NCBI GenBank assembly: GCA_049999805.1
Contig: JBNGIO010006037.1
Location: 1-64,000 of the forward strand
Direction: 5' to 3'
DNA: 64,000 bases
Source: Folioceros fuciformis
Taxonomy: Eukaryota
Shown: positions 1-64,000 of the stretch, piece after piece
Position numbering within the stretch: position 1 is the stretch's first letter
Layout of the letters: every line of letters starts with the position of its first letter
Position numbers and translations under genes: made by a program
The notes under the pieces: generated by a model
Told to the model about the DNA's origin: nothing
Databases searched by the model: none
The model's input: only the letters and a program-made list of their open reading frames with translations

Positions 1-301
1 CGGGGCTGCGCTTGCTGGATTGAGCTTGTAGCTGTGGCGGGGAGCGGCCCGGGGTGTGGCTGTGGAGCGGGGGGCCTGCTGTCGGCTCATCCGCGTCCTT
101 ATGCGGTGGTAATATTGTTTTGAAGATCGAGCCTCGCGGGGTGTGTCGGGCGCTCTCTTGGCTGCTTGTGGCGCGGCCTTGCTTCTTTACTCGCCGCATT
201 CCGGTCTGTTCTGTAGCGAGGCATGCTTTTGTGAGTCAGCTGCTCTCAGCTAGCAGTGCAGCAGGCCTGTGATTTGGAGGGGTGCACCAGGTTTTTGCAA
301 C

Positions 302-3300
302 ATGGCCACTGGATGGCTCGGGGGGAAGGTGAAGGCTGTCCCGTCCGGGGACACCCTAGTCATTATGGGGAATACCAAGTCCGGGCCTCCGCCGGAGAAA
401 TCCATCACCCTGGCCTATCTCATTGCTCCGAGATTGGTACGTGCTCTTGTCTTGCATGTTGCCGACTCGGGTTTTTGCCTTTTTGCATGTTCTGCAGCCC
501 CCTGCGGTGGAGCTCGGATTGTGCTGCTGCTGGAGGCGACTAAATTTGCTTGTTTGTACATGATAATTGCGCAGGCTCGTCGAGATGGTAAGGATGAGCC
601 GTTTGCTTGGGACAGTCGGGAGTTTCTTCGTAAGCAGTTTATTGGGAAGGTAAGGGGAGCGGTCACCGGTTATGGTCCCGGACCTCATGACGTTCTTGCT
701 TGGCACTTGCTGCAGCCAGTGCTGCCTTTTTTTTTCTTTTCCTGCTTCTGTTTTGTACGAAGCTGTATCGAGGCACGTGTCTGATGTATTGCCGGTCTTG
801 CTTGCAGGATGTCACTTTCAAGGTCGATTATGTTGTCCCTGCGATCAGCAACAGGGAGTTCGGGACTGTGTTTGCGGGCGACACCAATGTCTCAGTGGCA
901 GTAGTCACAGCAGGGTGGGCCAAGGTGAGGTCTTTCGCTCTCAAGATGTGGGGATTGTCTGAATTGCCGCTGCTTGAGATTGCTCATTGTCTTCAGGCTT
1001 TGTTAGCCACTTTTTTTGCTCATCTTTGTGGTGATAACTTCTCTCAATTCATCGTCACACAAGACTGACATGCATACCCGTCGCCAGGTTCGACCACAAG
1101 GAGGGTCGAATGCTGAGGGCAATCCAGTGGTTACCGAGCTTTTGCAGCTTGAAGAACAGGCCCAAACTCAGGGTCTTGGTATATGGAATAAGGTATCTCT
1201 CTTGGTTCTTGTCGAATATTCCATCGAAGTACCCTGCGCATAAGCAAGGATGTTGATAACGTAAAATCTTGGTGCCACAGACTCCAGGAGCTTCGGAGGC
1301 ATCCATTAGAAACATACTCCCTTCGGCCATCGGGGACAGCAGCAATTTTGATGCAATGGCTCACCTTCAGGCCAACAAGGGCGAGCCTTTGAAGGCGGTC
1401 GTCGAACAAGTGAGGGATGGAAGTACCATAAGAATCTACCTCCTTCCAGAATTCCAGTTCGTGCAGGTGTTCATGGCGGGAATTCAGGTACGCATGTTGT
1501 CTGTAGATGTACTCAGATACGGGGATGGTCAAAGCTTGAAGGCTTCAGACTGGTGACGCTACTTGGTTGCCCCATGTCCCTCCAGGCTCCTTCCATGGGC
1601 AGGCGAGCATCCGTCCCTGATACCACGGATACCTCTGCAAAGGCCGTGAATGGTGAGGCCGCGGCAGACAAGAACGGATCTTCAACGCCTGATGTGCCAG
1701 CGGCTCCTCTTACGTCTGCTCAAAAACTTGCAGCCTCGACAGCAGCTACAGCCAATGCCGAAGTGCCACCTGATCCGTATGCAAGAGAGGCGAAGCATTT
1801 CACAGAAACCCGTGTGCTGCACCGAGATGTAAGCGACATCGCAACTGGTTCATGTTACAAGGTTCTCCTTGTTTGTGTCCCTTGATCCGGCAAAAGTAGA
1901 AGGTGCTCATTTTTTCTCTACTGTCTTGATCTGCAGGTCAGAGTTGTTCTGGAAGGGGTTGACAAGTTCAACAATCTGATTGGGTCTGTGCATTACGCTG
2001 AGGGCGATTCAGCTATTGATCTTGCCCTAGAACTGGTGAAGCAGGTAAAGGCATATTGCGTGGCTGTTCACTTTCTACCTTTCTCTGCCCTTCGGTCGTG
2101 CATCTCGAAGTCCTTGCGGCATCGCTCGGGACGAGCGCAGTTAATCTGGTGAATTCCTCTCGTATCGATTGACAGGGGTTGGCCAAAGTTGTTGAGTGGA
2201 GCGCCAACATGCTTGAAGAAGCAGAGAAGCGCAAGCTGAAGGTCGTGGAACTACAGGCAAAAAAAGAACGGCTACGTATGTGGACAAATTACGTACCTCC
2301 GGCCTCAAATTCCACTGCAATTCAAAACGTGAACTTCACTGGGAAGGTATTGTATCCTGTCTTTAGCCCTGCTACCACTCATGGCCAGAGTTCTGCATTT
2401 GGAATCCCACTGAAGTCTTCCCTACTGGCAGGTCATTGAGGTCGTCAGTGGAGACTGCGTCGTTGTGGCCGACGATGCTGCACCGTTTGGAAGCCCCTCG
2501 GCAGAGCGACGAGTAAACCTCTCGAGTATTCGGGCTCCCAAGATTGGAAACCCCAAGAGGGACGAGAAGCCTGCCTCATATGCTAGAGAGGCAAAGGAGT
2601 ACCTCCGGACTCGGTTGATTGGTCAACAGGTATAGATACTAGCCGGAACGACTTGTCTAATTGCTTGTAACATGCTCACTGTCTTTTGTTATGAGGAATC
2701 TTGTAATTTGAGGCCAGACAATTCTGACTCATGCTGGAATCGCAGGTGAATGTGACCATGGAGTACTCAAGAAAGATTGCTGCAACTGATGGTCCAACTC
2801 CGGCACCTTCTTCAGCATCATCAGACTCACGCGTCATGGACTTCGGAAGCGTTTTTCTTCTCAGTGCACCGAAAGGAGAGGATGATGCTCCTAGCCACCA
2901 AGGAAATGGACACCCAGAGGGTGTTAACGTTGCGGAAATGGTTGTTGCCAGGGGTTTTGCTTCTGTTGTATTGCACAGAGATTTTGAAGAGCGTTCTGCA
3001 TATTACGATGCCTTGCTGGCTGCTGAATCCAGAGCTAAGAAGGGAAAAAAGGGCATCTTCTCACAGAAAGAATCCCCAGTGATGCACGTGAATGACCTCA
3101 CAGTTCCGGTAAACATGCACTTCAAATGGTTCACATTTTTCTTGGCAGCTGTCGCGTGGATGAGTGCATTAAGTGTGAAGTCTTGTCAATCTCGTAATCT
3201 TCTATGATTGTTAAGACTGAACCATCTTCCATGTGTGTCAGGGGAGTTCTTCGAAAGCAAGACAGTTTTTGCCTTTTCTGCAAAAGGCTAAAAGGCTTTC

Positions 3301-4990
3301 AGCTGTTGTGGACTACGTTCTGAGTGGCCACCGCTTTAAACTTATTATTCCGAGGGATACGTGTGCAATTGCTTTCTCCTTGTCTGGTGTAAGGTGTCCT
3401 GCCAAGGGGGAGCGGTTTGCAGAAGAAGCAATCTCTTTCATGCGGCGACGTATTTTGCAACGAGAAGTTGAGGTAGGATTTCTTTGTCATTGTGCGTGTT
3501 ATGGGTAGGGGTAGAAATCCAAAAGCTTTGAAAGCAGTTTAGGTTCAAGATGTGCGTATTTATTGGGCTTGCAGATTGAGATCGAGACTGTAGATAAGAC
3601 GGGAACCTTTTTGGGCACTCTATGGGAGGCAAAAACAAATGTTGCTGTTCCCTTATTGGAGGCTGGGCTTGCAAAACTGCATTCTCTGTTTAGTGCGGAG
3701 AGAACTACGGAAGGCCAGTTTTTAGTGCTGGCAGAGCAGCGAGCGAAGAAGCAGCTGCTGAAGGTAATTCTTCATCCAAACAGCAGTATATTTGTGCTAC
3801 CCTTGTTTCTGTAGAGATCCAATCAGGAGAGGTTGGAATCAACCAGCTAAGAGCCGGATGCTTCAATTCAGGTATGGGAAGGGTATTCAGAAGAGGTAGA
3901 GGAAGTAAGTGCAGTGGCTGCAGACGTCGCAAAGAAGCAGGAGATAACGGTATGTACCTAGGCTGTGCTTTGGGTTTGTGTAAAGCTTTCGTGGGCTGGG
4001 AAGTTTCCTGTTATGTGCGATGCTAATCTTCCCTCCTTGGACGTTCGATACAACAGGTCCGAGTAACAGAAATATTAGGTGGCGGCAAATTTTATGTGCA
4101 AACGGTCTCTGATACAAGGTTGGCCCCGATCCAGCAGCAGTTGGAGGCTCTTAGAGTACAAGATAAACCCCACGCAGGTCTCATCCCAAAGAAGGGAGAC
4201 ACAGTTATTGCAAAATTCAGTGTGGATAACACCTGGAACCGTGCTTTGGTACGCAGCCCTTCAAAACCCTGATTTTCATGGTATGCTTGCTTGTGTGATC
4301 ACTTAATGATGCTTTGTGTGCATGTGTAATGTCAGGTCGTGAATGCCCCTCGCCAAAATCCTACCCCGGATTCTGAGTATGAGGTCTTCTACATCGATTA
4401 TGGGAACCAGGAGATGGTCCCCCTCTCAGACTTGCGTCCTCTGGACAGTTCCATTGCAGCTGCTCCTGGACTTGGACAGCTGTGCAGCCTTGCGTTTTTG
4501 AAGGTTCCTGATGTTGATGAAGACCTTGGGGTGGAAGCGGCCGAGTATCTTGCCAAGGTGCTCGGGGGCGACAAGACTTTCAAGGCCAGCATAGAGGAGA
4601 AGGATACATCTGGGGGGAGGGTCAAGGGGCAAGGGACAGGAAGTTGCCTGCTTGTTACGCTGAAGAGCGACGATGATCCCTTAAGTGTAAATGCGGATAT
4701 GCTTCAGGTGTGGCTTCGTCGATCATGTCGTAAGTAAGAGGTTTGTTCCCAATCTGAACATCTGAACAAACTGAGATGTTGTCCTGCTCTTGCAGAATGG
4801 ATATGCTCGGCTAGAGAAAAGGGTGCGATGGCATAGCAAAGAGAAAACAGAGGCCATTGAAAGTTTGGAGGAACATCAAGAGGCTGCTCGCAAGAAAAGA
4901 CTCCATATCTGGCAGTATGGAGACGTTGAATCTGATGATGAGGAGAGTTTACCTTCAAAAAGAGGGGCTGGTCGGGGCCGCGGTCGCTAG
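302..4990 (+). CDS. TSN: Tudor staphylococcal nuclease (Tudor-SN/SND1), multi-exon
   Basis: Begins MATGWLGGKVKAVPSGD. Repeated SN-like domains (DEPFAWDSREFLRK, VVEQVRDGST, VVSGDCVVVADD, VDYVLSGHRFK), Tudor domain (EVFYIDYGNQE) and C-terminal IWQYGDVESDDE. Many short GT-AG introns; stop TAG at 4988-4990. Confidence 0.96.
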
Positions 4991-5200
4991 GCGGGATCAG
5001 CGAGAGATAACAGCAGCCTCATCCTAGATAGTGAGTCATGTGCGTGGTTTTATTCCGCACATTGAAATGCCAATTTTGCAGCACGACGGTCGTGGATGCC
5101 TAATCACGTTCACATTCTTAAATTTAATTATGTTTCATCCAATGACCCACTTGATGGTCTACGCTTTCGTTCCCTCCGACGCTTGAACGGTAGGTAGTAG

Positions 5201-6449
5201 ATGCTGCTTCCGCAGAGCTCGAAAGCTTCACTGAATCCAAAACAGACGCTGATGGCCGGGCGGAATTGCTTCCATTTGATCCGCGCGCCCTTGAGCTCGT
5301 ATGCTCCGGACCAGCGAAGTGGAGCTGGAGTTGCTCTCGTGCAAGGCGCTTCAAGGGGCTTGGGTTTCGAATTCGTCCGGCAACTTCTGGAGAAACGGCC
5401 CACTGGGCACGTCGTTGCAACCTGCCGTAACCCTTCAGCAGCTGACAAACTGTCAGCCTTGAAGAATGTCCACCAAGACAGACTCACCATTACGTCACTG
5501 GATGTCACTGACGAACGCAGCATCCAAGTACCTTCTATGGATTGCCCCCAAGTTGTCAGGATTTTGCATTGTTTGCTCATCTCATGCTGCTCCATGTATC
5601 AGGCTGCTGCGAGGGTAGTGTCCGACGAATTTGGTCGGTTGGATTTGCTCGTAAATACAGCCGGGCTGCTTCACATCCCTGGAGTTCTTCATCCAGGTCT
5701 TTCTCTTGAGTAGGTGCGTTGTTGATGTCCTCAGGAGCTTGTCGTAGACGTTGATCAATTGGATTATGGGTTTGTTCGGTTGCAGAGACCTCGTTGTCCA
5801 AACTAAAGCCTGATGCATTGGTGCGCACCTTTCAGACAAATGCCGCAGGCCCCATTCTGGTTACTAAGGCAAGTTACTGCTCTAGTTAGATGTAGGTACT
5901 TCAGATGTTGAGGTAGTTAAGCATGAGGCCTGACAATCCATGTTGGTGCTTAACCAACAGCATATGTGGGCTTTACTCAAAGCAGGCGGGGGAAGGAACA
6001 CAGGAAGAGCTTCTGCTATTGTCGCAAATTTGAGTGCAAGAGTGTCCTCCATCAGTGACAACCAGCTGGGGGGTTGGTACTCCTACAGGGCCTCCAAGAC
6101 AGCACTAAACCAATGTGAGCAGCCAAACTCTGCACACTTCGACAGGAGCTTTCCCGTTTTGGGGCTTTTGAATTAACTTTGCTGTTCTGCCTCTCATGTT
6201 TCGTGATGGGAAGTGACCAAGTGCACTGCCGTGGAGTTCGCTAGAAGGAAGGATCCAATCACCTGTATTTTGCTTCATCCTGGAACAGTGGACACAGACC
6301 TGTCAAAGCCGTTTCAGAGGAATGTGCCACAAGGAAAACTTTTCACTACCGAATACTCTGTAGGCAAGCTATTGGAGATCATTGATGGGGTGGATGCTAA
6401 GGATAATGGCAAGTTTTTCGCTTGGGATGGTCAGGAGATACCGTGGTGA
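5201..6449 (+). CDS. Short-chain dehydrogenase/reductase, C-factor (CsgA)-like, multi-exon
   Basis: Motifs VQGASRGLG (Rossmann), LDLLVNTAG, NAAGPILVTK|HMW, SARVSSISDNQLGGWYSYRASKTALNQ (YxxxK), LHPGTVDTDLSKPF and FFAWDGQEIPW. The start could also be the ATG at 5231. Confidence 0.93.
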
Positions 6450-7575
6450 ATCCTACTCCTAGGTTTTCCATTTACGCTCCTTTTCCGTTGTGGGTTACAA
6501 GGCACGTTGCAGACCCTCCGTAGTTCAATCCGCTTAGGTAGGCATCCTTATGCGGCCAAGCGAGTCTTACAAATCCACCCCCGAAGGCGTGCGCCTTTGA
6601 GAAATGATATCCTCCCACGGGCTGGAGTTTCTGACTTCCTCGACCCACCCTCCATATGTACAATTCATGACCATGTTCCTTCTTCTACCAAATGGGCTTT
6701 GCTGACCACTCTGGTTGGTCCAACCAGATGTGAAGACAAACCACAAATGCTGCTAGCACGACCACACGCCCTGTCCTGAACACGCGCAGCGTCAGGTAAG
6801 GCCCCGAGGACCCGCTGAGTCGCACCCTCACCGTTGCCATGGCTCCACCGTTTTGCTCAGGATCGTACTCCGCGTTGGGAAGGTGGAGAGCCAAGTGAGT
6901 CAAGTCGAATCGCACGTGAAGCATTAACATTAGATAAACTTTGGTCTCCCAAAGTGAAGACAAATCACAAATGTTGGTCCTAATAGTATGGTGAACACAA
7001 TTTAAGTATCTTGCATCTCTTGCTGGCAAATCTTATAAAAGAGTATTTTGGTACCACATTGTAGAACAATTCATGACCATGTCTCTTGTTCATCCACTAT
7101 GCACTTCGGTGCTGATCACTCTTTTCTAAGGATGCAATATATAAAGCATTATCATCCCTTAGTTCCAATTGCTCATATGGATATAAAGGATGAGGCTCTT
7201 AGAATGAATGAAGGTTGTCATGTCTGTTGAGCTCTATATTCTAAATTACAAAGGATATTCAAAATTTATAAAAAGTTAGACATATATTGTCTATTCTTGC
7301 TTTGGGCAAAGGAACCTCAAGACGTGTGGGTGCGTAGCAGGCACACCATGACAGTTTAATAAAAAAATCACTACCAGTTGAATCTAATTAATCTCTTCGG
7401 GAATTTAAAGAAATAAAATTTAAAATACTCGCCACTGAGGAAAAATGATTTTGAGGGATCCAATTTACAGTGTTCCCAACCAAGGAGGGATGTTGCGCTC
7501 GCCTTGCGGCACACACGACAGACAGCAAGGGAGTGAAGTGTAGACCAGAGAGCAACGTCTAGGTCAGCAGCTTGC

Positions 7576-8696
7576 ATGACGATCCCTCCGGGAGCTGTAT
7601 CGTCGATGCCAAGGGCAGCAATTGTGCGGGGGGTCCCTGACACCTTCTCCAAGTGCTTGACTATGCAACAACCCTTGGCGCCGATCGATGTTGTCCTGGC
7701 CAGGCAGCAGCATGCCAAGTACGTGGAGATACTGCGAGGTAAAGGCTCGTTGCCATTTTTGTGTGCAAGGCTGAAATTCAGAGTGGGCTGATAGTGAAAC
7801 CATTGTAGGGACTGTCGTGATGGCGGTCCACTCCAGGGCTGGTGCAGGAGGTCATTGTGCTTCCTGCAGATGACGCCTACCCAGATTGCCCGTTTGTGGA
7901 AGACACTGCTATTGTGGTGGGCAAGAGGGCATTTGTGACGCGCCCGGTACCCGCGCGCTCTCTCTCCCTCTCGCTCGCTGCAATTGCGTTCCATTCTGTA
8001 ACAGTTGCTCTGTTCTGCTCTGCACCGCTCCGCTCTGGGGCATGACGCCAGCTCATCTGTTCTTGGAAGTAATTTCAGGGGGCTGTGTCGAGGAGGGGTG
8101 AAGAGGGCGCAGTCCGATCGGCTCTCAAGGCCCTGAAGCTGGAGGTGGTAGACATCGGCTCTGACGGTGCTCTCGACGGGGGCGATGTGCTCTACGCTGG
8201 GGGCTTCCTTTTCGTGGGGAAGAGCAAGCGCACCAACGAAGAGGGCATCACAGCACTGGCTGCTGCGTTTTCCGACATTCCCGTCATCACCATCGACGTT
8301 CCTGCAGGATTGCATCTCAAATCAGGTGGTGTGGTGTTGGCCTCATGGCCGGCGTACCCTTTTCAATTTGGGTGTTGTCAGAATCCTGATCGACGAAGTG
8401 AATTTGCAGCTCTTTCTGCTGTCGGCCCCGATACACTGGCTGTAGAAGCCACCGGAGAGTCTCAAAAAATGTTTGAGGCCATCACAAGGGCCAGGAAGTT
8501 CGATTCCGTGAGCGTGTCCACTTCGGGAGCAGCAAACACCTTGCGCATTGGGCACACGCTTCTGTATCCCTCAGCATTCGGGAAAGAATGCGAGAGCCGG
8601 TACATGCAGTTCAACGCCCAAGTGGTCCCTGTAGACATCTCTGAGTTTCACAAAGCAGATGGAGGGTTAACCTGTCTTTCTATTCTAGTGCTCTGA
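7576..8696 (+). CDS. DDAH: N(G),N(G)-dimethylarginine dimethylaminohydrolase (DDAH, pentein/amidinotransferase superfamily), 4 exons
   Basis: Exons 7576-7738, 7837-7946, 8079-8325 and 8410-8696 splice in frame with GT-AG ends. Motifs AIVRGVP, ARQQHAKYV, PDCPFVEDTA, TRPGAVSRRGE, LDGGDVL, SKRTN, LHLKS, ANTL and EFHKADGGLTCLSIL. Confidence 0.92.
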
Positions 8697-9129
8697 GCGA
8701 GCTCAACATCGTTGGGCGTACTGGAATCTGCCCAAGTCGGCAAAAAATCGCCTGAGGTATCATGGTGAACACTTTCACCTCGCGTGCGATGACCCATCCT
8801 CATAAAATCATTATTGGAAGTTACTGCCATTAGTATTTGAATTCCCATGTAATGGCAACACAATATCCTCTGAAAGTTGGGAAGGACACTACTATCGTCT
8901 TCAGGGGTCTTATGATTCCAGGAGTTTCAGAACTCGCCCACAGATGACCTGAAAAACCCGGTAGTACGCTTAAGTTCATGCGTGGGGCCCTCTCGCTGCA
9001 AAACCCTGGCATTATTAGCTCTGATGCGACCGAGATGCCTTTCTGAACGAAGAATTGTAGATGGTAGAGGTTGATTCTAAGTCAGAACTTTCAAAGGGGC
9101 TAGTGGTTGAGATGTGCAAATCGGGCAGA

Positions 9130-10702
9130 TCACTGGACATACTTGAAGTATGCTTTGTAACCAGAAAGCAATTGACGGGCTACAATCTGCTGCAGGATTA
9201 GACTCCACCTTCTTGCGGCCAGCATCACTAATATAGTTGCCTCTGCAGTCTTCTCCTTTGTTGCCAACATAACCGCAGCAGATAAGACTGTCTTTACTAT
9301 CTGTGCATTCAATCCCTTAAAGAATCCCAGAGCACCCTCGGTTTTCCAAACCAGGACCATTGCTTCCACCATAGTTCTAGGTCTCGGACGTCCAGTCTGA
9401 ATCAAAACTTTACACCTGAACACGAGGGATAAAGCAAATTAGCCGCACGTCACGTCGCAGCAATTTATGCCCTCACACTTGCGTCACGTAGACTCTTCTT
9501 TCCAGTAGTGTTGCAGAAAGTCTAACCTGATTGCAGGATATGTCAACACGGTGGCAACTGACTTCGAAAATGCCCCCAAAAGAAACGCAGCTGACACTGA
9601 CAAATTTTGTGACTGACGACGACGCAGCATGCGATTTTTAAGCTGTTCGAACACTGTATACTGCAGGAGGCAACGATCGATGAAGGATGACAGAATTCCA
9701 GGGATGCTAACGAAATCCCATCACTGAGAGGCAGAACATAGTAGGAGCATAAACGGTTTCACAGGCAAGCGATTACCCTGAACTGACTGCACGAGCTGAG
9801 CTGAGTACCTGAATAGCAGGATTGGATGTCAACAGGATAGATGGTCCCAGTCCGTCATAAGCTTCCTTCCAAGTGCCACTTGCAAGAGTTCGCCATAAGC
9901 TTTGCGACTGTCCAAAGTTGCTAGTCTGGATTCTCGCTGACGCCGTGTCCAAAGGCTGAGGAATAGGAGTTTCCACACTATCTTCAATACAGCAGCAAAA
10001 TCAAACTACCTCTAACGAAAGAGCAAGAAACCTGAAGCTACAAAACAAACAACTCCAAAAAAAGAAAAGCTGATCCTAGCGAATAGGACGACCAACTGAT
10101 CCCCGCGATCGTCTCAGTGACATGTTCACCGTGCTTCTTGATAGCTTCAATACATTACACATGTTCCCCATCTCGAACTCAGTGCAAGACCGTAATTCAC
10201 GCCTAGTACCTGTATAACAGCAGTCGTAACAGCTCCTGCAGCTGCAGCGACGACCAGATTCACCCCCATCCCCATGGATTTCTTCCCCTTCCTAGCGAGA
10301 TAGGCTTCCTTGAACAAGCTGTAGCTGTAAAAGTAAACGAACTGCGAGATAATGGACTGCAGATTCTTCGTTCCCAAGCCCTGGTACAGCGAGCCAAGCT
10401 GGTTTGTCTGCACAGCCTCCTTGAAAACATCCCAAAGTGAGCTGCGCAAGTGACAAACATTAGCCCGCAGCTGAGCGATCCAAGAATTCACACGTAAGCG
10501 GCACAGCAGAAGCATAATTCGGCACGGTGCAGCTCAATGCGCTTGCAAGCATCACGTACTTATATCTGCGCGTGTTATTGTCTGCAGATTCCACCTGGTA
10601 GATAGTCTTGCAAGTGTCGAGCGGGTAGAGCACCGTGGTGCTAACCAAGCCCCCGACGGCCCCGGCCGTGGCCTCGGTCAGGGACTTGAAATCCACCCCC
10701 AT
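9130..10702 (-). CDS. PNC: Peroxisomal adenine nucleotide carrier (mitochondrial carrier family), multi-exon
   Basis: [73 protein letters not shown] and [17 protein letters not shown] are typical of plant PNC1/2. Confidence 0.92.
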
Positions 10703-11228
10703 CGCTGCGAGTACGCGTCCAGGCGCTCCCGTCGGCGCGAGCCTGCGCGCGGCGAGGCTCCGGAGAAGGAAGGCGCGCCCTGCAGATGTCAGTCGCTAGC
10801 GGGCCTAGCCGAGACCCCTAGCTCCAGGCCAGACCTGCGCGATCGCAATCGCGCTCGCGGCGCTGAAGGTAGACCGCACCTTGCGCACCAACGGGGCCGG
10901 GTGGAGGCGGAATCGCAATAGAACCATGAGCCACTCCGAGGATTCTGCTGCAATTCATGCTGGGAAACGGCCCTAAGCACACGGGCCGACGAAGACGGCA
11001 GAAGACGCTGGCGCACCGAACCGCCTTCTTTCTTCTCATATTACACGTTGCGGTCCGGGCTTCGCGGAACCGGGCTCGGCGAGTAGTCGCGATCCGTGCC
11101 CTGTCGCGGAAACTCCAAGGATAGCCCTACCTCTTCAGTTTAGACTCTTTGAAGCGAGAATCCGGACTGACTATTTTCCATGGCCAGAATCGGCGACGGG
11201 AACAACATGGCTCAACTGTAAGTTATCC

Positions 11229-14200
11229 ATGCTGCTCGCTTGGCGCGTACATTCAAACTGGTCGGGTGGTGGTTCCATTAAAGCTCGTTTCGCAGGAAGA
11301 GATGGATCGTGTGGCGCTTGCGAAGATCGCCCTCAAGGATCCCTTCATTGTGCAGTTTCTGCTCCTGGCAAGGTTCTGGTTGGAGAAGATCTCCAGGCCG
11401 GGTTGGGTCGCTTCCCGACTGGCCATGGAGGGGCAACGTGGGAGGATGGGGCGCTGGAGCGGAGGCTGGGGGCCGTGCTGCGGCTGGATGAGCAGGGGCG
11501 GGTGCCGCCTGTGCATTTGTTTAAGACGGTGTTGCAGGCTTGCACGAAGAGGAAGGCCCTGGCCCAGGCCAGACAGGTGCACGGGATTTTGGCTAAACAT
11601 GGGCTGGAGGGTGATGAGCTTTTGAGCAATTTCTTGGTCACCACACTGATTGGGTGTGGAGGCTTTGCGGATGGAGTGGAGCTGTTTGGGAGGTTGGCTT
11701 GTCGGACGGTTTTGTCTTGGACAGCCATCATCTCAGGGTATAGTAATGCTGGGAAGTGTAGGGAGGCTGTTGCGTGTTTGGAGAAGATGAAGGAGGAAGG
11801 CGTGGAGCCGGATAAGTATACGTTTGTGAGCTTGCTGAAGGCATGCAGCAGGCTGGAAGACCTGGAAGAGGGCAGGCGGATCCATATGGCGGCCGTGGAG
11901 CATGGGTTTGGCTCAGACTTATTTGTGGGGAGCACGTTGATTAGTATGTATGCCAAGTGTGGGAGTATAGCGGATGCGCAGGAGGTATTTGATGGACTGT
12001 CTCATCGGAATGTTGTGTCGTGGAATGCAATGCTTGCTGCGTATGCACAGAAGGGGTTTGCAGAGAGAGCTTTGGAGATCTATGGGCAAATGCAGGAGGA
12101 AGGTGTCTGGCCGGACGGCCGCACCATTGTGAGTGTCCTGCAGTCCTGTGGCTCCCTTGCTGAAATGGAGGAAGGTGCCATTGTAGAGGGGCAAAAAGTC
12201 AAGGTGTTGGCTCTGAGGAAAGGGAGAGGAGTACATGCTGAAGCTGCCAGAATGGGGTTTGATTCAGACGTGTTTGTGGCTAACACGTTGCTTAGTGTGT
12301 ATGCAAAGTGTGGCAGCATGGCGGATGCCCAGCAGGTGTTTGACCGGTTGTCCTGCCGCACTGTAGTTTCGTGGACAGCAATGGTGGCGGCATGTGTGCA
12401 GCAGGATCAAGGAGAAATGGGCTTGCAAATTTACCATGAGATGAAAGAAGCAGGGTGTATGTTCAATTCTTGGACGCTTGTCAACGTCCTTAAAGCTTGT
12501 AGCAGCATTGCAGAAAGAGACCAAGGGGAGCTTGTGGCCGGGCGGAGGATCAAAATGTCCGGACTATGGAAAGGGAAGGAACTACATGCTGAAGTCAAGG
12601 GTGCAGGTCTTGTTTCAGATGCTTTTGTCCTGGAGGCTTTGATCCGCATGTATGTTACTTGTGGCAGCATCAGTGATGCACAGCGGGTTTTCGATGAATT
12701 TCCCAACTGCAATGAAGAAGCATGGACGGCTATACTTGCGGCATATGCCCAGCAAGGCCAAGGAGAGATAGTTTTGCGCTTGTATTTTCAAATGCGAGAG
12801 CTAGGTGTGGGACCGAGTGCTCAAACTTTTGTTCTTGCTCTACAGGCATGCCGTGCCCTTGCTGCAAAAGAGTTAAGCTCGCTAGTGTGTGGTCAAGCCG
12901 TCAAATTGCAGTCGCTGCAATTGGGAAAGGAAATTCATGCAGCAGCTGTCAGCATGGGTTTTGGATTAAACTTGTTTGTTGGTAGCTCTTTGATAAGTAT
13001 GTATGCAAGATGTGGGAGCCTTGCAGAAGCACAGCTAGCGTTTGATAGCTTGCCCAAGCATGACACAGTGTCGTGGACTGCCCTACTTGCAGCATATGCT
13101 CAGCATTGCCAAGGTGAGAAGGCCCTGCAAACATACTTGCAAATGAAAGAGGAAGGCTTCAAGCCAGATGGTCAGACCTTTGTTGGCCTTCTCCAGGCAT
13201 GTGCCACTCTTGCAGAAAAGGAAGTCAGCAATGTCCACGGCATCAAACTGGAGTCACTGCGCAAAGGAAGAGAACTACACTCTGAAGCTGTGAGAATGGG
13301 ATGGGAAACAAACGTGTTTGTTGGTACTGCGTTGATCAGTATGTATGCAAAGTGTGGGTGCATCCCGGAGGCAGAAGAAGTGTTTGAGCGATTGCCTCAA
13401 CAAAACGTCGTGTCATGGTCTGTGATGATTGCAGCATATACACAGCATGACCAAGGGGAGAAGGCCTTACAACTCTATAGTCAGATGCAAGGTGAAGGCA
13501 TGATGCCAGAGGAAACCACCTACCTGTCTGTCCTGGAAGCGTGCAGCAGGACAGGAGCCATAGCGGTGTGCTTGCAAGTCAACAGAAGTATTCTGGAACG
13601 AGAATTTGAGTGTAGCCACTACTTGACAAACACTCTCATTCATGCATACGGCAAATGTGGGAGCATGGTGGATGCTCGTCGTGTATTTGACTCACTTCCC
13701 CGGCCGGACGTGGTGTCGTGGAATGCACTGATTGCCGGGTACGCTCGACTAGGCGATTGTGAGACAAGCATCCGGTGTTTTGAGGAGATGTGTGATGCTG
13801 GTGTTGAGCCAGATGGTGTCACATTCATGGCACTTATCTTGGGATGCAGTCATGCTTGCATGGTGGACAAGGGGCTGATGTACTTCGACAGCATGACTAG
13901 GGATCATAAGATACCTGCAGAGCTGGACCATTATGTCTCGATGATCGATCTCGTCGGTCGGGCAGGGCTGTTCACCAAGGCAGAAGATCTGCTTCGTGAA
14001 ATGCCAATGCAACCTAATTTTAGTGTGTGGCTGTGTTTGCTGGGTGCCTGCCGGAATCATAGCAATGTGATGCTTGGAAGGCATTGTTTCAATTTTGCAA
14101 CTAGCCTTGAGCCAACACACGCCGCACCGTATGTGCTTATGTCAAGCATTTATGCTCAACTTGGCATGTGGGATTCCGCCAAGGAAATAGATGGGCTTAG

Positions 14201-14345
14201 AGAGAGAGCAGGTGTGCGAAAGACGCCTGGCCAGGCCTGGATTGAACATGAAGGAATAGTTCACACATTCCTGGTTGATGATCAAAAGCATCCGCACACG
14301 GCCCACCTGTATGCATTGCTGAAAGGTTTGAGCATGCAGCTGTGA
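11229..14345 (+). CDS. PLS-class PPR protein, E1-E2-E+ (PG box, no DYW deaminase); organellar RNA-editing factor
   Basis: Intronless 1038-aa ORF of P-L-S triplets (MYAKCGS...VVSW). Ends with E motifs and RKTPGQAWIE...HTFLVDDQKHP, then stops before any HxE/CxxC. Confidence 0.93.
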   Translation: MLLAWRVHSNWSGGGSIKARFAGRDGSCGACEDRPQGSLHCAVSAPGKVLVGEDLQAGLGRFPTGHGGATWEDGALERRLGAVLRLDEQGRVPPVHLFKTVLQACTKRKALAQARQVHGILAKHGLEGDELLSNFLVTTLIGCGGFADGVELFGRLACRTVLSWTAIISGYSNAGKCREAVACLEKMKEEGVEPDKYTFVSLLKACSRLEDLEEGRRIHMAAVEHGFGSDLFVGSTLISMYAKCGSIADAQEVFDGLSHRNVVSWNAMLAAYAQKGFAERALEIYGQMQEEGVWPDGRTIVSVLQSCGSLAEMEEGAIVEGQKVKVLALRKGRGVHAEAARMGFDSDVFVANTLLSVYAKCGSMADAQQVFDRLSCRTVVSWTAMVAACVQQDQGEMGLQIYHEMKEAGCMFNSWTLVNVLKACSSIAERDQGELVAGRRIKMSGLWKGKELHAEVKGAGLVSDAFVLEALIRMYVTCGSISDAQRVFDEFPNCNEEAWTAILAAYAQQGQGEIVLRLYFQMRELGVGPSAQTFVLALQACRALAAKELSSLVCGQAVKLQSLQLGKEIHAAAVSMGFGLNLFVGSSLISMYARCGSLAEAQLAFDSLPKHDTVSWTALLAAYAQHCQGEKALQTYLQMKEEGFKPDGQTFVGLLQACATLAEKEVSNVHGIKLESLRKGRELHSEAVRMGWETNVFVGTALISMYAKCGCIPEAEEVFERLPQQNVVSWSVMIAAYTQHDQGEKALQLYSQMQGEGMMPEETTYLSVLEACSRTGAIAVCLQVNRSILEREFECSHYLTNTLIHAYGKCGSMVDARRVFDSLPRPDVVSWNALIAGYARLGDCETSIRCFEEMCDAGVEPDGVTFMALILGCSHACMVDKGLMYFDSMTRDHKIPAELDHYVSMIDLVGRAGLFTKAEDLLREMPMQPNFSVWLCLLGACRNHSNVMLGRHCFNFATSLEPTHAAPYVLMSSIYAQLGMWDSAKEIDGLRERAGVRKTPGQAWIEHEGIVHTFLVDDQKHPHTAHLYALLKGLSMQL

Positions 14346-14571
14346 CTAAACGACGAACGAAATGAAAGTGCTTTTTCTTGACCAACAATTTCCAATTCAA
14401 ACCGCTGTCCTAAGATCTCAAACCAAGCTTTAGATACTGTACCCGTCTCCGTCAAGGGAACGTGATCGCGGGAATGAAAGCACGCAAGAGGATATGCTTG
14501 CCGAAATCCTCGTTTCCTCGCATGAAAAACTTCTTATGGACCGTTGGTTAGCCGGAAGGCGACGGGTTGAA

Positions 14572-15241
14572 TGAGACTGGCCCTGTTGCAGGAGTAAGGC
14601 AGCGTATAGAGGCTTCAGGGGGGATTGGCCTGTAGCAGGCGTAAGTGAAGGAGAGCCTTTGAAGAGATGGTTCGTACAGCTCAGGTCGCTGAAGTCGTTG
14701 GACATCGAGGGATCCCCCGAGCAGCACGGATTGGTGGGGACATCTATCGACCCTGGATTGAGCATGGTGCTGAGGACTCTGGGGGTTTCAAGTTTCTTCC
14801 CGCCGCCATGCAGACGTTTTGTGATCATAGACGCAGAGATGATGGTAGACTGTGGTCCTGACATTTGTTTGACAGTTTCAGCATCTCTGCAGAGTGAGAC
14901 TGCTCCTGGTCCAGGAGGGAGCGAGCGCAGATGAGAAGAGGTAGAGGCTTTGGGCGAAGTTGGGTTGTGGCCGGCGTGCTTGACGTGGAGCCTTTGAAGA
15001 AATGGTTCGCACAGCTACGATCGTTGAATTCATTGGACATCGAGGGATCCTCCCGAGCAGCACGGATTGGTAGAGACTTCTATCGACCCTGGATTGAGCA
15101 TGGAGCTGAGGAATGTGGGAGGTCCAAGTTTCTTCCCGCCGCCATGTAGATATTTTGTGACCGTCGACGCAGAGATGTTGGCTGTGGTAATCTGTGGTCC
15201 TGGTATGTTTCTTGTTTTTGACAGTTTCTGCAACTCTGCAG
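14572..15241 (+). repeat. Diverged tandem duplication, two units of ~325-345 bp
   Basis: Units ~14572-14894 and ~14895-15241 share GAGCCTTTGAAGA..TGGTTCG.ACAGCT, TTGGACATCGAGGGATCC, CTATCGACCCTGGATTGAGCATGG, AAGTTTCTTCCCGCCGCCATG, GACGCAGAGATG, TGTGGTCCTG and TTTGACAGTTTC...CTCTGCAGAGTG. Confidence 0.9.
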
Positions 15242-18200
15242 AGTGGCAGGAGGCCTACATGATGGACGCTGGGACGACCCCATTGATGCCTTGGACCTTC
15301 TGGTGCAGCGAGGGTCTTATGTGCCACCGTCTGTCGTGTATGATGTGCTCAAGGGGTGCATGGCAAAGAGAGATGTGGCTATGGGCAGGCGTGCTCATGC
15401 TCTTGCTCTTCAATCCGGTTATGAGTCGAACACGTTCTTGGCCAACCACCTCATCCGCATGTATGCCTCCCAGGGCACTTTGCAGGAGGCTACGCAGGTT
15501 TTTACCAGGCTTCCTGCACCGGACGCCTTCGTGTGGGCCTCTATTATTTCGGCACATTCTGAGTGTGGACAGGCCACGAAGGCTATAAGCCTGTATCATG
15601 AGATGCAGCAGTCTAGTACTATGGGGGATGATTATGTGACAGTGGCAGTGCTCAAAGCATGTGCTAATGCCGTGGACTTGGCTTCTGGAAAGCAGGTCCA
15701 TGCTGACATATTGAAGAGTGGGGTGAAGCCAAACACATTTGTTGGCAACTGCTTGATGGACATGTACACCAAATGTGGGAGCTTGGAGGCCGCCCGCCGT
15801 GTGTTTGATGCATTGCCAACAAGAGATGTGGTGGCATGGACTGCCATGATTGCAGGATATGCTCAGCACGGATTTGGTAACGAGGCTCTTAGACTGTATG
15901 CGAGGATGCAACAGGAGGGCATCACTCCGACCGATCGTGTGACGTTTGTCTGCCTCCTGAAAGCATGCGCCTGCGCTGGAGCTTTGATTGAGGGCAAGCA
16001 ACTTCATTTTCAGATTCAGCAAAGAGGCCTTGCTGAGGATCTGATGGTTGGCAACTGCCTGGTGGATATGTATGCCAAGTGTGGAAGCTTGGTGGATGCT
16101 AGGAATGTGTTTGACAGCTTGCCTGTCAGGAATGTTGTGACTTGGACTGCTATAATTGCGGGATATGCTCAGCATGGTCGTGGCGAAGAAGCTCTCTCTC
16201 TTCATATGAGTATGCAGCAGGAAGGAGGCACTATGCCCAACAGTTTCACACTCGTGTGTCTGCTGAAAGCATGTGCTGCCATTGGAGCTTTGCATGAGGG
16301 GAAAAAGCTCCATTCCCTCATTCAGGAACAAGGGCTGGAATCTGATGTGGTTGTTGGCACCAGCCTGGTGGACATGTACGCCAAGTGTGGGAGCTTGGAA
16401 GATGCACGAAGAGTTTTTCAGATGCTGCCCACCAAAAATGTGGTAACTTGGACAGCTATGATCTCGGCATGCACCCATCATGGGCTTGCCCAGGAGGCTA
16501 TTACCCTCTACGCCGGTATGCAACAGGGGGGCATCGAACCAGCCAATGCTGTTACGTTTGTGTCTCTCCTGAAAGCATGTGCCAGTGTGGGAGCTTTGTG
16601 TGATGGCAGGGAGATGCATTCCCAGATCCGGAAGAGGGGACTGGAATCTGATGTGGTTGTTGCCAACAGCCTGGTGGACATGTATGCTAAATGTGGAAAC
16701 TTGGAGGGTGCTCGCCTGGTGTTTGACAGATTAAGGACGAAAGATATAGTAACCTGGAATACTATGATCGCAGGATATGTTCAGAATGGGGACGGGCAAG
16801 AAGCACTGAGGCTTTACAGATGTATGCAGCAGGAGGGGATTTCTCCAGCTGATGGTGTCACATTCGTGTGCCTCTTGAAAGCTTGTGCCACTGCTGGGGC
16901 TTTGCCCGAGGCTAAGGAGCTGCAGATTCAGATTCAGAAAAGTGGTTTGGAATCAGATGTAATTGTTGCCAACGGTCTGGTGGACGTGTATGCAAAATGC
17001 GGGAGCTTGGAGGATGCTCGGACAGTGTTCGAGCGAATGCCCATTAAGGATATAGTCACCTGGAACGCCTTGATATCAGGGTACCTGCAGCATGGGCTTG
17101 CGCATGAATCTCTCGCGTTGTACGCACGTATGGAAGTAGAGGCCATAACTCAAGCCGATCATGTCACATTTATGTGCTTACTGAAGGCATGTGCAAGCAT
17201 TGGAGGCCTGAATCAGGGTAAGCAACTTCATGCCCGGATTCAGGACGCAGGCCTGGAAGGCGATGTTATGGTTGGCAGCTGCCTGGTGGACATGTACGCC
17301 AAGTGCGGGAGCTTAGAGGATGCTCGCAGAGCATTCGACAGGTTGCCCACACGAGATGTTGTCACATGGAACGCCCTGCTGAACGGCTGCAGCCAACACG
17401 GGGGCGGCAGGCTGGCTGTGCAGTGGTTCCAGGAGATGCAGCAACAAGGAGTTGAGCCTGACGAAGCCACTTTCACTTGCCTTCTCGTGGCTTGCACTCG
17501 TCAAGGCTTGGTAGATGAAGGTTTCCAGCTCTTCAATTCCATGCTCACGAACCACGGCGTGGCACCTAACGCTTACCACCTCAACTGCCTGGTGGATTTA
17601 CTTGCACGCGCCGGCCGCGTAGGCGAGGCTGAAAATCTGCTGCGGTCCATGCCCGTACAGGATAACGTAGTCGGATGGACATCCTTGCTCACGGCCTGCA
17701 GGACCTTCGGCGACCTAGACCGCGGCCAGCGATGCTTCAACATCCTCACCACAATGCAACCAGATCACGTCCCGGCGTACACCTTAATGGCCAACAGCTT
17801 CGCCGACGCTGGCCTATGGCAGGACGTGGCCAGGATGGAATCGTTGAGAATAACCGTATGTGCCTTCAAGAAGCCTGCCAGGGCGTGGATCGAGCTCAAC
17901 AGCAAGGTACACGCCTTCACTGTCGGCGAGGTGAGGGATGATATCTGCTCCAAACTATCCAGCGTGAACCTGCGCATCAAGCAGCTAGGAGGCCATGTTC
18001 CTCGTACGAACCTGGTGCTCAAGCCAGCTTCGGACGCCGAAAAGGAAGACGCTCTGTGCGGGCACGCTGAAAAGTTAGCTCTGGCATACGGCCTCCTCAA
18101 CACTCCGGACGGCAGCAGCCTGCTGGTCACCAAGAATCTCCGCATGTGCGATGACTGCCATAGCGGCACCAAGGTCCTGTCCAAGATCGAAAATCGGGAG

Positions 18201-18272
18201 ATCATAGTCCGAGACGCCCGCCGTGTCCACAGGTTTGTGGATGGAGTCTGTTCTTGTGGAGACCGCCATTAA
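14931..18272 (+). CDS. PLS-class PPR protein with a DYW:KP ('DRH'-ending) deaminase domain; candidate U-to-C RNA-editing factor
   Basis: Main exon 15242-18272 has about 22 PLS motifs, E1, E2, KKPARAWIE, HAEKLALAYGL, KNLRMCDDCH and HRFVDGVCSCGDRH*. The inferred first exon 14931-15145 joins in frame via a GT-AG intron at 15146-15241; the start is less certain than the body. Confidence 0.92.
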
Positions 18273-18544
18273 TCCGAGCACTGAGCCTGACGATCAATTG
18301 AAACATCAATGAAGATGAAATGAAAATCAACGACGATCAATCGGACCTCGTGTTCCCCATGCGCTCCGTGCCCGTCGCTCGGCGCATGGTGTGGCTACCG
18401 CCATGGTTGTGAGCAAGGAAGCTTAAAGACTCTTGAAGCCGGTGATTGCGACGATCATCGCTTCCTCGCGCCGTCCCGACGTGAGCAGCCAGCGTGAAAA
18501 TGAATCAGAACCGTATGTATATCAAGGGATGAATACGTACCAGG

Positions 18545-18583
18545 ATGTACAAGGTATGTATGTATGTAGGTATGTATGTATGT
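18545..18583. repeat. Imperfect (GTAT)n microsatellite
   Basis: gtatgtatgtatgtaggtatgtatgtatgta. Confidence 0.7.
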
Positions 18584-19113
18584 AACGACTTACATGGACT
18601 GCGTCATACATGCCTACGATATGGCGAACGGCGTGAAAGATGTCACGTGATAATGAAGCGCGATGGAGTTAATGAAACGAGGCAGAGCCAATCGTTTATT
18701 TATAGTTTTATGAGGAAGGCATGGAGATAGTAGGGCCCAGTTCCGCCGGCGTTCCGCCAGCTGCTCGGAGCGAGGCAATGGGGCAAATTGTTTAGAGCAA
18801 TTGTACCAAACCCCGCCCTTTTCCAGCCCTGTGATAGAGTCTCTTTCTTCATTCTCCTTGTTCTTTCTCGCTCATTCCGTTCTTCCCGCCACACTATCCA
18901 TCCAAGCATCCATTGCGCGAGAACCTTCGGGGTGATGCGATGCGGATCGTGGGAGCCGACTCCTGAGCCGTTACCCATCGCGTGGCCTGATTTTTCCCAG
19001 CTCGAGAGTCGTGTGTTTCGGCTGAAATCGGTGGTGGTAGTCGAGGGATTAGCGCCTTCTCTATAGCACGACTGGCTCCGCCTCGGCCGCAGCTCCGGCT
19101 CTCTGACTTCTGA

Positions 19114-21175
<2,062 letters not shown>

Positions 21176-23856
21176 ATCTCTCTAAACCTGTACCATATAA
21201 ACCTTGTGAAGGATAGTTGCACGCACTGGCAGAATGGGACATGGTATTCTGTTCTGAAGGGAATGCCCTGGTCAAGTCCTGTCATTCTACATCTCACAGG
21301 AAGAAGACAGTTTTAAGATTGAGCCTTCTTTCTGCTACTATTTTTTTCGGGTGGACTTGTGTTGAGCCTTAGTTTTCAAGTCTTCCTCTCCCCCTCCCCC
21401 CCCCCCCGGCTGCTCCTTCTAGCTGAGGCAAGCCCTTCTCCAGTCGAAGTACCCAGTGGAACGTACCAACAATTAAGACTGTTGTTACTAAGTTCTAGGT
21501 GTTGAGCAGTTTATGTAAAAGCGGTGCCTGTTATAACGGTCTCCAGCGTAATGGAGCTACATTATTGTCCCTACCTTGCAGGCGAGCCTGGTATGTCTCT
21601 CTTGTGGTGGTTACCGCTGACACCGATCCACATCCCGCATCCTTGCAGCATGGATCAACTCAACAAGGAACACATCACTTACGAACAGGGGTTAGGAGGA
21701 TGGGTAAGCGAACTCCTGAAATCTGTCATCTCCTTCCCGCTGGTCATTTTCATGCCTGTTCCGCTGGTGGACGCATATGAGGGCACGCCGCCTCCCGAGC
21801 GACGGGCGGGCAACTGTCATCGTACATTACCCGGATCAACAAATGGTAACGTTAGGAGAGGTGCGAGATTTTTGGGATGAATACCAGGCCCCGCATGCTG
21901 GTCAGTGGTAAAGTTTGCGGCAATCTTCCCTCCGTCCCGTCCCGTCCCGTCCCCTCTTCCCCTGCAACAACAGCCAGCTGTCCCCGCCACAGCAGCGGCT
22001 AGGTAGGACGCAATAAAGGGCGTTATGTGCCCAGGTCGCTCGCTTGACCCTGGCTGGCCCACAACGTTGGCATCTGTGATCCTGTGCCTGGCTGAACGGT
22101 AGTGTGTTGTTGTGCAGGCCGGGCGAGCCACAGATTCTCATTTACGTCTGTCGAGCTTTCACCAGGAGCTGCTCAAGGTGGGCCAGTGACCACTCTGACT
22201 CAACCCCAGGCTAGGCTGCGATGCATGCTATATGCCAAGACAAGAGCCCTGGCAGGCCGGGCCACCCTGCCCTAGTTGGCGGGCGGCGTGAGGCTTGAGG
22301 CATGAGGCGTCACCTCCGTGGTAGGTGCCGGTCCCGATCAAGTTCAAAGGTCGCACAAACTGGAACGTGGTGCTCACAGCAGTCGACGCGCGCCGGTTGC
22401 TCTTGGCTTCCTCGAGCGTCGAGGTAACGAAGCCGCCAACACCAGGCACGCACGCATATTCCATTTCCTAGGTCAACAAAATCTGCTTCCTTCTTCACGT
22501 TCCAGACGGCGTGCATCTAACCTGTCTTCTGCCAGGAGACGCACACGCATGGAACTTGGCTCGCTGCCTCCCTCCCTCCCTGCAGCCTGTTCTGTGCTAC
22601 GCTACGCTACGCTAATCCCACAGCTTCTGGCCATGGGCCGCATATTCGGATGTTTCTCTCCCTCCTTTGCTTCTTCAAAACTAGAACCCGTCTAGGGCAA
22701 GGTGTGGACCATGTACTCGCCGCTGTCTCTGGTAGGACTCGAAAAGGACTCCTGGTCCGGGTTCACACCGTACTACCCGGTAGACGTCGAAGTCGTAAAA
22801 GGCCCGCTCGAACTGAGAGTCTGAGACGATTGACATAAATATGTACATACGTATGGAGTGGTCAGCCATCACCACGGCTCCGTCATGAGCCTATTTCATA
22901 TTTGTGAGAAAACATTAACAAAAAAGAAAACCATATCCCAAGTACATACACATGCATACGGACGTCACGTCCCTCCAATAGCCTGTCCGTTGCGCGGATC
23001 TGGGGGCCCGGATGCAAGGCTCGAAACTTCTGCAGAAGCAGCGCCCTCCAGTTCAAATCAATGCATTCGAATTTGTGAGGGTCAGAAAGGTGGGTTAAAA
23101 ACATGTAGTATTCGGCCTAGGTCATAACTCTTATGCTTTTTCAATACTAAATATATTGATATTGCTGTGGCCACTCCGACAGCGCCAGCTACCGCGGTCG
23201 CTGGACTTGTGGTGCTCAATCCGGGCCGACCTCGGGTCCGTCATCGCCCGGGCGCCAGTGTCCACTTGGGACCGCGGCTCTGCGCAGCTCGTCATGTGTT
23301 TTTGAGTTGTGCTGGGTCCGTTCCGTGCTGCTACTGTGGTTCCAGGCGGCGCCCTGCCCTGTGAGTGTGCGTGGTTTGGTGTGAGTCAGTCAGGATTTGG
23401 GAGCGTGTGCACGGGATGTGGCACAGCCTGGTGCTCAGCTGCAGAGGAATTGGAGGACGGAGGTCATTGGAGTGCGGATTTCGGGAGTACCTGCGGAGTG
23501 GATTGTCGGATCGGTCGGCTGTGTGGCGGGAGGGATTCGCACTGTCCGCTGGGGATGGGTTGGAGGAGTGGCCGCTGCGGTGTGCTCGCGTGCTGCGACA
23601 ATGAGATGTAGTCCGGTTAGGTGGCAGGGGTGAGTGAATTTGTGGCTGTGCAGCCGGGTTGAGAGGTGGCCTTGGTGGTTACTGTTTTGGATTGTGACGG
23701 ACAGAGTTTCGTAGGAGGAGGAATAAAGTGGATCCGTGCCTGAATCCTTCTGGCCAAGGTGGTGTTGTTGGCGGGGTTTCTGCGGCAGGGAGTGAGAGGT
23801 GCGGATGACAAATTGTTGGCAGCCAAGGCTTGACTAGAGAACCTTTGAGGGAAGTC

Positions 23857-26800
23857 ATGGACGACTCGCCTGCTTCCCTCGTTCCTGCGTCTCCGGCTCG
23901 GCGCTCTTCTTCTTCCAGCAGCTCTGCCGAGCTGGATGGGGATAGCACCACGTCTTCGCCGTCTTCCAGTTCTTCGGAGTCCACGTCCTCTACTTCATTG
24001 TCGTCGTCTTCTGCTTCTCGAAGTTCGAGCAGGGCGTCTAGCCGCCCTTCATCAGGCTTTTCGTCACCAGTCCATGTTGCTGCTGGTTCCTCCCCTCTTG
24101 TTACGGCTTCCTCTGGTGTGGACTCCGGGCCACCGAAGGTGACATCACAGCTCGCGGGAGATACTGTCACCGAGCTGGAAGATGTGCAGGGAGTGGCCGT
24201 TTCGCAAGAATCTGGGGCTGGAGTGGAAAAATTATCCGGGCTGGGTCGGAATGGACCCACACACGTTTCTCCAGTAGCTTTGGGTGAGCTGAAGAACGCG
24301 GTTGTTGCTGAAGACAACCATGTTGATGTATCACAGAGTGCTCACCCTGACGCTGGGAAAGAAGATCCTTTATCACCGTGGAGTGAGGGTCGCTCACATC
24401 ATGCTGATGGCAGGGCGGAAGCAGGGGACATCGTTGGGTGTGCTGTCGATCCCAGTGAGTCGAAGGTGGCTGAGGGAATCCGAGTGAAGCATCCTGGACA
24501 GATGAGCGTAGATGTGGAGGGGCTGTCCAATCATAGTCAGTTGTCCAGGCTGCCTGAAACACAGACGGGGGTGGACGATGGGCACATTTTGGGAACTGTG
24601 TCGAACGAAAGACTCACAGGGGACAATGTGCTCGCTGTTGCCACTACCCCTGCCCTCGTCGGACACACAGATTCTCAAGATAGGCATGCCAACGACCTGG
24701 ACTCTATCAAAGTCGGCCCTCAGTCACCTGAGAACAGAGTTGAAGAACTTGATCTCTCTGCTGTGTCTGTTGAGTATTCCAACTATCAGGGTCAAGAAGA
24801 AGACTCAGTTTCGATTTGGAAGAATCTCTCCACCCACGAGAAGGGCTCAAACGCAGCCCTGAGTCCAGCATTGGATGGAGATTCTCCGGTGCACAGTCAG
24901 AATGACGGTCAATCCTCTCCTCACCCAGGTCCGTTCATCCTTGAGAAGTAGTAACATCGTAGGCGGGGGTTGGGAAATTAGGATGTAGTCTGTGCTACAT
25001 CCTGCTCTGCAAAAATTTGTCTGTGCAAGAACGCCTTCTGCGTTCACCTTCTGCCTGTCCTGTGGCTTGGATCATTTCAGCCTGGTGCATTTTTGCAGAA
25101 CGAGAAGTTCTCCGAACGCAGTCTATGCCAGCCTCCTCATTATCTCACCGGTATGCCGAAGACCTGGAAAGGTTTAGATCTAAGACGGGAAGGGAAGGCC
25201 ATGAGAGTAGCCCGCATGAGTCCTCCTCAAGGTCATTTGAGAAGGGCGATGTACGGCGAAAAGTTGCAGAAAAAATCAGTGAGCGGAAGAAGGTCCATTC
25301 ATTGCCCATCGTTTGGCACTGACTGGTAGACTTTTGTGATCTTCTGATTGAACTTTTTTGGTTTGTCTGCAACAGAAGAAAATCTTGAAACATCTAGCCA
25401 CAGTGAAGATTGACGGAACTGTGGAGCTTGATGTGGCGAGCAGTACCCGCTTCGCAGATCAACTTTTCGGCTCTTATGATCGGAGGGAAGAAATATCTCT
25501 AAACGGACACCCAGTGGACTGTGACAAGGTCATCCGGCGCTTGCAGATAGTTATGTTGATAGTAGGTACAAGGGGTGATGTCCAGCCTTTTGTTGCCATT
25601 GGCAAGCATCTACAGGTAGGAGCAACGCACTGGGCTTGTTGGTTTGACTAGAGGACATGACCTCCTGGATGTTGTTAGTCATGAAGAGAATGGGTGCCAG
25701 GATGTTTGTATACTTTAAGGTATGAAATTGACCGTCCAGGTCATGTCTTTTCACAGGAGTATGGACATCGAGTGAGACTTGCTTCACATGCAAACTATCG
25801 ACAGTTTGTCACGTCATCTGGTCTTGAGTTTTACCCTCTAGGAGGCGACCCGAAAGTTCTCGCTGGATGTACGTTTCCATGTCCCTGTTGTGGCTAGAGA
25901 ATGTCGAGTCGCATGTGCTGAATTGTTTGTATGGTCGTCCCAGTGGGATTGGTTTTAGTTGGTTACTGTCTGGTTCTCTTTTGCTTTGGAAAATTGAGCA
26001 CAGTTGTCGGCTCATCCAGATATGGTGAAGAACAAGGGATTTCTACCTTCAAGTACATCGGAGATAAGTATTCAAAGGAGACAGATGAAGCAAATCTGTT
26101 ACTCGTTGCTTCCTGCATGTACCGAGACAGATGGTCCCAATGGCACCCCTTTTCGAGCTGAAGCCATTATAGCAAACCCTCCTGCCTATGGTGAGCCTGA
26201 AACAGTGTCCTTCGTTTGCTCCTTGGTCAACTCTTCATTTTGGCTGCTGGTTTTTAGCTTCAGAAGCTGATGAGCAAAATCGGGTTCATTGCAGGTCATG
26301 TGCACGTAGCTGAAGCTCTGAAGATTCCGATTCACATTTTTTTCACCATGCCTTGGACGTGAGTATCTCGCCATTTTCTGATGGACGTGTGGCTTTATCT
26401 GTTCAGGTTTTTCTGGGGCCGCAGTTGAGGGAAGCTACGTTTTCATGCAGCCTGAACTTAAGTCCTGTCACCCGTGCTTCGTCTTCCTCCTCTTTTTCAC
26501 CACTCCCTGAACGTCAGTATTAAACGTCCTTTTGGTTCGGCAATTCTCTCACACAACATAGAAGTCTCTGTATCAGGTTGATGAAATATGACGCCTCTGC
26601 GTACCTCTGATTAACCTGCGGACCAGCAGCTCAATTCTCTTATCCTTCACTCCCTTTTGATGAGGAGCTTTGGTTGTGCAAGAACCCAACNNNNNNNNNN
26701 NNNNNNNNNNNNNNNNNNNNNNNNNNNNNNNNNNNNNNNNNNNNNNNNNNNNNNNNNNNNNNNNNNNNNNNNNNNNNNNNNNNNNNNNNNGGCTGAAATG

Positions 26801-28671
26801 CTAAGTTTCTTCTAAATTGTTTGGTTGGCTGCAATGCCAAGTTTCTTCTGACGACTTGTTCGGTTGACTGCGATGCTAAGTTTCTTCCGACCACTGTTTC
26901 ATCTGCAGACCAACATCCCAGTTTCCACATCCACTTGCACGAGTTAGTGTTCGATCACCAGCTGCTTATCGTGTAAGTGTGTACCCTGGGTCAGTTTTGC
27001 CATAGCTTTTCTGGCAGTCTAATTTGGATGTGAGCTGAACCTACCGTGACTACCTGCGACATACGATGCGGGCCATGTTTATGTAACGGTGGGCCAAAGG
27101 TCGAGGTTGGTTTGAGTTCCATCTCTTTCCATGTGCAGCTCTCATATCAAGTTGTGGACATGCTTATATGGTGGGGCATAAGGAGCATCATAAACAATTT
27201 TCGGAGGAAAAAATTGAAACTCAAACCCATTACTTACCTCAGTGGGTCGCAAGGTTCAATTACAAATTTACCAACTGGGTACATCTGGAGTCCTCATCTT
27301 GTTCCAAAACCAAGAGGTCTGTTCTTACACTTTCAGTTTTTTAACCAGTTGTTGAGAGTTAGCGTGGTTGATAGCTGTTGGGAGATGGTAGTTGATTTTG
27401 GAGAATTGATTGTAGTTTAGTGGACCGCAGATTGGGGGTCCCGAATCGATGTGGTCGGGTTTTGCTTCTTGAATCAGGCTAGTGATTATAAGCCTCCTGA
27501 TGATCTTGTGAAGTGGCTGATGGCTGGAGATCCACCTGTATATATCGGGTTTGGGAGTTTGGTGAGTTCATCGCTTGGAATGTCTTCTCTCTTAGGCTTC
27601 CGATTCTCAAGGATCTTCCGATTCCGCAGTCCATGAACAGAGCAGCACATTCTCACTGGCGTTGTATTACATGGCACTACCTGATTTTGACTGTTGTGGT
27701 TCTTTCCTTCTGAAGCCTGTGCAAGATCCAGATGGAATGACGAATATCGTCGTTAAGGCCTTGGAGAAGACCCAGCAAAGGGGACTAATTGATAAGGGCT
27801 GGGGTGGAATGGGTGCCAAATGTAAGTTATGGCATTCCTCCCTTTTTGCAGAAAAATTTTCACCGCAGGCACTTTCGGGAAGTCACTTTTGACAAAGATG
27901 TTGTGTTGTGGTGTGCAGTGGGCTCCAACCCCCCGGAATGTGTCTACCTCATTGAAAACATTCCCCATGACTGGCTGTTCCCCCGTTGTGCTGCAGTGGT
28001 ATTTATCTAGTTGTGTGATGCACGCGATTGTTTGTCCACATACCAGCTGCTGAGCAGCTGCCCGGCTAATCCAATTGGGTCATATCCACTGTCCAGATCC
28101 ACCATGGCGGAGCGGGGACGACTGCGGCTGGCTTACGAGCTGCGGTGAGACTTTAGCCTCCTGCCCGCTTATTTCTTAGCTGCTGGCGATTGTAAATACT
28201 TGTTCCACTAAAATGTATGGTACCTCCCTCGCAGTGTCCGACAACCATTGTTCCCTTTTTCGGGGACCAACCGTTTTGGGGTGAACGAGTGCATGAGAAG
28301 GGAGTGGGACCTATGCCTATCTCCGGTGGGCATTTCACTCTTGACAAGGTTGTGAAGGCCATTGAATTCATGATGCAACCTGTGGTACGTTCTATAATAA
28401 TTCTCATGTGGCTCCGACGTATGAGCTAGTTAAGACCTTGGACTCATAGCCTTATTCCCATCATTGGCAGGTTAAGGAGCGAGCGGTTGAATTGTCAAAG
28501 AATATGGAAAACGAAGAGGGTGTCCACGGGGCCGTGCAAGCCTTTCATAAGCACTTGCCAGACATGAACGAGCCACCAGTACCGGTTAAACTGCCGCGTA
28601 GTTTCTCTGGAAAGCTAGCTGATGCATTCAGTCAGGTGGCTACTTGCTGTAGCTCTTCGAGTAACAGGTAG
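23857..28671 (+). CDS. UGT80: Sterol 3-beta-glucosyltransferase (UGT80 family) with a long Ser-rich low-complexity N-terminus, multi-exon
   Basis: Motifs IVMLIVGTRGDVQPFVAIG, HRVRLASH, AIIANPPAYG, FFTMPWTPTSQFPHP, WSPHLVPKP, VYIGFGSL, PHDWLF, HHGGAGTTAAGL and VPFFGDQPFWG. The start codon is uncertain. Confidence 0.92.
26691..26790. other. Assembly gap (100 N) inside a UGT80 intron
   Basis: Run of N. The flanking exons are both present (MPWT before; PTSQFPHPLARV at ~26909). Confidence 0.99.
26791..26900. repeat. Intronic minisatellite, ~36-39 bp unit, at least 3 copies, truncated by the gap
   Basis: G(G/A)CTG..ATGC(T/C)AAGTTTCTTC recurs three times. Confidence 0.75.
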
Positions 28672-28992
28672 GAATAGTCATCGGGTTTAGTGAGAATGTG
28701 CAAGGGCAATGTTTTCGTGTGTGTCAGCGGTTAACTGGATCCTTCACATTTGAGTCGTGACATGGAATTTGGTGAATACAGAGGCATATTGCCCGTTTCA
28801 CTATGATGAAGGCGGAATATGTGAACATGTACAGTGAAGTGTAAAATGAAGTATTTATGTAGTTACACAACAGGACACATTGCGCAACGGGTTTTAATCA
28901 TCCATCCATATTATTATCAGCAATGCCTGAGTTTATGACTATACAGGTGGATCTGCTCTATCATTTTCTTTCACACTTGAAAAGTACGAGCC

Positions 28993-29981
28993 TTAATTTG
29001 ACAACTTCGTGGTTCGCAAGTAACCCTTTCCAGACGGCAAGTTCTCGGTTTTATAACCCTGTGGAAACTGTGTTTTGACATCGTCGTTGTTGACCGCAGG
29101 CGAGATTACCACATCATCCCCCTTCTTCCAATCTGCCGGCGTCGCTATTTTGTGCTTGGCAGCGAGCTGCAAGGAGTCCAGAACTCGAAGGACTTCGTTG
29201 AAGTCGCGTCCAGTTGTCCCAGGGTAAAGGAAACTCAGCTTCAGCTGTCAACCGAGCAGACAAGTTACGATGGAATGTTGTCAGTCTACGGATTTGTTGT
29301 ACATTGGGTGTTGTAAAATCATATCGGGCGCGCAAAGGACAGGGAAAGAGACCTTTTTGTCAGGTCCCACGATATGCAGAGCGCGAGAAGCGAGGGGCTT
29401 TCCACTTGGATCTGTAACGTCCTTGTCCAACATGTTCAGTGTTCCGGTTACCTTACGATCTGGATCTGCCAAGATGGGATAATTTATCTTCGTCTTCTGC
29501 AAAGGATTGTCAGACGACATGAGAGGCAAGAGTGGGGTCATGGCATATGTGGCATGGAGAAGGAAGCAGTCCTACGACTCACAGAGTAGGCTTCGATATC
29601 CTTGATCCAGCCGACGTGGTCCTCGACACTGTCGGTGGACAGGCCAAGCAGCTTAGCTCCTCGCTTCTTGAACTCCTCCTCATGTTGTGCAATCCTGCCT
29701 AGTTCAGTTGTGCACACTGGGGTGTAGTCGCCTGATGCATGAGAATGGTAGCAATGTCATCATGGTTCTGATTCGAGGCGTCGGAGGCATCCACTACAGC
29801 ATTCTGGAGCATTAGAAATTTACTCGGACGTCAAAAGCCAACACGAAATGTATGCAACGCTACCTGGATGGGAGAAAATGATGCTCCAGTCGTTCCCGAT
29901 CCATTCATGCAGTTTGATGCGGCCCTGCGTGGAATCAGCTTCGATGTTTGGAATCACATCGCCCAAAGACAAGCACGACAT
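28993..29981 (-). CDS. PER1: 1-Cys peroxiredoxin, multi-exon
   Basis: [62 protein letters not shown] and LPSGKGYLR. Confidence 0.95.
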
Positions 29982-30566
29982 TTTGGCAGACTTCGACTCG
30001 GCGGGCGAGTGCGGAAACAGCGGTGGCAGTGTAACTGGAAGACGGAAGACTCCAGGAATTAGAAGCAAAGGGAAGATTGACTGCAGAATGATGGAAGGGA
30101 ACTAGTTTTGAGGACAGACGGCATGCGGAGTCTCAACTTGTTCCGAACGGCCTGCATGGCTGCTACGTAGCCTTCTAGTTGGCACTGCAAATCGTCTGGC
30201 GCGTGTCAGTTGGTCTCAGCTTGTATGCTCAAAGCTGCGAGCATGAACACATGCCTTTCTCACCTGCATTAGACCAGCATCCCACTTTACAAGGCCTGGT
30301 TGCGTTCAACGAGCAGCCCAACAATTAACCTCATGAATAGCTCTGAATCACTTGAATCGTTTTCGTGTTCTTACGGTACGCCAATAAATAGTGATAAAAA
30401 CAGCTCAAACCTAGGTTACAAAAATCGGCTTCCGCCGGTGTCTGAAGCCACGCGGAGGTTTCTCCATGAAGCGAGAGCGGCCTCCATAGGGTCGGGTACA
30501 CGGGCTTCAATTACCAAGTGGTAGAATTGTCATGCCCAAAACCTCTTGCAGAGATACTCGGTTGTC

Positions 30567-32433
30567 CTAAATGTCCATGATCTTGATGACAGAAGCAACA
30601 CCAATACGATGCAGGGCCACCACCGAATCGCCATGCTTACAGAGACCCCTCTTCACAGCATACTTGATAGCATCGTCAAGAATCTCATCAGTCGTGTCCG
30701 AGTCAGTGGCTTTGGCAGATCCCTCCGCAAGCAGAGGGATCAACCCTCTACACACAAGGCTGTGACGAGCCGGCGACTCTTCGCTGCAGGACCACTCCAG
30801 GCTGTCTGTTGTCAGAACTGGGACAGCAACAGATAATATGGGTACCGACGGCCGGTACTTTGCCACCAGTTTTGCCGTGCTGCCACCCCGAGTTAACACC
30901 ACAATCAACGTAGCCCTGACTTTGTTGGCTGTTCTCACGGCAGATGAGGCCAAACTCTCCAGAGGGCTCATAGGCATGGGTGCTGCCTTCATAATCTCTT
31001 TGAAGATAAAAGCGTAGTCAAGAGAAGCCTCTGCCTCCTGACAAATGCGAGCCATCACCCTCACAGCTGTCTCCGGATACGCTCCTGCTGCTGTCTCTCC
31101 ACTGAGCATCACAGCGTCAGTTCCATCAAGCACAGCGTTACCCACATCCGTGGCTTCAGCCCGCGTTGGACGAGGAGATTTGATCATGGACTCCAGCATC
31201 TGAGTAGCTGTCACCACCGGCTTCCCTGCAGAGTTGCATTTGTATATCATCATCTTCTGCGCCAGGAAAATCTTCTCTGTAGGAATTTCCATTCCCAAAT
31301 CTCCTCGAGCGACCATGATTCCATCAGTTTCGCGCAGAATATCATCAAAATTGACCAATCCTTCTTGGTTTTCCACCTACGGAAAACAAACACCCAAAGA
31401 CAGCTCAGATTTCAGCACCAGCCAAGCGTCCTGGAGTGTACGACAATGCAACCATGAGACCTGCTGGCCAAGGAAAGGTATCTGTACCTTCGAGATGATC
31501 TGGATAGTCTTCGCGTGCTTGCCAAGCAATTGCCTAATCTTCACAATGTCCTCCCCCTTGCGTACGAAAGAGGCAGCAATAAAGTCAATCTTGTTGGGAA
31601 TACCCCAGATGGTGATATCATCAACATCCTTCTGGGTAACAGTTGGCAGGTCCACAATGATCCCAGGCAAATTCACATTCTTCCTCTCCCCCAGGACTGC
31701 GGTATTCTCACACCGAACTTTCACAACACCCTTGTCAGGGTGAGTAGATACGACAATCAAGGTAATGGTGCCGTCAGCACACAAAATCACGTTCCCTGGC
31801 TTCAAATCATTCGCCAACTTCTTGTAGCTCATGGCTATGGTGTTCTCATCACCAACAACGTCATAATCCGTTGTGATGGTGATCTCCTTGTCTCGTACAA
31901 GCTGCACGGGCTTCCCACCCTTCAACAACCCAGTTCGAATTTCTGGACCCTGGCACCCGACAATAGGAGCCACAATGAGAACTTCCCCACTCAAGAACAA
32001 TAAGACCACATTTCAAGATACAACCACCTAACAAAGGATCCGGCACAAAACTTCACACCCACGTTACCTAACAGCAGCACAAACAAAAGCACAAGCATCC
32101 CAAAAAAACCCTGCCGTCTCTGACACTCCCACCACTGCCCAGCAATGACCCAGAGACGCACACCTTGGTATCCAGCAACACCGCGCACATGACCTGAGTA
32201 GACGCCATGGCCTTCTTCAAATTGTCCAAAGTCTCCTGATGGTAATCGTAGGACCCGTGGGAGAAATTGAACCTCGCCACATTCATCCCAGCGCGCAGCA
32301 GGCCCTCCAGGACGGGCACCTCCCGCGACTTAGGGCCCAGGGTACAGATGATCTTGGTCTTGTTGAGGGGCACCGAGGTCGGCGCGACGTCATTGGACTT
32401 GTTGAGCAGCTCCTGTATGTTGATGGTGGCCAT
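30567..32433 (-). CDS. PK: Pyruvate kinase, cytosolic type, 3 exons
   Basis: KTKIICTLGPKSR, ARFNFSHG, DTKGPEIRTG, ERKNVNLPG, MVARGDLGME, TQMLESM and AVMLSGETA. No transit peptide. Confidence 0.97.
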
Positions 32434-32982
32434 GGCGGCTGCGGCTGAACGCCTGTGCTTCAAGGAAACTCCCCGCGGTCCGCAGCCTGCCCTCGGCTCC
32501 TCCACAACCAGCCCCTTCTCGTATCCGGACAGCCCCTCCCCGTGCCAAAGCTTGATGGCAAGCTGGCCCTGCTCCAACGCAACGCAAGGCTGTTGCAGGA
32601 AACGACACCACGCCGAGGCCCGCTGATCCAAGCCCGAAAAGGTCGCAAAGTGTCCAAGCCGACACAGCGCTGTGAATTGGGAGACTGATGCGGCCCTTGT
32701 TCTGATTCCTCGGAATCTCCTCCCAGGACGTCCGCGTTTTTTCCATGTCTTTTCCCTTCTGCAAAAGAGTTTTCCATCAATCGTGTAAACAGAACCTCGC
32801 GCAGGGCAGGTAAACTACAATCTAACTCTAACTACAGGCGTACGTAAAGTACACATTATTTCGTAATTACCAGGATTAAAACTGCTTGTAAGTGACAGGG
32901 TGAGGAGCTAGTGACGACCGGCTTGATGAGGAAGGAGCATTATCCAGTCGTGTCTAGAGTTGTGCGCCGCGAGCTTCTGGCT

Positions 32983-33831
32983 ATGGCGGCGACCTCCTCC
33001 GCGTACCTCAGTCTGGGGAGCTGCGCGGCGGTGTGCATGCTGCCCCAGGCGCAGGTCTCGGGCGGGGGGGCCTGCTGCGGGGCCTTGGAAAGGCCGTTTC
33101 TAGGGCTCAGTCTGAGGTGCGGGAATGCGGGGATGCATACGGCGGCGGCTGGGGCGGTGGGGCTGAGAGTGCACGCCAATGCAGCGGCGGCGGTGGAGTT
33201 GGCGGAGTCGGATGGGTCCAAGGTTCAGCGGCTGAAGCTGGCTTATCTCACCAAGGTGGTGCCGGCGCTGAAGGAGGAGTTCAAGTACACCAACGACATG
33301 GAGGTGCCGAAGGTGAAGAAGGTGGTGGTGAACTGCGGCGTCGGGGAGGCGGCGCAGAATGCTAAGTCCTTGGAGTCTACGGTGCGGGATATCTCGCTCA
33401 TTACCGGGCAAAAGCCGATTGTGACCAGGGCGCGGAAGGCTATTGCCGGGTTCAAGCTCCGGAAGGGAGTGCCAGTGGGAGTGGTCCTTACGCTGCGCGG
33501 TGAGCTTATGTACTCATTTCTGGACAGGCTGCTGAACCTGGCCCTGCCCCGGACGCGGGATTTTCAGGGGGTGAATGCGTATGGCTTCGATGGCCGGGGG
33601 AACTACACGCTGGGAATGCCGGAGCAGAGCGTGTTCCCGGAGATCAAGTTCGAGAACATCGACAGGCAGAGAGGGATGGACATCTCCATCGTCACAACTG
33701 CCAAGACAGACCAGGAGAGCCAGAAATTGCTCAGCTTGTTAGGGATGCCTTACAAGGAAAACTCTGTCAAGGCCATCAGGTTGCGGAAGAAGGGTAAGCT
33801 GATCGGCAAGGGTGGGAAAAGGCGCAGATAG
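32983..33831 (+). CDS. RPL5: Plastid 50S ribosomal protein L5 (nuclear-encoded), intronless
   Basis: Ala/Ser-rich transit-like N-terminus, then [42 protein letters not shown] and [11 protein letters not shown]. Confidence 0.95.
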
Positions 33832-34552
33832 ACGATGGCCTCCTTGTTTTTTTTGGAAGCTTTAGCCTTAGCCGGATTTCTGCTGCCAGCGTAAGCACAC
33901 TCTCTTTATCGTGGAGCTTCAAAGTGGCCACGTCTGAGCGCCTGTGAGGCAGAAGTTTCTGCTTGCACCAGCCCTTTTTGTACATGAGGCTCATTTGTCA
34001 TGTTTCCTGGCTAGATAATTCCATCTAGGTACACCTTCCCTCGCGACCGATTAGTAGTACATGCTTGGCTAGCTTGCACATTTCTCCTTCGCTATCCGGA
34101 CATTGGAAAGGTGTAGCCTGGAATCATACTGATCAAGTGGAAACAGCCTCCAGTCAGCAGAGACAACTTGACGGTTTTCAGTTAAGAGAGCCGGGAAGCA
34201 ACACATTCCCGAGTGGTGAACATCTACACGTAAGAGTTGTTTGCTACAGCATAGAGATCAGCAGTGTCGGGAATCCGGTGTACGGAACCTAAGTGATTAA
34301 CTAATACTGGACAACCCGATTCCAATCAGCGGGACGCCCGATCAAGCCTGCCAAGCTTGCAGATACATCGCGCAGGAAACCAGACAATGAAGCCTGGTTT
34401 CTTCACTTCTGCTATCACTGTCACGAAGGTGTGAGCTGCGCCAAGCCGTCCCTCGTTAAACAAAAAGGCAGACTGCAGCGCCACGTCGTCATCCGCATCG
34501 CGAAGAACTAGCCGATGCACACACGAGACGAGAGAAGGAGCCTAATCAGGCC

Positions 34553-35101
34553 TCAAAGATTTACATCTGCTCCCTCCTCAGCAAATCCCCAAAAGTCATT
34601 ATCATCGTCGGATTTGCCTTTGGCCCCAGGGCCCTTGGAACCCTCCTCTCCCTCCCGAGGAAGAAAGGTCCGGCGAGGCTTCTTCCTGCGGGCGGCCTGC
34701 TTCCGCTTCACAATATCCTGAGGCGTTTCAAAGAACCGGCGGCGGCGGCACTCCGGGATGACGCCTGCCAGCATCACAGCCTTCCTAAAGCGGCGCACAA
34801 CGCTGTCAGGCGCCTCATCCTCCCCGCAGAACACCTGCGCGTTGTAGGCTCCCTTGAACCACATGACGTTAGCGTGCTGTAACGCCGGGCAGCTCACGGC
34901 GGCGACAGCAGCCGCAGTGTCCGCCCCAGCGTCCGCGGTCCAGCTCAGTCCCGCCAGTGCAACGTTCTGTCTCGCCTGTGCCGCCAGCCCCAGCCGCACA
35001 TGGCTGCTCCCGGCGATTCCCGACGTCGAAGCTTCGGCGCTGCAGCGCGGCGACACGACAAGCCGGGAAGAGGAGGCCAGCACGCAGGTGGCGTTCGCCA
35101 T
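34553..35101 (-). CDS. RPS21: Plastid 30S ribosomal protein S21 (bS21c), intronless
   Basis: Transit peptide, then CPALQHANVMWFKGAYNAQV and VVRRFRKAVMLAGVIPECRRRRFFETPQD; acidic DDDNDFW tail. Confidence 0.88.
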   Translation of the reverse strand: MANATCVLASSSRLVVSPRCSAEASTSGIAGSSHVRLGLAAQARQNVALAGLSWTADAGADTAAAVAAVSCPALQHANVMWFKGAYNAQVFCGEDEAPDSVVRRFRKAVMLAGVIPECRRRRFFETPQDIVKRKQAARRKKPRRTFLPREGEEGSKGPGAKGKSDDDNDFWGFAEEGADVNL

Positions 35102-35262
35102 CGCTCTTGCCAGCTCTCTTCTCTTTCACACCCTTCGCTCCGCTGGATCAAGTCCATTTCGACGGGTACGGGAACCGTCCTCCAGAACGTTACGGACTCC
35201 TTCCTCCTACCAGCGGTCGTAAATCGTCCGAATGAAATAAGAAATACGTCTCAAGAAACACA

Positions 35263-35271
35263 AACCCCTAA
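35263..35271. promoter_or_regulatory. Telo-box (AAACCCTAA) upstream of RPS21
   Basis: Exact AAACCCTAA about 160 nt upstream of the RPS21 ATG. Telo-boxes are common in plant translation-gene promoters, but a single short motif is weak evidence. Confidence 0.35.
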
Positions 35272-35303
35272 CAAACCTAAAAGTCGTCACTCTAAAACTC
35301 CAG

Positions 35304-36485
35304 TCACTTCCCAGCAACATGACGACTCCACAACACGGCATAGCCATCGATAATGGCCCCCATGGCAGCGATGGTGCCATCATGCTCCTTCTGCATGGCC
35401 CGCACTTCCTCTTCCTTGGCCTGGAGCTCCAGCTTCACCGTCTCCAGGTCCCGCCTCATCTCCTCTAATTCAGCCCTGGCTTTCTTCAGCTCCTTGTCTT
35501 CCTCCCCCTCCGACGACGTCGATCCTCCTTCACGAGTCTTCCTCTTGGCAGAAGCCTTCCCCGGAGCCTGACCTCGACATTGCCGTGAAATCTTAGACTT
35601 CACGTCGAAACCAGTACTCGCTTGGCTAGCCAAATGACACAGCCTACGAGACCACCTGGTCGGGAATTCATTCAAATTCCTCGTCCTCTTCTTCCTGACC
35701 CCGTCCGATATCGGGTTTCCACCTTCCCCACCCAGTCCCACGTTCCTGTGCACCCTCGCTTTAGGCAGGGACGGTAGCGCAGCGCTAACATACGCTAGCA
35801 GGAGCTCCTTGGCAGCTTTCGGCAAAGGCTTGTCACGCGTCGTCCGCAACCTTCTCCTCACGTAATCCACTCGATGCTGCGCCCAGTTGTAGACCTCGCC
35901 ATGGAAAGAGGCACCAATGAAGGCGCACGCCTGCCCCACCGTCACCACGGCAGGATGCCTGGAGAGGAAGAGCCTATCAATGTGCGCCAGGACGTAGTGC
36001 TGGAGCCTGGGGTACATGTCCTTGAGGAACACCCCGTTCCTGCACGCGTGGTCCTTCCCCCGCGGCTGCTGCAGGTGGTCCTTCACCGATTCGTAGAGAG
36101 ATGCGTATCCCCGCGCGGGCACGGAAGAGCCAGCGTAAGAGATCCCGAGCACTCTCCCCACCACGTCCGGGGCCAGCGACAAAGCCCAGCCATCGTTCAC
36201 CTGTATCATGCTCGGTTGCTCCTCCCCTCCGTCGTGGAATCCGGTAATCTGGAACACCTGGCTGATCCACGCAGCCCTCCTCAGGCAATTGTGGAACGGC
36301 AAGAGCTCCCCGTCCCAGCCCAAACAAGCCAGCTTCGCCAGAAACAGCTCCGACCTCTTCCACCTCCTCCCGTGCTCCACCCATGTCGGATCCACCTCCT
36401 TCTGCGCCAATCGCCACTGCTCGCATGCAGCCCCGGCGCGCCCCTCCTCTTCCCCCGCCTCCTCCTTCACATTCGCCTCCATCAT
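35304..36485 (-). CDS. Uncharacterised intronless 393-aa protein, possibly related to plant retrotransposon accessory ORFs, with a C-terminal coiled coil
   Basis: Long GC-rich open frame with ATG start. Contains IQVNDGWALSLAPDVVGRVLGISYAG and YNWAQHRVDYVRRRL, followed by a basic stretch and an ELKKARAELEEMRRDLE coiled coil. Confidence 0.6.
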   Translation of the reverse strand: MMEANVKEEAGEEEGRAGAACEQWRLAQKEVDPTWVEHGRRWKRSELFLAKLACLGWDGELLPFHNCLRRAAWISQVFQITGFHDGGEEQPSMIQVNDGWALSLAPDVVGRVLGISYAGSSVPARGYASLYESVKDHLQQPRGKDHACRNGVFLKDMYPRLQHYVLAHIDRLFLSRHPAVVTVGQACAFIGASFHGEVYNWAQHRVDYVRRRLRTTRDKPLPKAAKELLLAYVSAALPSLPKARVHRNVGLGGEGGNPISDGVRKKRTRNLNEFPTRWSRRLCHLASQASTGFDVKSKISRQCRGQAPGKASAKRKTREGGSTSSEGEEDKELKKARAELEEMRRDLETVKLELQAKEEEVRAMQKEHDGTIAAMGAIIDGYAVLWSRHVAGK

Positions 36486-37031
36486 CCTGCAAGGTTCGCA
36501 GAGAGCCCAGCAATGGCAACCTGGCAGGCAACGGCGAGAAGGAGGCCGAAATTACTCAGTTACGATCGCCAGCCGAGATAGGCTGGGCACATTATCAATC
36601 TGCCGTCCACCTGCCTCCTGCTCGTCACAGTTCTGTGTCATTCACGCCTTGTGCTGGATTTGGTAGGGGTTCTTGCACGCTTCTTGCGTTTCCAGAATTT
36701 TGCGACCCCCGGGGGTTGACTTGAGGGGAGTCCGGGGACGTCTGTTAGTGGTGTCACGCGATTGCAACCTGTTCTGGGCGGTAACAGTTGGAAGTTGGAT
36801 CACTTGTCAATTGAGACGGGAGGAATCGGAGGGAGCGACGGGAAAGAACGGGAAAGCAAGGGAGAGGAAGGGACAGGACGGGCAGGGAAGCTCCAGTCTG
36901 GACTTTCTTGAACGGGAAGGGCAGGGCAGGGGCAGACGGGGAGGAAGCTAGGCAAGTCTAGACTTTCGTTTTCACGCGTGGACGGGGTGGGTAAAATGTT
37001 GGTATCTATAGCCCTGCCCTGTGCAGACGGA

Positions 37032-38836
37032 ATGAGGCTACAAGGACTGCTCCTGGGGCGTCCTCCTGTCTGGCACCGCTTCTCCTCGTCCTGCTCGCGC
37101 GGAGGCTTGGCAGGCTTCAGATTGCAGCGACGGGTGTGCTGGGGAGAGCTACTTGAGCAGCGGAGGAGAGGCGGATCCGGAGCCGGAGGGTTCAGTGCCA
37201 TGGCCGACGCGGGGGCCTCCAGCGTCGATGCTTCGGCTGCCTCGTCTGTCAGTGAGTGGTTCTGCCTCTGCCTGTTCCTTCCAGCTGCCAATTGCGGGGG
37301 GATTGGGGATAATGGTTCGGATTGGGGTTTGGCAGGCTATGAGCGAGGGCGGAAGCCGATCGTGATCCAACCTAAAGGACAGCATTTGGTGACAGTGGTG
37401 TGGCTGCATGGCCTTGGTGACTCGGGCAATGGGTATGTTTGGGTCTAATTCGGATGGATGGATGTTGGGTGCTTGTGTGGGTGGATAGGTAAGGGGGCGA
37501 GGTGCTGAGAGTTTTGTGGGTCGTGCGACGCAGGTGGCTGGATAGTTTGGAGGACCTTCCTCTGCCTAACGTAAGGAACAAGCCGTATGAATGAGAGGAC
37601 AGTGGGGGAGATTGATTGCGGGTGCTAGAGTTGGCTACCGTTGTTGCCTGCTGATAATTTTGCCACGCGGTGCAACCGTAGGTCAAGTGGATTCTGCCAA
37701 CCGCGCCTACTCGACCTGTGGCCGTCAATGGTGGCTTGCCATGCAATGCCTGTAAGTCTCCGTATGCATGGAGTCGTTGTTGTTGTCGGGGTTCTGTTCC
37801 ATGACTGTCGTGTCCTCGTCCTCACGGCAACGAGCAAGAACGTTTGTGCTGCCTTTTCGCAGGGTTCAATGTGGGGAGTTTGACATCAGAGACCTTGGAT
37901 GATGTTCAAGGCCTTGACGCCTCAGCGGCCCTGGTGGCGGACCTTCTTGTGGAGCATGGCAAATCAGGTGAGGGCGGGATAGCCTTCTTATGCACGGAAT
38001 CTCTGTGTCGTCCTGGTGAACGGTTTTGGTCTCACCACCTTCCTGGCTGGGGTGCCAGGAGACGGGAAACCCGTAAAACTTGTCGTAGGTGGCTTCAGCA
38101 TGGGGGCTGCCACAAGCCTGTACACAGCAACCCGATACGTAGCTGGCAAGTTTGGGAGCGGCAAGCCTTTTGTACTGCCGTCCCTGGACGCTGTTGTCGG
38201 GCTCAGTGGCTGGCTTCCTCGAGCGAAGTGAGTGAAACCTGGCTTTCTCACCCTAAATCTGAAGTAATGCAGTGAAACTACGTCGTGTTGTTCTCTTCCT
38301 TCATGCATTCTCTGTCACAACATTCAACTTCCTTGCGACATCAGGCCCAGTTTCCTTTCATGATCCGCAGGGTTGCTATCAAGGAAGTCTCGGAGAGTCC
38401 GGAATCTGTCAAGAGGGCAGCTGAAGTCCCTGTTTTCATCGCCCATGGCACAGGTAGCCGGCTACTTACGAGTACACCTACCAGAGTCTACCAGTACCTG
38501 GAGTTCGTTTCATTTTTCATGAACTCCTCTCCCTTTGCACTGCAGCCGATTGGGTGGTTGCCTACAACTTTGGGGAGCGATCGAAAGCTGCTCTTGAGTC
38601 TTCAGGTTACAACAACCTGGTTTTCAAGTCTTACGACGGGTGAGTTTGTCCACACACTATCACCCATCCCCCATCATGCCGAGCGTCCGCCAGGGTTGTG
38701 CATTCTCTGCCTTTCCCTCATCGTGCAAGATTGACAAGACGGGGTGATTGAATGTAGGCTGCCGCACTCTGCTTCAGTCGAGGAATTCTTGGACCTTGTC
38801 AAGTGGTTCAAGGAGACTCTTCACCTAGGAGACTGA
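37032..38836 (+). CDS. Acyl-protein thioesterase / lysophospholipase (alpha/beta hydrolase), multi-exon
   Basis: TVVWLHGLGDSG, VKWILPTAPTRPV, GGFSMG (nucleophile), VVGLSGWLP, FIAHGTADWVV and GLPHS. The start could be the ATG at 37032 (targeting peptide) or at 37200. Confidence 0.9.
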
Positions 38837-39403
38837 AGCTTGGAGCGATATTGCAACAGCCAATTGCCAGCTTGAAACAGTTGAAGAAGCCATCTTGTGT
38901 TGGACCACTGTGCTCACTCACACAACTTGTTGTCTCAAACACATTCTGACTCACTGAATCCAGGTACCAGAGTGTGTTTGTTGTATTTCTGATTTATCAT
39001 GTTGAAACATAGCGGAACACTGTGTCTGCCATTGTCACGTCCTCTCTGCCGCCAATGTCCTACTTCATCGTATTCCTTCTTATCTGATAGTGCTTTAACA
39101 TAATAAAGCTTATTTGCTACCGTGATCTTGGTTTGGTGGCCACTGAGATTTTTATCTCATAACGTATGAATTTTTATCGTAATGGTAAAGGGGCGGACTA
39201 TTTTCTTCAAGTGGTGGGCATTGTAATTCAGATCGGGGGGTTGAAAGGAAGTCCGTTTTACCGTGTAGTCTGTCCATGTGGAAATTTGGGCGGTGCGTCC
39301 AAATTTTTTGTTTCCAGCAGACCTATTCATGGATGATAGTTTTTTTTCTTGGTGCGCAATATGGTACTTCATTTCATTTACTGCTTTATTTGGCTTATGG
39401 AGA

Positions 39404-39778
39404 TAAAGATGTTCTATTGCAGTTAGAGATCCTGTAAAGGTGTTCTGTTGCAATTAGAGATCCCATAAAGATGTAAAGGTGATCTATGCAATTAGAGATC
39501 CCGTAAAGGTGTTCTATTGCATGTTCTCCTATAAAGGTGTTTTATTGCATGTTTCATTGCAGTTAGAGATCCTTTAAAGGTGTTCTATCGCATGTTCCAT
39601 TGCAGTTAGAGATCCTTTAAAGGTGTTCTATTACAATTAAAGATCCCATAAAGGTGTTCTATTGCAATTAGAGATACCGTAAAGGTGTTCTATTTCAATT
39701 AGAGATCTTGTAAAGGTGTTCTACTGCTATAAAGGTGTTGTAAAGGTGTAAAGGTGTTCTACTGCTATTTTTAGAGAT
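39404..39778. repeat. Minisatellite, ~31-bp unit TAAAGGTGTTCTATTGCAATTAGAGATCCCG, about 11 degenerate copies
   Basis: Directly visible tandem repetition. Confidence 0.92.
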
Positions 39779-40178
39779 AAAAGGGAGAGAAAACATGGTA
39801 TGGACTTAGCCACCATTGTCTGAAGTGTTGGTGCACAACATTGCAGCACTTTGTGTAAGACTTGGGAATTGCTTGTTTTGGATAGGTGAGGAAGGATGCA
39901 CCACACCATGATTTCATGGTACCACTATGCTAAAATTAGTGTTTCTTAATCATAATACTTAAAGTTGACGATGATCATGTGAATGGTGATTATGTGAATG
40001 GCAAGTGTGTTGCTGCATTTGCATTTCATGTGAATGGCAAGTGTGTCACTGCTATGAAATGCAGCAACAGCAGTTGATTGGTAGATAATGCAATTTAAGC
40101 AAAATACCATATTTTGGGAAGGGAGAGACTTGACTGCATGTAAAGTGGACCCAACCAAATTTTTCTTTACGCAGAAAT

Positions 40179-40762
40179 AAGCTATGCATTCACCAAAAGT
40201 GAATGAAGTCTATGCTCACAAGGCAAGCTATGCATTCACCAAAAGTGAATGAAGTCTATGCTCACAAGGCAGCTTACAAGGCAGCTTACGCAGAAACAAG
40301 CTATGTATTCACCAAAAGTGAATGAAGTCTATGCTCACAAGGCAAGCTATGCATTCACCAAAAGTGAATGAAGTCCCAAAAGTGAATGAAGTCTATGCTC
40401 ACAAGGCAAGCCATGCATTCACCAAAAGTGAATGAAGTCTATGCTCACAAGGCAGCTTACGCAGAAACGCGCTATGCATTCACCAAAAGTGAATGAGGTC
40501 TATGCTAACAAGGCAACTTACTCAGAAACACGCTATGCATTCACCAAAAGTGAATGAAGTCTATGCTCAGTGTACACCAAAAGTGAATGAACTCTATGCT
40601 TACTGTACACCAAAAGTGAATGAACTCTATGCTCACTGCACACCAAAAGTGAATGAACTCTATGCTCACTGCACACCAAAAGTAAATGAAGTCTATGCTC
40701 ACAAGGCAGGTTACACAGTAACACGCTATGCATTCATCAAAAGTGAATGAAGTCTATGCTCA
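40179..40762. repeat. Minisatellite with 46-bp and 33-bp unit variants around the core CACCAAAAGTGAATGAAGTCTATGCTCA
   Basis: The core recurs over a dozen times. The long unit contains the inverted repeat CATTCAC-CAAAA-GTGAATG. Confidence 0.93.
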
Positions 40763-41997
40763 ATGTGCGGTGCATGCAGTTCCTTTCAACTTCCACGATC
40801 TTTGCATCTTTGCATCATTAGAGAGGGGAAGGTGGTATATTAACCTTTGCTTCATTGTGTCATTAGGGAGGGGAAGGTAGTATATTGCCTCACTCCCCCT
40901 CCCTCCCCCTTTCAACTTTTACATGTTTTCTCTTGGCTACCATTGTCATGCATATAATAGTTGCAATCTCAGTAGTCTTCATGGTCTAGATCAAATGCAT
41001 ATAGCAGTTGTAGTCTTAGCAATCTCAATGATCTTGATCAAATGTTAGAATGTGGCCTACTCGCATGAGGTATGAACTCATATAGAACATCTCTGAGCTC
41101 ATCCTTTAGTATCTTGTTGTGGGCATTAGTAAAGGTTTCATCTACATGAAACTTGCAAGCATGAACTCATAATAGCCACTAACTTCAACGACACCCATAT
41201 AATCTTCATGAGCCTCTTTGGCCTCATCCTTCATTATCTTGTTTGGATGCTTGCCTCTACAAGGCTATGAAGTACAAATTACACAACAAAGTAAAAATTT
41301 ACAAAAATAAAAGTTCACAAAAAATAGTACTTTGTAGTGCTTTGTACCTTAAGAGGGCACCCCATTGCTTCTACCTCTCTTACTATATTCCATAAGACGT
41401 TTAATAAGCCTTTTCAATGTAATGCACGAATTGAGGAATGATTGTTACCTATAATATATATTGTAGTCCTTTTCTATTCTTGCCTTTAATATCATGAGAT
41501 GCATTTGCAAGATAGGCTATAAGATAGAAAGAGAGTAGTCTTTATCATTTAATACTGTTCATATATTTTAATTGAATAGTTAGTATTTCGGATGAGAAGC
41601 GCATAAATTTTTCATTTAGAATTCGGGAAAAGAACAATGTATTTTAAGAACCTGCTTTAGCTATATATGCTGGCACCACCTGCGGGCTTCTCAGTCTCTA
41701 AGTTTTTTGCCGCTACAAAAAAAGGTTGGGTAAAGTTTTGACCGGAGGGGACCGGCAGAGATTAGGGCAGAAGGGGGCACGAGCCGCCGTCACACTTGAT
41801 TGTTTCCCCTCGGCTGGAGGATCTCGAGAGTCTCTGAGCGCCTGTGACGGACGGAGGGGTCGAAATTGTACCTGGGCCTACCGCTTACTCCGGGGAGGTG
41901 TTTCTAGCTCGGTGATCACAGCGCCACGATCGTCAACTATTGCGCCAGCCTAGTCACGACACCGTCTTGCCCATCCATTGATGCTGTGGGACTGATC

Positions 41998-44353
41998 ATG
42001 GAGTATTCTGCACCTTACGCACATGGTGAGGAGACAAAGAAGAGGAAGCTTAGTGAGGATAGTAATGGTTCTTCTGTGCTGCTTTCGGAGGAGGAGCTGA
42101 AGAAGCTGTTGGAACCCCTCAGCAAAGAGCAGCTGATTGGTCTTCTCGCCAAAGCGTAAGATAGCCAAGTTTTCTGCTGTTGCTTTATTTGATGGAACTG
42201 CAGGTGTGTCTGGGGGTCATGTTGTTAGGTGTCTGGTCGGTTGCCACCGCCGTGGGACTTTTATTCCTTGTGTTTTGTGAGAGCCATCTCCCTCCTCCTC
42301 GCCGTCCCCTCCATCCCTCTCCCCCTCCCCCCACCCTGCACTTCCTCTACGCAGAGTGGCGGCACCTGCTCCTCGTCAGGAGTGCCTCCGCTGCCGGAGG
42401 GATGTAGCCTGCCTGAGGGACGTTGCCGTGATGGTACCTTGCCCATGGTGTTTTTGGGGTGGTCGCGGAACTCAGGTGGTCAGGGTTGACCCGGATTAGG
42501 TTTTGAATGACAGCCCTCGTGGTGGCCTGGACGTGGAAGAGAGTGATTGCGTCTCCCCCGCCCCCGTCACGCACCGCTTGCTTTGTGATTTATTTAGGTG
42601 CTCTGAACTCCGTTCGTCTTATGCTCTGAGGAGAAGCTGGCTGGATGTGGCAGATCGACAGATATTGGATGGCCCTGATTGTGGCTTTCTGTGGAAGAAG
42701 AGGTGGACCTTGGCTTTTAGTGTTTATGTTTGGATTGACTGGGAATGCCTGTGGTTTGGCGTGTATTCTGCAGAGGTTTTCAGTTCACTGCGGTTGCCGA
42801 TGATATTAGAGATATTGCAAGCAAGGATCCTGCTCATCGGAAGCTGTTTGTGCGTGGCCTGGCTTGGGAGACCACTTCACAGGCTCTGCGTGATGTGAGT
42901 GCATGGCTGATTGATTGATTGTCAATTGTTGATGGGCTATTGTGAACTAGTGCAACTGTGGTTTTTTCATGTTTATGCATTCATGTGCGCACCCTGGGAC
43001 TGTCCATGAATTGCTGAGTGTACCAGAGGTGACTGACAATTGAAGGGGACATTGCTGCCTGAGAATTGGTAATGGAATTCCAGGATGTTGTCAGCAAGTT
43101 CATCGAAGCCTTGACATTCGGGAAGACCCTCCAGCAGTTCATGGACTACCAGGCATAGATAGAGTAGTTTGCAAGAGATTGGAGCTGGAGCAGGGGGCTG
43201 ACATTTTTTCAATTCTTTCTGTGTCTAGGCCTTTCAGCAGTATGGAGAAATCGAAGAGGGAGCGGTTATCACTGACAAGCAAACCGGAAAGTCGAGAGGT
43301 TTTGGGTTTATCACCTTCAAGCATATGGATTCTGCACAGAGAGCTTTGAAAGAGCCAAGCAAGAACATTGATGTGAGTGTCAGCTTTTGTGCGCTACAGG
43401 CACATGATATCATCAGAAGATGGTGTGCTTTGCTAGTTCTTTTCTTTAACTGGTTTGGGTGTGTGGGCATGCCAGGGAAGGATTACCGTGTGCAATTTGG
43501 CGTCAACTGGCAGCACTACAGGGACCTCGTCTGTCGATCAAGCCCAAAGGAAGCTGTACATCGGTGGTTTGTCTTATGATACGTCGAGTGATACGCTGCT
43601 GAACCTCTTCTCTCAGTTTGGAGAAATCGAAGAAGGTGCAGTTGCTTATGACAAGAATACGAACAAGTCCAGGTGGGGTTTGAGAGGGTGCTTCCTTCTA
43701 CAGGATAGTTGTGCTATTCGCGTTGTCCCTGCGCGTGTGCTTACGTCTGGGGTATTAATGGGCTGTACGTGCAGGGGCTTTGGATTTGTGACTTTCAAAA
43801 CTGTGGAGGGGGCCCATCGTGCTCTCTCGGATCCATCCAAAACCATTGAGGTGCGTGAAGGGACCCACGGCTTAAGTTTATCGTGTTCACACTTGTGTAC
43901 TCCCTCGTACACAGCATGCATCGGTTACTGATGTCTGTGGTGTCATTGCAGGGAAGGCATGTGATTGTAAAGTTGGCAGCAGAAGGGCAGCGCGAGAGAC
44001 AGCAGCAGGTGTCAGGTTTGCAAGTACAGGCTGCCTCTCAAGCCCAACCAACTTACGGAGCGGCAAATCCTAATCTGACGAATTATGCAAGGCCTCAAGT
44101 CCAAGCCCAAGCGGCCCCCACCCTAGGTTTCTCCTACACTCCTGGTCTGGCGTACGCCACTCAACCAACAGCGTATGCCGGCCTTGCCGCGGCTCCTCAG
44201 GCCTACGGAGCTGTGGCGACAACGCAGCAATACAATCCTGCCCAGTACTCCTACGCCGCATTTCAGACTCCCCAGGCTGGGCAGGCCGGCATACCCGGGG
44301 GAGCTGCCGCAGGAGCTGGTGCTTTGCCAACGTACTACACAGGTTCCTCCTAG
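41998..44353 (+). CDS. UBA2: UBP1-associated protein 2 (UBA2C-like) two-RRM RNA-binding protein, multi-exon
   Basis: LLEPLSKEQLIGLL, DPAHRKLFVRGLAWETT, YGEIEEGAVITDKQTGKSRGFGFITF, RKLYIGGLSYD and a Q/A/Y-rich tail. Confidence 0.9.
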
Positions 44354-44689
44354 TTCCTCATCACCAGGTGTTGGTCATACCCTTGTATTTCTAGTTCGCA
44401 GCCTTGAGTGGCCGAATCGAAAAAGCCTTGCTGGCTTTTATAGTAGGTCAAACATTCGTGCAGCTTTAGCATTTTCTGCGTAACCTCTCCGGACGCTGTA
44501 AAGAATCAATGAATTCATCTGCGCATGCTTGGCCCTATTATGAGGTACTGTCTTTTTGTCCAGCGCGCTTCTCGAAGTGAAGAAACGCTCGGAACACACG
44601 CAGCAATGTCAGCTCGCGCGATCCCGACTAGCTGTGCCTCGTTATGAAAATAGGCATCCTTTTGTCTCATTGAGCCTGATTCTCATTGA

Positions 44690-44820
44690 CAAGAAAGGTT
44701 CACTGTTTCATGGAGCCCGTGTCTCATACACGGAAATAGGCTCACTCTGTCTTATGATTAAAACAGGCTCACTCTGTCTTATGATTAAAATAGGCTCACT
44801 CCGTCCCATTACGGAAATAT
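44690..44820. repeat. Short tandem repeat, ~27-bp unit AAAATAGGCTCACTCTGTCTTATGATT
   Basis: Three near-perfect copies at ~44733-44810 plus degenerate copies upstream. Confidence 0.8.
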
Positions 44821-45535
44821 GTAGGCACGTACATGCGTACTTAGGTTCACAGCCTTGGTGTGGAGCGCGTAGCTAGCCGACTCCTGGTGTGCACTTGGGC
44901 ATGTTGCCGGCTAGCTCTTAGAGTGCTCTTGGGCACTCCAGGTAGCTCGTGGTGTGCTTTTGGGTGCACCAATTGGCCATTGGCACACGAAAGTGCCTAC
45001 TAGCTAGTTCTTATGAAGCATGTGCATGAGGATGGATATGAAGCACGTGCCAAGAGGATGGATATGGAACTTGGCTGCAAATGGTCATGCTGGACGGGGG
45101 AAGGGGGGAGGGTGAGAGGGACGGGAAAATCAAATGGGATGCGAAAATCGAACGGGGAAGGAGAGGGTAGAAGGGGGGAGGGGAAAATTGAACGGGAGAG
45201 AAAAGGGAAGGGTTTTCTCTAACCTATCTCCTTTGGGGCTTGGACAAAGGAAAAATCCTTTGCCAAAAGAGTCATCGCCTATATGCAAGCTCAAAAGGTT
45301 TAACAAGTGCAGATGAGGATTTGACTGACCATGATGACCTCCCCTTACCCCTTTGGCTGGGGACTCTCTCCTTTTGGTATGCCATTCAGGGGCGGAACCA
45401 CCTTGCTATCAAGTTCAACAAGTTTAAGAAACCCTTGGCTGATGACAAGGTATGATGAGTGGAGCTACTAAGCTAGACGCGAGTGGAGTTGAGTTGAATT
45501 GTGCAGCATAGGCAGCCACCTTGGGAAATATGCAG

Positions 45536-45685
45536 AGACCCAATCCTTGGGGACAGGAGCAGGACCCAATCCTTGGGAATAGGAGACGGACCCAATCCTT
45601 TGGGGCAGGAGAAGAACCCAATCCTTGGGGACAGGAGAAGAACCCAATCCTTGGAAACAGGAAAAGGACCCAATCCTTGGGAACA
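45536..45685. repeat. Short tandem repeat, ~26-bp unit ACCCAATCCTTGGGGACAGGAGAAGA, 6 copies
   Basis: ACCCAATCCTT recurs six times at about 26-nt spacing. Confidence 0.9.
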
Positions 45686-45956
45686 ACGTGTCCTGGGAAG
45701 GACAGGTTTTAGGAAAGTTTGAAACATAGTTCTGCGAGAACAGTTAGAAAATTCTGAGAGTTTCGTTACTTCAAAATATGCACACAACGGTCACGTGGTT
45801 CTAATGTCCATTCGGACACCATTTGACGGCGAATCGGTGACACCCTCTTTATGGCCATCTTCGTGTTGACTGCATTGTTCGGCTCCGCATTGTTCTCTGT
45901 TAGTGCTCAAATGTCCTCACACAGTGCTTATAACGTTTGCCACCATATTGCGGAAC

Positions 45957-48578
45957 TTACGAGGAGGAGATATCGTCGAGATCAGAATCTGCAGGTACCA
46001 CATACACTTCTTCCCACTCCTCATCTACTTCAGAGTCATCTTCGTCGGCGCTATATTCCGGCGTGTCCGGAACCTGAGCATCGTCTGGGATGTAACCTCG
46101 CTCGGCAGCTTCCACTCTTTGGGTAAAGATGGAGTCACTACATGCCAGCATGTACCTCAGGCTGAACTTGAGACCTTTTTGAGAGAGAAGTTTGTGTCTT
46201 GGGATTATTCTTGACGGCAAGGAGTAGCTGAAGTACCTGCATCACACGGGGACTTTGCTGGTGAGCCCAGTGTTGAGAGATGGAAGGTTGCACACAAGTA
46301 GTGCACTGGAGTACCTTGGAAACGCTACTAGCTCTTCCATGGGCCGGAGCATCACCCGCTTGAGGTAGCGGTACTTCGGATGAATTACGGGGTAATTGTA
46401 CTTAAGAAGCATGGGGAAGTTGGCTACCATGGGACCCAGCCGACTGCGTTTTATCCCAATGTACCAGAAGAACTTGACGATGGGTTCCAGCTTCTTTGAG
46501 ATGCTGTTGCCGAATAGGTCTGGACGAGTGGCTACAACCTTCCCCACATCCTGCTCAGAGACTCCCACGTTTTCCAGTAGGAAACGCACCTGATTTCATC
46601 AGACAACATGAGAACGGCACACGGTCAGTTTGGTAGCAGACGACAGCGTCAAAACTGCAGTGAGAATATTATGCTCACCAACGGACGAATCTTCTTGTCG
46701 AGGCTGTAGCTGAAGAAGGCAGGAAACTTCACCAGCACCTGCCCTATGGCCTCCTCATGAACACCTATGGCTTTCAGAAACCGCACCTTCCAAAGACATA
46801 CGTCATGTCAGTTCTCTGTGTAGCCTGGTGGGTACGGACTCTCAGCACAGGGTCCTCTTGTTTAGCATGACAAGGCAGAGAGCAAGATCCAGCTGAGATA
46901 GTTGCAACCTGGAGCGTACACTGCACTCACCTTTGGTGCTATGTTAGCTTCTATGTTGAGACAAAAGACGGCAGGATTGCACGCAAGAATGCGCCGGATG
47001 CCAAAGAAGTCAATGCCAAGATAATAGAAATACTTGATCAGTGGTGTCCATCCATCCTCTACGCTGCAAGCTAAGAGCTGGGGTCTTTCTGCAATTACTC
47101 TTGCAACTGCAGCATCATCGCAGAGTATGCCTGTCAGACAAGCAACCTGCAAGATGATCAAAACTCTGAACCTAAATCTAAAGAGAAAGTAAATGCACTA
47201 GCTTCTAGCTGCAGAAGGAGGCTTTTCTCAAGTCAAGAAGACTGCTAACCTTGGGGCGAACTTCTTCCACAGTCATTTTTCCAAGAGCTGCTGGGAAGTT
47301 GAACACCATGGCACCGTATTTCTCAGGGCTCATTCCCAGCTGCCGGAAAAAGTCTACCCTCTCGTACAACTCCTGCCTGCTTACAGCCAGCACCCCTGGC
47401 GTTCTGCTTATCACCATTCCCATCCAGTCCCTTTTCACTCCAGCTTGTTCAAGCATGGCTACAGTTGCCTCAAGTTCGTCCACCGGGGAGGTCAACACAC
47501 GGGGGACTCTGGTGAGAACCACCCCAAGGTCTCTTCCTTTCACGTGGACACTCTTGAGCCACTCCAGCCTTGGTATAATGACGTCTAACCGGTCACCAGC
47601 TATGCATATCAAATACCCGATTCGAGGAAAAGTGATACCATTATGCTTCAGCTTTCTACAAACGAAAGAGAGACGGATGCAACAATGTCAACACATTCGT
47701 CGTCGACCAAGAAATGCATTAACCCAATGCTGCAGACCGTCCCTCTACCTGATCAAAGGAATGACTCCAGTTCGGGCAATGTAGGCCTTAGATCGTTGCT
47801 TGAAATCGAATCCCTTGTACTGCGGGTGCTTCTTCAAACCCACCGCTTCAACAATCACCTGGTCGATGAACGAAGGCATCGTGGGCACCACGTCGTCAGT
47901 GTAGGTGGGACTGAATTTTGCCTCCAGCATGGATTTCTTCAGCACTTCGACCACGTTGTCCCTCCGCACCTGCAAATACTTCCTCAAATAAACCTCCTCT
48001 TTGTCGGTCTTCTCAACCTTGTTGTTGTTGATGAGGTCCCGAGCATCAACACTGAACAGAATGTCATCGTGAGTCTGCCTTTTCAACTTCTGGATGAGTG
48101 GCGGGGATTCCAGCTTCGACGAAGACTCCTCCCACCTCCTAAGTGCTGCTTTGGAATTGGCTTCCTGGGCCCTCCTCTGCTTCAGGAGCTTACCCATGGA
48201 GGTCATCATCTCGCTTTCATCAGCTGCAGACACCGACCCGCTGGTGGACAGTTCATCCCCGTCAGAAGCCACCGCAGCAGTATGGCGGCCGCTGAGGTCA
48301 TCTGACACCGCATCCCTTGTGCCGCTCTCCAGATTACCACCGTTCCCCGCGGCTCTATATCCTCTCCTTGTTCCCGAGACGCGCGAGACGACTTCATTCT
48401 TCGCGCTGACAGTTACCGCAAGCCACAAGCAATGCACGTTGCCCAACATATGAGATGTGTTGAAACAGGGCCCGCAACATGAGAATGACTCCCCGTGCCT
48501 CGGCAGGAACGCATGCTGCACAGCACTTCGGCTCAATCTCACGCAACCGAAGCAGCCAGGATATTGGAGAAGCTCCAT
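45957..48578 (-). CDS. mTERF2: Mitochondrial transcription termination factor family protein, mTERF2/EMB2219-like (plastid), multi-exon
   Basis: MPSFIDQVIVEA...VIPLIR and LEWLKSVHVKG resemble mTERF2. mTERF repeats include PQLLACSVEDGWTPLIKYFYYLG, FPAFFSYSLDKKIRP and YFSYSLPSRIIPRH. Confidence 0.85.
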
Positions 48579-49166
48579 TGCAAGGAGCTGGAAACGAAGT
48601 CTCCGGAGCTAAGGGAGAGATGAGCAAATCCGCATGGCTTCGAAAGTCGAAGCGCACTTTGGCAACCGAACGGAATGACTGTAGGAGCAAAACGTTGATA
48701 ATGAAACGCAACTCAACGCGTGTCTGGAATATGAGGTCCGAGGAGGGCAAATTGAAGAGAGACATACACATGCACGCTTTATGCGAAGAAATCTGGTGCT
48801 TGAAGAACAAATGCCTGGTGTCACCTAATAGTATCAGCTGCGCAGCCTGGATGGTACAGCACCCAGAACTAACAAAGTACAACCTGTTTGGTTGATTTGG
48901 ATCAGCTCAGACTAGCCCTAGCCCATGAATGTGCTGAGCATCCCATCCAGGTTCAGCCACCACCTTATGAAACATGTTTCCTTCCCTGCAACCCTACGTA
49001 GAGCTGCGCAAAGACTTCAAGCAGCTCTGAAGACAATGTCGATCCAGTATGTACAAAATCCTAAAAGATAAACACTCATTCATGATACTGACCATCTACT
49101 CGCAAGCATCAAACGGCCTCCCTTTACAACATGGATTATGGCAACCGCGTTCTGTGTTCAACTCCA

Positions 49167-50222
49167 TCAGTTGCTCTCGCTGAATTGCATGTCCTGCAAG
49201 ACGACCAGAAACAAGACAATGTAAAAACCGGGGCAGGAACTCCTGATGATGTGGTCTGATGACAATCACAAGAGAGGGTCTGGGCATATACGTGACGGCA
49301 GTTCACGCAACTGGAAGGACCAGTACACACCTTCCCGCAAACAGGGCAGTGTTTGCTCCGTGCTTCCCATTCGTAAATACAACTGAGATGAAAGTGGTGT
49401 CCACAGGACGTAGGAATTTTTGGATTTTCTGAGTTGTAGCCTGCACAAATGCATGAGAGATGAGTCCCCTGCAGGAAGAAGACACCGAGACTGCCAAAGA
49501 CAAGTACATGACAAGATGAGTGGAAGCACACCGTCGAGGCAGGTTGGGCAAATCTCTTCATCATCTGCGAGTGACTCGAATGACTCCACCTTGGAAATGG
49601 CACCTTTTTTTGGAGAGTCCGTTCGGAAGCTTTGACTGTGATCATCAAGGTCAGACGCACTCCTGCTTCTCAGGAGTGCTGTCAAGGCTTCCCCACCTCC
49701 ATCTCCACTGCCCCGACGCAACGGTTCAGCTTCACTTGCATGCTGATAACTCATGGAGCTCTTGTCACGCCTAGAAACCAAGCCATCGCGAGGCGGTCGA
49801 AGATAGCGAGGGTCTGCATCATAAGGTAAGGGCCTGGGCGGGGCCCGGAACGTGTCTGGAACAGCACTATCTACAGACGTCGGACTTAACAGTCCTGCTG
49901 ACGGAGAACTTGAGACAATTTGAATAGGGGACGATGACCCATCCCTCCCTTCGGCTTGATCAAAAATAGCTGTATACTGCCACCACCAACACATGCCGAC
50001 GGGTACCAAAACACATAAATCCCAGCCCCCACACCTCCAACAACACACAGGCAACACAAGATGCTGGACCTCGGCCCGGCCGCAGGGGCAAGCATTTACC
50101 AGTCTGAGAAACCATCGAACACAACAGCGAAGGCAGAGACAATTCTGGTATAAACACCCATTCGGATAGCCGGCGTACTCTTCAAAGTCGTGAGGCGAAG
50201 GGCAGCAGCACAAGGCACCCAT
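49167..50222 (-). CDS. RING-H2 E3 ubiquitin ligase (RHB1A-like) with an N-terminal MGxxCCC lipidation motif, multi-exon
   Basis: MGALCCCP, PDTFRAPPRPLPYD, DEEICPTCLD-YNSENPKIPTSCGHHFHLSCIYEWEARSKHCPVCGK; last exon DMQFSESN*. Confidence 0.92.
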
Positions 50223-51476
50223 CCTGAAGCCTGGAACGTCTGCCCACCCACTACCCCTCGTGCCGGAGCTGCTGTCTCAGTCCAAGCCTTGTGATTATTG
50301 CCCACACTAACTTACGGAGCTTCAGGCAGTAAGAAGAAGGAGAATGCTCCCCCTACCCGAGAAACGATACGTCCCGCTCCGCAGGAAGTGAGGGGAAAAC
50401 GGCTAGACCAACACCAACACCAACAGGGCTAGTCACGTCAGCGGCCATCATCCGAGGCCCTGCCAATTCCCACCTGCAACACCAAGCTCTGCTCTGCTCT
50501 GCTCAGCTCAGCTCACAGCTCACCTCAGCTCCGTGACCTAGCACCCTGCTAGAAGCTAATTGCCGCACCATTCATGCACACAACTTATAACAAGACAAGA
50601 ATAGCAAATGCCCTCACCCTGTGCGCGCCCAGAGCTCTCAATTTCCGCCCACACTCATGGTTATACTCTCCGGGTGCCCCCAACACCACCATAGCTCATG
50701 TCTCTCGCTGTCCTAGGAAAACAAGATATAATCCCTTTGCCCTCTCCACGTCTCTACAAAAATATATATCTGTCCACTGCCAACAGCGCTTCCAGTATAA
50801 ATAGTAGCACCGCCTACAGCCTCCTCAATTCTATACTATACCTGAACTGCATCATTCTCCTGCACATACATATATAGATAGGCAACCCAAACCCAAACCT
50901 AAACCTAAACCTAATTTCAATCCTAATCCTAATCCCAATGCCAATGCTAAACGTTCAAATATATTCTCTTCCATCAACTTTTATGATGATGATGATTATT
51001 ATTATTTCAAATAAAAATAATGCTGCTCATCTCTCAAGCATGTGAAAGTCTTCTAGCTACCTAGAATGAGCTTCATGTCATTTAACAGCAACAACTTATC
51101 TAACGATATTGTTAGACGCCCCTTTATAGTTATTTTTATTGAGTTGTGTCGTTTGTGCATTTGCATTTAGGTATGTAGTACTATATATATATATAGTTCT
51201 ATTGGTTGAGTTAAATGATTAATGAAGTTAGATATAGGTAAGAATAATATGAAATTAAATTATAATTACAAACTAATAATAATAATAAGTCAAATAAAAA
51301 AAGGTTCTACTCTTATACACATGGTTTTCAACCTTCATTAAGGAGTGTGCCAAAGTTTATCAGAGTCAAGCATTATTCATTGATTTGCAACAAGCATTAG
51401 CCAATGCGGTTTTTAAAATAGTAATAAGCGCAAGTCAAATGACTTTTCAACACTGGTGGTAGGTAGGTTTTTTATT

Positions 51477-51606
51477 ATTCCACATCATGACATTTTGGGA
51501 GTAATAAGTAAATTTTGAGAATGATATTAGAAGGAGCTATTGTCATTCCACATCATGACTTTTGGGAGCAGTAAGTAAATTTTGAGAATGATATTCAAGG
51601 AGCTAG
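51477..51606. repeat. ~65-bp direct tandem duplication in an AT-rich intergenic region
   Basis: ATTCCACATCATGAC.TTTTGGGAG.A.TAAGTAAATTTTGAGAATGATATT..AAGGAGCTA occurs twice. Confidence 0.85.
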
Positions 51607-52218
51607 TACCCTTTTTGATCTTTGGCTTTACTCTTATGTTGTAGAAAGAAGGCTACCATAGAGGAAAGAGGGAGAACACCATTCTTGTGACTCTTGATAA
51701 ACCTTGGGCACTCTTTGATGACCATAGAAAAGTGCTAGTTCATGGCCCCATAGTCTCAAAAGCAAGAATATGAAATATGCCCATCTTGGATAGGAGAATG
51801 CTTGCAAAACTCTATGCTGCTCATCCAAGGATTCACCATGACATATTCGGAAAAGTTTTCTAGGTAAAGAAAACCCTTTCTCTTCTTGCTATTTCTTTTC
51901 TTCAATCATATACTAGGGTATATATGTGCTAAGATCTATTTTATATCCTACTAAGATTACTAGTACCTATCTAAAATATATGTACGTAGCTGGCTTGCTT
52001 ACCCAGCCTTAAACTGTTGTGCAGCTGTTATATGGTCTCGCAAACGAGACCAGCGAGCCCAACGAAATTGAAGTGACTTTTCAATGTTCTGCTGCAAGGC
52101 TAGTTTGGTTCTCTGTGATAGCACGCGGAGGGACTGAAGCAAGTTAAACATACGCTTTTATTTTGCTTGAAGGTCTCAAGGTTGTATTACGGGCTTTACC
52201 GATTGCGTGAGGCGTCCG

Positions 52219-53602
52219 ATGGAGTCGCTGCTGGCGAGCTACGGCGAGTCCGATGACGAGGAGATCACAGAGGTTCAGGCGGGTCCCGGTGCTGCTCAGA
52301 CCGTCGCGGGAAGTTCCGTGCGGTCCTCATGGCAATCCTGGCTTCCCCCTCCTGTAGTTGGGGATGGATCTCGGCCAAGGATCGGCAAGGCGCTCCCTGC
52401 TGCAAGGAATCTGTATGAAACCCCTGCAGGAGGTATAGATTTTGCAGGTCGAGAGGAGATTGGGGTGCAGGAGAAGGTTGTGCCGTCAGCTGTCGGTAAT
52501 GGAGTCTCAGATGCTCCGGCTGGGAGGGAAGGTGGGGGGATTGGAGGAGGATGGTTGTCAATGTTGCCTCCTCCTAAGAAAGGGACGGTGTCGCAGAAGC
52601 GGACCGTGGAATTCAAGCCACCAGTGAATCCTGCGTTGATGTACCAGGATGACGAGGACGAAGAGGCGAGGCCAGCGAAGAAGAGGGTGGTCTCCGCAGC
52701 AGGAGGGGGAAAAATAGGGCTCACTGCAATTCTGCCTCCTCCGAAGCACACCCTTGGGGTAGGAACGGCCTTGGGAGGAGGTGCCGGTGCCGGGGGACGA
52801 CGGACTATCATGGAAACACAAGGCCGGGTTTCCGCGGAGTCTGAAAGTGCAGAAGCAGCCAGTGTTGAGGCTGATGCTGCTACTCCACAGACCTGCAGGG
52901 ATGTTCCACATGAAGGTGCAAGCCTGCAGCAAGAGTTTGCTCAAGACCAATATACGGTATGCGGTTTTCCATTTTGAGCCCTAATGGAGTCGAGGGATGT
53001 GGTAGGAACAGCTGTTGACATGCTTGGTTTCCTCTGTGAACAGGCAAGCGTCTATCAGGACCAAGGAACCGCAGACTATTCTTGGCAAGATCAACCTAAC
53101 GACGTCCAATACGATACGGCTTCGTACGGGCCACCTTCTGGAGAGGGCTCTGGACAGGTGTTGCCCGTAACTGCAGACGATGCATTGGCACGAGTGTTGC
53201 AGGCTGAGCGGAGGAGGGGAAGGCCTCCAACTGTTATCGAAGTAAAGCAAGCAGATTTGACCAAAGGGAAGATTCGGGAGGACCAAGTATCGAGCACTGG
53301 CATTGCATTTGGTCCAGCTTACAAGGTGAGTGAGTGTTCGATTTGTACGTGCGAAGTCTTATCTAGTTTAAGAGGCTTAGAGGAGCAAAGAAGACTGGAA
53401 AGTGCGCCTTCTGAAACATGGAAATTCTTTTTTTGGGCAGCCTGCTGCAGCTACTAAAGACAAACCTTCGAAACTTCACAGGAGAAAGCACCAAATTGGG
53501 TCACTGTATTATGATATGCGGCAAAAAGAGATGGAGCTCAATGACCGTAGGGCTAGAGGGCAGCTGACAAAAGCTGAGACGCAAGCCAAGTATGGCTGGT
53601 AG
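52219..53602 (+). CDS. PRCC: Proline-rich protein PRCC homolog, 3 exons
   Basis: MESLLASYGESDDEE N-terminus, repeated LPPPK motifs and the C-terminal SKLHRRKHQIGSLYYD...KAETQAKYGW signature. Confidence 0.9.
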
Positions 53603-53982
53603 ATCGCTCATTTTGTTTATAGTAAGCGAAAGAACTTGAGCCTGGATAGCTCGACGTGAGATGAAATAAACGGATCCCACCATTTCAGACGCAACCAACA
53701 TGTGTTATATAAAATATGGGATGAAACAAATGGCCGGACAACGAGCAATGCACAACGCGTATAAATGAAGCCCCAACGACTCGGCGTGGCTTCTCGAATA
53801 TGCAAACGGTGGCACTCCTGGCAGCTGTCTAAGAAAACTGAACCTGTGAATTCAAAGATCACTTCCTAATTTATGGTAAGATGCACCTACACAGCGTGGA
53901 ACACTGAATCCTATCCCAAGATACATCAAAAATTAAACCGAACCTGCATGTTCTCGTCTTCCTAGTCTACTGTGCCGAGACC

Positions 53983-55263
53983 CTATGCCATGATCTTGGC
54001 TGACTTCAGATACAAGCTGTCCATGACCTTGCTGATATTAGATATGGTGTCCAAGGTCGCAGGGTAGATCCCATCAGGCTTGATATCGTCAAAAATAATG
54101 AGACAACCAGCTCCTTGATCCAAAGTCCCGGAAAACTTCTTGTCCAAAATCATCTGGGAGAGCTTCTTCTCTACAGCGTCTATCGGAAGCCCAATAAGGT
54201 CAGAGATGTGTGAAATCTCGACCCTTGAAAAGGGCTCAATCAGACGGCAGAGGTTTTGCTCCAGTAGTGTGTCATACAGTGATGACAGATGACGATGAAC
54301 AATGGGATCCTCTTCTAATTGATCCCTGTAGGCATTCAAAGCCTCTTCAAAAGCCTTGAGAGAGCGTTTAGCATATGCCTCTGCCACTGCGGACATTGCA
54401 TCAAGCTCCGGGCCATTGTATTTGAGCCCTGCCTTGGACGATATCAAGCCACCGACATCCTCCGCTTGATTGGTCATGATTTTACACAGCAGCATATACT
54501 TGAGCGCAAATACCGCTCGAGAATCCTCTAGGGCATTGAAAGCCTCAAACGCTTCGAAGAAGTAACTGAAGCCGGTCTTGTAGTCTTTCTCCTCGGCGTG
54601 GAGAATCCCGCTCTGGAGATCAATAGTTCCCTGTTGCGCTGGCGGCACATAAATGGCATTGGCTGCCGTCCTGGCAGCCGTCAAAGCAGCTTTGGCCTTA
54701 GCCAAATTCCTCAAGGAGAAGTGCAACTTGCTTTCCAGCAAGTCGATATCCACCAGCAACAATTTGTCATCCAGGCGCCGCACTTCCCTAACTAGGTTAG
54801 GCAACAGAGACAAAACCTCCGAAAACTCCTTGCTCTCCATCAACAGAGCTGCCAGCCTCGCCTCCACTCTTTGCCGAAGGAAGGTCCTCTTCTCAACCCG
54901 AGTCCACTCCACCATCTCGCGGCATAGCGAAATTTGCAGCGCCGTGGTCTCCGGGATCTTAGCTACTGCATCAATAATACCTCTCACAATTTTGGCAGTC
55001 TTGGCCTTGGGAATGAGCAGGAAGAAGGGACGCAACTCCGTGAGCAGACTCCTGAGATCCTCTCCCCTTTTCTCCGCTGCCAGCAGGTCAGACAGAGACG
55101 CAATTGCCACCTCCTTCACCCGGATAGCTTCACTTGTGGCCGAAGGATGCTGAATGATCTGGTGAAACAGCTGAATGGCCTTAGCGGGATCGACATCCCG
55201 AATCTCCTCCGCTTGCGCAAGCGACTCCGCGTTCGGCACCAACGACGAGGTGGACGCAGCCAT
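53983..55263 (-). CDS. RPN6: 26S proteasome non-ATPase regulatory subunit RPN6 (PSMD11), intronless CDS
   Basis: PKAKTAKIVR, EKRTFLRQRVE, LDDKLLLVDI, ARTAANAIY, EKDYKTGFSYFFEAFE and the PCI domain LLEQNLCRLIEPFS...LSQMILDKKFSGTLDQG. Confidence 0.97.
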   Translation of the reverse strand: MAASTSSLVPNAESLAQAEEIRDVDPAKAIQLFHQIIQHPSATSEAIRVKEVAIASLSDLLAAEKRGEDLRSLLTELRPFFLLIPKAKTAKIVRGIIDAVAKIPETTALQISLCREMVEWTRVEKRTFLRQRVEARLAALLMESKEFSEVLSLLPNLVREVRRLDDKLLLVDIDLLESKLHFSLRNLAKAKAALTAARTAANAIYVPPAQQGTIDLQSGILHAEEKDYKTGFSYFFEAFEAFNALEDSRAVFALKYMLLCKIMTNQAEDVGGLISSKAGLKYNGPELDAMSAVAEAYAKRSLKAFEEALNAYRDQLEEDPIVHRHLSSLYDTLLEQNLCRLIEPFSRVEISHISDLIGLPIDAVEKKLSQMILDKKFSGTLDQGAGCLIIFDDIKPDGIYPATLDTISNISKVMDSLYLKSAKIMA

Positions 55264-56683
55264 GGCTGCCTTCCTTGAGCAGCTGGCGCTCGAACACCAA
55301 AAGACCAGCACCTCTTCCTGACACCGGCACCCTAATTAAAGCACCAGCGTGTAGGTGCCGAGCCTAGGGTGCGGAGTCTCTGTTGCTTCGCTTCCTGATC
55401 AGCCAGACGTAGCGTAAGCTGCGTGCAAGTGTTCCCCTTCATCACCTAGTTAGCGTGTATTCAAGTTATGTTAAGCCGTTGCTAGTTGTTTGTACTGTTT
55501 GCGCCATACTGTAGTTGGCCGCGCATACGTCGTGTGATCGGTATCGGGATTTTGCAAGGCTCACGACTCCGTGCCCACATGAGTCCAAACGTAGGGAAGA
55601 ATCCTGATTCTGTCTCTACCCCAAGCCTGATCTGTCGGCGAAGAAAACGGTACGCCCTGGACAACCAAAGTCTGTATTGCAAGAGGCACAGTCTCCTCTT
55701 ACGATGAACCTCAAACCTCTAGTAGGTGGAACTGAGAGGTTAAGAAGAGGATGCGATTCCAGGGCGTGAGAAACACGCGCAGGCCGCAACAGAGCAGTAG
55801 CTATATGAGCACAGAAACACAACATATAGCTTGCAAGAAGGTGAAGGAGGGAGGAATATAGGGAATGCACATAATGCAGTGTTGAACGGATTCTGTGTTG
55901 CCAACGAAGCTTGCAACATCAACAGCAAGAAGAATTCGTGGAAGGCACACTTGATGCAATATTGCAGAGAATGCTGCCATCTGCTCCAGAGGTGTCCAGA
56001 TTTGCCAAATGACGGAGACATCGTTGTACACGATCCGCTTGCATTCCTCAACCTATCCGCTAGCTCCAGGACCACTAATGGAGTGGTCTGGTACGCGGAC
56101 AAGACGGCGCCTGTGATGTGGAAGAGACTGCAAATATGCTTAAATGTGCGGTCTCTACCAACCCGAGGTCGAGCGGCTGGATGAGAAGCAGTGGAAAGGA
56201 AGCATTGGCGCGGAGGAGGAGCAACAAGGTTGAGCGCATGGTAGAAGACTGAGCTGCATGCCAGCCTTGGCGCGCGACTACCTGGAGCTGCCGTAGGCGG
56301 GGAGAGGAAGGGCCTGTAGCTCGGCCCACGGTTGTAACGTGGTCCACTACAGTCGTCTGCTTACGAGGACAGGAGCCGGGATCGGAGTAAAGCCAGGGTA
56401 GTGCCATGGCAGACACTGATCACGGCCAGGGATGGTGCTGGAGTGGGGCGCACAATCGCTCACTCCGCGGACTCGGCTGCAGCAGGAGCAGCGACGGCGC
56501 GCGCCGGTGCCAGGGGCGGGGCAGGGGCTGGTGCCAGGCCTCGGGGGAAGGCGCACCGGGGCGCGTCTCTTCGCTCAGCTGGCGCTCAACCTACTGCTCT
56601 TCGTAAGCTGGTGGCATTCTTTCTACTCCGTGCAGCCGGGGAGCGGTCGGCAGGGGCTGGAGGAGCGTGGTGAGGAGCGGGTC

Positions 56684-57878
56684 ATGAGCGTGGAGATGAG
56701 CATGGCCCGTCCCCGCCCGCTGTTCGTGCTGTTCGGGGACTCGATCACGCAGCAGTCGTTCCGGACAGGGGGCTGGGGCGCCGCCCTCGCGGATCGCTAC
56801 TCCCGTAAGGTCTCCTCTCCTCCACCCTGCTAGCTCTGTCCGAATGCCGAGATACGTGTGTCATGCTTGCCCGTCTCACCATATGCTTGTGTTGGTGCAG
56901 GCGGATGTTGTTCTGCGCGGCTACAGCGGGTACAACACGCGCTGGGCTTTGTACCTGCTTGACGGGATTTTCCCTCCCGTAAGACTGCCATTCGGTGTTG
57001 CTTTTGTTGTTGCTGCATTTGCAGGACGGATGGGGAATGACGTGGAAGGTCTGTGGTGCAGAAATCCGAGGTCACACCTTCTCTAGTCACTATATTTTTT
57101 GGTGCAAATGACGCAGCCTTGCCTGATAGAGGCAACCAGCATCAGCACGTGCCGGTGTCCGAGTACCAGGAGAATTTGCACCGGATTGTAGCACACCTCA
57201 AGGTTCGGGGAGGAGGATCCTGTCTTGCGTCCATACGTCTGTCCAGTTTAATTCTTTGGGCTTGACCGGATTCCTGTTTGATACAGGGCCTGTCGAACTC
57301 GTTGCTTATCGTGCTCATCACCCCCCCTCCCGTAGATGAAGAGGGGCGCCTTGCTCATGCCAGGTGTGTCTCCTTTCTCATCTGCTACACGAGGTCCTAT
57401 ATAGGGTTTACGACTCGAGCTCACCCTGTGCCGCACATGTGCTTCAGGGTCATGTATGGAGACAATGCCGTGGACATTCCGGAGCGCACGAATGAGTTTG
57501 CAGGGCTGTATGCACGAGCCTGTCAAGCCGTGGCCAGAGAGGAAAATATTCCCGTCATCGATCTGTGGTCTGCGATTCAAGCAAAACACAACTGGCAGAA
57601 GCTCTGTCTTAGGTACAGCTTGTTTCCTCACCTCTTCCTACTTGCTTGCCTGTTGTAGCGTAGTCATCTCATACAGCGCACTCTTTTCCTGCTTTACGTG
57701 CAGTGACGGCCTGCACTTGACAGCCGCCGGCAATTCCGTGGTGTTCGAGGAACTGATAAAGGTACTGGACAATTCCAGTGAGGGTGCTTCTTTAGGCGCA
57801 GACTCCTTGCCTATGGACTATCCAGAGCACTCGCATGTGGACCCAACTGATCCAGCCAAGACTTTCTCGGACTTGTAG
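56684..57878 (+). CDS. GDSL/SGNH esterase, IAH1/CPRD49-like, multi-exon
   Basis: FVLFGDSITQQSF, RGYSGYNTRWA, TIFFGANDA, LITPPPV and SDGLHLT (SGNH blocks). Confidence 0.93.
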
Positions 57879-58360
57879 AGCGAAGGTTATTGATGTATTC
57901 CAGCGGTATCTTTGGGAATTACATGTATGTAGGGAGAAACAAAAGTTTCTGTATGATGCCTTCTTGGTACGAGGCAGCCCTTGGCCACAAAATTCTTCTT
58001 CACCTGGCTAAGAGGGTCTTCTTGGCTTCACATCATGAAGTCTCGCGCTAAGCGGCACCTGTGCTCTGCAGACAGAGACGCTATCCCTTTCTCCAATCCC
58101 GACGACCCCATGGTTAGGAGGGGCATGTTGATGGAGATTCAGCTTTCTCCTCCCTGAGGACCTGCCCTGCTGGTCTCCCATCACGGACGCGACTGGTTTC
58201 ACCTCTCACAATTTTTTTTTCAGCTGCTCGGCACCCGAAAGCAGCAATGGTGCCGCCTAAGTAGGTGAAGCAAAGGCATATTATTGCTAAGCTTGAGTCT
58301 TTACGCTCAAACCTTAAACGCGTTTGCCCAAGAACGTCTTCTGCCCGTACAAGATTCCGT

Positions 58361-59106
58361 TCAAAACTGTCGTGTGTTCCGCAGACCCCTGGAAATGTGA
58401 ATCCACTCCTCATCCTGCGCGGCCTCAATTGCCGATTTCTTCATCGGAGGAGGCTCCCTCCCTTCCCTGATAGCCTTCCTTCTCTCCGCTTTCCACTTCT
58501 CCTCTACTGCCTTACGGGCTTCGGCATCCTCGGCCTGCACAAACACGAGGTAGGAACCCTAACTTTAGTGTGGGCAACCAACAACGACGAAGGAATCCGT
58601 GATACGTTTTCCCGAACTTGCCTCAACCACATCGCGAGCCGCATCCCGAAACAGTCCCTGCTGCATCAACTCCAGTTGACGCCAAGCAAACTTCCGGGCA
58701 GGCGGGGGTTCGAAGCTCGTCAGGCTGCCGGAAACAGGAACAGAGATTTCAGGCCCCTTCTTCTCGAACATGCGACAGAGGCCTGGCTGCTGCAGCGAGG
58801 GGAAAGGGAGCTCACTCTATGGGCGTGCAAACGGCGTCGGGATGACGGGCGTAGTAGGATTCCACCAGCCGATCCTCAGGGTAACGTATCTTGGGAGGCC
58901 TCTTGGTCCGAGTCTGGCTCGCAACAGGCGGAACGCTGCACCGTCATGCACAACACAGTGAGTCGGGTGCTTACGGCCACCTGCAACCGCATCCACAACC
59001 ACAGATCCCACCTTTCCACAGCGTCCAGCCATCGGGGCTTGGTTACGATGCCTCCTTTCATCAGAAGGCGCGTCTTGGTAAGCACGTTTCCTTTCATAAA
59101 TGACAT
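58361..59106 (-). CDS. mS23: Mitochondrial ribosomal protein mS23 (plant type), 4 exons
   Basis: MSFMKGNVLTKTRLLMKGG...PRWLDAVE-VPP, IRYPEDRLVESYY, FEPPPARKFAWRQLELMQQG and AEDAEAR...IEAAQDEE. Confidence 0.8.
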
Positions 59107-59185
59107 CGCGCCTGCTCAAGACTCACAACTGCACGACGATCACAACATATGCAAGTGCGTCGAAACTAAAATTCCGGCAGTGGCA

Positions 59186-62100
59186 TCAGATCCAAGGTTG
59201 CCATCCCACCCACGTGCGGCCATAGACGTTAGGGTCAGTGGCCTGGTCCAGCAAACAATCAATTTGTTCCTGCACAGACTCGCACCTCTCTTTGATTACA
59301 CGGGCGCGTATATTCCTACTAGGGGCTCCGCGGACGATGCCTTCCAGTGCGGACATGTACGGCTTGCCTGCGTGGATGGAACTCCGAAGCTCAGCGACGG
59401 TGATTTCTGCAGGGTTCCACAGATCCAGCTTTCGATGGGCATGTTCAATCTTCAGCTCCACATGCTGCTGCGCATGACTCGGGGATCCCTGGCCGCCCTC
59501 CCCCAGCTCTTGCAAAGCATCGGCGGGCGCAGCCCCCCTTCGAAGGGTAGCCGTGCGTGCGGCTTCTGTCTGCCAGTCGACCAGCGGCTCTTTCACGAAG
59601 ATATCCAGGACAGCGCCTACGTCTTCCCTGCGGGCATGGAGTGCCGACATAGCTCGGACCATGTCATTCCGCAGTAGAGCTATCGCATCCAGAGGCCGCA
59701 GGTAATCCAGCATTTGCCGGGTCAGCCTGAATGGTATCAGCTCAGGGACGGGCAGAAGAATGACTGCTGTGCCAAAGCTGTACCCGAAGTCGATAGGGAT
59801 CAAGGACCCGCGGTCCATGTCAATCAGCATGTTTCCAAGGTGCCTGTCCCCGACTCCCGCCACATAACAACACACACTTACCACTGACAGGCTTCGAGCA
59901 AACTGAGACCGCATAGAGAGGTATGCCTCGGCACTTGTTGACAACTTCGACATTCCTTGTCTGAGGGCATCAGAGGGCATTTGGGAGTGCAGAAATGCCA
60001 TTTCCTGGGCGACGTCTCTGTACTCTAGAGTGGCATAGGAGTTGGCGTAGCATGCAGGAAGGTTCTGTGATCTTCCCTTTTGGGTGATCCAATCCACGTA
60101 CTGCTTAGTCAGACTCTGGAAGAGCATGTCACCATTTTGCTGGTAGCCATTAGAAGACACGGCCTTCGAGGTCAACCCATCTTTTATTACATCCTGTAGC
60201 ACTCTGGTGTGCTCCACGAACTGAAGCAGACCACAACGCCTGGACACTGGGATAACAGCAAAGGTGGGCACCAATAATTCTCTCCTGGAACATGCTGAAT
60301 CCCTCCCCAATATGCCGTTTATGACTTCAAATAGTTGCTGTATCCTTTGATCCAGACGTAGATCTTCACCTCCCTTCACAACAAATTTGTACTCCTTTTC
60401 ATCCGACCCTCTCATAGTAAGAATCTTGGGACGTTGCTTTGAGGACAAGGTCACCACCGTCTGTTCAAAACCAACCAGCTTTACGTGCCTTTCAGGGTCA
60501 GGCTTTTGTAGTCCACCATACTGTCCAGGAACTTCGACGGCATGACTTCCACGTACACCATCTGGACGCGACATCCCGTGTGCCTGTGCAAGTGTTTCCA
60601 GGCTTCCGTACTGGTCAAACTCCGCCATCCATCTGGAGAGGGACGCCAGACTCTGATTTCCAGCTGGCAGCACCTGCACAGCTTTCTGCAGGTTGGAAAC
60701 GACATCCTTCGTTGAAGCTGTGAATCCTCCCTCGTCCATTCCTAGCAGTTTTTCACCCCTTTCTCCAAAGGCCTTCAAGACTTGTTTGCTGTAGCTTTGA
60801 GCGAATTTGGTGTTGTATTCTCCTGACAAACGAGTCTCTTTCTTCATTTCCTGCAAGTCAAGAGAATCTTCAAAGACCTGGCAAAAAACCTCTTGTGCTT
60901 TCTTCCTGTCACCAGTGATTAAACAGTACTTTATCCGAGAAAGACCATCTTGCAAACGTTGCTCCGGAAAAGTTAGATCCTCTACAGCCCTGGCAAAACC
61001 CTCTTGAGTTGGATCTCTCAGATAAAGTGCTAACTTTTCAGTCCTTCGCGTCCCAGTGCTCTTGAAGTCGCCTTTGCTAACTTGAAATTGATGATACAAT
61101 GCTCGAGGATACAACCTTGCCACGTCTTCCAGAAGCTTCACAAAAACAGCTCCCACGTCTTCATCCATTGTAGCCAGCATCTGTGGTATCCAAGCAACGA
61201 AGAGCCATTTTGGAATATCCTCAGCAAAGCTCTGAAACTCCTGGATTGTGTCAGGGTACTGAGTAACCAGAAAGAGAAGTCTTGCCACACTCTGCTGGCC
61301 CTGCGAAGAACTGTCCAGAGACACGGCTTTGCTAAGATTTCCCACAATTAATCTGGGGTATGCTGATGCAGGTGGAAGGCCCATACCACCACTTCCCTCT
61401 CTTAACACCTCCCTTACTTGGTCCCCCCATTTCAAATCCTTACTGGCTTTCAGCAGCTCATCACAAAAGGCCCCAAGTCTGTAGAAGGCCTTCGCTGAGT
61501 TTCGTACCGAACACTTAGCACTACCTGCACTCTTACCGAAATCTGCAAGCTTACCTATTAACTCGTTTAAAACTGCAAACGTGGACCCTAACCTTGATCC
61601 ACCGTCGTTGAGAGCACTTCTGTTAACTTTACTTCTCGGCAAAAGCTCCAGTAAGGACCATCCTATCTGAGACAAGATGTTTGCCTCATTCAGTTTCAAT
61701 CCGATGATCCACTTGGGGTCAATCGACGCTCCTCTTCTCTGTGCCGTGTGCTGAATGTATTGAAGCACCTGGAACAAAAACTACGCATGAGACTAAAACT
61801 TAATGAGAATTAGTGGCTCGACCGTACACGCGTCCTGTGACAAGAGGGACAAACCTTCTCACGTAGTGCTACACCTTCCTTGACGTTAATACGCTGAGTC
61901 CTGTCTGCTTGGAGGTTTTGCAGCTTTACAAGTCTCTTGAAGGACTGGTAGTCATGGTCATCATTCCCTGTTTCAGCATGTTTCAAAGCTTGATACTCCT
62001 GCATATATCCCTGCCACCGGATGAGAACGTTGACAGTAGTCAGCAAAAACAATTTGCTCCCAGTCGCACAGCACGTCTGCTGATTTCTCACTTGGAGAAC

Positions 62101-64000
62101 ATGGACGAAAATAATGTTTCGAGTTAGTAACGCAAAACAGCGCACTTTGTTTTAGAGCTAGTCGTGTGACATTGTGAAAAATCAATGGAAATGAGTCAGT
62201 TCAAGTTTTCACGAACCTTGGCAACTGTGTAAGCCCCAATATCCGTAAGTCCTTTTGCCGCCTCAAGATAGATGTGTGCTCTTTCAGCATCAAGTTGGGT
62301 GGCAAGGAAGAGTCCTGACTGACGCGGAGCAATGTCAGGGACACGTTTATTGAGCATACCCTGAATTTTATTGAAAAATAAGAGACGCCTTTTGACAACG
62401 TCATCCCATGCTTCAACTCCCCCCATCTGAGCTGAAGGCCATCGGTTTTTCCATTTCATGAGCAGTCTGCCTCAAAAACACGAGATTGTCAGTAAGGTAA
62501 CACAGATGAGGCAGAAGAAGAACAACAAACGCTGAGAAGGCTCGTACTGATGCNNNNNNNNNNNNNNNNNNNNNNNNNNNNNNNNNNNNNNNNNNNNNNN
62601 NNNNNNNNNNNNNNNNNNNNNNNNNNNNNNNNNNNNNNNNNNNNNNNNNNNNNTACTGATGCAGCTCATCTTGATTCTCCCTTGTCAGATACTCGATAAA
62701 CTCCTCATGTTCAACAATCTTTTGTAGCTGCTGCACCTGAAGATGCCGGCTCCCAACTGCCAAAGGATGCAGCCGAGTCCAATTCCTTGTGAAAATTTTG
62801 TAACATTCTGTCAAGTAGAGACGAGCACGATCAAATTGATCACTAGCAGTTGCTAGATGCAGAAGCTCGATGCTAAAGTTTTCAAGCAGAAAAGCCTCCC
62901 TTGCTGGATTTTCCAGTGACTTCTGAACAAATTTCATCAGCTGTGAGTGAAAGCTTGTAAGTTTTGCAGCTCCTCTTACAAACAATCCTAAGTGTGGCTC
63001 CTTAAGCTTCGAGTCCCACAACTTTTCAACTGTCTGATCATCAATTTCCTCTCCTATCTCGTAAATTGATTCCTGCGTCAAAGTTTGCCAGTTGTTCAAC
63101 TCCATCAAGCATGTGCGACGTTGTCGATCCCATATATCAATCTCAGATGTGGAGATTCGACCACCACCCAATGCTGTCGTAGAATCTGGATGGCAGCTTT
63201 AGTGAGATCGTCAGCAAAAAACGAACTCAAGTGAGACAACATCCCTCAGTACTCCCGAGAGCGTAACGACTTGTCTCACAGGACAACAGATTCCAACAGC
63301 AGCTGGGGGCCTTACCAGTATGGCTCTCCAGCTGATCAACTTGGTCGAGATACGTATCGTAAAGAGCTAAAGCCCTGCTGTAATCACCTTCAAGCTGTGC
63401 TTCTAACGCATGCTTGGTTCTGTTCAGCTTGGCAATATGTTTTTGGTACAGTGCCAGGACTATGTCTGCCTCCCCAACAGACTCATACAGATGAGCAAGC
63501 TCCAACCATGCCTCATCCACAGAGGGTTGAGAATGCGATACTTGTCCTACTATCCCCTTGTGTCGTTTGCTGTTTTGTACAGGGGCAGGTCCTCCGTCAT
63601 AGCAGACCTGACTTTCGAGAAGCATTATGCCAGAGTGAAAGTTGCGGGATTTAGAGCTTGCACATCCTACAAGCTCTGGTCTTATCCAGATGCTCGGATC
63701 CTCCAGGCAAAGAGAGTGTAAGCAAGCAACAAATGAGATTCCATGATGCGTTTGTGCTAAAGCAGCTTCAATTCCAAGTTTCAACTGAGCCTTCAGTCCC
63801 TGTCCTGTATCTTGGATTTGATTTGCAGGAAGAGACAGAACTGCTCTACTTAATATCTTAAAGGTGAGCCTTGCAAATGTTGTGTCTCTCCCTGCCAAAG
63901 CTGCTAGCAATTTTATAACGTCCTCATTCTTTATTTGAATGTCCGGTAACTCCCCTGCCATAACCACATGGTCATACGCATTACGTGATAAAATAAGGAA
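59186..64000 (-). CDS. PRKDC: DNA-dependent protein kinase catalytic subunit (PIKK), 3' part (FAT, kinase, FATC); 5' end lies outside the window
   Basis: [16 protein letters not shown]...[81 protein letters not shown]...[14 protein letters not shown] and FATC [22 protein letters not shown]. Confidence 0.95.
62554..62653. other. Assembly gap (100 N) within the DNA-PKcs gene
   Basis: Run of N; both flanks carry TACTGATGC. Confidence 0.99.

Follow-up and report, generated by a model that had tools for sequence, protein, structure and literature searches.

Results

Gene content and architecture of the locus

The window (the whole stretch of DNA analysed, 64 kb in length) is nuclear and gene-dense; besides RPN6 and the C-terminal part of DNA-PKcs, it encodes a pyruvate kinase and a protein of the ribosomal L5 family. 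Compared with its best named relatives, the DNA-PKcs fragment shows 51-57% identity regardless of whether these come from liverworts, lycophytes, ferns, mosses or gymnosperms, so that the lineage is close to none of these groups. Two pentatricopeptide repeat (PPR) genes lie 900 bp apart in the window. The upstream one (11229-14345) encodes a protein that stops 41 residues into a PG-type DYW domain and is therefore an “E+” protein, and a tblastn search found no DYW-domain remains behind it beyond 14342; the E+ subgroup is described as enriched only in hornworts (PMC13386178). The downstream one, which is the subject of this work and whose features all lie on the forward strand, encodes a PPR-DYW:KP protein in an open reading frame (ORF) at 15243..18272, consisting of 1009 codons plus a TAA stop codon (18270-18272).

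Four PPR families of Pfam (PPR, PPR_1, PPR_2 and PPR_3) match the protein encoded by this ORF, the lowest E-value being 3e-115, as do E_motif and DYW_deaminase. When segmented by motif anchors, the whole protein has the architecture S1-(P1-L1-S1)x6-P2-L2-S2-E1-E2-DYW:KP. The PLS array (residues 64-808, 15432..17666), delimited by regular expressions and motif lengths together with the Pfam PPR families, starts with an S1 motif, continues with six P1-L1-S1 triplets (giving seven S1 motifs in all, with P1 and L1 motifs between them) and ends with P2-L2-S2. The triplets, with lengths of 36, 35 and 31 residues, produce a regular periodicity of 102 residues, while the segmented motifs at the end of the array measure 35 (P2), 36 (L2), 32 (S2), 34 (E1) and 34 (E2) residues. 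In a tblastn comparison of the 64-kb window, the internal PPR repeats are 52-58% identical to one another. The E1 (residues 809-842) and E2 (residues 843-876) motifs, at 17667..17870, are covered by Pfam E_motif PF20431 (823-884), were recovered by the segmentation and form two helix pairs in the structural model described below. Tandem P1-L1-S1 triplets followed by P2-L2-S2-E1-E2, which were found here both with Pfam and by segmentation, are what defines a PPR editing factor of the PLS class. The DYW:KP deaminase domain closes the protein (133 residues, 877-1009, from K1 P2 to D131 R132 H133 in domain numbering; 17871..18269).

Gene start, 5' leader and probable transcripts

The PPR-DYW:KP frame is open from 15222 and, without splicing, is closed by an in-frame TGA at 15219. 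Between 15222 and codon 40 this open frame contains no in-frame ATG, and the first one, at codon 40 (15360..15362), would give a protein of 970 residues beginning with MAKRDVAMGRR. We take this ATG to be the most likely start codon. In the predicted paralogues the N-terminus lies 4-50 residues ahead of the position equivalent to residues 1-30 of our protein, and they start at most about 30 residues away from this ATG, so that a start at codon 40 is short but not absurd. No long targeting peptide is recognisable at the N-terminus.

Evidence for the structure of the 5' leader comes from comparing two sequencing runs of the same organism. In the DNA run (X1), a single contig of even depth covers 10800-16077 and is continuous across 15069/15241. 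The other run (X3), which is presumed to be RNA although no run is recorded as such, has uneven depth and is broken into pieces at 11296-14385, 14468-15069 and 15241-16077, followed by further pieces up to 18491; one contig thus ends at 15069 and the next one starts at 15241. Contigs from two related organisms (about 91% identical; runs X7 and X17, likewise presumed to be RNA) also start at 15240/15241, and one low-depth contig bridges the site. These breaks point to a probable GT-AG intron of 172 nt in the 5' leader (15070..15241, GATTG/gtagag...ctgcag/AGTGG), preceded by a probable 5' non-coding exon with several short upstream ORFs (14468..15069, from the X3 contig). At the other end, the X3 contig running from 17285 to 18491 delimits a probable 3' UTR (18273..18491). 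The X3 contigs over 15241-18491 are interrupted at other places than those of the DNA run, which is consistent with transcription of the gene, if X3 is indeed RNA.

The inferred splice junction (15069/15241) reads TGA in the PPR frame. In-frame 5' exon models combining a donor at 15069, or its duplicate near 14733, with acceptors at 15224, 15241, 15243 or 15248 all led to a stop or to the wrong frame, and no N-terminal extension of the ORF could be built from the combinations tried. Within the leader there are also two tandem copies of one segment (14625-14896 and 14960-15245), which are 81% identical to each other, as well as six or more upstream ATG-ORFs. A previous reading of the sequence alone (hereafter the sequence-only reading) had called the editor intact; given the missing ATG before codon 40, the TGA at the junction and the upstream ATGs, this description applies to the PPR array and to the deaminase domain, and not demonstrably to the N-terminus.

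Sequence and predicted fold of the DYW domain

Translation of 17868-18269, the C-terminus of the 1009-codon frame, gives KKPARAWIE...CGHAEKLALAYGLL...TKNLRMCDDCH...CSCGDRH, and contains all the motifs that had been pointed out by the sequence-only reading (KKPARAWIE, HAE, NLRMCDDCH and CSCGDRH). That reading had placed the domain at 17868-18272; the deaminase domain is indeed there, starting at the second lysine (17871) and spanning 133 residues once the numbering is anchored on the conserved lysine as K88 and on the methionine before CxxC as M92 (PMC11845758, PMC9478123). The Pfam profile DYW_deaminase (PF14432) covers residues 917-1007 with an E-value of 2e-34 (117.7 bits, against a cut-off of 24), and the 134-residue domain piece on its own is matched at 5e-36, in both cases far beyond chance.

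In the anchored numbering, the key positions of the domain are K1 P2 A3 R4 A5 W6, H65 A66 E67, the stretch K88-N-L-R-M92-C93-x-x-C96-H97, C127-S-C129 and the terminal G130 D131 R132 H133. The HAE triplet (H941-A942-E943, 18063..18071) provides the zinc-ligand histidine, the KP-type alanine and the catalytic glutamate; K964 (18132..18134) is the active-site lysine, K88 in KP numbering; and C969-D-D-C972 (18147..18158), with M968 (M92) just before it, forms the CxxC zinc-ligand pair. H941, E943, K964, C969 and C972 are all invariant in an alignment of 65 rows. The HxE and CxxC zinc ligands are intact, as had been proposed.

When aligned with HMMER to solved PG-type domains, the domain matches the synthetic PPR-DYW protein 9kfx with an E-value of 4e-43 and OTP86 (7o4e) with one of 3e-34, and DYW1 (7w86) could also be aligned; its identity to PG-type domains is 45-46%. 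These alignments contain a gap of four residues exactly where 9kfx and 7o4e carry K/S-H-P, which corresponds to the DxSHP segment reported missing from the sequence alone. The gap falls at the start of the region corresponding to the gating domain of OTP86 (H837-G891; Takenaka et al., PMC7611903). A tblastn search with the domain found no second complete DYW domain within the 64-kb window.

The AlphaFold2 model of E2+DYW, built from the same 65-row alignment, has a mean pLDDT of 93.1 and a pTM of 0.82. In a Foldseek search of the PDB, its first matches were 9kfx (E-value 1e-18, TM 0.87), 7o4e/7o4f (TMt of 0.81-0.87 for 7o4e) and 7w86 (rmsd of 0.9 over 109 columns), with bacterial deaminases ranked far behind the DYW domains. 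The model has the predicted cytidine-deaminase fold with the gating insertion and a C-terminal CxC (CSC) zinc-binding motif. Within the deaminase fold, the domain retains its zinc ligands (H941, C969 and C972), the catalytic glutamate (Glu943) and the active-site lysine (Lys964).

Classification of the domain

The KP subclass is recognised by the replacement of Pro-Gly by Lys-Pro in the N-terminal box (PMC11845758, PMC11332814) and by an alanine, or a cysteine, in place of serine after the zinc-binding histidine. Hayes 2024 (PMC11332814) lists three conspicuous features for it: the KP dipeptide, an alanine where HxE otherwise has serine, and the loss of 3-4 residues from the region of the PG box. 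The present domain shows all three (HAE, the four-residue gap and KKPARAWIE), and its length of 133 residues agrees with the typical length of KP domains (132-133 residues).

To place the domain phylogenetically, a quick IQ-TREE analysis was run on the DYW domain of our protein and those of 105 homologous proteins (106 rows and 144 columns). With KP and PG labels assigned from motifs, the tree is divided by a split with SH-aLRT support of 100 into 42 KP-like rows, among them our protein, and 64 other rows. The KP-like side is formed by 10 DRH, 4 GRP, 20 other HAE-type, 7 HCE rows and a single HSE row, while the other side contains 63 HSE rows, nearly all ending in DYW or DFW, and one odd row. 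Within the KP-like side, our protein belongs to a group of 19 rows (SH-aLRT 94) in which every DRH row (10) and every GRP row (4) is found along with 5 further rows, and lies just outside a core of 15 DRH/GRP rows (support of 96). Its closest relative in this set is 72% identical over 140 columns, and the nearest relatives in the database, which are 62-68% identical over the last 160 residues, end in DRH or GRP.

Based on these data, the protein almost certainly belongs to the DYW:KP subclass, as the sequence-only reading had suggested, and the clustering with DYW:PG domains that would have spoken against this did not occur. All the sequence criteria tested, together with the tree, support its probable assignment to the DRH type. 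DRH and GRP are the two hornwort subgroups of KP proteins, while KP domains in general are found in hornworts, lycophytes and ferns (Ichinose et al. 2022, PMC9478123); the distribution over hornworts, ferns and some lycophytes previously attributed to the DRH and GRP variants is therefore that of KP domains as a whole, these two endings being assigned to hornworts specifically in the literature consulted. The DRH and GRP endings of the relatives, the neighbouring E+ gene and the DNA-PKcs comparison are consistent with a hornwort, which we consider the most probable origin of the DNA.

Constraint and relatives

Contigs from the related organisms align to the coding part of the gene with no gaps, both over 16989-18290 (114 differences) and over 17311-18151 (76 differences), while seven indels are found at 18416-18475, after the stop codon, in the probable 3' UTR. 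A coding part free of gaps, as opposed to the indels that follow the stop, argues for selection on the reading frame.

A search for orthologues among short proteins returned 197 matches at E<=1e-40 from 1885 candidates, the best of them only 59-61% identical, so that no near-identical orthologue is present in the protein collection searched. Searching a library clustered at 50% identity with the DYW domain yielded 2591 cluster representatives at E<=0.001, and the best 150 of these comprise 116 HSE, 15 HAE, 12 HCE and 7 other domains. Very large numbers of PPR genes are reported for four hornwort genomes: A. agrestis, Notothylas orbicularis, Paraphymatoceros pearsonii and Phymatoceros phymatodes have 1,583-2,308 PPR genes each, with the DYW:KP subgroup included (PMC13386178). 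The gene described here is therefore not rare. It is one more member of the KP proteins, a very large family that is already catalogued (the DRH and GRP types were described in 2020), and since no feature of its sequence distinguishes it, it opens no new question by itself.

Discussion

Proposed function and RNA target

Taken as a whole, this nuclear gene, most probably from a hornwort, is likely to encode a PLS-class PPR protein that acts in RNA editing and belongs to the DRH subgroup of the DYW:KP subclass. By analogy with the family, the protein would be imported into the plastid or the mitochondrion, where its P and S motifs would read about 22 nucleotides of one transcript. In the PPR code, T or S combined with D specifies G, T or S combined with N specifies A, N with D specifies U, and N with N specifies C more than U. 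Apart from the first P1 motif, which has A/D, every P and S motif carries canonical code residues (T/N/S combined with D/N). Applying this code, the predicted target would read roughly 5'-U?nUGnYAnAAnUUnUUnGUnY, with the S2 motif at position -4 and the edited base at position 0, and the KP domain would act on the pyrimidine located four nucleotides downstream of the position read by the last motif.

The native reaction is probably the conversion of U to C, judging from what is known of the family. Designer KP domains catalyse U-to-C editing in E. coli and in human cells, depending on HAE and CxxC (PMC9478123), and K88 is essential for this activity in designer KP proteins (PMC11845758). In the mechanism proposed, the lysine attacks C4 of the uridine, leading to a Schiff-base conjugate, and in bacteria the designer reaction stalls at a protein-RNA crosslink (PMC11332814). 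Three of the seven designs were active in U-to-C editing, namely KP2 and KP3 (GRP type) and KP6 (fern type), whereas KP1, whose design draws mainly on DRH proteins, does not belong to the three that edited in E. coli (PMC9478123). A 2025 paper (PMC11845758) states that it is not yet known what natural KP proteins catalyse, and our text search, covering part of the literature, found no characterised natural KP enzyme.

Alternative readings

The alternative that best survives these data, although we regard it as unlikely, is that of a catalytically idle or decaying gene, transcribed but poorly translated, or of a non-editing copy in a hugely expanded family. The 5' end lends itself to such a reading, since no in-frame ATG precedes codon 40 and the leader combines the 81% tandem duplication, the six or more upstream ATG-ORFs and the TGA at the inferred junction; additionally, the DRH-based KP1 is absent from the active designs and our protein lies outside the 96-supported DRH/GRP core. 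Against these observations, however, stands an open frame of 1009 codons in which every invariant catalytic and zinc position is kept, together with the confinement of indels in the related organisms to the region directly after the stop. The predicted paralogues also start near the same point, and the probable transcript contigs span the entire ORF.

Quite improbable, in our view, is that the protein is an editing factor with native C-to-U activity, or with activity in both directions, instead of U-to-C. The domain clusters firmly with KP and not with PG domains in the tree, its K88, HAE and deletion of xHP are those of the KP subclass, which has been reported only from lineages with U-to-C editing, and A116 and V119 are the states that raise U-to-C editing in KP6u. 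Nevertheless, every residue required for canonical zinc-dependent deamination is kept, and KP6 itself also catalyses C-to-U editing, both in vitro and in human cells, with few substitutions being enough to switch the direction. The states G64, V113 and H133, which raise C-to-U editing in KP6c (PMC11845758), are present as well, and position 6 holds a tryptophan, as in PG boxes, and not a cysteine.

That the domain might be a cytidine deaminase of the canonical DYW:PG type in which a few residues happen to have changed is hardly credible and was rejected, because the 45-46% identity to PG-type domains and the shared fold are outweighed by KP in place of PG, HAE, the four-residue deletion, M92, the DRH end and the 100-supported split from the HSE/DYW domains.

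Significance of a natural DRH-type gene

If the U-to-C reading is followed, it is possible, though we hold it doubtful, that a native DRH-type protein, unlike the consensus designs that stall at the lysine-RNA crosslink and unlike KP1, could complete the U-to-C reaction at its own cognate organellar site; in that case turnover would have been demonstrated for a natural U-to-C enzyme for the first time, with this protein or the product of any sister gene. In a weaker variant, the protein could work together with the product of the DYW-less E+ PPR gene encoded 900 bp upstream. Because the U-to-C chemistry is unresolved and the literature consulted describes no characterised natural KP enzyme, every intact natural KP gene merits consideration, both for biochemical work and as a source of programmable U-to-C tools. 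The practical value of the present one is that it offers a completely defined natural test case, for which a target motif is predicted and E943 and K964 can serve as control residues.

Comparison with known systems

Among the closest known systems is the “DRH” subgroup of hornwort KP proteins, on which the designer KP1 is based (Gerke et al. 2020, cited after Ichinose et al. 2022, PMC9478123). Our protein shares with its members the KPAxA box, the missing xHP, HAE, the KNLRMCxDCH motif and the CSCGDRH end, as well as a domain of 133 residues placed behind P2-L2-S2-E1-E2. It differs from most DRH relatives at KP position 6, where it has W instead of C, and has CDDCH in place of CNDCH.

The designers KP2 and KP3 (GRP type) and KP6 (fern type) have HAE, CxxC, K88 and M92 in common with our protein (PMC9478123, PMC11845758, PMC11332814). 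They are, however, consensus constructs carried by a synthetic (P1L1S1)3 array, and their activity has been demonstrated, whereas the protein described here is natural, has seven S1 motifs, is of the DRH type and is known from sequence alone.

Finally, the canonical DYW:PG factors (OTP86, 7o4e/7o4f; the synthetic PPR-DYW protein, 9kfx; and DYW1, 7w86) resemble our protein in the deaminase fold with its gating domain, in the two zinc sites, in the HxE and CxxC motifs, in the conserved lysine (K915 in OTP86) and in a CxC near the C-terminus. They differ from it in that our protein replaces PG by KP, HSE by HAE, the valine before CxxC by methionine and the terminal DYW by DRH, and lacks four residues at the start of the gating domain (the H837 region of OTP86).

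The upstream PPR gene

A second PLS-class PPR gene lies on the forward strand 900 bp upstream of the KP gene (11229-14345), and its DYW domain, of the PG type (KTPGQAWIE...DDQKHP...), stops after 41 residues, the product being thus an 'E+' protein devoid of a deaminase. At the 5' end of this gene there is a canonical forward-strand intron (CAACT|gtaagt...cgcag|GAAGAG, 11218-11295), within which the ATG of the open frame (11229) falls, and the alignment of a contig from X3 (a run of the same organism, only guessed to be RNA) begins at 11296, directly after it. Splicing out this intron places a TGA in the PPR frame at the junction, as is also seen at the probable splice junction of the KP gene.

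Leader and array of the KP gene

The leader of the KP gene, its probable 5' non-coding region, carries a tandem duplication (14625-14896 and 14960-15245, 81% identity over 286 nt), each copy containing a short ORF starting from an ATG (MVRTA...) and a GT...AG pair. The PPR array is overlain by a reverse-strand ORF of 454 aa (15255-16619) that itself matches no family and in all likelihood arises as a by-product of the repetitive codon composition.

Neighbouring genes

Three housekeeping genes, in a gene-dense and compact region, encode the C-terminal part of a pyruvate kinase (30567-31376, reverse strand), a ribosomal L5-family protein with an N-terminal extension of ~125 aa (32911-33831, forward) and the proteasome subunit RPN6 (a single ORF of 442 aa, 53983-55311, reverse). 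The C-terminal exons of a DNA-PKcs homologue (59186-64000, reverse; PI3/PI4-kinase, FATC, FAT and DNAPKcs_CC5 domains) have liverworts, lycophytes, ferns, mosses and gymnosperms as top named plant relatives, angiosperms being absent from the 120 matches listed.

A separate clade with HCE

On the KP side of the DYW domain tree, seven database proteins (P0030, P0033, P0034, P0042, P0048, P0052 and P0089), named Adiantum proteins among them, form a separate clade (SH-aLRT 95) in which HCE replaces HAE, the box is of the WKKPGKA type and the C-termini are odd. A Cys alternative is mentioned in PMC11845758, and it is such a Cys that this clade shows.
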